NCBI RefSeq assembly: GCF_963921235.1
Contig: NC_086125.1
Coordinates: 21,576,001-21,640,000, forward strand
DNA from: Mobula hypostoma
Lineage: Eukaryota
DNA length: 64,000 bases
Direction of reading: 5' to 3'
Part shown: piece by piece, positions 1 to 64,000 of the stretch
Numbering within the stretch: the first letter of the stretch is position 1
How the letters are laid out: each line of letters begins with the position of its first letter
Notes under the pieces: generated by a model
Told to the model about the DNA's origin: nothing
Database searches by the model: none
Seen by the model: only the letters and a program-made list of their open reading frames with translations
Program-made: the position numbers and the translations under genes

Positions 1-1171
1 TTACCTGACCACTCACCTACTTTGTTATACCTAATCAGTGTCTTCACAGAGTCATATAACACAGACACTGGCCCTTCAGCCCACTACTTGCTTCAATGCC
101 GATCATTTTGCCCATCCACATTGATGCAAAATAGCATTTCTGGTATTGAATATATTCTCATGTTTGTTGGCAAGAATTCGGATTAGTAACTAAGCTTTTC
201 TAAAGCCTTTCGCTCTGTATTTTTGATATGGGAGGAAATTGGTTCACCAGCAGAAGATCTATAGAATCACACAGAGATCAAGAAACTCCACACAGTCAAT
301 GAGCAATTATATACAGAATAAAAAGGGTTAAAACCTGACTGACTTGTTTGCAGCTTGACTAGTCACAGTATGCAAATAATAATGTAAGATAACTAATTGT
401 GCCTTACTAAACTGCTAACCGTAGGGTTGTTCGAGACACCAACGTAAGGAACAAAGGAGTACTTGTTGCATGGGACAGCGGCTTTGTGTAACCACTAATC
501 AAGGATGTCTGACAATGATCAGAATCTGGCAATGTCATAACGAATGTTTAACAAACAGCCCTGGACAACCAAGTGCTTGGGGCTCACTTGGTTATAGATA
601 TCCAGGCTCTATGAGTGGGACTCTTTAGATCAACTGAGCAATGCAAGCTTGCTAATAAATAGTATGTAATTTTAAGTAAACTGAGTTTGACAATTATTCC
701 CTGGGTCTGAACCTAAAGTCCTCTGGTAGAGAGGCAGATCAACATCAACACCAGAAATCAAGATTGAAGTTGGGTTGTTGGAGTTGTGAATTAGCAGAAA
801 AATCAGCTACTGATCCATTGCTGCCCTACTTTATGCTCTGTTTATTGCCAAGTGCGGTAGTGGAACATTCTTCAGTGGAGGCACATAGGAGTACAGACAG
901 CATCCTGTATTTTTTTTCCTTAACCTTCATCTCAATACCACACATTAACCCACAGCTTATCACTAAGAAATTCAATCTTGGTTCACTTTTATTTGATGAA
1001 AAAGATTTTTTTTGTCCTGTAATATGCAAATAATCACAACTTATTCTGGAAGGGCTTCTGATATTAAAATGGAAAATCAACTCCCAGACAAATCCTTCAA
1101 GTTCCAAACTCAAAACAGACATTAAAGAAATTAAGAAACAACACAGTTCTCCAAAATAATCTAAATCAGCA

Positions 1172-1850
1172 GGATGAGAAGATGGCAGCGCGCCACGCGT
1201 GCGCAGCTCTCCGGTGAAAAATGATATCGTATCTGTTAAATAGGGGCCATGGACAATTCTGATTTGATGGAGAATGGATGTGAAAGCACAGAGGAACATC
1301 TGGAGAAATTTCTGAAACGCCCGTTCGCTGCTGTCGTTACTGTGTGGTTGTGAATCTTTCAGAGGGTAGGCCTCAAAATCCCCGGCCTTGCCTGCTTTTC
1401 ACGACCGAGAAGAAGGTCGAATCGTTTGGACAGAGATGGCGCTCAGTATTCAGTGTCGGAGAGCTGATCAGAGCTCGAAGTTTTCGGATAACTCAGAGTC
1501 GGACTGTGGTCGGCAAGGCAGGGAGAGTTTTTCTTCCTTCTCCCGAGAGTTTTCGGATGACTCAGAGTCGGACTGTGGTCGGCAAGGCAGGGAGAGTTTT
1601 TCTTCCTTCTGCGTGAGATGTGGGATATTTGAGAAACTTTGAACTTTACTGTTCTCACGGACTTCTTCATCAAGTTATGGTATTGTTGCACTGTTGTAAC
1701 TATATGTTATAATCATGTGGTTTTGTCAGTTTTTTCAGTCTTGGTTTGTCCTGTGTTTTGTGATATCACACCGGAGGAAATAGTATCATTTCTTAATGCA
1801 TGCATTACTAAATGACAAAAAAGAGGACTACGTGTCTTCATAATCATGAT
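1172..1850 (+). mobile_element. Non-autonomous retroposon-like repeat with an internal 63-bp duplication
   Basis: CpG-rich head starting AAGATGGC and AT-rich 3' UTR-like tail; direct repeat at 1479-1541 and 1548-1610 with 1 mismatch. Confidence 0.5.
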
Positions 1851-2493
1851 CAAATGTTTTAAAATTTAGGAGTTAATTAAATTAATCCCTTCTACTCAGG
1901 GAACGTCATGGTGTGAATGCAAACGCAACATTCAATTTAAAAGTTCCCACATACTTATTACTGTCACATCACTATTTTAACACATGAAAAGCTTACACCT
2001 GAGACAATATACAACAAATATATAAAACTGATGACTTTAGAAAGGAATTAATTAACAATCCAAATGCTTACCAACAAGCACAAGAATGTACTTAGTACTA
2101 GATATGCTGTCTAATTCAGCCTGACAAAGTAATAGCTACCTAACAACTTTAAGCATTAATCGTGTACATAATAAGTATAGTTTAATCAATAACTAAAACA
2201 AAGGCCTATGAGATCCTGGACTTTATTAGCTGGAGCACAGCGTTTAAGAACATAGAGGTTATGGTCAAAAACAAGAGAAAATCTGCAGATGGTGGAAATC
2301 CAAGCAACACATATAAAATGCTGGAGGAACTCAGCAGGCCAGGCAGCATCTATAGAAAAGAGTAAACAGTCGACATTTTTGGTTTGTGTGTGTTGCCTAG
2401 AGGTTTTCAAAAATTATAACGAACAGGAGGATGAGTAGTGAAAAACTTTTCCCCTTAACAGGAATGTCTAAAGCCATGGAGATAGGTTTAAGG

Positions 2494-3769
2494 CAGGGGT
2501 CCCCAACCTTTTTCGCACTGCGGACCGGCCAACCCGGGGGGGGGGGGGTGTGGGGTTGCCAACAGACAAGAGTAGCAGTCAAATAAATTGCGTTTACCCA
2601 GAGAAAGACTACAATGGCCATGAAGCCCTGCACGGGCACCAGTGTGCATGCGTGACCTGCCCACCTGTGTACCTGCCGATTTTTTTCCCTGCAAATCGAT
2701 TTTGGCGATTCTGCTCGGGGGGGGGGGGGGGGTTGCTAATCAGGACCGGAATATAGGTGAGAAGTGGCTAATACACTCAATTTCGTTTCTAAAAGGCTTT
2801 ATCTAACAAATTTAATATTAAACACACAGCGCATATTTTCCCCGCATGAATATAGTGATAAGTCAATTATCAGGGGAGGACAGGGAAGCTTGAAGTGTTG
2901 AACGAACTTCCAGTAGAAGTGGCAGAAACAGGTTCAATATTATCATTTAAAGAAAAATTGGATAGGTATATGGACAGGAAAGGAATGTAGGGTTCCGGGC
3001 TGAGTGCAGGTCGGTGGGACTAGGTGAGAGTAGCGTAAGGCACGGACTAGAAGGGCCGAGATGGCCTGTTTCCGTGCTGTAATTGTTATATGGTTATATA
3101 AGTCACTTACAAGTCAATAGCATCATAACATTTTAAGTAATGTTTGGACATTAAACACACAGCACATATTTTCCCCGTATGAACATATAAAATCATTGCA
3201 ACACACCAATATCGCTGAATCAGTGGGAGCCCTGGGCTTGTTTTCCTGCAACAAGATGGTCCCATCGAGGGGTGATGGGAGACAGCGATACTCGAAAGGG
3301 GTTCCTTATGTCTAGTCTAGTCCGCAATTTAGTTTTCGTTGCATTCATTGCAGAAAACTCCGCTTCGCAGAAAAATGTTGGAAATGGAAGCAACGTTTTC
3401 AGTGCTTTCGTGGCTATCTCAGGATATTTAGCCTTGACTTTGATCCGGAATGCCGGCAGAGATGTTATGTCAGACATACTTTTCAGCCCACCGTCATTTG
3501 CGAGCCCGAGGAGTTGATCTCCTTCCCGCGCTGACATGGATGGCGCGCGTTCAAGCTCAACAGTGGCCGTGACAGGGAATGAGGAAAGGTTTCCTCGCGG
3601 CCCGGCAGGGAATGAGGAAAGGTTTCCTCGCGGCCCGGCAGGGAATGAGGAAAGGTGCCGCCCATGACAGGGAATGAGGAAAGGTGCAGCTGACTCATAT
3701 CGCCAAATCATATCGTTTCCTTACGACCCGGTAGAAAATGCTTTGCGGCCCGGTGGTTGGGGATCGCTG
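2494..3769 (-). mobile_element. Non-autonomous hAT (Buster/Charlie-type) DNA transposon
   Basis: TIRs CAGGGGTCCCCAACC / CAGCGATCCCCAACC; perfect 8-bp TSD GTTTAAGG (2486-2493, 3770-3777); transposase dimerization-domain remnant YPEIATKALKTLLPFPT...AGKQAQGSH at 3220-3530. Confidence 0.92.
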
Positions 3770-4566
3770 GTTTAAGGTGAAGAAGGTTAGAGGTGATGCA
3801 AGGAAAAGTTTTTCCACTCCTAGTGCACTTGTAATTTGTAACACACTAATTAGAAACAATTCCTCTAACAACATTTAAAAACAATCTTGAATCGCCAAAG
3901 CACAGAAGGTTATAATCAAATGCTGGTAAATGAAATTTATAGAGATGGACACTATGGCTAGGTGAATGGCCTATTTCTCAAAAATCTCTATAGCAAAATA
4001 TTTCCAGTCTTTTAAACTCTCTTCTTCAAAGCACAGTGTTTGAATATTTTTAAAGTAGATAGGTTCTACCATGGGTAAATGGGGATGCAGAATCAATGTT
4101 ACAATCAGATCAACCATATTTTACTAAATGGCAGAGCAGGCTTGTGGATCAGAAGCAGAGCTACGAGGACCTTCAGTGTAAGTGTTGAACAAGCTTCCAG
4201 CAGAAGTGATAGATGTGGGGTCAATTATAGCATTTAGGAATTTTGGATAGTTACATAGGTTATGGGGTGCAAGTAGATGGGGTTAGGCAGAAGACCTGCT
4301 CGGCACGGACTAGTTGGGCCAAGGGGCTCGCTAAAGTGATTCAAATCCAAGTTAGGGTAAAACTCTGATGATCTGCAATCCAACCACTCAGAGAAGCTAA
4401 TGGCTCAGCATCTATCTACGACTAGAAGTTCTATTGGATTCGAATATGCATTCTATCCTAATGTTGCAAAATAGCAGTCACAGATGTGAGATAGTTGTAG
4501 CACAAGAGTTCATTGGAAGGAAATTCTATGAAAGTCAAACTGCATGATGTAACTATCTTTACTTTC

Positions 4567-4833
4567 TTGGGTAGCGTAGTAGTTAGCACAACACTTTAGA
4601 GTACAGGCGACCGTGGTCCAACTCCTGCGCTGCCTGTAAGGAGTTTCTATGTTCTCCCTGTGACCATATGGGTTTCCTTCAGGTGCTCCCATTTCCTCCT
4701 ACAGCCCAAAGACGTACCAGCTAGTAGCTTAATTGGTCACTGTAAACTGTCCCATGAATAGGCTTGGATTAAATCCGCCCCGGCACAGCTCAAAGGACTG
4801 GAGGGGCTTATTCCACACTGTATCTCAATAAAT
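4567..4833 (+). mobile_element. tRNA-derived V-SINE (HE1-like)
   Basis: tRNA-like head, central tgggtttccttcaggtgctccc...cccaaagacgt V-domain, LINE-like tail ending aataaa. Confidence 0.7.
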
Positions 4834-5814
4834 TCCCTGTCACTTACAAAGGCCTGAGACACTGGTAATCTCCATCATTTAATTTATGGCAATTCACACA
4901 TCCAACTGTATGCTATTTTCAGCCTGTTCTTTAATTAAATGTCCATTGTGTTTAAGTAAACATTTTCATCAATATTACTACCTCAAGTCCAGTGATATAT
5001 TAAATATTTGCCAAAAACCAAGGAGTCCGTAGTGAAGCACAGGCTGCTACAGTTCTCAGCTACTGAGATAAAATCAAGGATAGTCCTTTGTCCATTATTG
5101 CTTAAATCAACAGCACACAGCATGTGTCAATGAAGCTACTTAGGATCTCCTGGGAATCCTTCACCTGATAGTCACAACAATCCCCTTGTTATGAGAGTCC
5201 TATTACTCCAAAACTAGAACAGCTGCATCTTGCTTTGATAAGCATATTAATCATGCATCAATTCAGCACAAGGTTTGTTTAATCCAATTGAACAATGATA
5301 ATAAAACTGACTGATACGGAAAATATTTCTCTACAACCAATTGAAAACCATGGATGTTGACCTATCCATAAAACTACCCCCAGAAGAGATGCAATAAGAC
5401 TAAAGCAGCTTGGGGAAAGACATTCAACTTAACTTCTAGAAATGACGACTTGGAGCATATTGGCTGCAAGTAGTGATGGCCTCATGATTCAATGAAGCAA
5501 CAGTAAATGTGACCAGAAACTAATCCCACAAATATTTAAGTACCTACACTCAAAGATAACTTATTTATCCTTAATGTCCATCACCAGAATCTCCATATAG
5601 CATAGAAAAATATGTAAGCAAATAATAAGTCAAAAGAACATTAAGTGTTAACAATGCATCCACATTTGAAACAAAAAATGAAGGATAATGACCCACTGAA
5701 TGTAATCAGACGTCTAATCTATGAAACTCAAAATAGCTAAACTAATATAGAGTAACAATCACCAACTAAATAAATCTTCTAACCAATACAAATTTTTGAA
5801 ACTTTTATAGATAC

Positions 5815-5986
5815 CTTTCCTGCTCGTCACTGTCATGAGAAAGCAAATCTAACCGTTGGTTAATTTTAGCAACAATGGATTCAGAATTTTGACTGGCATT
5901 CCCTCTCTGAGAGTCCCATGATTTGCCACCATAGCCATAGTTTGATCCAGAGCTTTGTCCATAGTCATAGTTATAGTCATCATAGC
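5815..5986 (-). CDS. AKAP8: AKAP8-like exon 3 (GYDDYNYDYG...NSESIVAKINQRLDLLSHDSDEQER, 172 nt); gene continues beyond the window start
   Basis: AKINQRLD motif; acceptor cttcag, donor AG|gtatct; paralogous to 36236-36452. The symbol is assigned by position (downstream of AKAP8L, as in mammals) and is tentative. Confidence 0.88.
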
Positions 5987-6329
5987 CTGAAGAGGAAATA
6001 AGAATGTACTGCAATGATATGTCAAAGTTCTAGGATTAAACAAGCTTGCAAGCCCTTCAAAGTTTGCAACGTAGTGTTAACAACACTTGTGTTCAGATTC
6101 AGATTAATTTATCACATGCACATCAAAGCACACAGTGACATGTGCCATTTGCATTAACAACCAACCAACTAAGATTGTGACGGGGGCAGCCCATAAGTGT
6201 TGTTGTACATTCCAGTGCCAATGTATGTACTGATATATCAGGTCAAGAAATTATCAGCCAGATAATTCAAAGTTGGGAGCTATGAGATAATCATCGGGAA
6301 TTAAAATGCTCGGCCATTAGAAAGTCCTG

Positions 6330-7300
6330 ACATGCAGGATGGTGCATGTCAATGATTAGGATGATGGAATCAATGGCTTTGTTGCAAAGTTTGCAGATGA
6401 TATGAAGTTGGGTGGAGGGGCAAGTAGTTTTGGGATAGTAGAGAGGTTACAGAAGGACTTAGAGTAAGAGAAAGGGCAAAAAAGTGGCAGATGGAATACA
6501 GTTCTGGAAAGTGTATGTTCATGCACTTTGGCGGAAGTGAAAGGGTTGACTGTTTTCTACATGGAAAGAAAATACAAAAACCTGAGATGCAAAGGGACTT
6601 AGGAATCCTTGTGTAGGATTCCCTAAAGGTTAATTTGCAGGTCGAGTGTGGTGAGGAAGGCAAAGGCAATGTTAGCATTCATTTCAAGAGGACTAGAATA
6701 TAAAAGCAAGGATGTAATGTTGATACTTTATAAAGCACTGGCGAGGCCTCACTTGCAGTATTGTGAGCAGTTTCGGGCCTCCATCTTAGAAACAAAGGAG
6801 GTTCACAAAAATGATTCCAAGATTAAATGGCTTGTCATATATCTGATGGCTCTGGAACTGTATTCACTAGAATTCAAAGAATGAGGGGTAATCTCATTGA
6901 AACCTATCGAATGGTGAAACACCTTGTTAGAGTGGATGTGGAGAGAATGCTTCCTGTGGTGGGAGAGTCAAGACCAGAGGACACAGACTCAGAATAGAAG
7001 GGTGATCTTTTGGAACAGATACGAGGAGGAATTTATTTAGCCAGAGGGTGGTGAATCTGTCAAATTCCCTGCCACAGGCTGCTGTGGAGGCCAAGTCTTT
7101 ATGTATATTTAAGGCAGGAGGATAGATTCTTGATTAGTCAGAGCATGAAGAAATACAGAGGTGGTGTGGCGGGGGGGGGGTGGAGGCAGGAGATTGTGGC
7201 TGAGAGGAAAAACGGATCAACCACGATGAAATGGCAAAGCAGACTCGATGGGCCAAATGGCCTAATTCTGCTCCTATATCTTATGGTCTTATGGTATGGA
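6330..7300 (+). mobile_element. CR1-clade LINE 3' fragment (degraded RT)
   Basis: KFADD remnant, LYKALARPHLQYCEQF motif and a CR1-type 3' end (cctaattctgctcctatatcttatggtcttatgg). Confidence 0.85.
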
Positions 7301-7868
7301 AAGTGTACAAATTATTACACCTATATACTGTAGGTGTTGCAGGTAGATCTAGTTTTCTGCCATTTTCTATATGAAAGTCAACAGTAAATATTTTACCATC
7401 AGATAATCTATAAAAATGTACACTTACTTTGATTTAGTAAAATATTCCAACAATATTTCAACTTTTGACTTTGTTTCCAAAAAGAAATGTCACAAATATT
7501 AAGTCCACCAAATGAACTACAAATTCTCAATACCAGCCAATGAAGTAATTTTGAAGTACAGCTACTCATAGTGAGCCTTAAGGATGAGGTTCCTACTTCT
7601 ACATGTGATAGCCTCTCATATACCAAAAAATAGAGAATCAACTATCCTTTGTGCACTATACCAATGTAACAGAAAACGAACTGATTGAGTTCACATTTTA
7701 AAAAAGAACAAGACTGCATTGCTTAACAATTAGTGGGAGGCTTCCCAGTACAGAATTTGTACAGTCTTTCATATAGTCATCATGTATACGTAAAGCAGCA
7801 GGATAAACAATTAAGAAACAGGGACTTGAGTAGTGTGCACATCAGTCTTTCCCCGTCACTGATAGTAC

Positions 7869-7907
7869 CTGCACCAGATGATTCAGCATCCCAATTTCCG
7901 TATGAAC
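7869..7907 (-). CDS. AKAP8: AKAP8-like exon 2 (GSYGNWDAESSGAG, 39 nt)
   Basis: Acceptor ttttacag, donor G|gtacta, phase 1-1; YGxW motif as in the family N-terminus. Confidence 0.78.
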
Positions 7908-9759
7908 CTGTAAAATGAAAGACTTGTTTAAAATGTTCTGGTTTACTTCAGATTTTCTTTTTAAAAGTACAACATTTACAAAGCAAAATTATGAAGCACA
8001 GAATGTAACAATAATCTACTAATGTTGGTCGCTAAATTTTGATCCGTAGTAATAGATGGCAGATGTAGCAGTCATAGAGCAACCTCCGCAACGTCCCAAA
8101 ACATTTTACAGCGAATAAAGTAACTCCGAAGTACACAACGTATATTTGCAATTTAGGGAACTCAACACCTTAGTTATTTTGCCTGAGTGATTAATACTGG
8201 TCAGGAGTTAATATAACATCCTTGATTCATTTTTATTCGTTTTTATGTCGAGACAAGAGAACACACAGGACTTCAACTAAAATCTCACTTGAAAGTGGCA
8301 AATCCAGCAATTGCTTAGAATTTCAGTCAATTGCAGCCTTGATCTTTGTGCTCAAGTTACCAGAACTAAACCCAGCACCTGCAGGTATTTGTGCATGTAC
8401 GTAGGCTGACACTTTATTACTGGGCATCACCAAGTGGAAATTAAACTGCTGGTGGTAATATCACAGGTGGACTTAAATAGTGCCATGACACTATCTAAGA
8501 ACAACCTCAGTGGTTGTTCTCAAGTATTGCCAATATTTATCGCTCAGCCAGCAAAGGCCTAGTTCTTCCAGATGTTCTTTACCTTTTCCAATACTGGTCA
8601 TTGCATTTCCTGCATCAAAAGATTGACCATATCAAAATATAATTTTCTGTAAAATGATTAGGTCTTAAAGATAACAAACAGTGCAATATAAATATAAATG
8701 AACCTTGCTTCCTTTGACATATTGGTTTATTCTTCTGATTCTAAGTTAACTGCCAAAAAGCCACACCAAAAATGGAGTTTTTAAGCTGTTGACACCCACA
8801 ATATACACAGAACACTGAAGATATAAATTTACCTTCTTTGATACAGGTTACTCATGTCTCTTTTTAAATCACATTCCTGGACATTATGAACTTATTTTGT
8901 TATTATGTTTGCTTTGTTATGTTTCTACTTCAATGTGTTTGCATACTTACTTTACTTCTGCATGATACAGTATATTCTCCATAATATTTAATGTGTATTA
9001 TATAATAATTCTAAATATCTAACAGAAACACAAATTTGGTAACCTATGTTTAAAGGAACCAACACTTGAAACAACTTTTACATATGGGCATAGCTAAAGA
9101 CAGATATAAACCAATATTTTACTGCACTACAAAAGGTCATCTGCTTCTTCTTCAGCCCCTCACAGTTGAGGGTGACATGCTTTCACTCTCAATCTGTGAG
9201 CTCTGCTGAGGCCAATGGAGGGAAACAATGATGCAGTGGTTGGATAGGTAGGATGGGAAATAGCACATCCCTTCCGAGGTTTTCCTTGGTTTCAATATGG
9301 CGCAGAAAGAACTTGAGATGTAATCCTGGTTGCTAATCCATTTTCAACTTTCATTTTCTCGATCACTGGGGATGTTAAACTTTTTTCTGGGAAGAACGTT
9401 GTTGAATCTATTCTGTCCAGCTCATGTAATAAAAGCCTTGAAAGTGTGTATGCTGGCCTTGTTCTCATACCATGAAAGTAGAATCAGAGGTCTCTCTAGC
9501 TACACACTTTGAGATATCTGTTGTATGTAGTCCATGTTTCAGATGCATACTGAAGGATCAATGCCACCCAGGGAACCACAGTCTCTTGCTATGATGAGAT
9601 CTTGCTGTTCCAACACTATGTCAATTTTTCAAAGAGAAGGACATTCTGCACACCAAGATTCTTACTTGTGCATCAGATTGGGCACCATCAATGAAAGGAC
9701 ACCATTGTGGGGTTATTACCCTCTTGAAAAAAGCTGTACCTAACATATTTACCATTCAC

Positions 9760-10680
9760 TGTTAATTCACAGGCAATATCTTGTCCAAAAAAGCCTAAGT
9801 GATACACAGCACAAATCATTAAATACTGTTATCACAGCAGTACATACTCTCTTGCTCTCAATTCTCGGCCGTTTCATGAGCTTTGTATTGAGAATGATGA
9901 ACAGTTTAAATACTTGCTGTTGCACACAAGTCAGATGGCTCTCAAAAGGAAACTGCCTGAGACACTTTTATGCACTTTTTGAAACTGTGATAATATTCTT
10001 TAAAGATTCAAATGTTTCATTCAGTAATCAACTTTCCTCGTGTTTGCATAAGAATATTAGACATGACACTGCTTATTTATCAGAATTATTCACAAAGTTT
10101 CATGAAACCAATCTTCAATTGCAATGAAACGTGAATCAGTCATCTCCACATTTCTGACCAAGTTAATCCTATTCGTGAATCATTGCCATTACGACCTTTT
10201 CCACTTTCTGAGCCTGGCTGAACTGGAAGATAAAGAAAGAATGCCAGGTGCTGATCTTCAAGTATACTGTGCTCACTTGGATGAGCTGTATAAAAACATG
10301 TCAGAGAGATTTCAGGACCTTCCCTCGAGTACAAATTCCAGATTGGGTAATAAATCCATTCCTGAACACTTGCAAAGAGGAATTAACAGGAGGGAGAACT
10401 GATCTCACTACAAAATTACTGAGGTGAAGCCAAGGTTCAAAAACTCATATCAAGACTTTTGGTTGCAGAAAGACATCTCTGAACGCCATCCCACACTGTT
10501 GGAAAAGGTCAAGATGTAATTTAGTAGAGTGTAGTTTCAGTGCAGTCACCCAACTTCTTTCAAAGCAACAAAACAGGCTACAAACTACTGAACTTGGGGA
10601 TCTGAGACTCCTGAGTGACATTCAGCCTGATGTTGAGAACCTGCGATCACTGCTTCAAGCCCACCCATCTCATTGAAAGG
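9760..10680 (+). mobile_element. Degraded hAT/Buster transposase relic
   Basis: Frameshifted pieces LLLHTQVRWLSKGNCL (HTEVRWLS motif) and C-terminal IQPDVENL...QAHPSH*. Confidence 0.8.
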
Positions 10681-11096
10681 TAGAAAAACAATGGAAGTAG
10701 TGAATAGTTGTACTACAAAGGTGCACTCTAAATTACTGATGAAATTGGTTTTACTGGAACTAAAGAAACAATTCCATTTGGAGCTTTATATAGATTTGAA
10801 TATTTCTTTGTGATTATTTATCACTGCTTTGAATTTGCAGTTCTTTGACTGTGCATCATAAATCAAAATTCCTTATAGTTTGTAAATAATGGCTGTAAAG
10901 GGACAGGGAGGTTCTGGAGATGTAACCTGGGAGCCAAAGGGGCAGTAATCCAAAAATTCTGCAATAAGTTCCTTCTCATCACCGAACTACCGATCTGCAG
11001 TAAAAAAACAGAAGCTACCAGAAACACTCGGCAGGTCGGGTAGCATCTTTGGCGAATGGAACAGGACCAACGATTTAGATAGGAAATCTTTGTCTG

Positions 11097-11348
11097 GTTG
11101 GTTAAGCCCATCACCACTACTGGGGCATTGCCAACCAACAGACAGCAGAGTCCTCTGTACTGGACCAGTCTTCCAGGTTGTCCCCAGGTGTAACCCATCT
11201 TCAAAGATCTCTCCTCTCCTAAGTATTAGGTCTTTGGAGCTTCAGTTGGCGTTTCTGTAGCTCTGAATTTTTATGGGATGGGGTTGCTAGCCCCATACCC
11301 AACCCTCCTCCTTTCGCAGACGGGCTTGGGACCGTCCATGGCGGAGTT
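11097..11348 (-). mobile_element. Short internally deleted RTE-clade non-LTR element (twister 5' end plus ORF C-terminal remnant)
   Basis: Twister and RTE-like 5' UTR (ggggctagcaaccccatcccataaaaa) joined to a remnant reading LKMGYTWGQPGRLVQYRGL, similar to the RTE ORF end WGQLERLAQDR; short (aacc) tail. Confidence 0.7.
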
Positions 11349-11349
11349 C
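11298..11349 (-). ncRNA. Twister ribozyme (P1-type) core lacking the native P1 5' strand
   Basis: Minus strand reads g AA CTCC GC CATG GACG GTCCCAAGCC CGTC TGCGAAA GGAG GAGGG TTGGG: P2 CUCC/GGAG, P4 GACG/CGUC, L4 GUCCCAAGCC, L1 GAGGG, matching the twister consensus as recalled. Confidence 0.85.
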
Positions 11350-12200
11350 GAAAATCCTTGGTCAGATCCGAAATGTTGCGGCCGCCGGGCGTGCGGTAAC
11401 TCCTATACCGGGACGTGGGGGTCCCGCGTTTCCTCTGGGAAAGGGGGCGAACCGCAACACGTCGTCCCACTGAAGTGGCGCCATTTTGTGAGGTGGACTG
11501 TGCATGGGGAGGGGGGGACCGCCGGGGAAAACACGACACCCACCGCAGTTGAGCTGCCGGTAGTTCGCCGCCATGTGCCAGGGCCGCGCTCAGCCAGAGA
11601 TGGCTTCGGATGAGGGAAAAAACAACAAATACACCTGAACCACAGCCAAAGGCACCGCGCACTCCAACTGAAAACTGACATGTGGCCTAGCCAATCACAT
11701 GGCAGGAGATCCTCCACTGACATTAGCCACAGCCAATCAGTGGCAGCGTAGGGTCGGTCATATGTGACGTATTATTTCTTGCCTAACCTCCAACAACAGA
11801 GAAAAAACAATTACTGCTTGCGGGGTTTATTTTACCTGGTCTTCATATCAACTACACGGCATATCAAACCTTATGAGGCGCCTGTCAAGACTCGATTCAC
11901 TGACCTGAATAACGACCATCCATTTTGTTTAGGTTCGGAGAGAAGCGCCCGCCGGGCGTCCAGCGGGCTGCCACTCACCCGGATGTACCAGTAGCGGCTG
12001 CCCATTGGTCAGGGCTGAGGCATGTGGGCGGGTCTCAGGACGCAACACCGCCTCTGATCAGCGGCAGGATGAAACGTCAATCATTGTGCCTGCGATTCAT
12101 TATGGGTGGTTCTGTGTAAACTGACTGGCAGCGATAAGCAGCCGACTGATCTATTGGGGGCCATACCGTGACTGCTCCCTCTGTGAAGTTTGCACTACTG
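11350..12200 (-). promoter_or_regulatory. CpG island/promoter of the AKAP8-like gene
   Basis: CpG-rich; CCAAT boxes (~11691, ~11733, reverse ~12004 and ~12153), TGACGT (~11765), GC box (~12026), YY1 motif at 11479-11490. Confidence 0.75.
11544..11574 (-). CDS. AKAP8: AKAP8-like paralog, probable coding exon 1 (MAANYRQLNC+G, 31 nt)
   Basis: cacATGGCGGCG start in a CpG island, donor G|gtgggt, phase 1 compatible with the next exon. No homology support recalled for this peptide. Confidence 0.6.
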
Positions 12201-13617
12201 AACGTACCGTACACAAATGCAAGGGTTTCTTTGCATTGTATATATTTATTTCTGTATATCTTTAATGATGAATAAAAATTGTTTGAAATAACAAAGACTA
12301 GCGGACACCTGAGAGGCAATGATGCTATAGTTTTAAAGGTGAACACTGCCCAATGTATTGTGCATGAATATAACATGTTTTGCACAGCGTATTCCCTTTT
12401 TTTAAATTATGAATAAAAGTTATTTTTAAACAAATGACTAATGGATGTACAGATTAACATACAGTGTCCTGATGGGAAACGTCGAATGTTTATTTCTCTC
12501 CATAGCTGCTGTCTGACTTGCCGAGTTCCTCCAGGCATCTGCAGACTCTCCTGTGTTTGACGGGCATACTGTTCATCTAATTTTGTCTTTCCACGCTAAA
12601 TTTAAAATCAAAAGTGAATACTTTTATTTGGACTAGATGTCCTTATATTTAGGCATGCTAGCAGGAAAGGTTTAAACCTCTTTAAAGACATTTCCCCTAG
12701 ATTTCCAGCATCTGCTATTTCTCTTGATTACTGAATTTGATACATTACTTAAGTGAAAAACTTTGATTTTCAGGTCATGCAAGCATATATTATGGAATGG
12801 CCCTTCATCTGCACCGGGCCATGGTTTTCATAAGAATAGAAAAGATGCTACCTCACATCTTGTGATAAAGGTTTGATTCTGAACAGGACTATAGCAAGAC
12901 ACCTTCTATCATCTTCCCCCTTCCTTTCACCCTGAAGAAGTGTCTCAACCGGAGCAAGACGTCAACTGTTTATTCATTTCCATAGATGCTGCCTGACCTG
13001 TCGAGTAGCTCCACCATTTTGTGTGTGATGCTTTGGATTTCCAGCACCTGCAGATATTCTCATTGTTTCAGACTGAAGAATTTGCATATTCTTCCACATG
13101 GCAAGTTGCAGCAAAGTTCCTTGTTTGGACAATGATATAACCTTAACAAACCGTGCCTTGTTCTTGGATTCCCATGCTTATCGCTCTGGTGAAACAGTGT
13201 TAGTTACAAGCTCAAGCTCCAGACATTTTAGTAGGTTAGGGTTCAGGTGGGTCTCTGCTGAATTTAGTTTTTGCAGAACTATAGTTTCGGTTGGATTTGT
13301 GATCATGGTTGTGGTTATCTGTTAATGCAATTATATCCCCTAGAGTGGTCATGATCCCAGCGTAGCAATCAGGTAATTTTCTGCTTAGAGTTAAACTTGA
13401 CAAGCCTAAATTCCATTCAAAGGGTCAAATACTACAGCGCTAACCATCTAGCAACCAACCATAACTTTGATGAGCTGCATATTTGGAGTAGACACGGCTA
13501 ATGCACCAAGGTAGTATTAAGCCGTTCAGATTTTGTCAAGAATACCAAATAATGACTTCTATGTTACTTTTCTTATCCCATTAAGCACGGTATCATGAGC
13601 ACCATAAAGGGCGTGAC

Positions 13618-14640
13618 TGTTACAAACTCAGCTATCTGACACGAGGTTTTGTATTAACAGACAATCACAACTACATGCAAACAGTTTGGACAAGCATTGA
13701 AAGATTTCAGACATGGGTAAGATGGCAATTTGCTGATTTGGAATGGTAAGAAGTTTCTTCTAAATTAATTCAGGAACCATAATCACTTCACCCAATGTAG
13801 TTATCATTTCAAAACTGTGATGATCTCCTGAGTTATTATGGACTGTGCCTTTAAAAAGAGAGAGAGAGAGCATGCAGCTGTACAGCACGAACAGCCTGCT
13901 ACACAGAGAGGGAGAGAGGGGCGAAGACTCCTCATGGGTTGCTTGTGACTTCTGCAAGGACACTGCCAGCTTCTGAGTTCCTACAGAGAGAGGGGAGGAG
14001 CTACATGATGGACAGCTGGTGTTCAGCACAACAGTATTTAAACTAGCATAGTTGCTTGTTTCATAGGACACCCAGAAGACAAGGACACGCAGACGCACTG
14101 TGTGGTGAAATTACCACTACACTTTCAGGTGCCCATGAGTGTGGGACTGAGGATTGATTAAGAGGAATCGATCTGTGATTATTAGTGCGTGACAGAGTGA
14201 CCTTGTTGAGTCTAGCAGTGTGTCTAACCCTTGTCTGGGTTGGTAGATTACCACTTGTAGACGGCGCTCTTAAATTGGTCAAGTTTGGCTAACTTGGAAG
14301 TTTCGGAGGACAACAGGAAGAACTGACGGCATCGGCTTATATGGACTACTAACCTCCCTCTTTCTCCACAATTCTACTCAACTCAATAACATGAACTGAA
14401 CTGACTTCGCTTACATACCATCGTAAGACTTTATCACTTACCACCTAAGCTTGAAGAAGTTTGGGTTTTATATTTCCACACCTATATATGCATAAACTTT
14501 GCAAACCTGGTTGATTTATCTAGTTTTATATTACTGTATTACGCAGTTAATGATAAAATGGAATTAATTAACAGCAAAACCAGACTCCAGGTGTGTTCCA
14601 TTTATGCTGGTTCTTTTAACCCGTTATGGGGTACGTAACA
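13618..14640 (+). mobile_element. Probable solo LTR (~1.0 kb)
   Basis: Termini TGTTAC...GTAACA; no clean TSD seen. Confidence 0.55.
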
Positions 14641-15094
14641 GCACAATGTAACTGTGACCAATCCTAGTAAAAGCCTGCGATAGGGCTGTCCAGTCCCAAA
14701 GTCAGTCACACTGATCACCTTTCAAAACTCTCTCTCCCAGGGTCAGATGGCCGGGATATCCTGCTCTATGGAAGGATCTGGAGTATAGTTAAAGCCTAAG
14801 TTCTACGATGTTGATCTAGGAGAGAGTACTGAGCTTGGTTCACTTATCTTTTCAGTGAAATTGAGGGTTTTGGTGATTGGTTTCAAGTTCCTTGCTGTAG
14901 GTAGTGGAGGACTTAAGCATATGGAGGACAGGGATCACTACTACAGTAAAACTATTACTTTGTTCTGTCTGCAGTCTTAATTTTCAAATAACCTTTTCCT
15001 CAATCAACTAAAAGCTGTACTAGTGCATCAGGAGCAAAAGGATAATCATCTTAAAGGTAACTATGAATGCAATATAATCACACTGTCAGATGAT

Positions 15095-15535
15095 GGGATG
15101 AAGTTCCCACTTGCTTCAAAAAGGCAACAATTGTGTCAGTGCCCAAGAAGAATAATGTGAGCTGCCTTAATGACTATTGCCAGGTAGCACTCATATCGAA
15201 AGTGATGAAATGCTTTAAGAGGTTGGTCATGATTAGACTGAATTCCTGCCTCAGCAAGGACCTAGACCCATTGCAATTTGCCTATCACCACAATAGGTCA
15301 ACAGCAGACGCAATCTCAATGGCTCTCCACACAGCTTTAGACCACCTAGACAACACAAGCACCTATGTCAGGATGCTGTTCATCGACTATAACTCAGCAT
15401 TTAATACTATCATTCCCACAATCCTGATTGAGAAGTTGCAGAACCTGGGCCTCTGTACCTCCCTCTGCAATTGGATCCTCGGCTTCCTAACTTCATGTCA
15501 CATGCCGGTGATAATAAATCTGATTCTGATTCTGA
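15095..15535 (+). mobile_element. Rex1/Babar LINE RT fragment fused to its 3' tail
   Basis: [18 protein letters not shown] and [14 protein letters not shown] motifs; (attctg)n tail. Confidence 0.85.
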
Positions 15536-16664
15536 ATAACCAATTAACAAGGAATATAGGCTAAGTTGAAATATGTTCATTTGCACATTGATATTTCCTG
15601 ACCTAAATACAGATTTAAATAATCTATTTAAATAATAACCTACTTTTCCATTTTCCTCCTAAGATTTATAACTTGATGCCTATTTACACCATCCCCATGC
15701 CCACAGTACTACTGAGCTTTGTGGTATATGCATATTTAGAAATATTGTAGTAAGTTTCCTCATCCAAACCATCAGTGATCAGTGATCACTGAAACGATTC
15801 CCTACAACAACCCATTCCTGTCACACAAAAGATCTGTTATTCCTTCTCTTTCTTGTTTGTCAATTAATTTTCAATCCATTGCAACTACATCCCAATCCCA
15901 CGCAGTTTAATTTTGTACACCGACCTATTTAAAGGATTAAAATTAGATTTATTTGTCACATGTACATCAAAACATTGTTACAATAACCAACATAGTCTGA
16001 GTATTGTGTTGAGCAGCCCATAAGTGTTGCCAACAGCATACCCACAACTCACCAACCCTGACGATACAGCTTTGGGATCTGGGAGGAATTGGGACACCCA
16101 GAGGAAATTCAGCAGTCATGGGATGAATGTACATACTCCTTACATATAGCAGCAGGAATTGAACTGATTGATGATCGCTGGTACTGTAAAGTGATGTGCT
16201 AACCATTACGCTATTGTGCTGCCCTATAATGTGGGGCTTCATCAAAGGTCATCATCAAGATCCAAATAGTTCTTTGCTTTCTATTCTACAATGACTGTGG
16301 CTCTGTATAAAGAGTCCTATTATGACATCCTTTTTACTAGAGTTTAGCACTTTTCCCACTAATTTTAGTTTAATCTGTCCATAGTTTCTAGTTTTCTTTC
16401 TCCTTTCCTCTTTAATAATGACATCTTCCAAAATGCAGGGACCACTGCATTATCCATTAAGATTTTAGAACATGAAAACAAATGAATCACTAATTTCATC
16501 GCTGCCTGTGGATTTAATGATAATCAGCTCCATCATTTTGTCCAGCACTATTTTCTTACACTAATTCCCTTTAGTTTCTGCTTTCAGCAGAATCATTTTC
16601 CTAGCATTCCAGGGCAGTTATTGTGTTCTTTTTAACAAAAGTTATTTCTTTGTTACCCATTGTT

Positions 16665-16929
16665 GGGGGCGCCTCAGTAGTGTAGTGATTAGCGCAATGC
16701 TGTTACAGCCCAGGGCTTTCCATAGTTCAATTCTGGTGCCGCCAGTAAGGAGTTTCTTATTCTCCCTGTGAGTCTGTGGGTTTCCTCCCACAGTCCAAAG
16801 ATGTTCCAGTTGGTAGGTCATTGTACATGGTCCTGTGATTAGGCTAGTGTTAAACTGCTGACTTGCTGGGCAACGCAGCTCATTTTGGCTGGAAGGCCCT
16901 GTTCTGCACTGCATCTCCAAATAAATAAT
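16665..16929 (+). mobile_element. V-SINE (HE1-like)
   Basis: Same head, V-domain and tail as 4567-4833. Confidence 0.7.
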
Positions 16930-17223
16930 GAATTCTTCCACTTTTGTCTTCACCAGTCTTTTTTTTCTGTCTTCATATTTGTAGTTTTTAAACCTTGGGC
17001 TTTCATCTCTTTGCAAGTTTACTCTCATACTTTTCTTGCTCTCCTAATCAATATGCTGGTTCTATAAAATAGGGAAATGTGGAAATGGTACATTTTGGCA
17101 ACAAAAGAAATAGTAGCTAATCTAACTGGCAAGTGTTTGCAGAGATTTGAGATGCAGAGAGATCTAGAATCAGGGAATTCTGAATCATACAGCACAAAAA
17201 CAGGTCATTTAGTCAGTACTAAC

Positions 17224-17748
17224 TGCTAGAGCAAGTTGTTTTGGGTAGATGACTTAAATGACTTTGGCCACCAGACTTCTATTTGATTGAGTCCACAACA
17301 ATGCACTTCCTAAAAAGGTGTGAATACCAAATGCTTCTGGCGCCATAGTTTGACCTGATGCTGTAGTTTCGAAGACAATATTATCTATACATTAGAAATA
17401 TTAATTGTCTTCTGTGTTAGCACAGGAAATGCCAAATAATTGTATCGTAGACTTAACTTGCATTCCTAAAGGCTGTGGATACCAACCCAGACATGCTAGC
17501 GTTGGAAGGAAAGGATAGTGTGATATTTTGTATGTAGCTTCAATAGGAAGCATTGTCTATAACTTTTTAAGTAGCGATTGCCTTTGTGTTTAGCATATAA
17601 ATAGAGCCCACATTGAGCTAGCAGACCTTTCTGCAGAAATCGTCTCCATCCATAAGATGCCTGCTGTACCTTGTTGTGTGGAATAAAGAAGCCGCTTTGT
17701 ATCTACCAGTGACTCTGTCTCTCCGGTGATTTCATCCACGCCACAACA
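17224..17748 (+). mobile_element. Solo LTR (525 bp)
   Basis: TG...CA termini, 5-bp TSD CTAAC (17219-17223, 17749-17753), AATAAA at ~17682; a related 3' end occurs at ~47990-48075. Confidence 0.7.
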
Positions 17749-18815
17749 CTAACCATTAACCATTGGTTAGGACTAACCATTAAGTATTCCTCATCAACGC
17801 CCCCCAGATTCTACTTCACCTCTACACTAGAAGCAATTTACTGTTGTCAATTAACTTTCCAGCAGCATGCTTTGGGACATGGGAAGAAGCCAGAGTATCC
17901 AGAAGAAGCCCATGCAGTAAAGAACATGCAACACCACATCAATAGTGCCTGAAGCCAAGCTTGAACACTGGACTCTGGTGCTGGGGTACCAGCTCTACTT
18001 GCAATGACACTGTGCTACCCAAATATACAATTCACTAGAGATTTATATAGCAGTATACCAAGTTATGAAAACCAAGTGTTAGTGCTAGAGAAGTTAAATA
18101 TAAAAGTAGAAAGGTTATACTGTATATTCACTTTAGCATTGAAGGCACCATATTTGGAATACTGTGCATGCTGGTCTCAGTATTTCAAGAAGAATGTTAA
18201 TATATTGGACGCAGTTCAGCTGTTTCTTGAAATAACAATTGGAACAGCTAGAATAAAATGCTCAGTTCTAACGCAGGGTCCTGACCTGAAAAGCCAACTA
18301 TCCCTTTACTTTCACAGATGTTCATGATCCACTGAGACCTCCAGTAGTGTTTTTTTGCTCCAGATCCCAGCATCTGGAGTCTGGTGTGTCTTCATGTGGA
18401 ATGGATGGGATCTAACAAGGAAAGAATGCCAGACTGGATTTGTGTCCACTGGAAAAAGACTCTACTTACTTAAAACATAAAACTAAGACAAATGTGGATA
18501 GGATGCTTCCTTTGCTGGAGAATTTAGAACAAAGGGTTATTGTTTAATAACATAGGCGCAGCCATTTAGAGAGAGGAAGCATTTCTTTCCTCCATAAGGA
18601 CTGTTTCCTCTAAGCTGAGCACATAGCCTTTATTGCCGCACAGCTGGAATTATCTTTCCAATAATGTTTTATTAAAGTGCTGCATCGTTTTCAGGCCATG
18701 TAAAAATTTCCTGTTCAGAGCAATGGTTGGTTCACTTAGCTGTAAAAAATAATTAAGAGGGATTGTTATCTGTGGGTCAATTCCTCAAATTACTGTGAAA
18801 AGTCTCTGAATGTTC

Positions 18816-20389
18816 TAGTGTTTATAAAAAGTATTCACCCCCCCCCCACCTTCAAAGTTTTCATGTTTTATTGTTTTACAACTTTGAATCACAGTGAATT
18901 TAATTTGGCTTTTTTGATACCTTCAACAGATAAACTTTCAGTTGGAAGAGTGAAAACAGATCTCTACAAAGTGATCTAACTTAATCAAATATAGAACACA
19001 AAATAATTGGTTTAAGTATTCACCCCCTTCAAGTCTGTATTTAGTAGATGCACCTTTGGCAGCAATTATAGCTTGAGTCCGTGTGCATAGGTCTATCAGC
19101 TTTGCAATTTTTCCCTATTCTTCTTTACAAAACTGCTCAAGCTCTGTCAGATTGCATGGGGATCAAGAGTGAACAGCCTTTTTCAAGTCCAGCCATAAAT
19201 TCTCAATTGGATTGTGGTCTGGACTCTGACTTGGCCACTCCAGGATATTAAATTTGGTGTTTTAAAGCCATTCCTGTGCAGCTTTGGCTTTATGCTTGGG
19301 GTCATTGTCTTGCTGGACAACATATCTTCTCCTAAGTTGCAATTCTCTTGCGGACCGCATCAGGTTTTCCTCCAGGATTCCCCTGTACTTTGCTGTATTC
19401 ATTTTACCCTCTACCTTCACAGGACTTCCAAGGCCTGCTGCAGTGAAGCATCCCCACGGCATGATACAACCACCACGCTTCACAGTAGGGATGGTGTATT
19501 TATGATGTGTGGTGTTTGGCTAATGCCAAGCATATCGTTTAAGTCTGATGGCCAAAACGTTCAATTTTGATTTCTTCAGAAGATTGAACCTTCTTCCAGC
19601 TGACTTCAGTCTCCCACATACCTTCTGGCAAACTCTAACCGAGATTTCATGAGAATTCCACCCCCCCCCCCCCAACAGTGGCTTTCTCTTTGCCACTCAT
19701 CCATAAAGCTGTGACTGGTGAAGCACCCGGGCAGTTGTTGTATGCATAGTCTCTCCCATTTCAGCCATTGAAGCTTGTAACTCCTCCGGAGTTATCATAG
19801 GTCTCTTGGTGGTCCCCTTCTTGCACGGTCACTCAGCTTTTGAGGACGGCCTGGTCTAGGCAGATATACAGCTGTGCCATATTCTTTACATTTCTTGATG
19901 ATTAACTTAACTGTACTCCAAGGGATATTCAGTGACTTGGAAATTTTCTTGTGTCCATCTCCTGACTCGTGATTTTTAATAACCTTTTTGCAGAGATGTT
20001 TGGAATGTTCTTTTGTCTTCATGATGTAGCTTTTGCCAGGATACTGACTCACCAGCAGTTGGACCTTCCAGGTACAGGTGCATTTTCAAAACAATCAATT
20101 GAAACACCTTGACAGCACACAGGTCTCCCAAAACAGATCTCCATTTAACTCATTATGTGATTTGGTAAGTCATATTAAAGTGGGGGGGGGGGGTGAATAC
20201 TTATGCAATCAATTATTTCGTGTTTTATATTTTTATTTAATTTAGATCACTTGTTTTCACTTTGACACAAAAGTCTTTTTCCGTTGATCAGTGTCAAAAA
20301 AGCCAAATGAAATCCACTGTGATTCAATGTTGGAAAACAATAAAACATGAAAATTTTCAAAAGGGAGTGAATACTTTTCATTGGCACTG
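18816..20389 (-). mobile_element. Tc1-like transposon (IR/DR type), near full length, transposase disrupted
   Basis: ~210-bp TIRs with repeated aagtattcacccc; HTH fragment MKTKEHS...LPRPGRPQKLS at 19795-20052; DDE fragment GGCIMPWGCF...QQDNDPKH at 19262-19483. Confidence 0.93.
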
Positions 20390-21284
20390 CAAATTAGGTA
20401 GAGTAAGATTGATATTTGGTAATGAAGGGAATGAAAAGGTGGATAAGAAAAAGAAATAACCAGGCTCCTCCAATCTGAGCTGATTCCACAACCCATAGAT
20501 TCACTTGCAAGATCTCTACAACTTATGTTCTCAGTATTATGCATGTTAATTTATTATTACAATTATTTGTTTTTATTTTGTATTTGCAGTTTGCCTTATT
20601 TTGCACATTGATTGTTAAGTCTTCGTGTTTGTAGTTTTTCATTGATTGTTAAATTCCTTTGTTCTATTGTAAATGCCTGCAAGAAAATAAACCTCAGGGT
20701 AGTATATAGTGACATATACATGCTTTGATAATAAATTTACTTTAAACATTTGAAGTGAGGTTACTATTAGGTTGGCATTGGTCTTATAAAGTGAAACCAC
20801 TTGAAGGACCCATCTTCAGTTCCTTAGCAAATCACAGATCAGATTTGCCTTCATTTGTTTAAAATGGAACACTGGAAATACTCATCTGCCAGACAATGTT
20901 GTGAAGGGAGAAATAGTTGTTTCAGACAGACAACTTCCATTTCCTGTAGTTGATTTCTGATTAGCTAAATAGAATGCAAAAGTTAATATACTTACCCATG
21001 ATGCATCACCTGCCCTGGCAGCTGGTAAAGGATTTGGTCAGCACGCTGTTCTTTTATGTGAAGAGAATACTTTGATACCAGAAATCAATTTACTCAGAAC
21101 TTCATTCAAAGAGTCACCCATTTAAAACAGAGGTAATCACTTAAGACAAAAATAGGAATTTCTTCTCTTAAAATTATGAGTCTTTGAAAGTGGAAGCAGT
21201 ATCTGTACTTTTTTTTTAAAAAAAAGACCGAGATAGACTGATTATCAAATGGGACAGAACATCACTGAAGGTCTACTGAAATAG

Positions 21285-21860
21285 TGTTACAGATAAATGT
21301 GGACAAAAATTAAGCCTGGGAATTTAGGGTCAACAAAATCAAGAAAATAGCAAGGTGAGGAGCAGATCTGGTTTGTCTTCTCATAATTTGCAATAAGTCC
21401 TGTTGGAAAAGAAGAACTAATGTTCATGGACATTCTGTGCAAAGAGAAACCCTTAGCCCTCAAGGCTACATGACCAAGTTTCTTATAATCAATGGTGAGG
21501 AACCATTGGCCTTCAAGACTACAAGACTAATGGCTTGGTTTTTTTTATAATTAATGTGGAGGTTCCTTCAGCCTTCAAGGCTGCAGGACCAATGGCTTTG
21601 TTTCTTCTAATTAATGGGGTACTGATTCTGTATGTGGGGACCTAGGTCTAATTTTGTGTAAGGTATGTCAGCATCTGGAAACTTTTCAATAAGACCTAAA
21701 CCAGCACTTTCAGCCCCTGAAAACTGAATTGCATGTATTCCAAAGGTTTAAAAGACCATGCTTGTGGTCACTTTAGCACAGTTGTAGCCAGACCTCTGTG
21801 ATCAGGTAATAAAGTAATTAAACCAAATACCATGGTCTGTATCTTTAAGTCTAACTAGCA
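21285..21860 (+). mobile_element. Solo LTR (576 bp) with three internal ~55-60-bp repeats
   Basis: TGTTA...TAGCA termini, 4-bp TSD ATAG (21281-21284, 21861-21864), AATAAA at ~21808; repeats at 21450-21620. Confidence 0.6.
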
Positions 21861-22671
21861 ATAGTAAATTTCTGTTAATAAGCCACAGCAGCTATCATGT
21901 ATTTGCATTGCAAAGTAGAAGCAATAGCCATTCTGATCCAAATTTATATACTTAACCATGAAGTTACATTTCCAGATGCAAGGTATTGGCAAACAATTCG
22001 AGGGGGTTCAACAAAATGCCTTAGTTCAAGATCGATCCCCTTGTGTCCTTATGTGGCATGGGAGAGATAGTGAGGAAGTTGTTTGTGAAAGTAATCTTCT
22101 ACACTTTACATTTTCCTTACTTGATAGATTGGAATTTAATAATCTGATTATAGAATTACATCTGTGCCCCTGCAAAAGGGCCTGCCTATGGGTTATTTCA
22201 ACCACCCATTCTACTCACTGCAAGATAGTCTTTTATCCTTGCAATATCATTTCCCAGTGCTATTCAAACAGATTCAAACTATTCTAGATATAGATCCATG
22301 TCCTGAAAATGCACAAATGATTTGCAATGAGAACTGACAATCATTTGTGTAATAATCACATGACCACTACTCTGGTCATTTAAGGGACATGGACTAAACC
22401 AGGGGTTCCAACCATTTTTATGCATTAACCAAGGGTCATGGACCCCTAGACAGTACGTTAATATTATTGATCAAAATCTGGTTTAGAGTGAACAAAGAGG
22501 GGATACATTAGGGATAGTTAAGATATGCACATGGATAATTAAAAAAATTGTGGGGGAACGTGGGGGTGGGGGTGGGGAAGACAGCACTATGTGGGAGGGA
22601 AGAGTTAGCACAACATTGTGGGCCAGAGGGCCTGTACCGTTCTAGGTACATGAACAGCATTACTGTTGCAA

Positions 22672-22925
22672 TTTATTATTTATTGAAATGTGGTCCCTTT
22701 GAGCAGCGCCACTCTGATTCAACCCTAGCCAGATCACAGGACAATTTACAATGACTAATTAACTTACCAACTGGTAGGTCTTTGAACTGTGGGAGGAAAC
22801 TAGAGCACCCAGAGAAAACTCATGTGACCACGGGGAGTATGTACAAATTCCTTACAGGCGGCAGCACGAAAAGAACCCAGATCACTGCGACTGTAAAGTG
22901 TTGTGCTAACCACTGCACTACATGA
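22672..22925 (-). mobile_element. V-SINE (HE1-like)
   Basis: Reverse-strand copy (ggacaatttacaatgac...ctgtgggaggaaac). Confidence 0.65.
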
Positions 22926-23135
22926 TCCAGCAATTTATCACCTTTCTCTTAGCTTACATGTTTACTTAATCATCCTACCCTCTAACACACAAGCTATTCT
23001 TTTAAAAAAAGAGGACGTCATTGTTTACAACACCTATACGTTCTACAACTTTCAATTAGCACATTCACTTTCATGGGCTGAGAACATTCCTTTAACAGTA
23101 CAGATTACCACATCAGTCCAATTATAGAAAGAATG

Positions 23136-23141
23136 TTTATT
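23136..23141 (-). terminator. Candidate polyadenylation signal (AATAAA) of the AKAP8L-like gene
   Basis: First AATAAA on the minus strand, about 250 nt after the stop codon. Confidence 0.6.
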
Positions 23142-23390
23142 GTAAAATGTTCCACACAAAGATTGAGGAGAGATTACGGTCTACATTATGAAAAGCCATT
23201 CAGTACAGTACATAGGAAGCATTTACTAGACTCTTGAAACTATGAAACAATCAGCTGGAACTCAAGTACAGCAATAACAAATCTACTTGCAAGTTCAAAA
23301 CAACGAAAAACGTTAAAACTAATATTGGCTTCGGAGAATGACAGGGGAATATGATCATTTGTCCACATCAATTCAGGAAGTCACGCTAAG

Positions 23391-23822
23391 TTACTCTAAA
23401 TCTGTATCAAATGGTAATGCATCAACCTCTCCCTCCAGAATCTTATCTTCATCGCCTTCAAGACACTCCTCTGGGTCCTTGCTTGCATCATCGTCTGCTT
23501 CTCCTAAGTCTTCTTCAGCTTCAGGGTCTCCCTCTGTCTCCTCCATTTCTTCATCCATTGTATTAACTGGTTCCTCAGATGCATCTATTCCTTCTTCTAT
23601 GGTGATGTTCTCTTCCCCATATTCACCCTCACCACCCTCATCTTCTCCCTCCCCACCTTCTCCCTCTCCTTCACCTTCTCCCACATTCTCTCCACCTTCT
23701 TTCTTCTCACCCTCATTGGTACTATCGTTGAGCCCATCATCCTCAGCATCACCTTCACCCTCGTGCAATCCTCCCTCCTCTTCATCTTTGTCATCTGGAT
23801 CATCGGTGAATGGTTTTTCACC
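23391..23822 (-). CDS. AKAP8L: AKAP8L-like terminal exon 13 (GEKPFTDD... acidic Glu/Gly tail ...FDTDLE*)
   Basis: GExPFT motif after acceptor ctacag; 432 nt to TAA at 23393-23391. The 13 exons sum to 1929 nt (642 aa plus stop). Confidence 0.92.
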   Translation of the reverse strand, partial: GEKPFTDDPDDKDEEEGGLHEGEGDAEDDGLNDSTNEGEKKEGGENVGEGEGEGEGGEGEDEGGEGEYGEENITIEEGIDASEEPVNTMDEEMEETEGDPEAEEDLGEADDDASKDPEECLEGDEDKILEGEVDALPFDTDLE

Positions 23823-24355
23823 CTGTAGAATTAATCATAACAAATAAAATTCACTATAGTTGACTGGTAATCTAAGGTTTACCACCAAAGGGGTATCATC
23901 CAGAAAGTATAGTCCTTTTACAAGAGGCACCATTTTGTTCCCGAACTTTCATAAATCAAAACCTACTTTCAAACAGAAATCCTGGGTATCGAAACTAAAT
24001 GCCTTCTTCATTTCAGAACTAGTTTTATTTGTATGAAGTATAACAATATTACTTGAAAAATGTTTACACAAGCTATATTCAAAAATTAGTGTTGGTGCCA
24101 GAACAGTTATATCAATACCAGCAAGCACAAAGGAAACAATGATTTGTAATCAAAGTAAAAAGTTTAATGCTTTGGGGAACAGTGCTCAAAGCTAACAAGT
24201 TATTGGGATAACGCAACAGAAGTTTGTCCCAAACCAAACAGGAATAGAGTCATAGAATACTACTACAGAACAGAAACACACCCTTCAGCCCAAATACACA
24301 ATTCTGGCTCCAAAATTATGGGAAAGCAGACACTATATAAAAATAACATTCTTAC

Positions 24356-24451
24356 CTTGACATATTTCTCTAACATTGTTGCGATGTTGCTGTTATTCAG
24401 AATGCTCTTGGCAATAACCAAGCTACCATTTTTGGCTCTGTAAAGAGCAAG
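24356..24451 (-). CDS. AKAP8L: AKAP8L-like exon 12 (LALYRAKNGSLVIAKSILNNSNIATMLEKYVK, 96 nt)
   Basis: AKSILNN...LEKY motif; acceptor ctttttag, donor AAG|gtaag; phase 0-0. Confidence 0.93.
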
Positions 24452-25598
24452 CTAAAAAGGGGCAACATAGCATAAACATTGTTAAAATGTGACAGTTCAG
24501 ACTATGAAAATGTTCTTTTCAGAGAAAAGCAAATACTTGAGTACTTTTCGTTAGAAAAATAAATCGAAGTTACCGGTTGCTAGTATACATAATGTTTAGC
24601 AAAGTGTACACTCCTCATTGCTGCTCACTCAAATTTTCCCCAGAACTGAGATTTCAAAATAATGTAATTTTCAATTGCCAAAGTTTTACTAGGCAGAGCA
24701 GTGGGACTACCTATATTGCTCATGTAGAATCAGTACCCACTGGAGCAGCTGTGTTTCAACCAGCCTGTGATGATTCAACTGCCTGTCAGAATTTATAGAT
24801 AGCAAAAAGGACAGCAGTTCCATTGTTTCAGTACAGCCCTGCTTTATAATTTTAACTAAAATAACACCCTATTGTAAAATTCCCACTGTCATTAGTGCTG
24901 GGAAAGCATGTGTGCTTGGAAAGAGTCAAGAGATGATGTGTGGGAGAAGAGACTTCACAACGAACCCTACTTCATTTAAAACATCTCTACCTCCTTGGAG
25001 TTAAATCAGTAGTTTGATGCCTGCTTGTCATCACAGCCAGGCAGCTCAGGTAACTGCAGCAACCACAGGCAAGGCAGTTATAGGCGACAAAATACCGTAA
25101 GCCATTGGAAAATGGTGAAAGTACAAGTCTGGCTGTGCATTCTACCCCCACTCCTCCCTTCAAATGAGAGCAGGAACATATCAGTGCAAGATAGCATGAC
25201 TGACCATGGGAGTTTGGGAGAAGTGTTGGAAGTAGATGATTTTGAGAAGTGAACAGGGTACAATGACAGGGTAGTTAGTACTGCTGCTTCACAGATGCAC
25301 TGGCTTGGCTCCAATCCTGATCTCAGGTGCCACTCTACATATTCTCTGTGACCACCAGGGTTTCCCCCATGGTGCTCTAGTTTTCTTAAACATACCAATA
25401 AGTTAGTTGCTTACCTTACAGTATACAAGATAGCAAGAGAATCAAAGGGAAGCTGATCAGAGAAATTATCCTGTAGGGTGCAGGTAAAGGGAAGGCGCGG
25501 GGGGGAGATAGGAATAACGGAATGGCTCTGTTGGGAGCTGGCATGAACTCGACGAGGCGCATTGTGGTGCTCCGTTTATTTTGAAACTGTTCACTTAC

Positions 25599-25729
25599 TT
25601 TTCGGTTCCTGATGTGGTCAGGTGACCTTAAATGTTGTCCAATGAAGCCAGTCTGCATTGGGATGAAGAGATCACAAGCCATGCAATGAGCTGCCTCCAC
25701 CTTCTTCATGCACTGCTCCATACCAAAAC
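25599..25729 (-). CDS. AKAP8L: AKAP8L-like exon 11, zinc finger 2 (GFGMEQCMKKVEAAHCMACDLFIPMQTGFIGQHLRSPDHIRNRK)
   Basis: KKVEAAHCxACDLFIPMQ signature; acceptor tgcag, donor gtaagt; 131 nt, phase 1-0. Confidence 0.96.
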
Positions 25730-26339
25730 CTGCACAGAACCAGGAGTCAGTGATGGCAAAACAAAATAAGCCATTAATAAATTGAAACACAATCTTAAAT
25801 TGTCCAGTCTATAAGATAGAAGGTTTTGCAGACAGTAAAACCGAATTAATGTTTTGAGGTCAATGACCTTTCTCCACAACAGCAAGGTTATCCATTTGGA
25901 ATATCCATTCCATTTCCCTGTTCACAGATACAGCCTGACCTGCTAAGCACCCCAAACACGTTCCATTTCACTTCAGATTTCCAGCATATTACAAGTAGTT
26001 TGTGATTGAGAACCTACTCCATCACTTTTCATTTACAAAGATGAATTAAATCCAGTTCCAACACCAACTGTAAAATTTACCCAGCAACACCCAGAGTTCA
26101 GGTGTAGTATTTCTAAAGTTTTAATTTCATAAACTTGACGTTCTTTTAAGTTCCACAGCTGCAAAGCAATTTTCAGACTTAGCAAAAGAATAAGACTTCT
26201 TGATAAGGATGGGAGAAGGAAGGAGGAAATGAGCAAGAATGGTAAATAACATAAGTAACTATCCCAATATCTGGCCTTTGGATCACTAAGTATTTAGACA
26301 TATAAATATTTATACTCCAAGTTTGTGCAATATACAACT

Positions 26340-26740
26340 TTTCTCTTTGGAGAAAAGGAGGCTGAGAGGTGACTAACAGAAGTATAAGATTATAACAGGT
26401 ATTTATGAAGTGGACAGCCAGCAGTTCCCCCCACCCCCCAAGAGTGCCAATGGCTACTATCAGAGTCCGTTCTTTTAAGATGAGTGGAGGAAAGTTTAGA
26501 CGAGGTGTCAGAGACGGTATTTTATTTTTCCAAAACAGAAAGCGACAAGTTCCTGGAACGCATTGTTGAGGTGGTAGACATTAGGGATTTTTTTTTGGAG
26601 CTCTTAGATAGGTACATGAATGAAAGAAAAATGGAGGGCTTTGTGCTATGGTTAGATAGATCATGAAGTAGGTTAAAAGACTGGCACAATATTGTGGATC
26701 AAAGGGCCTGCTTTGTGCTGTACCTTTGTATGTTCTGTCC
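26340..26740 (+). mobile_element. CR1-clade LINE 3' end
   Basis: ttttctctttggagaaaaggaggctgagaggtgac motif and 3' stem region gggcctgctttgtgctgtac. Confidence 0.7.
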
Positions 26741-27019
26741 CCTAAATACTTGATAGATTGAAGAACAGGGGAGTGGTACAGAAGAGGAGCTGAAGCTTCT
26801 ATCAACCACAATCATTAAATGGTAGGGCAGGGCAGAGCCAGATGGATAACTCCTTCCTACTCTTAAATTCTTCAGTTCCTGCATTTACAGAGTGCTTGCC
26901 TACTGCATCACTAAAATCATTGTGGAAAATAGAACAAATTGCTACAATTTTATACCTTGTACGAATATAATTTAAACAATATTAATGAAATACAAAGGAT
27001 ATTTTGGTTTCCAGCATAC

Positions 27020-27134
27020 CTTGAAGTACATTGTGCTGCTGCATTAGTTGCATTAGTTGTTTTTTTAGAATAGTTTCATCTCCTATCTGCTCTCGACGCT
27101 TTTGTGTTTTCTTATTCTTGTTCGAAATGTATTC
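27020..27134 (-). CDS. AKAP8L: AKAP8L-like exon 10 (EYISNKNKKTQKRREQIGDETILKKQLMQLMQQHNVLQ, 115 nt)
   Basis: EYxxNKxKK motif; acceptor tttcag, donor G|gtatg; phase 0-1. Confidence 0.92.
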
Positions 27135-28584
27135 CTGAAACAAAATGCAAAGACAATTTTAGTATTTACATCTCCCACCCGCATTGCTTACAACTAATCG
27201 ACGATGGACATGGACCAGATGAGGTACTTGCATGATCTTAGCTCTCCACTGATCACAGTCAACTGGCTCAAGGAATGAATCCGTTTTCACATGTTGACTA
27301 GTCACTGATGTTGAACATGTGTACAGGTGACCCCCAAGTCATGATGGATGTGTACTTAGAAAATACTTTTTAAATTATATTCTTCCGAAACACGAAGCTG
27401 TTTTATGTGTATGCATTAAAATAAATAAGAGTTAAGGGGGAAAAAATTGTGCTCATTTATTTACTTACTTCCTTTTCTCTTCCTCACCCTACACAAATTC
27501 TGCAAGAGCTAATTTTATTCTACACCTCAAATTTTTGGGCAGTGATTTGCAAATTCTGTAAGTGTGAACCCCAACAGCCATAATGCAGGGGTCATCTGTA
27601 TATGCAAGTAAAATAAGACAGCGATGGCACCTGAAGGTTATAAAATTCAAAACTGCACAAGAGGCACAATCATTACTTTAGTTAACTACCAAAAGAGTAA
27701 ATTTAAAGAACAGAATTACCTTTACTACCAAGTCTGAAAAATAGAAAGCACTTGAATCGTGGTATAAAATGCATTGAATCAACTTTAAATTTCAGTAGGA
27801 TCAGATGATAGTTTATCAGTTTAATAAAATCTCAAATCACCACTCACAGAATTTAGTTCTCAATACATAAAAGTTGCTCAGTTGAAAACAATTCATGCAG
27901 TTTGTCACATTTCAAATGAGAAGCTTTGAAACTCAGCAACTCAAAATCAACAGCTTAACAGAAGTACTAGCAAATCAGAAGATCTGTCAACGCATAATCA
28001 ATACATTGTAGTTATAAATTACATGGCAAAGAGAATACTAATCTGGACTCTGTACTAGGTGTCATTTTGATTATGGCACAGGTTCTAGTTCACAATTACT
28101 ATCCAATAATCCATGATTCCTGAACACATTTAGCAGCGTAGAGATGTAAACAAGGAAAGCCTGTAACTTATTACAAGAATAGCACAAACAAAATGCTGGA
28201 GGAACTTTAACAGGTCAGGCAGCATTTATGGAAAGGAATAATGAGTTGACATTTCAGGCCTTGACCCTTCAAACCTGGAAAGGGGGAAGACAGAATAACA
28301 AGGTGGTGGTGGGGGCGGAGAAAGTTAATGTGTTGGTGGGCAGGGGTATGAAGTGAAAAAGTAGGTGGTGATAGGTGGAAAAGACAAAGGGCTGAAGGAG
28401 AAATTTGATAGGAGTGACTGCAATTGTATTAGGCCCATATACGTAATCAAACCTTACAATTTATTCAGCAATGAGGTAAGCATTCAACTGAGGGAGCCAA
28501 ATAAGGATCAGGTTTTAAAAGGCAATGCAGTAATCTTTTATATCTCGAATTCTAAAACATTCAAAAACACTTCAATATACATAC

Positions 28585-28726
28585 ATCCAAGAAGTCAGCA
28601 GTTTCAGGTTTCAGCTTGGACCCAATAAATTTTAAAGTTTCCTTATGAAATCTGCTTTTCATGTGATTAGCAATTTCTTCATCTTCAAACGTACGGAACT
28701 TACAGACTGAACAGGCATATGTTATC
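28585..28726 (-). CDS. AKAP8L: AKAP8L-like exon 9, AKAP95-type zinc finger 1 ([47 protein letters not shown])
   Basis: CxxC...H...H motif; acceptor gcag, donor gtatgt; 142 nt, phase 2-0. Not present in the supplied ORF track; translated by hand. Confidence 0.95.
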
Positions 28727-29229
28727 CTGCAAGAAACAGAAAAATTAGCTTAGGAACTCATCCTGCCCTGGCCATATTCACAAACTAATGAAGTATTTTC
28801 TTACTCTTCCAAGTACATTTGATTTGTATTTAACCAAATGGAATTACATTTGTAATATTAAGATCAATCTTATTATAAAGGTGACTGGCAAAGCATCTAA
28901 GATGTACATGTCACAGACATTGCTCATCTTCTATCAGATAACTGAATGCTCTTAATTGGAATAATCTTTTCCATTGTACCTAACATAGCACTCTAAAATG
29001 ACTTGAGAGTTGTCATGTACAAGAGGATGACACAAGTTCATCCATACTCGTACGGTTCTGCTACTGTGGAAATGCAGTTTCACATGCCAAATCACAGTCA
29101 GCTTTGATCTTTTAAGTAAACTATATGGAACTCTACTTATTACACTACACATTTTTTTTTAAAAAGCTGTTTGCAATGTTAATCTGCCAACAGTTCTCAA
29201 ACTTGGCTAAAACTACCACCAAGTACTAC

Positions 29230-29296
29230 CTCTCTGCAAGACGGTCACGATTCTTCTTGGGCTTGCCAGTCTTTTTCTTCTCTTGCATAGTTGGAG
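29230..29296 (-). CDS. AKAP8L: AKAP8L-like exon 8 (SPTMQEKKKTGKPKKNRDRLAER, 67 nt)
   Basis: Long polypyrimidine tract plus cag acceptor, donor AG|gtagta; phase 1-2; RDRxxER precedes zinc finger 1 as in the family. Confidence 0.87.
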
Positions 29297-29749
29297 CTGT
29301 TTGAGGGGGGGGAAAAAAAGACAGTAATGGGTAATACCGTTATTACAGGTGTTAAAACAAAGCCTAAATCAGGCTGAACGTTTGCAAATGTATTAGATGT
29401 TAATCGCCACATTGCACTCAACCTCCTCTTCTTGAATTCTATTTTTGAGATGTACACCTTAGCATATCTGGCAATACTCCTGTAAACCTACTCCACGTAT
29501 TTTTCTGAGCCCCAACGCTCTTTTTCTCATTTGGCCATCAGAAGTGCATGCAATATTCAGAAACACAGGCTGACAAAGGATACAGCATATATCCTCAACT
29601 TGCTGAAATAAACATTAGTTTTTTACCCCCCCGCCTTCTTCTTTAATGATATTGTGCCAGAATTTAATATAGAGACTAGGGTATTTTACTCCCAGATCCT
29701 TTTGTTCCTGAAAAAAGTCTTTTCCTATCACAGCTGTGGTTTTCTTTAT

Positions 29750-30020
29750 TGTTTGTTTATGTAGAGATAAGAGCACAGAACAGGCCCTTCAGGCCCACCA
29801 ACCCACCAATTTAACCCTAGCCTCACCACAGGACAATTTACAATGACCAATTAACCTACTTACCAGTACAACTGTGAGAGGAATCTGAGCACCTGGAGGA
29901 AAAACCCAAGGACACAGGAAGGATGTACAAACTTTCTTACAGAGGATGCTAGAATTGAACACCAAACTCTGACATCCAAGCTGTAATAGCTTCACACTAA
30001 CCACTCTGCTACCATGGCAC
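29750..30020 (-). mobile_element. V-SINE (HE1-like); more copies at ~15935-16222, 17754-18020, 25255-25400, 30556-30856, 31374-31575, 41508-41736, 52700-52870
   Basis: Recurrent shared V-domain and tail sequences across the window. Confidence 0.65.
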
Positions 30021-30501
30021 TTGGTGATAATTTTGACATCTAGGACTGATTTCAGATAAGCAACTTGATCAGATGTTGTGATAGGGTGGGATAAGGGAGA
30101 GGATGAGTGCCAAGGTAGAACAAGTTCAGCTAGAAATTAGAGGCCAATGATAAATCCTTAGGGATTCTCAAGGCAACAATACAGGAGGACTGAAAGGATC
30201 ACTGCAGAAAAGCCTCCCAGCGTCAATACATCCTCACCCAATCTACATGATCATCTGCAAACACAGGAAACACAGCAAATTCTCTTTTAATTCAGACTTA
30301 TTTCTACTGGGACAAACTTCATGAAACTGGGCCCTCATTAATTAAACTCCATTAATCAAAAGATGCTCAAAGTATGAGTCACTCCAAGAAGAATAAAGGA
30401 AAAATAAAATTTACACATACACACTATATAGGTTGGCATATCAGTAAATTGACACTAGTCGGTTATGCAACAGAACTGTAGGGTTCTGTGACCAAACTTA
30501 C

Positions 30502-30544
30502 AACGCTTTGATTTCTTTTCATTAGGATCCTTGTCCTCACCACC
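30502..30544 (-). CDS. AKAP8L: AKAP8L-like exon 7, 43 nt (GGEDKDPNEKKSKR)
   Basis: Acceptor ctttttcag, donor gtaagt; phase 0-1. Confidence 0.8.
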
Positions 30545-32609
30545 CTGAAAAAGACAAGATTAAGATTAGCTTTATTTGTGGTATGTACATCAAAACATTA
30601 AAATATACAAGTGAAATGTGGTGTTCACGTTAATGACCATCACAGTCTGAGGATGCACTAGGGTCAGCTCGCAGGTGTTGCCATGCTTCCAGCACTAATA
30701 TAGCAAGCCAATAACTCAATAACCCAAACCCATACATCTTTGGAATATAGGAGGAAACCGGACCTCCTGCAGAAAACCCATGTGGTCAAATTCTTTACAC
30801 ACGAAGGGAATTGAACCCCAATTACCGATGCTGAAAAGTGTTGCATTAACCACATGCAATTACATTAAAGTTTAAGGTGCGTACTAATTTTCCCATGCCT
30901 CCTAACTCCAGTTCTAACACCGGACTTTGCTTTACCTACCACAAATGTAATTTTTCAATAATGATGCTGGGCTACATTTTCAATTACAAGAGTGCACTAT
31001 GAAGAGCTAAAACTCCATATCAAATATTAGATATGGAGTTTTATTTCTCTCTCATGCACGCTTGGAGATCTCTCCACAGGGTGAGCTATAAGAGAGGTAA
31101 ACTCCATATTTAGCAGTAAGTCCAGGCTCAAAACTTACCTTTATTCACTAGTGTTTGAATCTTCCTGATGTGGCTGATTTTTGGCTTGTACCTAGGCTCA
31201 TATGTTGTTTAAGTTGTGAGCCTTGTTGTTGATATCTGTGTTTCTTGTATTTGTGATTTTAGCTACCTGTCATGGTTTGTACAGCGCTTTGGTCAACACG
31301 AGTTGCTTTTAAATATGCTTTATAAATAAATTTGAGTTGACTTGAGTAACTATCAATTTTGATGGTGTTGTCAGTTTATTTATTTAGAGATGCAGCACAT
31401 TAAAGGCCCTTCTGGCCCAATTAAACCCATGTGATCAATTAACCTACTAACCCATATGTCTAAGGAACATGGGAGGAAACGCACGCTGGCACAGGGAGAA
31501 CGTACAAACTCCTTACACACAGTGGTGGAAATTGACCTAGGTCACTGGTGCTGTAAGGGACATTACCGTGCCTATGCAAGACATTTTATTAGCCACAATT
31601 CAAGTTATCTGCTGACTACAGAGGACAGAGGGAAAGAATGCCAATCAAAAATGTTTTACTTCCATGTGAGCCAGATTAATCCAACGTTATCAAAGTCTGG
31701 AAATTGAATCTGGTGTTATATTGCTGTGTTAAACCCAAAGATCACTGTAAGCATTACAGCTACAAGGATTCTGTAACCTGCTATAAATGATATTTTTATT
31801 CACTGCATATAAAATTATACATCACGCTGAAAATTCAAGTAAGAATTTTTCTGCTGTTTTATATTCCCAATAGTCCAAAATGCCTCACATTCTGTGCAAC
31901 ACTTTAAAAGTCACCATTTTAAAGTCAAATATCTATGGATGTGCTGCCAAAGAGCCAAATATGGGTCAGCAGTGTTTACCCTCCTGCCTCACTACATTGA
32001 AACAAAGCCATGTGATTAAACTAAATTTACTTAGCCAACAGATCACCTGTGTCAACTGAGATTAAAGACTTTAGAGCACCGCTGTTTTGCTGTACAGTGA
32101 GCCAAAGGGAAGACTAATAATTTGGCTCAAATGGCAAATAGGAAATTTAATGTGAGTAAACCTAATCAAACCTGCTGTTAAATATCTCCAATAAAAAGTC
32201 AACAAGAGAAACAGTACATACAAAACCACTAGACAACCACAAAAACTAACTGGGATCATCACTGCCCTTTAGGAAAGGAAACCTGCCTTTCCTTCAGCAT
32301 GGCAACTCTAATCAGAGAACAAAGGGCAGGTTCTTAACTGTTACCTTTAGATTGTTTTGCAAGTCACTCGGTTCAATAGCAAACAGGGATGAACAATTAT
32401 TGATCACTGTAGAAGAGAAATCTAAACCCCATGCAAGAATAATCTGTAAAGCCACAGCTAACATTGAGACAATTTCTGTCTCCTCACTATCTTCATCACA
32501 ATTCCTCATTTAACCACCAAACCTTTTGGGTTTAAATAACAGCAAAGTAAACCTATGTCCTTTCTGGTTGAAGTACTTTTGGAGAAAGGTCAAATGAAGC
32601 CATACTTAC

Positions 32610-32638
32610 CGAATCAACTCCATCGTCTTCTTTATCTT
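32610..32638 (-). CDS. AKAP8L: AKAP8L-like exon 6, 29-nt microexon (EDKEDDGVDS)
   Basis: Acceptor tttttgttttag, donor G|gtaagt; phase 1-0 bridges exons 5 and 7. Confidence 0.8.
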
Positions 32639-32949
32639 CTAAAACAAAAACAACAAAAACAATTGCTTAAGAGGTAATCACATCTGATCAACACAGAAGG
32701 GTTTCAACTGTAGGGACAAAATTGTGCTAATGCTTCCAAAACTGGCAACATTACTTCACTAACATGAAGCAACTATGATCATGATTTCAAAGGATTAACT
32801 TAATTTGCATACATCCTAGACAAATATTTTAGTCTGCTTACTGATCACACAACATTCTCAATTCAACATTTCTATCTAAATTATTCTCTCAGCACAATCC
32901 TGTAAATTATAACCAATTACATACTTAACACCCTGCACTACAGTTATTT

Positions 32950-33156
32950 AGAAATTAAAGTCTGTCCTGAGCCTTATAGGCTCATCAGGCCGATGCTTAT
33001 GCCGATTTCCGTGGCATGGAGCAACTGCGAGTATGAGACCCCCCCCCGGGATAGGACGCCAGTCTATCGTGAGGTTAACCCCCAGCATTTTGCCGGTACC
33101 CATTTTCAGCTGGGTGGACTGGAGCAGTGTGTGGTTAAGTGTCTTGCTCAAGGACC
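32950..33156 (-). mobile_element. CORE-SINE-like fragment
   Basis: Minus strand gtccttgagcaagacacttaacc...gctgaaaatgggtacc resembles the CORE domain; CpG-rich and apparently little decayed. Confidence 0.5.
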
Positions 33157-33865
33157 TGCACTACAGTGGTCAGCATTTAAACTCATTCCTTGTAAGCTGT
33201 ATTTAAGCACATTAAGTAGAAATAATCAAAATGGCCCTGGAGCATGCTCTGCCACTAATAAACTTCTCCATAATACCTCAAAGTACAAAAATATCTCTGC
33301 TCTGAGTATACACAACTCAGCAATCATACCTCTGTGAGGCAGAGGCAACGAATTCCAAATATTCAATTTTTAAGAAATTTTCTTCATCTCAGTCTTAATT
33401 GGATAGCCCTTATTTTGTAAGTGTTGAATTCATCCACTAGGCAAATAGCCTCACAGAATAGCCAAGTCATTTAACAATTGATTGTTTCACTTTAATAATT
33501 TCTTATTCTTTTAAATTCAGGAGAGTATAAGCAAAATTGGCATGCCTCACAAAAATTAGTCTTTGAACCAAAATTCAATTCACTGAACTTTCATTGCACT
33601 ACCTTTAAGGCAATTGTTCTTGCTTAAGTAAAACCACCAAAACTGTAGGCCAAGTGTACATTCACCAAAGCTCTCCAAAGTTATAATGTGGCTTTACTTT
33701 TGTAGTCCGTTTCTTTTTGCAATAAAGATTCTGTTTGCTAGCTTTCTGCATCTTCTCTGTTCAGCATTTATACTCTAGCTTAAATAAGCAGACAAATTTG
33801 CACATACTTCTTCCATTGCCAAGAAGGTACAAGGTCCAAGTAAGTAACAAAGTAGTGTACAGTAC

Positions 33866-33992
33866 CAGCATCATCTTCACCTTCACCATCACCATCATCA
33901 TCATCTGTTTTTGCTTGCTTGTTTTCTGGGTCCTCAGTACTACTTGTTGACTGTTTCCTCTTCCTGCCTGGACCACCTATAACCTTCTTTCT
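33866..33992 (-). CDS. AKAP8L: AKAP8L-like exon 5 (RKKVIGGPGRKRKQ...DDA, 127 nt; NLS-like)
   Basis: Acceptor cctattag, donor G|gtactg; phase 0-1; basic GRKRKQ cluster followed by an acidic run. Confidence 0.88.
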
Positions 33993-34896
33993 CTAATAGG
34001 AAACAAAGACAGCTTACATTAGAATCAAATTTCAACTTCTTAAATATTTACTTATGTCAAAGACTGATGTTAAATTTACTTATGTCAAAGGCCGATTTTT
34101 ATAAATTCCAGTTTCTTTAGGTTCAATTTAACCAAGTCCGGAAGATTTATTATAAAATTTTATATTAACAGCTGGAAGCTCATTGATCTGTTATTCAAAT
34201 CAGAATCAGGCAAATACTGTGCAGCTAATTACTGCCCGAAAAATGCAAAATATAATAGTCAGGTTATACTACATATTCTTCACTACTATCAAGGTATTTT
34301 TCCACAGAATAGTTTTAAAGAACAATTAAAAACCTGACCAGAAAGGTTTTCCCCTAACCCGATGTCCCCGTATATGAGGCTGATTCCAATCAAATGGCAA
34401 TGATAACACCATTAATCAGCTACAACCAACTTCATGCCTCATCTGTGAAGTTCCTAAATAGCCAGCAATGCTGTAATCACGCCAATATCCAATGCCATGT
34501 CTCATTCACTGATAACAGCTACTGCTTTGCGAGAAATGCAAGAGAGAGAAAACAAGACTTTTATAAAATGTCATATCAAATCGAAACACCACACAATAAA
34601 TTACTTTGATGATCCTAGAAAGCTTAAATAAAATTATAATCGTTTTTTAAAAATCTGAATATTTATCCTAATTCTCAACCAAGGTAGCTACAAATTCTTC
34701 AAAGCTGAAAGGAGTTTGAAAATTATATTTAAGGTCAGGCACATTAGCAGAATGAAGACCTAATTTTATATTTAAAAGGATAATGGGCTCGGCACAAAAA
34801 AAATGGCAACTTTGTTTTTTTTTAAATCCTTTACTGTTTAATCCCACAGGCCACTGAATAAAATAAAATGTTTTTGTTTTTAAGAAAGGTACTTAC

Positions 34897-35359
34897 GCCT
34901 CTGATTCGTGGCTTGTCTCTCCTTCGCTGTCTGCCACCAAACGCTCTTGCCGAGCCTTGAGCTCGGAACAGGTCCATGGGGATAATGTTTGGGGAGAAGA
35001 GCGAAGGGAGGTTTCTGGTGGAGGAGGCAGCATTGTAGCCTCTGCCTCCCATTGACAGCTCATTCCAGTGTGCAGACATCCGCCTGGAACTTCCAGGCTG
35101 CATGTAGGGGTCATTCCAGTTTGCTCTCCTATTTGGAGCCCAGTCTCTAGACCAATTCTGACCCCGTTGGCTACCATATGCTCTGTTGTGGTACTGATCT
35201 CTGCGAGTCCCGTAGGAGTTGTCGTAGTGGTCATAGTGACCTCCATAGGAATCGTTATAATTAGGTCCAGAATCACCGTAACCATAGCCGTAGCCAGATC
35301 TGTACGGATCATGGTCATTCATTGAAGACCTGGAGTCATAGGACTCATAAGGTGTAAAC
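34897..35359 (-). CDS. AKAP8L: AKAP8L-like exon 4 (RFTPYESYDSRSS...LPSLFSPNIIP...RIRG, 463 nt)
   Basis: YESYDSR and LPSLFS motifs of the AKAP8/AKAP8L/ZNF326 family; acceptor tttcag, donor gtaagt; phase 2-0. Confidence 0.93.
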
Positions 35360-36235
35360 CTGAAAGAGTTGCAGAGCAAGCAAGGAATCTAATCAGTAGC
35401 TGGAAAGGACGATGGCACAAGCCTGCCAATCAGTGAAAGCAGACTAAAGACTAAACAGGATATTTCAGGTAATCATGGTGTTTGTGGTTTTATGCTGTTG
35501 TCTATAACAATATCCAAATTAGTAACTACAGTAGCTAATAGATTTGAGTAACCAAAATGGTATACATTTCAGTAGTGAAGCAAACAGCTTCCAAATGTTC
35601 AATGTTACAATTTTTCTTTGTGGGAATGGGGGGGGGAAAAAAATAAACTTTGGCCACTTTTAAAAGACAAATTACTCTAGTATCGAATATTTACTGCAGC
35701 CCTTGATTATGTTAATTTGCTGTAAATTTAACCTAATTTCTGGAAACACTGGGCATTTTATAACAATTTACTACAATCTATACTCTTCACATTACCAAGC
35801 ACAGGTTGCATTGTAGATGAAAATCCTTGAAGACCCATTCACGTTGCTAAAACAATTAACCAAACCTAGGGTCAATTATGCCGACAATCCAGGTGTTCTC
35901 AAAATGATTCGAGTGTCTGGCACAAAATACCAAGTGAGACATAAGGTGGATTAATTTTGGTTTAAACAATGCCGGTTAAATTTATGTTGTATCCATGCTC
36001 AAACAAGTTCAAGTTTCAATATGGCAGCATTAAAATGTAAAATGAATAAACCAGTGTTTTCTCACCATATTGTAGGCAAGCACCAGTTTCTCTTTGGGGC
36101 TGGGCGAGAGGGGATGGGGTAGAAGTACAGCCCACACAGATGCTAGCCTATTTAAAAGTGCCACATCAGTCCCAAGTCCAATTTCTTGACTTATTTGGTA
36201 TACTATTTACCAACTAGTAACCTTCCAGAAGATAC

Positions 36236-36452
36236 CTGTTATATTGGCCTGAAGACCGAGAAGAGGAGCCTGGTGTGTTATCACACTCTAGCTGAGAGAG
36301 CATGTCCAGGCGTTGGTTGATCTTAGCGACGATGGTTTCTGTGTTAGGGTTTTTAGGAGCATCCCAAGCTTTATAGCCAGAGTTATAGCCATAATTTCCT
36401 GAATAATCTCCTGAATTATCTTGGTTGTAATTGTAATCATAGTCATCATACC
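36236..36452 (-). CDS. AKAP8L: AKAP8L-like exon 3 (GYDDYDYNY...TETIVAKINQRLDMLSQLE...YNR, 217 nt)
   Basis: Family motif AKINQRLDM; acceptor cctgttag, donor AG|gtatct; phase 1-2. Confidence 0.93.
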
Positions 36453-37186
36453 CTAACAGGAACAAAAGACACAATCAGATACTCATACTAAAAAAAACAC
36501 AAACATAGCAATAGAACCAGATCAGCTATTAAAGTCAATTCTACAATTTTAATCCAATCATAAATATATCCACTCTTTACCCAAAGCTAACTTATAATTA
36601 GCAAACTCGTATTCAAAAAAAAGTTTTTGAATAAGCATGCAGAGTGGGAGCTGACATGGAAGAAAATAAAGAGGGAAAAAGATAGTTTCAGAATTCTAAT
36701 ACACTTGAAAAAGAGCTTCCCTATTTCACACTGAAGTGATCTAGGTCCAGTTCCCCTATGCTCTCAATTTTCCATTGCAGAGAACCTACATCAAGTTTCA
36801 ATTTTTATTTTAAATCAATTTGAGAGAATGCAATTCAACTTTATAACACTTATTTCAATGAGGGCAAAGCTTGTACTCAAGGTCAATATTTTCATTGATT
36901 CAGTTAGAGTATGGAAAGAGGCACTTTGAAAATTAATTTGAAGCACCAGCATGGACAAATTGAGCCAAAGGGAAGTTTGACTCTGCTGGATCACTCAATG
37001 GCATTCCGTAAGTCTATTTTTTCAGGGGTGCTAAGGAGGGAAAGAGATGGTCAATGGGGAGCAAACCGAAAAGAAAACTGACCCCCACCCCAACATTGCA
37101 TTTTATTTGTTAAAACCTTCTGTATTTAAAATTAAGTCATAGCAGACTCCTATCCCCACAATAGTGAGCATCAAGGCAACTGCTGA

Positions 37187-37933
37187 TAGTGGATTCCGGT
37201 TAATTGGGACCAGCACATTTTGGCCGAAGTACATTTTTAGCTGAAGTTTGAAGGAAATAGTTCAAAAGGTACAAAGACAAACTACTGTTTAACCAAGTAA
37301 AAAACTATCTATTTAAATGAAACAGAACAAATTAAAACACTATCAATGCCTCCACAGTACTATAAAACTGTGTTAGTTCCTTAGTAATCAATGGAGGAAT
37401 TTGACTGACTGTAAATGAACAAAATCATTGCAGACACCTACTGAAGGTAACAATACTTCATACAATACTTTGCACAACTGTATCTTCCAAATCTTCGTTT
37501 TCATGGTAACATTCAAAATGATTGTTGGTACTTTCAAATTTTTCATAGTTCCCAACTTACTGAAGCACCAAAATCATTTCATTTTCACTCACTACCATTT
37601 CTGGCACCTCCAAGCTTGAATGCTTGAAACCATCATGAACAAGACAACTCTGAATTGACTTACTGCTTATTTCTCACCAACTATCAGTGACATAAAAAAT
37701 TAGCGCTTTTTGAACACAAACAACTGTTTGCTCTAAGCACATTGTAGTGTCTAACAGTCAGGCAAGTGCACGCAACTGACACTACTTAGCAAGTTTGGCA
37801 ATAGTCTCCTGCCCAAGGTACATGGCATTGTGCCCTAAATAAACTACGGGAATCTCAGCTGTTTTCTCGATTAGCTTTTGTTCTTTAGCATTACCCCTAA
37901 ACAGTGGCTGCCTCGATTAACCGGAATCCACTG
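37187..37933. mobile_element. Non-autonomous Tigger/pogo-type DNA transposon
   Basis: TIRs AGTGGATTCCGGTTAAT / ATTAACCGGAATCCACTG followed by TA. Confidence 0.75.
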
Positions 37934-38033
37934 TACTTATTGACATAAATTAGATAGATTATTTGGATTTGTAATGTTGGGCAAAAACCTTTGTAGCTAA
38001 AAAAGGATCTAGTGCTTTACTGGCAAATACAAC

Positions 38034-38177
38034 GAATAAACTCTTTTGAGCTTCCAGCTGGGTACAAGTATCAACTATAACCAATGTTTTGATGACAAAC
38101 TCCGCCATCTTCATCCCATCGAAACATCAGTTATAATCAATACTTGTACCTGGCTGGAAGCTCGAGAAGAGTCTATT
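38034..38177. mobile_element. Fold-back Penelope-like pLTR remnant (second family) with a decayed hammerhead
   Basis: ~60-bp inverted arms (38034-38094, 38117-38177); the centre carries GATGA-AGATGGC...GTCATC-(G/A)AAAC. Confidence 0.6.
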
Positions 38178-38355
38178 AATCTTTAATAGCTGGTGTGAAC
38201 TAGTTGAGAGCGATATAAAAATCTATACATTCAAATCATATGCTTGTAACTGTGATGCACATTATAGCATCAACTACAATAAAAAATATTTAAACCCAGA
38301 TAATTCTGACCCCGTTAAGCCTACATATTAGTGATAAAATTCAAAGGATAATCAC

Positions 38356-38403
38356 CTTGACCATCGTCTCCTCCTGTGTTCCAAGAATCGTCTTCTCCAT
38401 ACT
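38356..38403 (-). CDS. AKAP8L: AKAP8L-like exon 2 (EYGEDDSWNTGGDDGQG, 48 nt)
   Basis: Acceptor ttttgtttctcttag, donor G|gtgatt, phase 1-1; Gly/Tyr/Trp motif typical of the family N-terminus. An extra small exon in the 15.8-kb first intron cannot be excluded. Confidence 0.8.
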
Positions 38404-39693
38404 CTAAGAGAAACAAAATCAGACAGTAATTGTGGTGGTTAGATTGACTAGGTAAAAATAAAGCCAAAAACGTATAATCCTCCACATATTTCAATGAATG
38501 CTGGCAGGCTGACTTCAGACAACTTTGCTTTAAACTGAAGAGATGAAAATCAGGCAAATCCAGGGTTACCTTCAACTCAACTTCATATATCTAGACAAAT
38601 CAAGATTCTAGTTTATCACATGTACAATGAGACATACAGTGAAATAGATTGTTTGCATTAACAATCAACATACCCGAGGATGTGCTGGGGCAGCCTGCAA
38701 GAGTCGCCACATATTCTGGTGCCAACATAGCATGCCCACGATGTTCGACAGAACAACAAACAGGAAACAAACCCCATCCATCCCTTCCATTTATGCACAA
38801 TCCACACGGTGGTCACAAAAATCCTAGCTGATATTTCTTCTCATTCATACATTCTGGAGCAAATTGCAATACATTGAGCCCCTATTAATGGTCAACTGAT
38901 ACATAGAATTATTTCTATGGCTTACCACACAGCAGTAATACTTAAATCTTTAAGATTGTCCAGTGTACAGGACTATCAGTGGACTCAAATGTATGGTAAT
39001 GAAATGGTCTGTGGGGTTAACAAGCTTTTATCTTCATAAGTAATCACATGTTAAACGAAGATACTTGGTTAAAAGCCCCAAAATACATTGAAGATAACCA
39101 TGCAGCAGCAGAAATATAATTACAAAAACACTTGACAATATTAAATATACAATGAATATTGTTCTGCTCGGGATTCAGTTATTGCAGAACTTGTACAAGT
39201 TCAAGCTAATATACCTACAAATTGAGAAGTTCAATGTGATTAGAGGGAAGACACTGTACATGTATATAAATCTTGCTCCAGATGACTGTACACAATAAAA
39301 CACGTCAACATGATTTCATTAACATACAATTACACAACATATTAACAAAGATTCTTTAGATTTAAATGAAAAAAAATCTAATGAAGTTGGCAAAAAGAGC
39401 TCAAGCCAGAGATTTCAAGATGACTATTACATTGTTCCAATGATTCCCAGCTCTGAAACCTTGTCATAGATAGATGTGAATATCCTATACAAACTCAATA
39501 GAAATCAGGTACAATAACAAAAGCTTGTGATACATTAGAGGGCAAAGGGCAGCTAGTTACATGATTATTAAATTTGCAGATCATGTACTGAAGCTCAAAC
39601 AATAGGAATTCTGCAGATGCTGGAAATTCAAGCAACACACATCAAAGTTGCTGGTGAACGCAGCAGGCCAAGCAGCATCTATAGGAAGAGATA

Positions 39694-39731
39694 CAGTCGA
39701 CGTTTCAGGCCGAGACCCTTCGTCAGGACTA
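39694..39731 (-). ncRNA. Minimal type I hammerhead ribozyme motif
   Basis: TAGTC CTGACGA AGGGTCTCGGCCT GAAA CG TC GACTG: complete core, stem I UAGUC/GACUG, stem II AGG/CCU, palindromic ACGU helix III, GUC triplet. Confidence 0.8.
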
Positions 39732-40310
39732 ACTGAAGGAAGAGCTAGTAAGAGATTTGAAAGTGGGAGGGGGGAGGGGAAGATGCAAAATGATAGGAGA
39801 AGACAGGAGGGGGAGGGATGGAGCCAAGAGCTGGACAGGTGATTGGCAAAGGGGATATGAGAGGATCATGGGACAGGAGGCCCAGGGAGAAAGATGGGGG
39901 GGGGGAACCCAAAGGATGGGCAAGGGGTATAGTCAGAGGGAGAAAAAGGAGAGTGAGAGAAAGAACGTGTGTATAAAAATAAATAACGGATGGGGTGAAC
40001 ATTGACTTCTCTAACTTCCGCTAATGCCCCACCTCCCCCTCGTACCCCCTCCGTTATTCATTTTTATACACACATTCTTTCTCTCACTCTCCTTTTTCTC
40101 CCTCTGTCCCTCTGACTATACCCCTTGCCCATCCTCTGGGTTCCCCCCCACCCCTTGTCTTTCTCCCTGGGCCTCCTGTCCCATGATCCTCTCATACCCC
40201 CTTTGCCAATCACCTGTCCAGCTCTTGGCATCCCTCCCCCTCCTGTCTTCTCCTATCATTTTGGATCTCCCCCTCCCACTTTCAAATCTCTTACTAACTC
40301 TTCCTTCAGT

Positions 40311-40348
40311 TAGTCCTGACGAAGGGTCTTGGCCTGAAACGTCGACTG
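40311..40348 (+). ncRNA. Minimal type I hammerhead ribozyme motif
   Basis: TAGTC CTGACGA AGGGTCTTGGCCT GAAA CG TC GACTG; predicted cleavage after 40343. Confidence 0.8.
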
Positions 40349-41254
40349 TATCTCTTCCTAGATGTACTGAAGTTGATGATTTTACATACGTTAGAGATGC
40401 CCATTAAAGTAACAAACAACTTAGGACTACCAATAAATATCATCTATACAAGCATGCAAAAGGACACAAAACAAGAGAGAAAGAAAAGGAAACATGACAG
40501 AAGTGTAATAAGTAACTACCCTGAATGCACATATACATAACAAAATAATGGAAACTTTGTTTCAGGGAATAAAAATCGATTAGATTTCAGTGTGCTTAAT
40601 ATTAAATTAGCTCATGGTAACAAATAGTAAATTTCATGGCAAGAATAATGTATGCCAACAGCACCTACCATTCACAATACTTGCCACAAAAGTCTGCGAA
40701 TTTCTGCTCTGATCTCTTGTAATAAGCCAAAACAAAAGGGCACCCTCCAGAGGGGACCTGTACCTTTCATGAGCAGACCAAACAACCGTGGGTCTCTTTA
40801 TCCAAGCAAATGGATGCTTTTTTTTAATAAAAAGTCTACAGCAGGAAGCACAGGAGATTCTTATAGATTTCTTCAATTTGGTCCATTTTTCAAGGAAGAC
40901 CACTGCTGGAATGACTGATTTATAAATAATACTTAAGATTTAGTATAGCATTGTAATTTCACTTAAGTGGACAATTCCAGCCCTTTTGGATGGGATAGCG
41001 GACAAGTAATCCAACATAATGAACATTAATGTCTCCAAATCCAAGTTTCCACCAAGATACTGTTATGACACAAGATTCTGGAAAAGGAAATTCTTGTTAT
41101 TCAATTTTCCGCATTTAAACACACATTTTTGGAAAGCTAAAACTTTTAAACAAATTTATACATTAATGTTGAATTCCAACAACCTCATCACTAATTACGT
41201 GCAACTGTATGCAAAAGTCCACACTTGTCTCCATCAGCCATGCTACATGAGGGA

Positions 41255-41465
41255 CAGGAGAAAATCTGTAGAAGCTGAAAATCCAAGCAACACGCACAAA
41301 ATACTGGAGAAACTTAGCAGGCCAGAAATCATCTATGGAAAAGAGTTTAGTCAACGCTTCAGGCCGAGACCCCTCATGAATCCTGATGAGTAGTCTTGAC
41401 CCGAAACATCAACTGCACTCTTTTCTATAGAAGCTGCCTGGCCTGCCAAGTTTTGTGTATGTTAC
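41255..41465. mobile_element. Fold-back Penelope pLTR remnant; related pieces at ~2266-2400, 12460-12560, 12900-13065, 18260-18395, 25800-25990, 28180-28400, 45200-45370, 45490-45870, 53260-53400, 60420-60525
   Basis: Shared ctgcagatgctggaaat...gaactcagcaggccaggcagcatc consensus; decayed CTGATGA...GAAAC at 41383-41407. Confidence 0.7.
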
Positions 41466-42199
41466 ATGAGGGCACGAGTTGGTATTTGAGAGTCACAATA
41501 TTCAGTTAAGAGTTACAGTGCAGAACAGGCCCTTCCAGCCCAGTGAACTGCACTGCCAGCAACCCACCAATTTAACGCTAGCCAAATCACAGGACAATTA
41601 ACCTACTAACCGGAATGCCTTTGGACTGTGGGAGGAAACTGGAGCACCCAGAGAACACAGGGAGAACAGCACTGGAATTTCAATTCAACTCTGAGCTGCT
41701 ACAGCATTGCGCTAACTGCTACGCTACCATGGTGCCTTCTTCCCCTTTGTCACCCAAAGACAAAAGGATCTCCATACAAATGAAAAAAATGCTGTATTGG
41801 TAAGGTATCATCAGGCAGAGAAAGACAATAATAAGTGAAAGCTCTGTTAAATGGCCTAAAGATTGAGCAGAAGAATTAGACTATTTTCCACATCATAAAA
41901 GATGTTTTTCATACGACTGGAAGACAGAATTTAAAAAGCATATAATCAAGCAGATTTGAAAATGAAACTATGAAACAGATTCTGCATTTTGAAAACTGTC
42001 ACAAATCATGTGGTTCTCCAAATTCAAATCCTAGCAGTACAACAGATGCATCACACTCTCTCAGATCATAATTATGAACATGTGGCCTATATTACTTGCA
42101 AATGATCTACCTGCAGAATGAAAATTAATTACTTATTTAAGGCAACAAATTACGGGAAGTGGGCAAGTTTATCAGGATGACGAAAACTGTAAACATAAT

Positions 42200-42640
42200 C
42201 CACCAAAAGCAGAATTTTCCGGTGGCTCATTTTAATTCCTATTCCCATTCCAGTTTCAACAAATCGGTCCTCGTGCCATGATGAGGTCACTCTCAAGTGG
42301 AAGGACACCTCATATTCCACATGGGTAGCCTCCAACCTGATTTTATGAGCATTGATTTTGCCTTCCGGTAACTTTCCCACCTACCTATTACCCTTCTTCC
42401 CTTTCTCCCATGGTGCACCCTCTTCTCCCATCAGATTTCTTCCTCTCCACCCCTTTAACTTTCCCACCCACCGGGCTTCACCTATCACCTTCTAGCTATC
42501 CTCCTTCCCCTCCCCTTCTTTATTCTGGCATCTTCTCCCTTCCTTTGTAGTCCTGAAGGTCTCAGCCCTAATAATCACCTGTTTATTCATTTCCACAGAT
42601 GCTGCCTGACCGGCTGAGTTCCTCCAGCATTTTGTATACC
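42200..42640 (+). mobile_element. Penelope 3' fragment (GIY-YIG C-terminus remnant plus pLTR)
   Basis: Decayed PVAHFNS...HLIFHMGSLQPD...IDF followed by the pyrimidine-rich pLTR. Confidence 0.7.
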
Positions 42641-42879
42641 ACAGGAAACCCAAGTCTAATTCACACGCAGTCTCTCTTAAAGCTTTGCTACAAATTTGGT
42701 GCACTTTCATGATGATTCTTTTCAGCAATGACTTTCTGCCCATGTTTCCCGCGAAAGCTTTAGGATACCAGGTAACTTGATCCAAATTAACACACAACTC
42801 AGGTTCCATGGGAATTTCGAGGCAAAGCAGGCGACTTTATGTGAGAAAGAATAAAAGGTCAGAATTTCATTTACATGGA

Positions 42880-43047
42880 ACATTGCCGATTGCGTCGCCT
42901 CTGATCTGGGCCAACATTTACGTGCCGGGCGGCACCTAATTAATTAGTTTGTTTAGGCTTTTTTCTTAAAGATGTGCTGGGTGCGTTCCGGCCACTGTTG
43001 CACCACGGCAATGTGTCGATCCGCAGCCCGGAGGTTGGGGACCAGTG
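42880..43047. mobile_element. Right half of the hAT MITE seen at 49691-49983
   Basis: gcacctaattaattag...aaagatgtgctgggtgc...ggaggttggggaccagtg. Confidence 0.7.
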
Positions 43048-43534
43048 GGTTAGCCTCTTTCTTGTCTGTTCAATAGGAGTTAAAAGGTTGTTTCTCCTGC
43101 GAAGATGAAGTTTCTTGGATAGCTATTGTGTGTCAATACTTTGAATAAGTACTATTTCCACTATTGCTTTCTTTGCAGAGGGCAGCAGATCTTTGGAATT
43201 GCGCTTGTTTAACCTGCAATTAACACATGACTACTTTCTGTTCTGTGGAATTTTTATTGAAGTCTCAATTCTACAGTTGCCTCATTGATTGGCAATAGTT
43301 ATTTATTCCCTAGATTTAACTGATTTAAGAGACAACTTTGATTGCATTAGTTATTTCTGAGAAATTCAAAATTCAGAGCTCACTCTACACCTTTAGGTTC
43401 TGTGCCACCTGCAAACATGGAAACTATGCCCCAACAGTACCGAGATTTTAATGATGTAGAAACCACATTAATGACCATAGCAGAAGGGCACAAAGCTACT
43501 ATTGACCCAAGTACAGAAAGCTAATTGTGAAAAT

Positions 43535-44743
43535 TAGTTGCATCTTGGAGAACTTGCCACAGTTCTTCTGCAGACTTTGGTTGTCTTACTTGCTTCTGTC
43601 TCTCCAGATAATCCCAGACAGCCTCAATGTTGTTGAGATCAGGGACTTGGAGGCCATACCATTAGTTACAGAACCCCTTGATCGTCTTTTGGCTGAAGAT
43701 AGTTCTTTATGACCTTGGATGTGTGTTAAGGGTCATTGTCCTGCTTCAAAATGAAGTTGGAAAGATTAAGACTCTTCCTGATGTTACTGTGTGATGGATG
43801 AGAATCTGCTTACACATCTCAGCCTCACTGTTGACTGCAGACACTCATCCATCCAGTGCTCTCCAGCTCTTCTACAAACTGCCTCTTCCTTGAGCCAAAA
43901 ATACACAAATTGAATTATCAGCCCAGAGCACTTGCTGCCATTGTTCAGCACCCCAGTCCTTGTGTTTGTGTGTGTAGGTGGGTCTCTTGACTGTTTCCAC
44001 TTTGGAGGAATAGCTTTTTGGTAGCATCTCTTCCATGCAGACCTCTTCCAATAAGACTTCTCCAGACTGTAGAGGGGTATACTTGGGTTCTAGAAGTTTC
44101 TATGAGTTCAGAGTCAATAGCAGTGCTGGACTTCTTCCGATTTAGAAAGGATGACAGTTTGATGCATCTCGTCTGCTGTAATCCATTTCAGTTGGTTGAC
44201 CACTGCATTTCTGGTCCTGAACCTTACCCAAGTTTCTTTGTGCTACTTGGACAGTACATCTTCAAACTCCTGTCTGTCACAAAATTTCTGCTTGGGAAAG
44301 ATCTTGCTGATGCAGGATGACCACCTTACTCACTCCTTCCTTAGTGTAAGAATTACAGTTTGAAGATTAAACTGTCATATCGGCCACATCCTTACCTTTT
44401 AGCTTGGTTGTCCTTCGCCCAGTTTGACTCCTTCTATACCAGTTTCTATTTCAATTAACCAGTTTAGTTCACTCAACACATTATGTCATTGATCATTATC
44501 ACCTGTTTGTTACTTGTTTAATTATTCACTGTTATATATCTACAAAATAACTAAGCTTTTATTTGAAAATAATTACTTTGTTAAAACAATTCACTGTAAC
44601 ATTTAATATTTTGGAAAATGAATGTTTGGAAATATAAAATTTGCTCCCTTCTATTGACACTAATGCAGAAGACAAAAATAAACAACTAAAACAAAATTAA
44701 TACAAAATATCTAGGGTGCTTAAGATGTTTGCACAGTGCTGTA
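43535..44743 (-). mobile_element. Degraded Tc1-like transposon
   Basis: Terminus ggtgcttaagatgtttgcacagtgctgta; internal decayed QNDNDP-type coding remnants (gggtcattgtcctgc). Confidence 0.65.
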
Positions 44744-46154
44744 TATTTTTTATTGGCAGGAAACTAACACGAGCAGGAAAGCTTGATATGATAGTTCACG
44801 AAACATGGGAGAACAAGCAGATACAAATAGAAAGAGAATGGTAAATTCAACCTTTATGGCACAGGTTTGTAGTACTTTGCTTAGCACTCTTGATACAGTC
44901 CAAAGAATGAGATTACTAATAGTAAAAGAGATTATTATAGCATTATAGTGTGCCAAGAACCTGGCATGATACCTGCCCTCCTCATTGCTATTCAAGGAAC
45001 CTGGGACAATACAATAATCAAATCATCCACAGCTTACACAAGTCGAGATTGCCTACAAGGATAGACAGGGGCGGATTTGAAACATCACATTTAAGGAGAA
45101 GCAACTTATGGCCGACATCCAACAACATACTCCTAGTCCAAGAGACAGATGGTATGAATGGAAAGAGAACAAAAGATCCAGGAACAGCTGATAACTTAAA
45201 CATACATACAATGCTGGAGAAACTCAGCAGGTCAACCAGCATTTATGGAAAGGAATAACGAGTTGATGTTTTGGGCCGAGACCCTTCCATGGATGCTGCT
45301 TGACCAGTTTTGAGTTTCTTCAGCATTTTGTGTGTGTCACTCTAGATTTCCAGCATCTGCAGAATCTTTTGCGTTTATAATTGCAAAAAGCACAGATCTT
45401 TCCACTATGAAAGGCATCATTCTGCTGATACAGAGAGAGCTTATCTAGGCAGTTAAAGTCCAATGCAGCAACAAGCATTCCAAGGACAGTGACAAAAAAA
45501 CAAATGCTGGAAGAACCCAACCAGTTAAGCAGCATCTGTGGAAAGAGAAACCAGTCAGGACTGGATAAAGAAATGAGGATGTGGAAGTGCATTTTGATCA
45601 GAAAGGGAGGAGATCTTCAAGGTAGGCATATCTAGAAAAATTGCAGTGAATTCACAGTAATAAAAAACAAATGGAAGTAAAGGTTCTGAAACCAGAAAAA
45701 AAACTGAAATGCCAGAAGAACTCAGCCAGTCAAGCAGAACCAGAGAAGGGGTTGCTGATCCAAAACTTGACTGGTTTCTCCATCCACAAATATTGCTTGA
45801 CCGGTTCTGTTCTTCCAGCACCTTCCTTTCTTTTTGTTTCAAATTATAATATCTGTGATTTCATTTGTTTTCACAGCATACTATCCACCACAATTCCAGC
45901 ACTGCACCAGTCCATCTAGGGGTTGGTAACAATTATTTCAACAACTGAAAAGCCAGGGTTACTGAGCATTAAAAACCCCTTCAGCGCCAAAACGTAATGA
46001 AATACTTTTATCAAACAAAGAATGTCATAACTATGAGAACATTCATGAAAGGAGGCAAGCCTGAATGTGGTAATTCAAGGAAAAATTATTGCAAGGATCC
46101 TGCTCAATCACTACTTCTCAGTGGGGGAAAAAAGTTCCTCCCAGAATCATAATA

Positions 46155-47654
46155 CAGGTGTCCTCCACTTTTCGAACGTTCGCTTTACGAAACCTTACTG
46201 TTACAAAAGACCTACAATAGTACCCTGTTTTCGCTTTCAGAAGGTGTTTTCACTGTTATGAAAAAAAATCAGCGCGCGCCCCGAGCAGCTGCTCTCCCCC
46301 GGATTCTTGCTGGCATTGCTTAAACACGTGCCTGTGAGCAGCCGTTTGCAAGATGAGTTCTAAGGTATCGGAAACGCCTGGAAGAGCTCGTAAGGGTCTT
46401 ACACTTAGCGTAAAACTAGACATAATTAAGCGTTTTGATTGTGGTGAACGAAGTAAGGACAACGTGAGTTTGTCTTGTGGAAGCTGACGAACATGTTGAA
46501 GAGTTTTTGGCATCCCATGACCAAGAACTGACAGATGAAGAGCTGATGCAATTGGAAGAAAAAAGGATAACATCGAAACTGAATGAGTAATGATAAAGTA
46601 CAACTTCAATTTTGAAAGGGTACGTCGGTTTAGGGGATATTTGCAGGATGGTTTGAGTCCTTACAAGGAACTGTATGATAGAAAAATGCGCGAGGCTCAG
46701 CACTCAAGCAAGCCTTCCACATCAGACGACGAACCTCGACATCGAGGCGGGCAGAGATAGAAGAAGATGAGCTACCTGCTCTAATGGAAACAGACGATGA
46801 CGAGATGACACCCCAGTGTCCCACCACCCCAAACCCCAGGCCACGGACAGATATCGATTCGTGGAGAATGCAACAGTAGCCTGGAGGCACCCAGCACATC
46901 TTTAAGAAAAAAGCTGAAATAAACATGCTAATTAATTAGGTGCCACCGACACGTAGTTATCAGCCCAATTCAGAGACGACGCAATCGGAAATCTGCACTG
47001 ATCTGGGCCAACAATTACGTGCCGGGCAGCACCTAATTAATTAGCATGGTTATTTAGGGTTTTTTCAAGATGTGTTGTGTGTCGCCCGGCTACTGCTGGA
47101 CCCCTACATGCTTTGCGGCAATGTATCACTCGGCTGTCTGGAGGATGGGGACCACTGCACCACCCAAACTCTGACTCAGCCGAACACACCATCCTCCGTG
47201 TGCTCGGCGCTGTCATCCCGATTCCCGTAAGTGATACTACACTGTACATACATTATTTCTACTTTATATAGGCTGTGTATTTTTACCTGTTATTTGGTAT
47301 GATTTGGCAGCTTCATAGCTTAAAGGTTACTGGAGAGTGCTTGCGCCATGCTTTTGCCAACAGCGCTTGCGTGAGATTTTCCGCTGACGGAGAACAGTTC
47401 AATAATGATTGTGGAAAAGTATTTCTACTTTATATAGGCTGTGTATTTATATCATTCCTGCTTTTACTATATGGTACTGGTATTCAAGGTTTTATGTGTT
47501 ATTTGGCATGATTTGGTAGGTTATTTTTGGGTCTGCGAACGCTCACAAAATCTTCCCATATAAATAAATGGTAATCGCTTCTTCGCTTTACGACATTTCG
47601 GCTTATGAACCGTTTCATAGGAACGCTCTACCTTCCGATGGCGGGGAAAACCTG
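46155..47654 (+). mobile_element. Tigger-derived non-autonomous element inserted in an RTE RT remnant
   Basis: TA-CAGGTGTCCTCC...GGGGAAAACCTG ends; remnant EHVEEFLASHDQELTDEELMQLEE typical of Tigger transposase C-termini; internal palindrome at ~46885-47100. Confidence 0.8.
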
Positions 47655-48392
47655 GTTTAGTTTTCTCTAAAAGCCAAAGAAAAACATGAAGTAAGAATCG
47701 CTGTACAGAATTTTTCTCAACTTCACAAAACATTTGACTATCAAATGAAGGGATGTAGAGGTCCTCAAATCCATCTGCTCCACAAGGTCATGAAAACCAT
47801 GACCCTAAGCAACGTGTCCACAATATACCAACTGATGTCTATGTGGACTTTAGAAAGGAAGTTCAACGGACTCATTGTAAATATGCAATTGTCCTTTGAT
47901 CTTTAATCTGAAATGTCCTTTCATTTTTAGCATATAAAATGTGTAGTGTCAGGTCATGCAGGCCTTTTCCCTCTGAAAAGGGTCTCAATATGACGCCTGC
48001 TCTGTCTCATTAATCAAATAAAGAGACCGCTTCATATCTACCGGTATTCTCTCTGGTGACTTTGTTCACGCGACAAGGATGACACTTGGGTGCTAAGTAA
48101 CACAAAGAGACACAGGAATACAGATCCATGATTTCTTGAAAGTGACATCACAGGTAGACAAGGTTGGAAAGAGAGCTTTGGCACATTCATCTTCATCAAT
48201 CAGGGCACTGAGTACAGCGGTTGGGTATTACATTGAAGCTGTACAAGAGGTTGGCAAGGCCAAATTTAGAGTTTCGTGTACAGGTCTGGCGACCAACCTA
48301 CAGAAAAGACATCAATAAGCTTGGAAAAGTGCAGGAAAATTTGCAAAGATATTTCCAGGACTTGAGGAATAGAGCTACAGAAATAGGTCAAA

Positions 48393-49317
48393 TAGTCATA
48401 GTCATACTTTTATTAATCCTGGGGGAAATTGGTTTTTGTTACAGTTGCTCCATAATTAATAAATAGTAATAGAACCATAAATAGTTAAATAGTAATATGT
48501 AAAATTATGCCAGTAAATTATGAAATAAGTCCAGGATCAGCCTATTGGCTCAGGACGTCTGACCCTCCAAGGGAGGAGTTGTAAAGTTTGATGGCCACAG
48601 GCAGGAATGACTTCCTATGACGCTCTGTGTTGCATCTCGGTGGAATGAGTCTCTGGCTGAATGTACTCCTGTGCCCACCCAGTACATTATGTAGTGGATG
48701 GGAAACATTGTCCAAGATGGCATGCAACTTAGACAGCATCCTCTTTTTAGACACCACCGTCAGAGAGTCCAGTTCCATCCCCACAACATCACTGGCCTTA
48801 TGAATGAGTTTGTTGATTCTGTTGGTGTCTGCCACTCTCAGCCTGCTGCCCCAGCATACAACAGCAAACATGATAGCACTGGCCACCAGACTCGTAGAAC
48901 ATCCTCAGCATAGTCCGGCAGATGTTAAAGGACTTCAGTCTCCTCAGGAAATAGAGACGGCTCTGACCCTTCTTGTAGACAGCCTCAGTGTTCTTTGACC
49001 AGTCCAGTTTATTGTCAATTTGTATCCCCAGGTATTTGTAATCCTCCACCATGTCCACACTGACCCCCTGGATGGAAACAGGGGTCACCAGTACCTTAGC
49101 TCTCCTCAGGTCTACCACCAGCTCCTTAGTCTTTTTCACATTAAGCTGCAGATAATTCTGCTCACACCATGTGACAAAGTTTCCTACTGTAGCCCTGTAC
49201 TCGGCCTCATCTCCCTTGCTGATGCATCCAACTATGGCAGAGTCATCCCAAAACTTCTGAAGATGACAAGACTCTGTGCAGTAGCTGAAGTCCAAGGTGT
49301 AAATGGTGAAGAGAAAG
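48393..49317 (-). mobile_element. Rex1/Babar-type LINE, 5'-truncated young copy, inserted in a CR1 fragment (~48075-48392 plus 49318-50010)
   Basis: KF(W/S)DDSAIVG, LNVKKTKELVVD and YKYLG motifs; (atgact)n tail; one frameshift. Confidence 0.9.
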
Positions 49318-49690
49318 GCAAGGATTTTATTCCCTAGAGCATAGGAGAATGAGGGGAGATTTCATTGAGGTATACAACATTATAAGGGTATACCAAAGAT
49401 GGGGTAAATGTCTACAAGCTTTTTTTTCTCTATCATTTGGGTGAGACTAAAACTAAAGGTCATAGGTTTAAGGCAAAAGGTAAAATATCTAAGGGAATAC
49501 GAGGGGGAACTACTTCACTCCTAAGGTGGAGCAAATGTGGAACGAGTTGCCAGCAGGTGGTGTGGGTTCAATAGTAACATGTAAGTTTGGAGAGGTACAT
49601 GGATGAGAGTGTTATGAAGGGCAATGGTCCACATGCAGATAGAACAGACCACGCAGAAATCCACACTAGCACAAACTAGATGGACTAGAC

Positions 49691-49983
49691 CAGTGGTCCC
49701 CAAACTCTGGGCCATGGACTGATACAATACCGCGAAGCATGCAGCGGTGGCCGGGACGCACTCAGCACATCTTTAAGAAAAAAGCCGAAATAAACAAGCT
49801 AATTAATTAGGTGTCGCCCAGCACGTAAATGTCAGCCTAGATCAGAGGCGGCACCTAATTAATTAGCTTGTTTATTTCGGCTTCTTTTCTTAAAGATGTG
49901 CTGGGTGCAGCCTGGCTACCACTGCACCATTGCATTCTTCGCGGCAATGTATCGGTCCGCGGCCCAGAGGTTGGGGACCACTG
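49691..49983. mobile_element. hAT MITE with a palindromic interior
   Basis: TIRs CAGTGGTCCCCAA / TTGGGGACCACTG; degenerate 8-bp TSD GACTAGAC / GACCAGAG. Confidence 0.8.
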
Positions 49984-50899
49984 GACCAGAGGACCTGCTT
50001 GTTCTTTGACTCTACAAACTTTTGTAAAAAGAACAGAATGATGGATACTTGGAATGCATGCACACTTTTCTAGCGGTGGAGGCAAGCACAATAGATATGT
50101 TTAAGTCTTAGGCAATTGATGTGCAGAAAATTGAAGCATATGAATATTATGTAAGCAGAAAGGATTAGTTTAGCCTGGGGCAAAGTCATGGACCGAAGGG
50201 CCTTTTCCTGTGTTGTAATGCTTAAAGTTCTATGAGCACAAAAATCCGCAAATGAAAATTCAAATTCATTTTTCAGCACATCAACTGCCCCAAGAAGCTA
50301 CAATTATTTTCAAGCAGGAAACAAACATCAAAGATAATTTTACTCCTGAGCTAAATTTTGACCATCACAATAGAAGATTTAACTTTCAATTAAGCAACAC
50401 AAAGTGGTTAGGAGTAAACATAAACCTGTAGTTCCATAAGGATGAAAAACAATTGCTTGTCTGCGGTTATTGAAAAAGTCATCACTTTAAACCACCAGGC
50501 CAAAGTGACTGAAGGCAGCACAATCATTACTCTGATCTGCAAAAGGTTGCAAATAAGCCCAATGATTACATTCATGAATAAAATCTGAACATGTTTACAA
50601 CTGCTTGAGAATCACAAACCACGAATAAAAGTGATAGAATTGGCTAGAGCAGAAGTGTGCAAAAGGCATCATTTTACTTTCACCAACATCTCGGACTTTT
50701 GCATTGAAGGTGATTTTTCCCACTGTAGCACAATTAAAATAAAAACCTGAAACAGTCATCGATGTCTAACTCAGGTGAGTGCCTACCATAACTCTGTTAA
50801 GAATGGAGAAATATAATACAATCAAAAGGCAGATGGCCAAGGAACAAGTAAGGTTGGATGGAATTAGTTAATACTAAAAAGCTGGGAATACAGATGGAT

Positions 50900-51760
50900 T
50901 CTTGTCATCTTCAGAAGTTTTCAGATGACTCTGCCATAGTTGGCTGCATCAGCAAGGGAGATGAGGCCGAGTACAGGGCTACGGTAGGAAACTTTGTCAC
51001 ATGGTGTGAGCAGAATTATCTGCAGCTTAATGTGAAAAAGACTAAGGAGCTGGTGGTAGACCTGAGGAGAGCTAAGGTACCGGTGACCCCTGTTTCCATC
51101 CAGGGGGTCAGTGTGGACATGGTGGAGGATTACAAATACCTGGGGATACGAATTGACAATAAACTGGACTGGTCAAAGAACACTGAGGTTGTCTACAAGA
51201 AGGGTCAGAGCCATCTCTATTTCCTGAGGAGACTGAGGTCCTTTAACATCTGCCGGACGATGCTGAGGATGTTCTACAAGTCTGTGGTGGCCAGTGCTAT
51301 CATGTTTGCTGTTGTGCGCTGGGGCAGCAGGCTGAGGGTTGCAGACACCAACAGAATCAACAAACTCATTCATAAGGCCAGTGATGTTGTGGGGATGGAA
51401 CTGGACTCTCTCACGGTAGTGTCTGAAAAGAGGATGCTGTCCAAGTTGCATGCCATCTTGGACAATGTCTCCCATCCACTACATAACGTACTGGTTGGGC
51501 ACAGGAGTACATTCAGCCAGAGACTCATTCCACCGAGATGCAACACAGAGCGTCATAGGAAGTTATTCCTGCCTGTGGCAACCAAACTTTACACTCTTCC
51601 CTTGGAGGGTCAGACACCCTGAGCCAATAGGCTGGTCCTGGACTTATTTCCTTGCATAATTTACATATTATTATTTAATTATTTATGGTTTTATTACTAT
51701 TATTTATGGTGCAACTGTAACGAAAACCAATTTTCCCTGGGATCAATAAAGTATGACTAT
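50900..51760 (+). mobile_element. Rex1/Babar-type LINE, 5'-truncated young copy
   Basis: Open RT C-terminal frame (ORF 50858-51622), nearly identical to the reverse complement of 48393-49271. Confidence 0.9.
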
Positions 51761-53469
51761 AAAGCATAGTCCCTCTTCAGTTCTATCCATCCATATTCAT
51801 CATAATTAGCAAGCACACAATTGGTTGTAATTGACTGTAGGGATAAAGGAAGCACCTAGGGAATTTCAAATATAGAAACATTTAGTAAGCAATATTGCTT
51901 CCAATGATATTAACATCTCAAATGCCTGTTTGAAAATGGCCATTTATTATATTTGCAATGCTAATAACTCTGCTCTAAAGGAACAACGATCACTCCAGCT
52001 TAAAAGAAATCAATATACGAGTAAAATCCTTAAGTAAACTAGATTAAATTCAAATACAATTAACAAAACTACAAAAACAGTATGACACACAACTTTATCA
52101 GCAAAATGGAACCATGTTCTTTGGTTGCACGTATGCAACTGCAATTTTCCTCAAAGAAGTCATCATTTAGTGCAAGTGCATTTAGTCCAAGTGCAAAGAC
52201 AAGGATAGTTATATTTTGCAATAAATAATATTCCTGCTTTTAATGAAGAGGAATAAAAGAGTGGAGATGATATACAAACTTTTGTAGAATTGACCATTAC
52301 ATCTGCTTCAACAACCGATGCTGATACCAGACATGCACCTATCTAGCAAGAGGAGGTAAGTGAACACAATTAAATCTGTACAACATAACTTTAAGCCAAG
52401 ATTGCCATATTATCAACATTAGGAGGCATTTTCAAACATAACAGCCTCTCTTTCTACCTATCCTGCTGTGCATTTCTAGTGTGATTTGCTTTAGTGTAGT
52501 GACTTATGGATGGTTGGAACATCTTGCAATTAAATTATTCTTGCTATCCTCATTAAAATAGATACAGAAGCAGCCACAAGCTTTCTTAAAATTCAAATAC
52601 CAAACGTTGATCAAAAATCAAAATAATTCAGATGCAATAAAAAGTTTACAAAACATCCAACAATTCAACTTATATCTATGGAGACAGAGGCAATAATGCA
52701 CATCAGAGTAGTAGCAGCAGCATTATAGAGACCTGCACTTGACCCTGACTTGGGCTGCAGTCTGTGTGTAGTCTCTATGTTCTCCTCTGACCACATACTC
52801 CAGGTACTCAAGATTCCTCCCAAACCCAAAGATGGGCAGGTAGGTGACTAGTTGCTATAAATTGTTGCTTTAAGTAACGGAAGATTAACAAAGGAAAATT
52901 AGTGGACAATTGTGAACAAGTTTCAGTGCTACAAGAGGGATTGTACTTCCTGGAATCAATGACCTTCACCTGTTGTAGCATGTACCTTAGAATATTTATC
53001 AACTTGTTTCATTTTCTATGAATTGTGCCTGACCAGCTGAGCATTCCAGTTTCTGTGCACGTTAACGTTAATTTCAAAGGAAGTGTACTGCATACACCCA
53101 TTGGATCAAGGGATACTTCAAGCATGGCAAACGCCATCTTAAGGAAATTGAGATGGTCAAAAAAATAGACAACCTTGCACTTACCAATCTGAGACACAAG
53201 TTGCTGCAAGGTCAAAAAAGGTTAAGAGCAGAGAGCGTAAGTGTTGGACCAAGAAAAACACAAGAGAACGCAGCTGATGGAATCTGGAGTAACAACTTGC
53301 TAGAGGAAGTCAGCAAGATGAGCGGCATCTGCTGGGAGGAGGAACTGCTTATGTTACGAGTTGAAACACGGCATCAGGACTTCTGGTGTCCTGACACGTT
53401 CTTGGGAAGTACATTAATGAGAAAAATTTTTGTAAGGATTTTATAACGGGGTGAGATATTCTTTGCAGG

Positions 53470-54450
53470 TAGGGAGTCTCTAACGGCGGTTTTTGGCATC
53501 GCTAAGGATTAATGAGGGGAAACTCCAAAACGTGCGCGGTGGGCAAATTCAGGATCCCACCGACCACGCGAGCGTGCGCGCGTGCACGCGGGGCGGGGGC
53601 GGGAAGGAGGCCGACGCCATTTTGTGGCGTTAAAGCGAGACTACTGCAGGAAGAAAAGCGGGAGTCCAGTGACCACCTTCTCGCCTGGAATAAACATACT
53701 GCGGTAAATTACATGGGTACAAATGCAGGACTCACACATAAACTTCTCAAGAAGTGTTTTTAAAAAATCGTCATTTAAATTCACAACCACACGTGGAAAT
53801 AGCGTGCCAGCTACAGCATCGCATGCGCAAAGATCGCATTTTAACCAAAAATAAGCGAAATATATTTTGAAACTGTCATTTCCATTCACGGCCGTATTAC
53901 CTGATTTACTTTAAACGCTATGCCAGTTAAAGATAAAACGCGTCAGCTCGAGCGCTAGGAGAGCCAGGCTGGCGGGTAGTGATTGACAGCGCTATTAACC
54001 TATCATATTGTGCATTGGCGGCAACTCAGCCAATCAGCGAATAAGATGAGGAAATATAAACCAGTATCAAAGGCGCCCCCAACTAGGGATTATTTGTAGC
54101 GATCACGTCAGAGCGACATCAAATGCTATACTTGTACATAGTTCTCAATAACTCAGCTGTGAGCTTTAATGATAGATGAGAATCACCATGAAAAATCCCC
54201 GATCACACTAACCTCCATAGCGACCGTCCATTGTGATCCCGCTTCAGTCAGAAACGTTCGGGCCTCAATGACGTCGGCAGAGCCGGGGAGGGCGGGATAC
54301 GTGAGGCGCGCGCCGGTGGACGAGTCACGTGAACCGCGGCGCGGGTTGGGCGGATCACGTGCCATCGTAGGCTGGTTCTGCCTGTTTTTCCAGGGTGGCC
54401 GATGCGCTCCTCGACTTTAAATTGATTGTGACTCCTATCACACCCAACGG
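53470..54450 (-). promoter_or_regulatory. CpG island/promoter of the AKAP8L-like gene
   Basis: CpG-dense block in a CpG-poor background. Upstream of the ATG: TGACGTC (~54269), GC box (~54290), GTCACGTGA (~54324) and ATCACGTG (~54354) E-boxes. In intron 1: GC boxes, CCAAT and a YY1 motif. Confidence 0.8.
54213..54231 (-). CDS. AKAP8L: AKAP8L-like gene, coding exon 1 (MDGRYG+G, 19 nt)
   Basis: caATGG start inside a CpG island; ATG GAC GGT CGC TAT GGA G followed by donor gttagt. Phase 1 matches the next exon, and it resembles the recalled AKAP8 start MDQGYG. Confidence 0.75.
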
Positions 54451-54549
54451 GGTGTCGTTCAAAGCAGCTGGCTTTGACAAACACAGATAGATTAAAGTCA
54501 TCCCAGCACAAACAAGAGAAGAAGTGCAGATGCTGGAAATCCAAGCAAG

Positions 54550-54893
54550 GAAAAGAGGATGCTGTCTTAAGCTGCATGCCATCTTGGACAATGTCTCCCA
54601 TCCACTACATAATGTACTGGGTGGGCACAGGAGTACATTCAGCCAGAGACTCATTCCACCGAGATGCAACACAGATCATCATAGGATGTCATTCCTGCCT
54701 GTGGCCATCAAACTTTACAACTCCTCCCTTGGAGGGTTAGACACCCTGTGCCGATAGGCTGGTCCTGGACTTATTTTTTAATTTACATATTACTATTTAA
54801 CTATTTATGGTTCTATGACTATTTATTATTTATGGTGCAACTGTAACGAAAACCAATCTCCCGCTGGGATCAATAAAGTATGACAATGACTAT
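54550..54893 (+). mobile_element. Third, shorter copy of the same LINE 3' end, inserted into a Penelope pLTR remnant
   Basis: KLHAILDNVSHPLHNVL; pLTR sequence is interrupted at ~54548 and resumes at ~54894. Confidence 0.85.
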
Positions 54894-55002
54894 AACACAC
54901 ACAAAATGCTGCCTGGCCTGCTGAGTTCCCCCCATTTTGTGTGTGATAAGTGCATTTTTTGCCTGAGACCATGAACTGTTTAATCAAAACACCTTAGGTA
55001 AT

Positions 55003-58000
55003 CAGAATCAGGTTTAATATCATTGGCATTTGTCATGAAATTTGATAACCTTGTAGCAGCAGTACAATGCAATACATGATAATAGAAAAAAACTGAATTA
55101 GAGTAAATATATAATAGCTAAATAAGTAGTGCAAAAATAGGAAATAGAAAAAGTGAGGTAGAGTTCATGCATTCAATGCCCATTTAGAAATCAGATGGCA
55201 GAGGGGAAGAAACTTTTCCTGAATCGCTGAGAATCAGAATCAGGTTTATTATCACCGGCATGTGTTGTGAAATTTGATAACTTAGCAGCAGCAATTCAAT
55301 GCAATACATAATGTAGAAGAAACAAGTAGTAATAAGTAAATCAATTACGATATACGTATATTGAATTGATTAAAAATCGTGCAAAAAACAAATAATATAT
55401 ATTTAAAAAGTGAGGTAGTGTTCACAGGATCAATGTCCATTTAAGAATCAGATGGCAGAAGGGAAGAAGCTGTTCTTGAATCGCTAAGTGCATGCCTTCA
55501 GGCTTCTGTACCTCCTTCCTGATGGTAACAGTGAGAAATCCTGGGCGCTGGAGGTCCTTAATAATGGACGCTGCCTTTCTGAGATACCCCTCCATAAAGA
55601 TGTCCTGGGTACTTTGTAGGCTAGTACCCAAAATGGAGCTGACTAAATTTACAACCCTCTGCAGCTTCTTTCGGTCCTGTGCAGTAGCCCCCTCCCCATA
55701 CCAGACAGTGATGCAGCCTGGCAGAATGCTCTCCATGGTACATCTATAGAAGTTTTTGAGTGTATTTGTTGACATACCAAATCTCTCCAAAGTCCTAATG
55801 AAGTATAGTCGCTGTCTTGCCTTCTTTACAACTGCATTGATATGTTGGGGCCAGGTTAGATCCTCAGAGATCTTGACACCCAGGAACTTGAAGCTGCTCA
55901 CTCTCTCCACTTTTGATCCCTTTATGAGGATTAGTATGTGCTCCTTTGTCTTACCCTTCCTAAAGTCCACAATCAGCACTTTCATCTTACTGATGTTGAG
56001 TGCCAGGTTGTTGCTGCGACACTAGTTGGCATATCTTGCTCCTGTACACCCTCTTGTCACCACCTGAGATTCTACCTGCAATGGTTGTATCATCAGCAAA
56101 TTTATAGATGGTATTTGAGCTATGCCTAGCCACACAGTCATGGGTATAGAGAGAGTAGAACAGTGGGCTAAGCACACACCTCTGAGGTGCACCAGTATCG
56201 ATCGTCAGCGAGGAGGAGATGTTATCACCAATCCGCACAGATTGTGGTTTTCCTGTTAGGAAGTCGGGGATCGAATTGCAGAGGGAGGTACAGAGGCCCA
56301 CGTTCTGTAACTTCTCAATCAGGATTGTGAGAATGATGGTATTAAATGCTGAGCTATAGTCGATGAACAGCATCCTGACATAGGTGTTTGTATTGTCCAG
56401 CTGGTATAAGGCTGTGTGAAGAGCCATTGAGATTGCATTTGTTGTTGACCTATTGTGGTGAAAGGCAAATTGCAATGGGTTCAGGTCCTTGCTGAGGCAG
56501 GAGTTTAGTCTGGTCATGACCAACCTCTCAAAGCATTTCATCACTGTAGAAATGAGTGCCACCAGGCAATAGTCATTAAGGCCGCCCACATTATTCTTCT
56601 TAGGCGCTGGTATAATTGTTGCCTTTTTGAAGCAAGTGGGAACTTCCACCCATAACAGTGAGAGGTTGAAAATGTCCTTGAATACTCCTGCCAGTTGGTT
56701 GGCACAGGTATTCAGAGCCTTACCAGGTACTCCATCAGAACCTTCCACCTTCAGAATTCTGTACCCCTTTCCTAATGGCAGCAATGAGAAGAGGGCATGT
56801 CCTGGGAGGTAGGGGTCCCACCACCTTGCTGAGGCACTGACCTGGAAACTATGGAGACTAGAACCCATGATGGAGCTGACTAGTTTGACAACTCTGCAGC
56901 TTACTTTGATCCTCCATTGCGCACCCCCCCCCCCGTACCAGAGGGTAACACAGCCAGTTAGAATGCTCAACGAGGTACATCTGTAGAAATTTGTGAGAGT
57001 TTTTGGTAACATACCAAATTTCCTCAAACTCTTAATGAAATACGGCTGCTATCTTGCCTTCTTTATAGCTGCATCAATATGTTGTGTCCAGATTAGGTCC
57101 TCAGAGATATCGACACCCAGGAACTTGAAATTTCTCACTCCTCTATAAGGACTGATGTGTGTTCCTTTTCCCTCGTCTTACCCTTTCTGAAGTCCAAAAT
57201 CAGTTCTTTGGTGTTACTGACATCGAGTGCAAGGTTGTTGTCTATTCAACTAGATGGTATATCTCACTCCTGTACTCCCTCTCCTCAACATCTGAGATTC
57301 TGCCGACAATGGTTGTATTGTCAGCAAATTTATAGATAGCGTTTGAGCTGTAACTAGCAACACAGTCATGGGTGGAGAGAGAGTAGAGCTAAACACGCAT
57401 TCCTGAGGTGTGCCAGTATTGATTGTCAGTGAGGTGGAGAAGTTACTTCCAATCTCCATCGATCGTGGCCTTCCAGTTAGGAAGTTGAGGGTCCAGTTGC
57501 AGAGGGAAGTACAGAGGCCCGGTTTCTGGAGCCTCTTGATCAGAATGATGGTGCTAAACGCTGATTGTAGTCAATAAACATAATCCTGACATAGGTATTT
57601 GTGTTGTACAGGTGATCCAAGACCACATGGAGAGCCAATTGGATCACTGTAGACCTACTGAGATGGTGTCCGGCATAGAGCTATTGTGGTGATAGGCAAA
57701 TTTCAGTGAGTCTAGGTCCTTGCTGAGGCAGGAGTTGATTCTAGCCATAACCAACCTCTCAAAGCACTTCATCACCATACATGAGAGTGCTACTGGACAA
57801 TAGTAGTGAAGGCAGCTCATCCTGCTCTTCTTGCACACTGGTATAATCATTGCTCTTTTGAAGCAGGTGGGAACTTCCAACTGTAGTAATGAGAGATCGA
57901 AAATGTCTTTGAACACCCTGCCAGTTGGTTGGTACAGGTTTTCAGAGCCTTAACAGGTATTCCATCGGGGCCTGTTGCCTTGGAAGGTTCAAAGGTTCAG

Positions 58001-58400
58001 AAGTTCAATTTAATGTCAGAGAAATGTATACAATATACATCCTGAAATGCTTTAACTCAACTGTTGTAACTCAGTGAAATCCCACTGGAATTAGGGTGGT
58101 GAAACACACCAGCAATTGTTCAAAGGTTCATCATCTTGAAAGACAGCCTGACATCGGCCTCCGAAACAGAGATTACAGGGTCACTGGGTACTGCAGTGAT
58201 CCTCATGGCAGTAGTTTTATTCTCCTTTTCAAAGTGAGCATAACAGATACTGAGCTTGTCTGGGAGTGAACCTTCATTGCCATTCACCATGTTGGGTTTC
58301 ACTTGGTAGGAATCAATGGCTTGTAAATCCTGCCAGAGTTGACATGCTTCCAATGTCACCTCCAACCTGGCTTGGTGTTGTTCCTTTCCTCTTGAAAAAT
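55003..58400 (-). mobile_element. Nested cluster of Rex1/Babar LINE copies
   Basis: RT motifs [23 protein letters not shown] and FKFLGV (ORFs 55422-55985, 55987-57027, 57644-57916); two (gaatca)n tails at ~55003 and ~55231. Confidence 0.88.
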
Positions 58401-59609
58401 AGCCCTCCACAAGTCGTACCTGGTTTTCTTATACAGACCTGGGTTGCCAGACTCGAATGCCACAGCTCATCAACCAAGAATGTAAAATCTGTACCAAATT
58501 CATGCTCAGGTATATCAACTTTGACTGGTGCACACCAGTTTTTTTTAAATAAACCACCTGTTATTTTGAACATCAACTCCATGTGCCCCTTTCAGTTTGC
58601 TACTAAAGTGTGCAATAAAGAATTAAAGTAACAGGCCACCAGGTATCCCAGACTTACACTTGCAGTCTAAATAAAGATGTTCCTTCACCCTGGGTTTGGG
58701 TCTTTCTATTGGGGAGGAAACTGCATCCTTTTATTAATATTATTTAGAGAGACAGCACAATACTCAGCCCTCCCAGTTGTTAGCCGTAAATAGAGTAAAC
58801 CAATTTTCAAATATGCAAACTAACTTTTTTTTAACTTGGAAGGAAAGTTTCTTAAATGTCCTTAATGTATCTGCCTCTACCACTGCCCCTGGCAGACCCC
58901 ACCAGTCTCTGTGTAAAACACTTACCTCTGGCATTCTCACAATACTTTCCTTCAATCACTTTATAATTATGGACAAAAATGAGTCCAAGCAAAGACCCAA
59001 AGTACCAGCTATACTCTTCTCTCTGCAGATGCTGTCTGACCCGCTGAGCTCCTCCAGTATTCAGTGTGGATTTACAAATCAAGATGGCATGGAACTTAGA
59101 GGGGAACCTGCAGATGGTGCTCCCCATCCATCTACCACCCTTGCTGGCAGGAGTCATGGATTTGGGAGGTGCTGTTAGGACAGCCTGGTAAGTGACTACA
59201 GTGTATTTTGCAGATGGTACAGCGGGCAGGAGTACATGATAAAGTAAAGGCTTAGCATGGTGGATGGAGTGTCCAATCAAGCAAATATGGGGAAGGGGCT
59301 GAGAGCAGACATGCCATAAATGGTGGAGGGGTGCAATCAGAAAATACTAGAGACACTCAGCAAAAGTACTGAAGACAGAGAAAGAAATATGTTTTATGTT
59401 GGAAGGTTAATCATGTGGCACGGTGGTCAGTATAGAGGTAATTAGGAGAAAAACACGGGGAACCAGGAAGTGAAGGGAAAAGAAACATCAATACAATACT
59501 TAGAGGAGGCCACCTGACTTGTAGGAAGTGATCAGAGTCACCATATGAAGGTGAGGGAGTGGTGGTAACTGACAGGAAAGGTAACAGAATGCTCCTGTTC
59601 AGGACAAAC

Positions 59610-60310
59610 GTAGAAACATAGAAAACCTACAGCGCAATACAGGCCCTCGGCCCACAAATTTGTGTGAACATGTCCCGACCTTAGAAATTTCTAGGCTTAC
59701 CCATAGCCCTCTATTTTTCTAAGCTCCATGTACCTATCCAAAAGTCTCTTAAAAGACCCTATTGTTTTCACCTCCACCACCATTGCCGCCTCCACACACT
59801 CACCATTCTCTGCTTAAAAACTTACCCCTGACATCACCTCTGTACCTACTCCCCAGCACCTTAAACCTGTGTCTTCTTGTGGCAACCATTTCAGCCCTGG
59901 GAAAAAGCCTCTGACTATCCACATGATCAATGCCTCTCATCATCTTATACACCTCTATCAGGTCACCCCTCATCCTCCGTTGCTCCAAGGAGAAAAGGCT
60001 TAGTTCACTCAACCTGTTTTCATAAGGCATGCTCCCCAATCCAGGCAACATCCTTGTAAACCTCCTCTGCACCCTTTCTATGGCTTCCACATCCTTCCTG
60101 TAGTGAGGCGACCAGAACTGAGCACAGTACTCCAAGTGGGGTCTGACGAGGGTCCTATATAGCTGTAACATTACCTCTCGGTTCCTAAATTCAATTCCAT
60201 GATTGATGAAGGTCAATACACTGTATGCTCTCTTAACCACAGAGTCAACCTGCGCAGCTGCTTTGAGTGTCCTATTGACTCGGACCCCAAGATCCCTCTG
60301 ACCCTCCAGA
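59610..60310 (-). mobile_element. CR1-clade LINE 3' end
   Basis: LYRTLVRPHLEYCAQFWSP...RGDLIEVYK; (tttctatg) tail. Confidence 0.9.
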
Positions 60311-60539
60311 AGCAGGGAAGGGCAATAAATGATGATAAGAGGCGCAGATCGACTGGACAGCCAAAGACTTTGCCCCAGGATGGAAATGGCTGATATAAGG
60401 GCTGTATTTTTAAGGTAGTATACACAAAATGCTGGAGGAACTCAGCAGGCCAGGCAGCATCTATGGAAAAGAGCAAACAGTTCACATTTCAGGCTGAGAC
60501 TCTTCATCAGGACTGGAAAGGAAGGTCTTAGGAGGAAAG

Positions 60540-61387
60540 AATAGGAGGGATAGCAAAGGCTCTGACAGGAAAACCCCAAAGCATTCCACAAGTATATGAA
60601 GGGCAAGGGGATAAGACGTGAGAGAATAGGACCAATCAAGTGTGACAGCAGAAAAGTGTGTATGGAACCAGGGGAGATAGCAGAGATACTTAATGAATAC
60701 TTTGCTTCAGTATTCACTACGGAAAAGGATCTTGGCGATTGTAGGGATGACTTACAGCAGATTGAAAAGATTGAGCATGTAGACGTTAAGACAGAGGATG
60801 TGCTGAAGGTTTTGGAAAGCATCAAGTTGGATAAGTCTCTGGGACCGGACGAGATGTACCCCAGGCTACTGTGGGAGGCGAGGGAGGAAATTGCTGAGCC
60901 TCTGGTAATGATCTCTGCATCATCAATGGGGATGGGAGAGGTTCCAGAGGATTGGAAGGTTGCAGATGTTGTTCCCTTATTCAAGAAAGGGAGTAGAGAT
61001 AGCCCAGGACATTATAGACCAGTGAGTCTTACTTCAGTAGCTGGTAAGTTGATGGAAAAAATCCTGAGAGGCAGGATTTATGAGCATTTGGAGAGGCATA
61101 ATATGATTATGAATATTCAGCATGGTTTTGTCAAAGGCAGGTCGTGCCTTACAAGCCTGATTTAATTTTTTGAGCATGTGACTAAACACATTGATGAAGG
61201 TAGAGCAGTGATGTAGTATATATGGATTTCAGCAAGGCATTTGATAAGGTACCCCATGCAAGGCTTATTGAGAAAGTGAGGAGGCATGGGATCCAAGGGG
61301 ACCTTGCTTTGTGGATCCAGAATTGGTTAGCTCACAGAAGGCAAAGAGTGGTTGTAGATGGGTCATATTCTGCATGGAGGTTGGTGA
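60540..61387 (+). mobile_element. CR1-clade LINE RT fragment
   Basis: VPEDWKVADVVPLFKKG, YRPVSLTS, QHGFVKGRSCLT and DFSKAFDKVPH motifs, with a stop and a frameshift. Confidence 0.9.
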
Positions 61388-62239
61388 ATGCATTAGCAGA
61401 GTATGTATATGATACTATATACTACTTTGAGATTCCTTTCGTTGTAGGATTTTCCAGGTTAAAAAAACAAATACGATAGAATTTTATAAAATACAGTACT
61501 ATAAATAAAAAGGCAAAGACTGACAACTGACCAATGTGCAAAAGAAGACAAACTGTGCAAATGAAAATAATTCTGAAAACGTGTTGCGAAGAGTCTTTGT
61601 AACTGAGCCTATAGGTTGTAGAATCAGTTCAGCATTGTGTTGAGTGAAGTTATTCAGACCTGCTTAGGAGCCTGATGCTGATACGTGATACCCCTGATAC
61701 TCGCTCCCCAGCAAGAAAGTGCTCATCCCTACCATCTCAAGGGCCACTAGAGATGCATAATATATACTAACTCTGCCAGAATTACCTAGGTTCTCTCACC
61801 AGCCCCCCATGATAAAAATAGAAAGATGTAATCAGTGAATCACCGGCAGTGGTGTTTCACATCACAACCATTTTATCTGGTGTTCCTACAAGGGTTTATC
61901 CTTGTTCTGTTCGGTTTGTCTTTGATCACAAACTGTGAGCCTTAGCCACAAACAACCATCATCATGCAGATATGTGTACAAAACTCAATTCACAACACTG
62001 TGGTGACATTTTGACCCCAAAGTGAGCTTCAGGAAACATATCCATGCCATCACAAAAAATGTCAATTTCCATCTTTGTAGTTACCTAACTCTACCACAGC
62101 CTTGGTTTAGTTGCTACTTGAAACCTACATTGTGACTATGTGCTTAGTCCCCTGTTGTATTCATTTTATACTTATGATTGTGATGCTCCAGTGCCATATT
62201 TAAGATTGCTGATGACTCCGATGTCGTTGGCCAAATCAA

Positions 62240-64000
62240 AGGTGGAAGGAGGATGGCACTGGTGAAGCATGGTAACGTGTTGCAGGCAGCTTACAAAACT
62301 TCTAAACTACTTTTACTGCAATCTGCAGCCTGTAATTTCCCCTTAAGTAATGTAATTTTGAATTGTCTTAACACACTAGCAATTTCATGATCTTCTGAAG
62401 GACTTAACAGGCTTAACTCTCAAGTCCACAAGTTTGGCAGCTTTAAGCTGATGAAAGCACATCACCATGGCTGTAAGAAAGGGAGGGCTCCAAGCCAGGC
62501 TGAAAAAAACACCAAGCTGTGAAATTTCCTATACTCAGGCTCTTGTTAGTAAATGTACATTCACTGGAGAACAAGAATGAGAACCCAGAGGGAAATGAGG
62601 TATTGCTGCATTCTCTGCTTCATGGAGACATGTCTCTCTCCAGACAAGATGGGTATGTTAGTGAGACCCAAGGGTTTCTCAGTACACACGATGGACTGGA
62701 CTGCTGATTTGGAGAAGGCAAAAGGTGGGGATCTATGTTTCATGATTAACATTTTGTGGTGATCTCAATGCAGTGGTGTTGTCATGCTCTTGCCCTCCCA
62801 CCCTCCCGCCCAATCTGGAACATCCAACAATTAAGTGTTGACTGTTCTATTTACAAGAGAGTTCTCCTCTGTGATCCTGTCTGTAGTTTACATACCACCA
62901 AAGGCAGATGAAGTATTGAGTGTCATGACCAGCAAACAAGAAGCAGCTTACCCTGAAGCCTTTCAAATTATTGTTGGGGACTCCAATCAAGTTTGTTTGA
63001 AGAAATCTCTGCCTAATTATCATCAATTTATTACCTGCAGCACCAGGAGCCCCTACACACTTCACTATTGCTATACTACGATTAGGAATGCCTACCATTC
63101 CATGCCTAGACTGCATTCTGGGAAATCTGATCATTTGGTTGTCCTCCTCCTATCTGCATACAGGCAGAGGGTAAAGAGCAAGGCTCTAGAGGCAAGGACG
63201 ACAGAGAGGTGGGAGGCAGAGGAGCGGCTATGGGATAGCTCAAGTTGCTGGACAGGGCCATGTACAAGGACTCTTCAGAGGATCTGAATGAATACACCAC
63301 GATTGTCACAGATTTTATATAAACAATCAGAGATGGGTGTGTCTCCATAAAATCATTCAGACTCTTCTGCAACCAGAAGCCCTGGCTGAACCCTGAGATC
63401 CGCAACCTGCTCAAGTCCAGATCAATGGCATTCATGTCTGGTGGCCAAGTAAAATGCACCTCTCATATGCGATGTGGCAATTTTTGGACCAAATTTGAAT
63501 CACTGAGGGTTGTTCAACAGCTGTGACAGGGCTTGAATATTATCACCTCCTACCAAGTGAATCCAAATGACATAGGTGACAAACAACAGGAATTCTGCAG
63601 ATGCTGGAAATTCAAGCAACACACATAAAAGTCGCTGGTGAACGCAGCAGGCCAGGCAGCATCTCTAGGAAGAGGTGCAGTCGACGTTTCAGTCCTGACG
63701 AAGGGTCTCGGCCTGAAGCGTCGACTGCACCTCTTCCTAGAGATGCTGCCTGGCCTGCTGTGTTCACCAGCAACTTTTATGTGTGTTGCGTGACGTAGGT
63801 GACAACAAGGCTTTGCTCCCAGGTGAGCTCAGTGCCTTTTATGCTTGCTTCGACCATCGAAACATGGAGGCACCTTCCCAACCCCTCCCACAGCCCTGCC
63901 CTTGATGACCATATGGATTTCAGTCTCCGAGGCTGACGTGAGGGCACCCTTCAGGACAGTGAACCCATGGAGATCATCTGGCCTGGACAGGGTATTTGGC
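62240..64000 (+). mobile_element. Degraded Rex1/Babar LINE 5' half (APE endonuclease region)
   Basis: LLVNVHSLENK, VYIPPKA, IVGDSNQ, GKSDHLVVLL and NQKPWLN remnants. Confidence 0.78.
63583..63790. mobile_element. 208-bp fold-back Penelope-derived element centred on a hammerhead motif (63690-63727)
   Basis: ~80-bp inverted arms; 15-bp TSD TGAC(A/G)TAGGTGACAA at 63568-63582 and 63791-63805; core CAGTC CTGACGA AGGGTCTCGGCCT GAAG CG TC GACTG. Confidence 0.85.

Follow-up and report, generated by a model that had tools for sequence, protein, structure and literature searches.

SIDEs derive from R2 by internal deletion; they are short and non-autonomous and retain a 5' HDV-like ribozyme. Eickbush and Eickbush are said to have described them as a head (the ribozyme) and a tail (the region recognized by the reverse transcriptase) that are mobilized in trans and processed from co-transcripts. 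The closest described twister ribozymes are the T-variants at the 5' ends of Perere-3 elements (RTE clade) of Schistosoma mansoni, where the target-site duplication abuts the AA and (GTAA)n ends the element; for these T-variants, G/AA substrates were cleaved in vitro (PMC8501958). The model proposed for Perere-3 entails co-transcription with upstream sequence, twister cleavage that leaves a 5'-AA end, and target-primed reverse transcription, such that the flank of the new copy abuts the AA (PMC8501958). De la Pena et al. (2020), in a brief remark on work "in preparation", mention "truncated but catalytically competent" twisters at the 5' ends of the RTE superfamily (PMC7761336). Minimal type-P1 twisters that lack P3 (e.g., rice Osa-1-4) and a P1-less "mini-twister" have also been described (review PMC5408937; CHiTA survey PMC11662667). 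P3 is an optional part in the definition of the twister family, and P1 is dispensable for cleavage, which proceeds at a rate near that of the wild type (PMC5408937); imperfections in P1 were without effect across thousands of natural twisters, and twisters are known from fishes and other vertebrates (PMC11662667).

We analyzed an element on the minus strand of a 64-kb stretch of DNA, referred to in its entirety as the window. The element is very probably an old copy of a high-copy non-autonomous retroposon, internally deleted from a Perere-3-related RTE element and made from self-cleaved RNA. The coordinates of its features, and of the adjacent exon, are as follows.

Table 1. Features of the twister-headed element and of the neighboring gene, in window coordinates.
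Feature	Position	Strand	Evidence
P3-less twister ribozyme core	11299..11348	-	Sequence; RF03160 match; column-for-column alignment with twisters of complete elements
Core parts, 5' to 3': AA, P2, T2 partner, linker CAUGG, P4/L4, L2, P2', L1 GAGGG, UUGG			
N-1 nucleotide G, first base of the insertion-site flank, where family similarity ends	11349..11349	-	Loose ends of contigs
Whole internally deleted RTE copy, ~253 bp, ending in (AACC)2	11096..11348	-	Multi-copy depth; head and tail homology
Remnant of the RTE ORF C-terminus, KMGYTWGQPGRLVQYRGLCCLLVG	11130..11201	-	tblastn with three ~1030-aa ORFs
Remnant of the RTE stop codon and 3' end	11102..11140	-	29/39 identical to the end of the L007 ORF
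Conserved hairpin directly 3' of the core	11275..11300	-	Fold energy; 19-head alignment
Inferred exon 1 (coding part) of the downstream paralogue	11544..11574	-	ATG at 11574-11572; CpG island; frame joins exon 2

Read 5' to 3', the minus strand runs from G11349 through A11348 and A11347, CUCC (11346-11343), GC (11342-11341), CAUGG and ACG (11335-11333), continues with GUCCCAAGCC (11332-11323), CGU (11322-11320) and CUGCGAAA, and closes with GGAG (11311-11308), GAGGG (11307-11303), UUGG (11302-11299) and G11298. P2 consists of four Watson-Crick pairs between CUCC and GGAG. P4 has three pairs (A11335-U11320, C-G and G-C) and a G11332-C11323 extension, a G-C pair of the type described in the review of the family (PMC5408937). 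Both pseudoknots are complementary, T1 between CCC (11330-11328) of L4 and GGG (11305-11303) of L1, and T2 between GC (11342-11341) of L2 and GC (11325-11324) of L4. At least 10 strongly conserved L1/L4 nucleotides, as set out in PMC5408937, are present together with the A on the 3' side of the scissile bond, which is predicted to lie between G11349 and A11348. By analogy with the rice structure, G11307, which opens GAGGG, would be the catalytic guanine. In L2, CUGCGAAA takes the place of the consensus gUAAA. A sequence-only reading that preceded this analysis had reported this minus-strand string with P2, P4 and both pseudoknots, and it agrees exactly with the sequence. It had also claimed that no upstream strand complements UUGGG, and indeed a canonical P1 does not form: the upstream flank, uuuucg, cannot pair with UUGG at 11302-11299. 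An alternative canonical P1 through CCAA at 11361-11358 would need a 9-nt bulge and was rejected as unlikely. In the minimum-free-energy fold of the minus strand, GGAUUUU of the flank (11351-11357) pairs with AAAAUUC (11265-11271) and encloses the twister and the hairpin that follows it; this pairing is specific to this insertion site and is probably due to chance.

At the gathering thresholds, Rfam cmscan returned no match in the 64-kb window. In E-value mode, the sole ribozyme match in the window was to RF03160 (twister-P1), on the minus strand at 11299-11353, with E of 2e-7 on 251 nt and 5.2e-5 on the whole 64 kb. The match scores 39 bits, short of the gathering score of 67.2, such that the covariance-model check proposed in the earlier reading finds twister-P1, yet below the Rfam threshold. 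Mismatches in P1 and the lack of a P3 hairpin account for the low score, whereas every upper-case position of the RF03160 consensus (AAC..CCGC, CGGUCCCAAGCCCG and AAAGG.GGAGGG) is matched. A score of 39 bits would not by itself be significant over a whole vertebrate genome, as E would be ~1 or more over multiple gigabases, and the verdict on identity therefore rests on the family boundary and on homology to complete elements, presented below. Neither motif search nor blastn revealed a second copy of the twister in the window. Other sub-threshold matches of the same scan fall at 39855-40196 on both strands (snR86, MIR2118, MIR6462, MIR408 and snoR125), a pattern typical of a long inverted repeat. 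Likewise, matches at 49754-49912 to the plant miRNA models MIR847 (plus strand) and MIR2871 (minus strand) suggest a long hairpin or inverted repeat, not a real miRNA.

The family boundary was sought in Logan contigs of DNA runs, aligned to 10900-11700 at a likeness of at least 80%. Some 4200-4500 contigs per run pile up on ~11089-11358, with the flanks on both sides at single-copy depth; the stretch 11280-11370 has 1072-2066 contigs per run in the organisms that we label A, E, D and G. Similarity to the window ends at 11348 in 265, 329, 187 and 294 contigs of four organisms, and at 11349 in a further 85, 89, 52 and 70 contigs, or 19-24% of the total. The latter share is close to the one quarter that arises when a flank base matches G by chance. 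Beyond 11349, agreement with the flank consensus of the contigs drops to just 0.35-0.36 and the sequence is AT-rich, which indicates that the flanks are unrelated insertion sites. The family therefore begins immediately past the predicted cleavage site, with A11348, and this boundary is found in organisms A, B, D, E and G. Organisms E, D and G each have single-copy contigs that run from the twister into its unique flank, with 1, 3 and 1 differences, respectively, over 81-86 nt; organism B has such contigs as well. The insertion is therefore orthologous and older than the split of the five sampled organisms. In the contig summary tables of the family, variants that reach 8% within the twister are limited to CpG transitions at 11316/11315 and at 11322/11321 (21-58% of the depth for each), a minor variant at 11325, and a G that makes up 88-93% of the depth at the position of U11320 in the window copy. 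In contigs guessed to be RNA, family copies are embedded within longer transcripts, which is uninformative with respect to cleavage.

Relatives of the element were retrieved from metagenome contigs by an exact pattern of conserved blocks with variable gaps (29 loci, 18 of them distinct). Two of these, L007 (1-3257 of its contig) and L009 (24-3285), are complete elements of ~3.2 kb, each with a 50-nt P3-less twister, the hairpin and a single ORF of ~1030 amino acids with Exo_endo_phos, RVT_1 and DUF6451 domains. The contig of L007 begins exactly with AA, and (GTAA)n directly follows the stop codon at its end. L002, L013 and L025 are further complete or near-complete twister-headed RTE-like elements. 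The metagenome elements are assigned to the RTE clade by their architecture and domains, and by a twister and a tail that resemble those of Perere-3. The window element is composed of the two extremities of such an element, a head of ~105 nt and a tail of ~140 nt, with the endonuclease/RT body deleted. Nucleotides 1-81 of the head are 95% identical to L009, and nucleotides 1 to ~104 align with L007, L009 and L029. In the tail, the translation of 11201-11130 best matches the extreme C-terminus of the L007, L002 and L013 ORFs (e.g., RIGYTWNQLEKRAEDRGAWRTLVG; tblastn E of 0.001-0.03), and the similarity of 11140-11102 to the end of the L007 ORF (shuffle p 0.002) falls just before (GTAA)n. Each has a short tandem repeat at the 3' end, (AACC)2 at ~11096 in the window copy and (GTAA)n in L007. 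A single ORF with AP-endonuclease and RT, as expected of an autonomous partner, is present in L007 and L009 from the metagenomes and not in the window copy. No target-site duplication is discernible around this old copy, the best alignment of its flanks being no better than that of shuffles (p 0.25). A HMMER search with the 48-aa remnant ORF against 1.84 billion representatives yielded only four spurious tandem-repeat ORFs and is uninformative for the clade. The window also has long RT-like ORF fragments of other LINE-type elements on the minus strand, at 55400-61000 and 48500-49400; by blastn these are unrelated to the twister-headed element.

We consider that the 5' boundary of the family, together with the occurrence of the same head on RTE elements, settles the assignment to the Rfam twisters (CL00120; RF03160, type P1). 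The proposals of the sequence-only reading hold up well against these results. A twister was claimed, and the RF03160 match, the boundary at 11348 and the head on complete endonuclease/RT elements bear this out. Similarity was said to stop at 11348, and that of more than 1000 family contigs per run ends there in four organisms. A link to RTE elements was drawn, and it is corroborated by the head (95% identity over 81 nt to a complete endonuclease/RT element) and by a tail that corresponds to an ORF C-terminus and 3' end. Reverse transcription from a self-cleaved RNA was suggested, and the family 5' ends at the predicted cleavage site, along with the RTE head and tail, agree with it.

The Perere-3 model fits every structural observation on the window element. 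Following this model, source elements would be transcribed by read-in from upstream host sequence, the twister would cut between N-1 and the first A to give a 5'-OH AA end, and target-primed reverse transcription would copy the cleaved RNA. Each daughter copy would start at AA beside an unrelated flank because it is the cleaved RNA that is reverse-transcribed. Internal deletion of a Perere-3-related RTE element would have given rise to the high-copy non-autonomous retroposon, presumably mobilized in trans by a full-length partner in the same genome, and one copy would have inserted in sense within the gene described below, 195 nt past the start of its inferred intron 1, before the five sampled organisms diverged. 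The present results show the motif, the family boundary, the homology to complete elements and the orthology of the insertion; catalysis by the P3-less form, mobilization in trans, the order of these events and any cleavage of the AKAP8-like pre-mRNA are inferences that go beyond them.

The metagenome relatives place the peculiarities of the window twister in context. The core aligns column for column with twisters on complete RTE-like elements. Among the twisters of the metagenome loci, those with P3 reach 60.7-68.1 bits, two of them clearing the gathering score; for P3-less twisters at the head of complete ORFs the range is 40.2-41.6 bits, similar to the 39 bits of the window copy. The shortfall from 67.2 bits therefore tracks the absence of P3, and the Rfam threshold misses the whole P3-less class. 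Across 19 aligned heads, P2 and P4 are paired in every case, and T1 and T2 are invariant, hence without covariation. The outer pair of P4 is C-G in 17 of the 19 heads and A-U in the remaining two, the window copy and L009; the change is compensatory, which makes U11320 the better-pairing state. No canonical upstream P1 strand is present in the flanks of the 18 related metagenome heads. Considering that complete relatives also lack an upstream P1 and have the conserved downstream hairpin, the missing P1 is the normal state of the lineage, not damage peculiar to the window copy.

The hairpin (11300-11275) has the 5' strand GGG-U-AUGGGG, the loop CUAGCAA and the 3' strand CCCCAU-CCC, and it employs the GG(G) of the nominal 3' strand of P1. 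Its fold energy is -15.8 kcal/mol (z -2.5). Across the 19 heads it is 88.9% paired, with three pairs changed on both sides (GC to AU), and its covariation score lies above all 500 shuffles and all slid controls, a significance that shuffles overstate as the sequences are related. Together with the GUAAAA that follows, the 3' strand has a second, coding role: read in the ORF frame, it gives a conserved PHP(V/I)K..ATETxT peptide, and conservation of the hairpin may hence be partly due to coding. In L007, L009, L002, L013 and L025 the ORF frame is open from inside or just past the hairpin, with a conserved N-terminal PHPVK..ATETxTR, such that hairpin and coding constraints overlap. The downstream hairpin may act as a surrogate of P1 that makes the ribozyme independent of its flank, which may explain how it functions beside any flank. 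A broader proposal, that RTE-borne twisters, those of this vertebrate family among them, represent a distinct flank-independent topology in which upstream P1 never forms and UUGG-G is closed by the downstream hairpin, strikes us as somewhat unlikely. Were it true, cleavage would require no sequence 5' of the scissile bond, much as in HDV-like ribozymes, and the sequence-intact sense-strand copies among thousands in vertebrate introns, including this one, would be autonomous co-transcriptional cutters of pre-mRNA.

The minus strand of the window has a tandem pair of AKAP95-family genes, at 36474-23394 (upstream) and 11574-5808 (downstream), the latter with paralogous N-terminal exons. The upstream gene, from 36474 to 23394, matches PF04988 at 55.5 bits. 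The pair fits what we take to be the arrangement on human chromosome 19, AKAP8L followed by AKAP8. A CpG island marks the start of the downstream gene, and two inverted CCAAT boxes lie upstream. Its inferred exon 1 has 31 coding nucleotides from the start of the ATG and a donor G/GUGGGU at 11544/11543, and its frame joins exon 2 (7907-7869, GSYGNWDAESSGA); exon 3 (5808-6029) has 49% identity with the upstream paralogue (E 6e-16). In this sequence-derived gene model, intron 1 of an AKAP8-like gene would hold the twister in the sense orientation, 195 nt past the donor and where the CpG island ends. The earlier reading had proposed this context, and the in-frame donor and the tandem AKAP95-family paralogue bear it out. 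Slow ribozymes within introns need not disturb splicing, whereas fast ones can abort processing; consequently, any effect on the host transcript would depend on the rate of cleavage. One run of organism B is small, at 159 million letters, and is guessed to be RNA; in it, a 498-nt contig has a depth of 7.45 over 10900-11312 (the element body and the downstream intron), and the depth is zero over 11359-11700 (the flank, the intron up to nucleotide 195 and exon 1). Genomic DNA would not reach a depth of 7.45 in a run of this size. The coverage could represent a stable RNA that starts at or near the twister, or a hole of assembly or filtering.

The core is without private substitutions, every one of its bases occurring also in the heads of complete elements, and for this reason we think it probable that the core is able to self-cleave in vitro; that it measurably cuts the host pre-mRNA is, in our estimate, doubtful. 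The main alternative accepts descent from an RTE twister and holds that this copy, or the whole P3-less and P1-less subfamily, no longer cleaves and persists as inert intronic DNA. We regard this as a serious possibility, though short of probable. The absence of an upstream P1, the score under the gathering threshold and the age of the copy (a CpG o/e of 0.08 and ~16 majority differences from the family in the body) are all in keeping with a relic, and the persistence of the insertion in five organisms within a housekeeping-type gene is easiest to understand if it is harmless. Yet the core has the bases of the complete-element heads and keeps all four of its CpGs, the literature portrays P1 as dispensable and P3 as optional, and cleavage within an intron need not do harm.

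At the other extreme, the twister could have been exapted by the host, under selection either to set free a stable RNA from the intron or to process or limit the AKAP8-like pre-mRNA. The sense orientation 195 nt from the donor would suit such a role, as would the organism B run that covers 10900-11312 (depth 7.45) and not 11359-11700, although holes in contigs are not proof. The core is intact and retains four of four CpGs (o/e 0.79) where the remainder of the element has decayed to a single one (o/e 0.08). However, the CpG island (o/e 0.84-1.06) stops right at the twister, and the simplest reading of CpG retention is protection by the unmethylated island, not selection. With U at 11320, this copy regains a P4 pair missing from most of the family, but the A-U pair is also found in L009 and may be ancestral. 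Majority differences from the family number 1 in 50 positions for the twister and ~16 in 200 for the body, a contrast that is not significant and is confounded by alignment clipping. In the other organisms the flanks are as conserved as the twister, orthologue divergence in the contig tables being no lower in the twister than around it (11 substitutions in 350 nt), which argues against excess constraint, and thousands of other copies exist. Exaptation is very improbable. Finally, the notion that a GC-rich stretch by a CpG island happens to fit the twister model, which could appeal to the sub-threshold score and to an E of ~1 or more over a multi-gigabase genome, is refuted in practice: in four organisms, a family of more than 1000 contigs has its 5' end precisely at the base where cleavage is predicted; the first 81 nt of the head share 95% identity with a complete RT element; the core aligns with the twisters of such elements; and relatives pass the Rfam threshold.

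Experiments have established a twister-RTE partnership only for Perere-3 of a flatworm; the reading that we prefer, an old, internally deleted copy of a twister-headed RTE retroposon, carries it over to a vertebrate lineage, as a non-autonomous family of high copy number built from head and tail. The coincidence of repeat 5' ends with the scissile bond in several species constitutes a clean computational signature of ribozyme processing in vivo, and the host gene offers a natural test case, with a possibly active self-cleaving RNA 195 nt into its first intron. The novelty is modest, as the mechanism has been published for Perere-3 (PMC8501958) and asserted for the RTE superfamily (PMC7761336). 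A literature search that paired "twister ribozyme" with "shark" found nothing, the supplementary lists of the large surveys lying outside the search.

Compared to the S. mansoni Perere-3 twisters, the window copy has the same AA start at the cleavage site next to an unrelated flank, an identical P2 (CUCC/GGAG), T2 GC, L4 GUCCCAAGC, L1 GAGGG and UUGG, and an upstream P1 that is mismatched or absent, and the related complete element L007 likewise ends in (GTAA)n. P2, GAGGG and UUGG equal the S. mansoni versions and not the Rfam consensus, a departure that speaks for a common ancestry of the twisters borne by RTE elements. In contrast to the Perere-3 twisters, the window copy is without the P3 hairpin (the linker being CAUGG) and has a 3-nt insertion in L2; its host is a vertebrate, and it is an internally deleted derivative of ~250 bp without endonuclease/RT and with no detectable target-site duplication. 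The Perere-3 paper (PMC8501958) makes no mention of a conserved 3' hairpin that involves the UUGG strand. The family resembles the remark on the RTE superfamily in that a twister without part of the canonical fold is conserved at RTE 5' ends, a likeness by description only, as the searchable text names no sequences, hosts or data (PMC7761336). With Osa-1-4 and the mini-twister it shares the P2/P4/T1/T2 architecture without P3; those are stand-alone motifs or engineered constructs, whereas here the motif forms the 5' extremity of a retroposon, with the 3' strand of P1 taken up in a hairpin downstream. As in SIDEs, the ribozyme head and the tail are kept and the coding body is deleted, but the ribozyme is a twister instead of HDV-like, the clade is RTE instead of R2, and the window family is not site-specific. 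The window copy is one of thousands in a known ribozyme-retrotransposon partnership, and not a device specific to the AKAP8-like gene.
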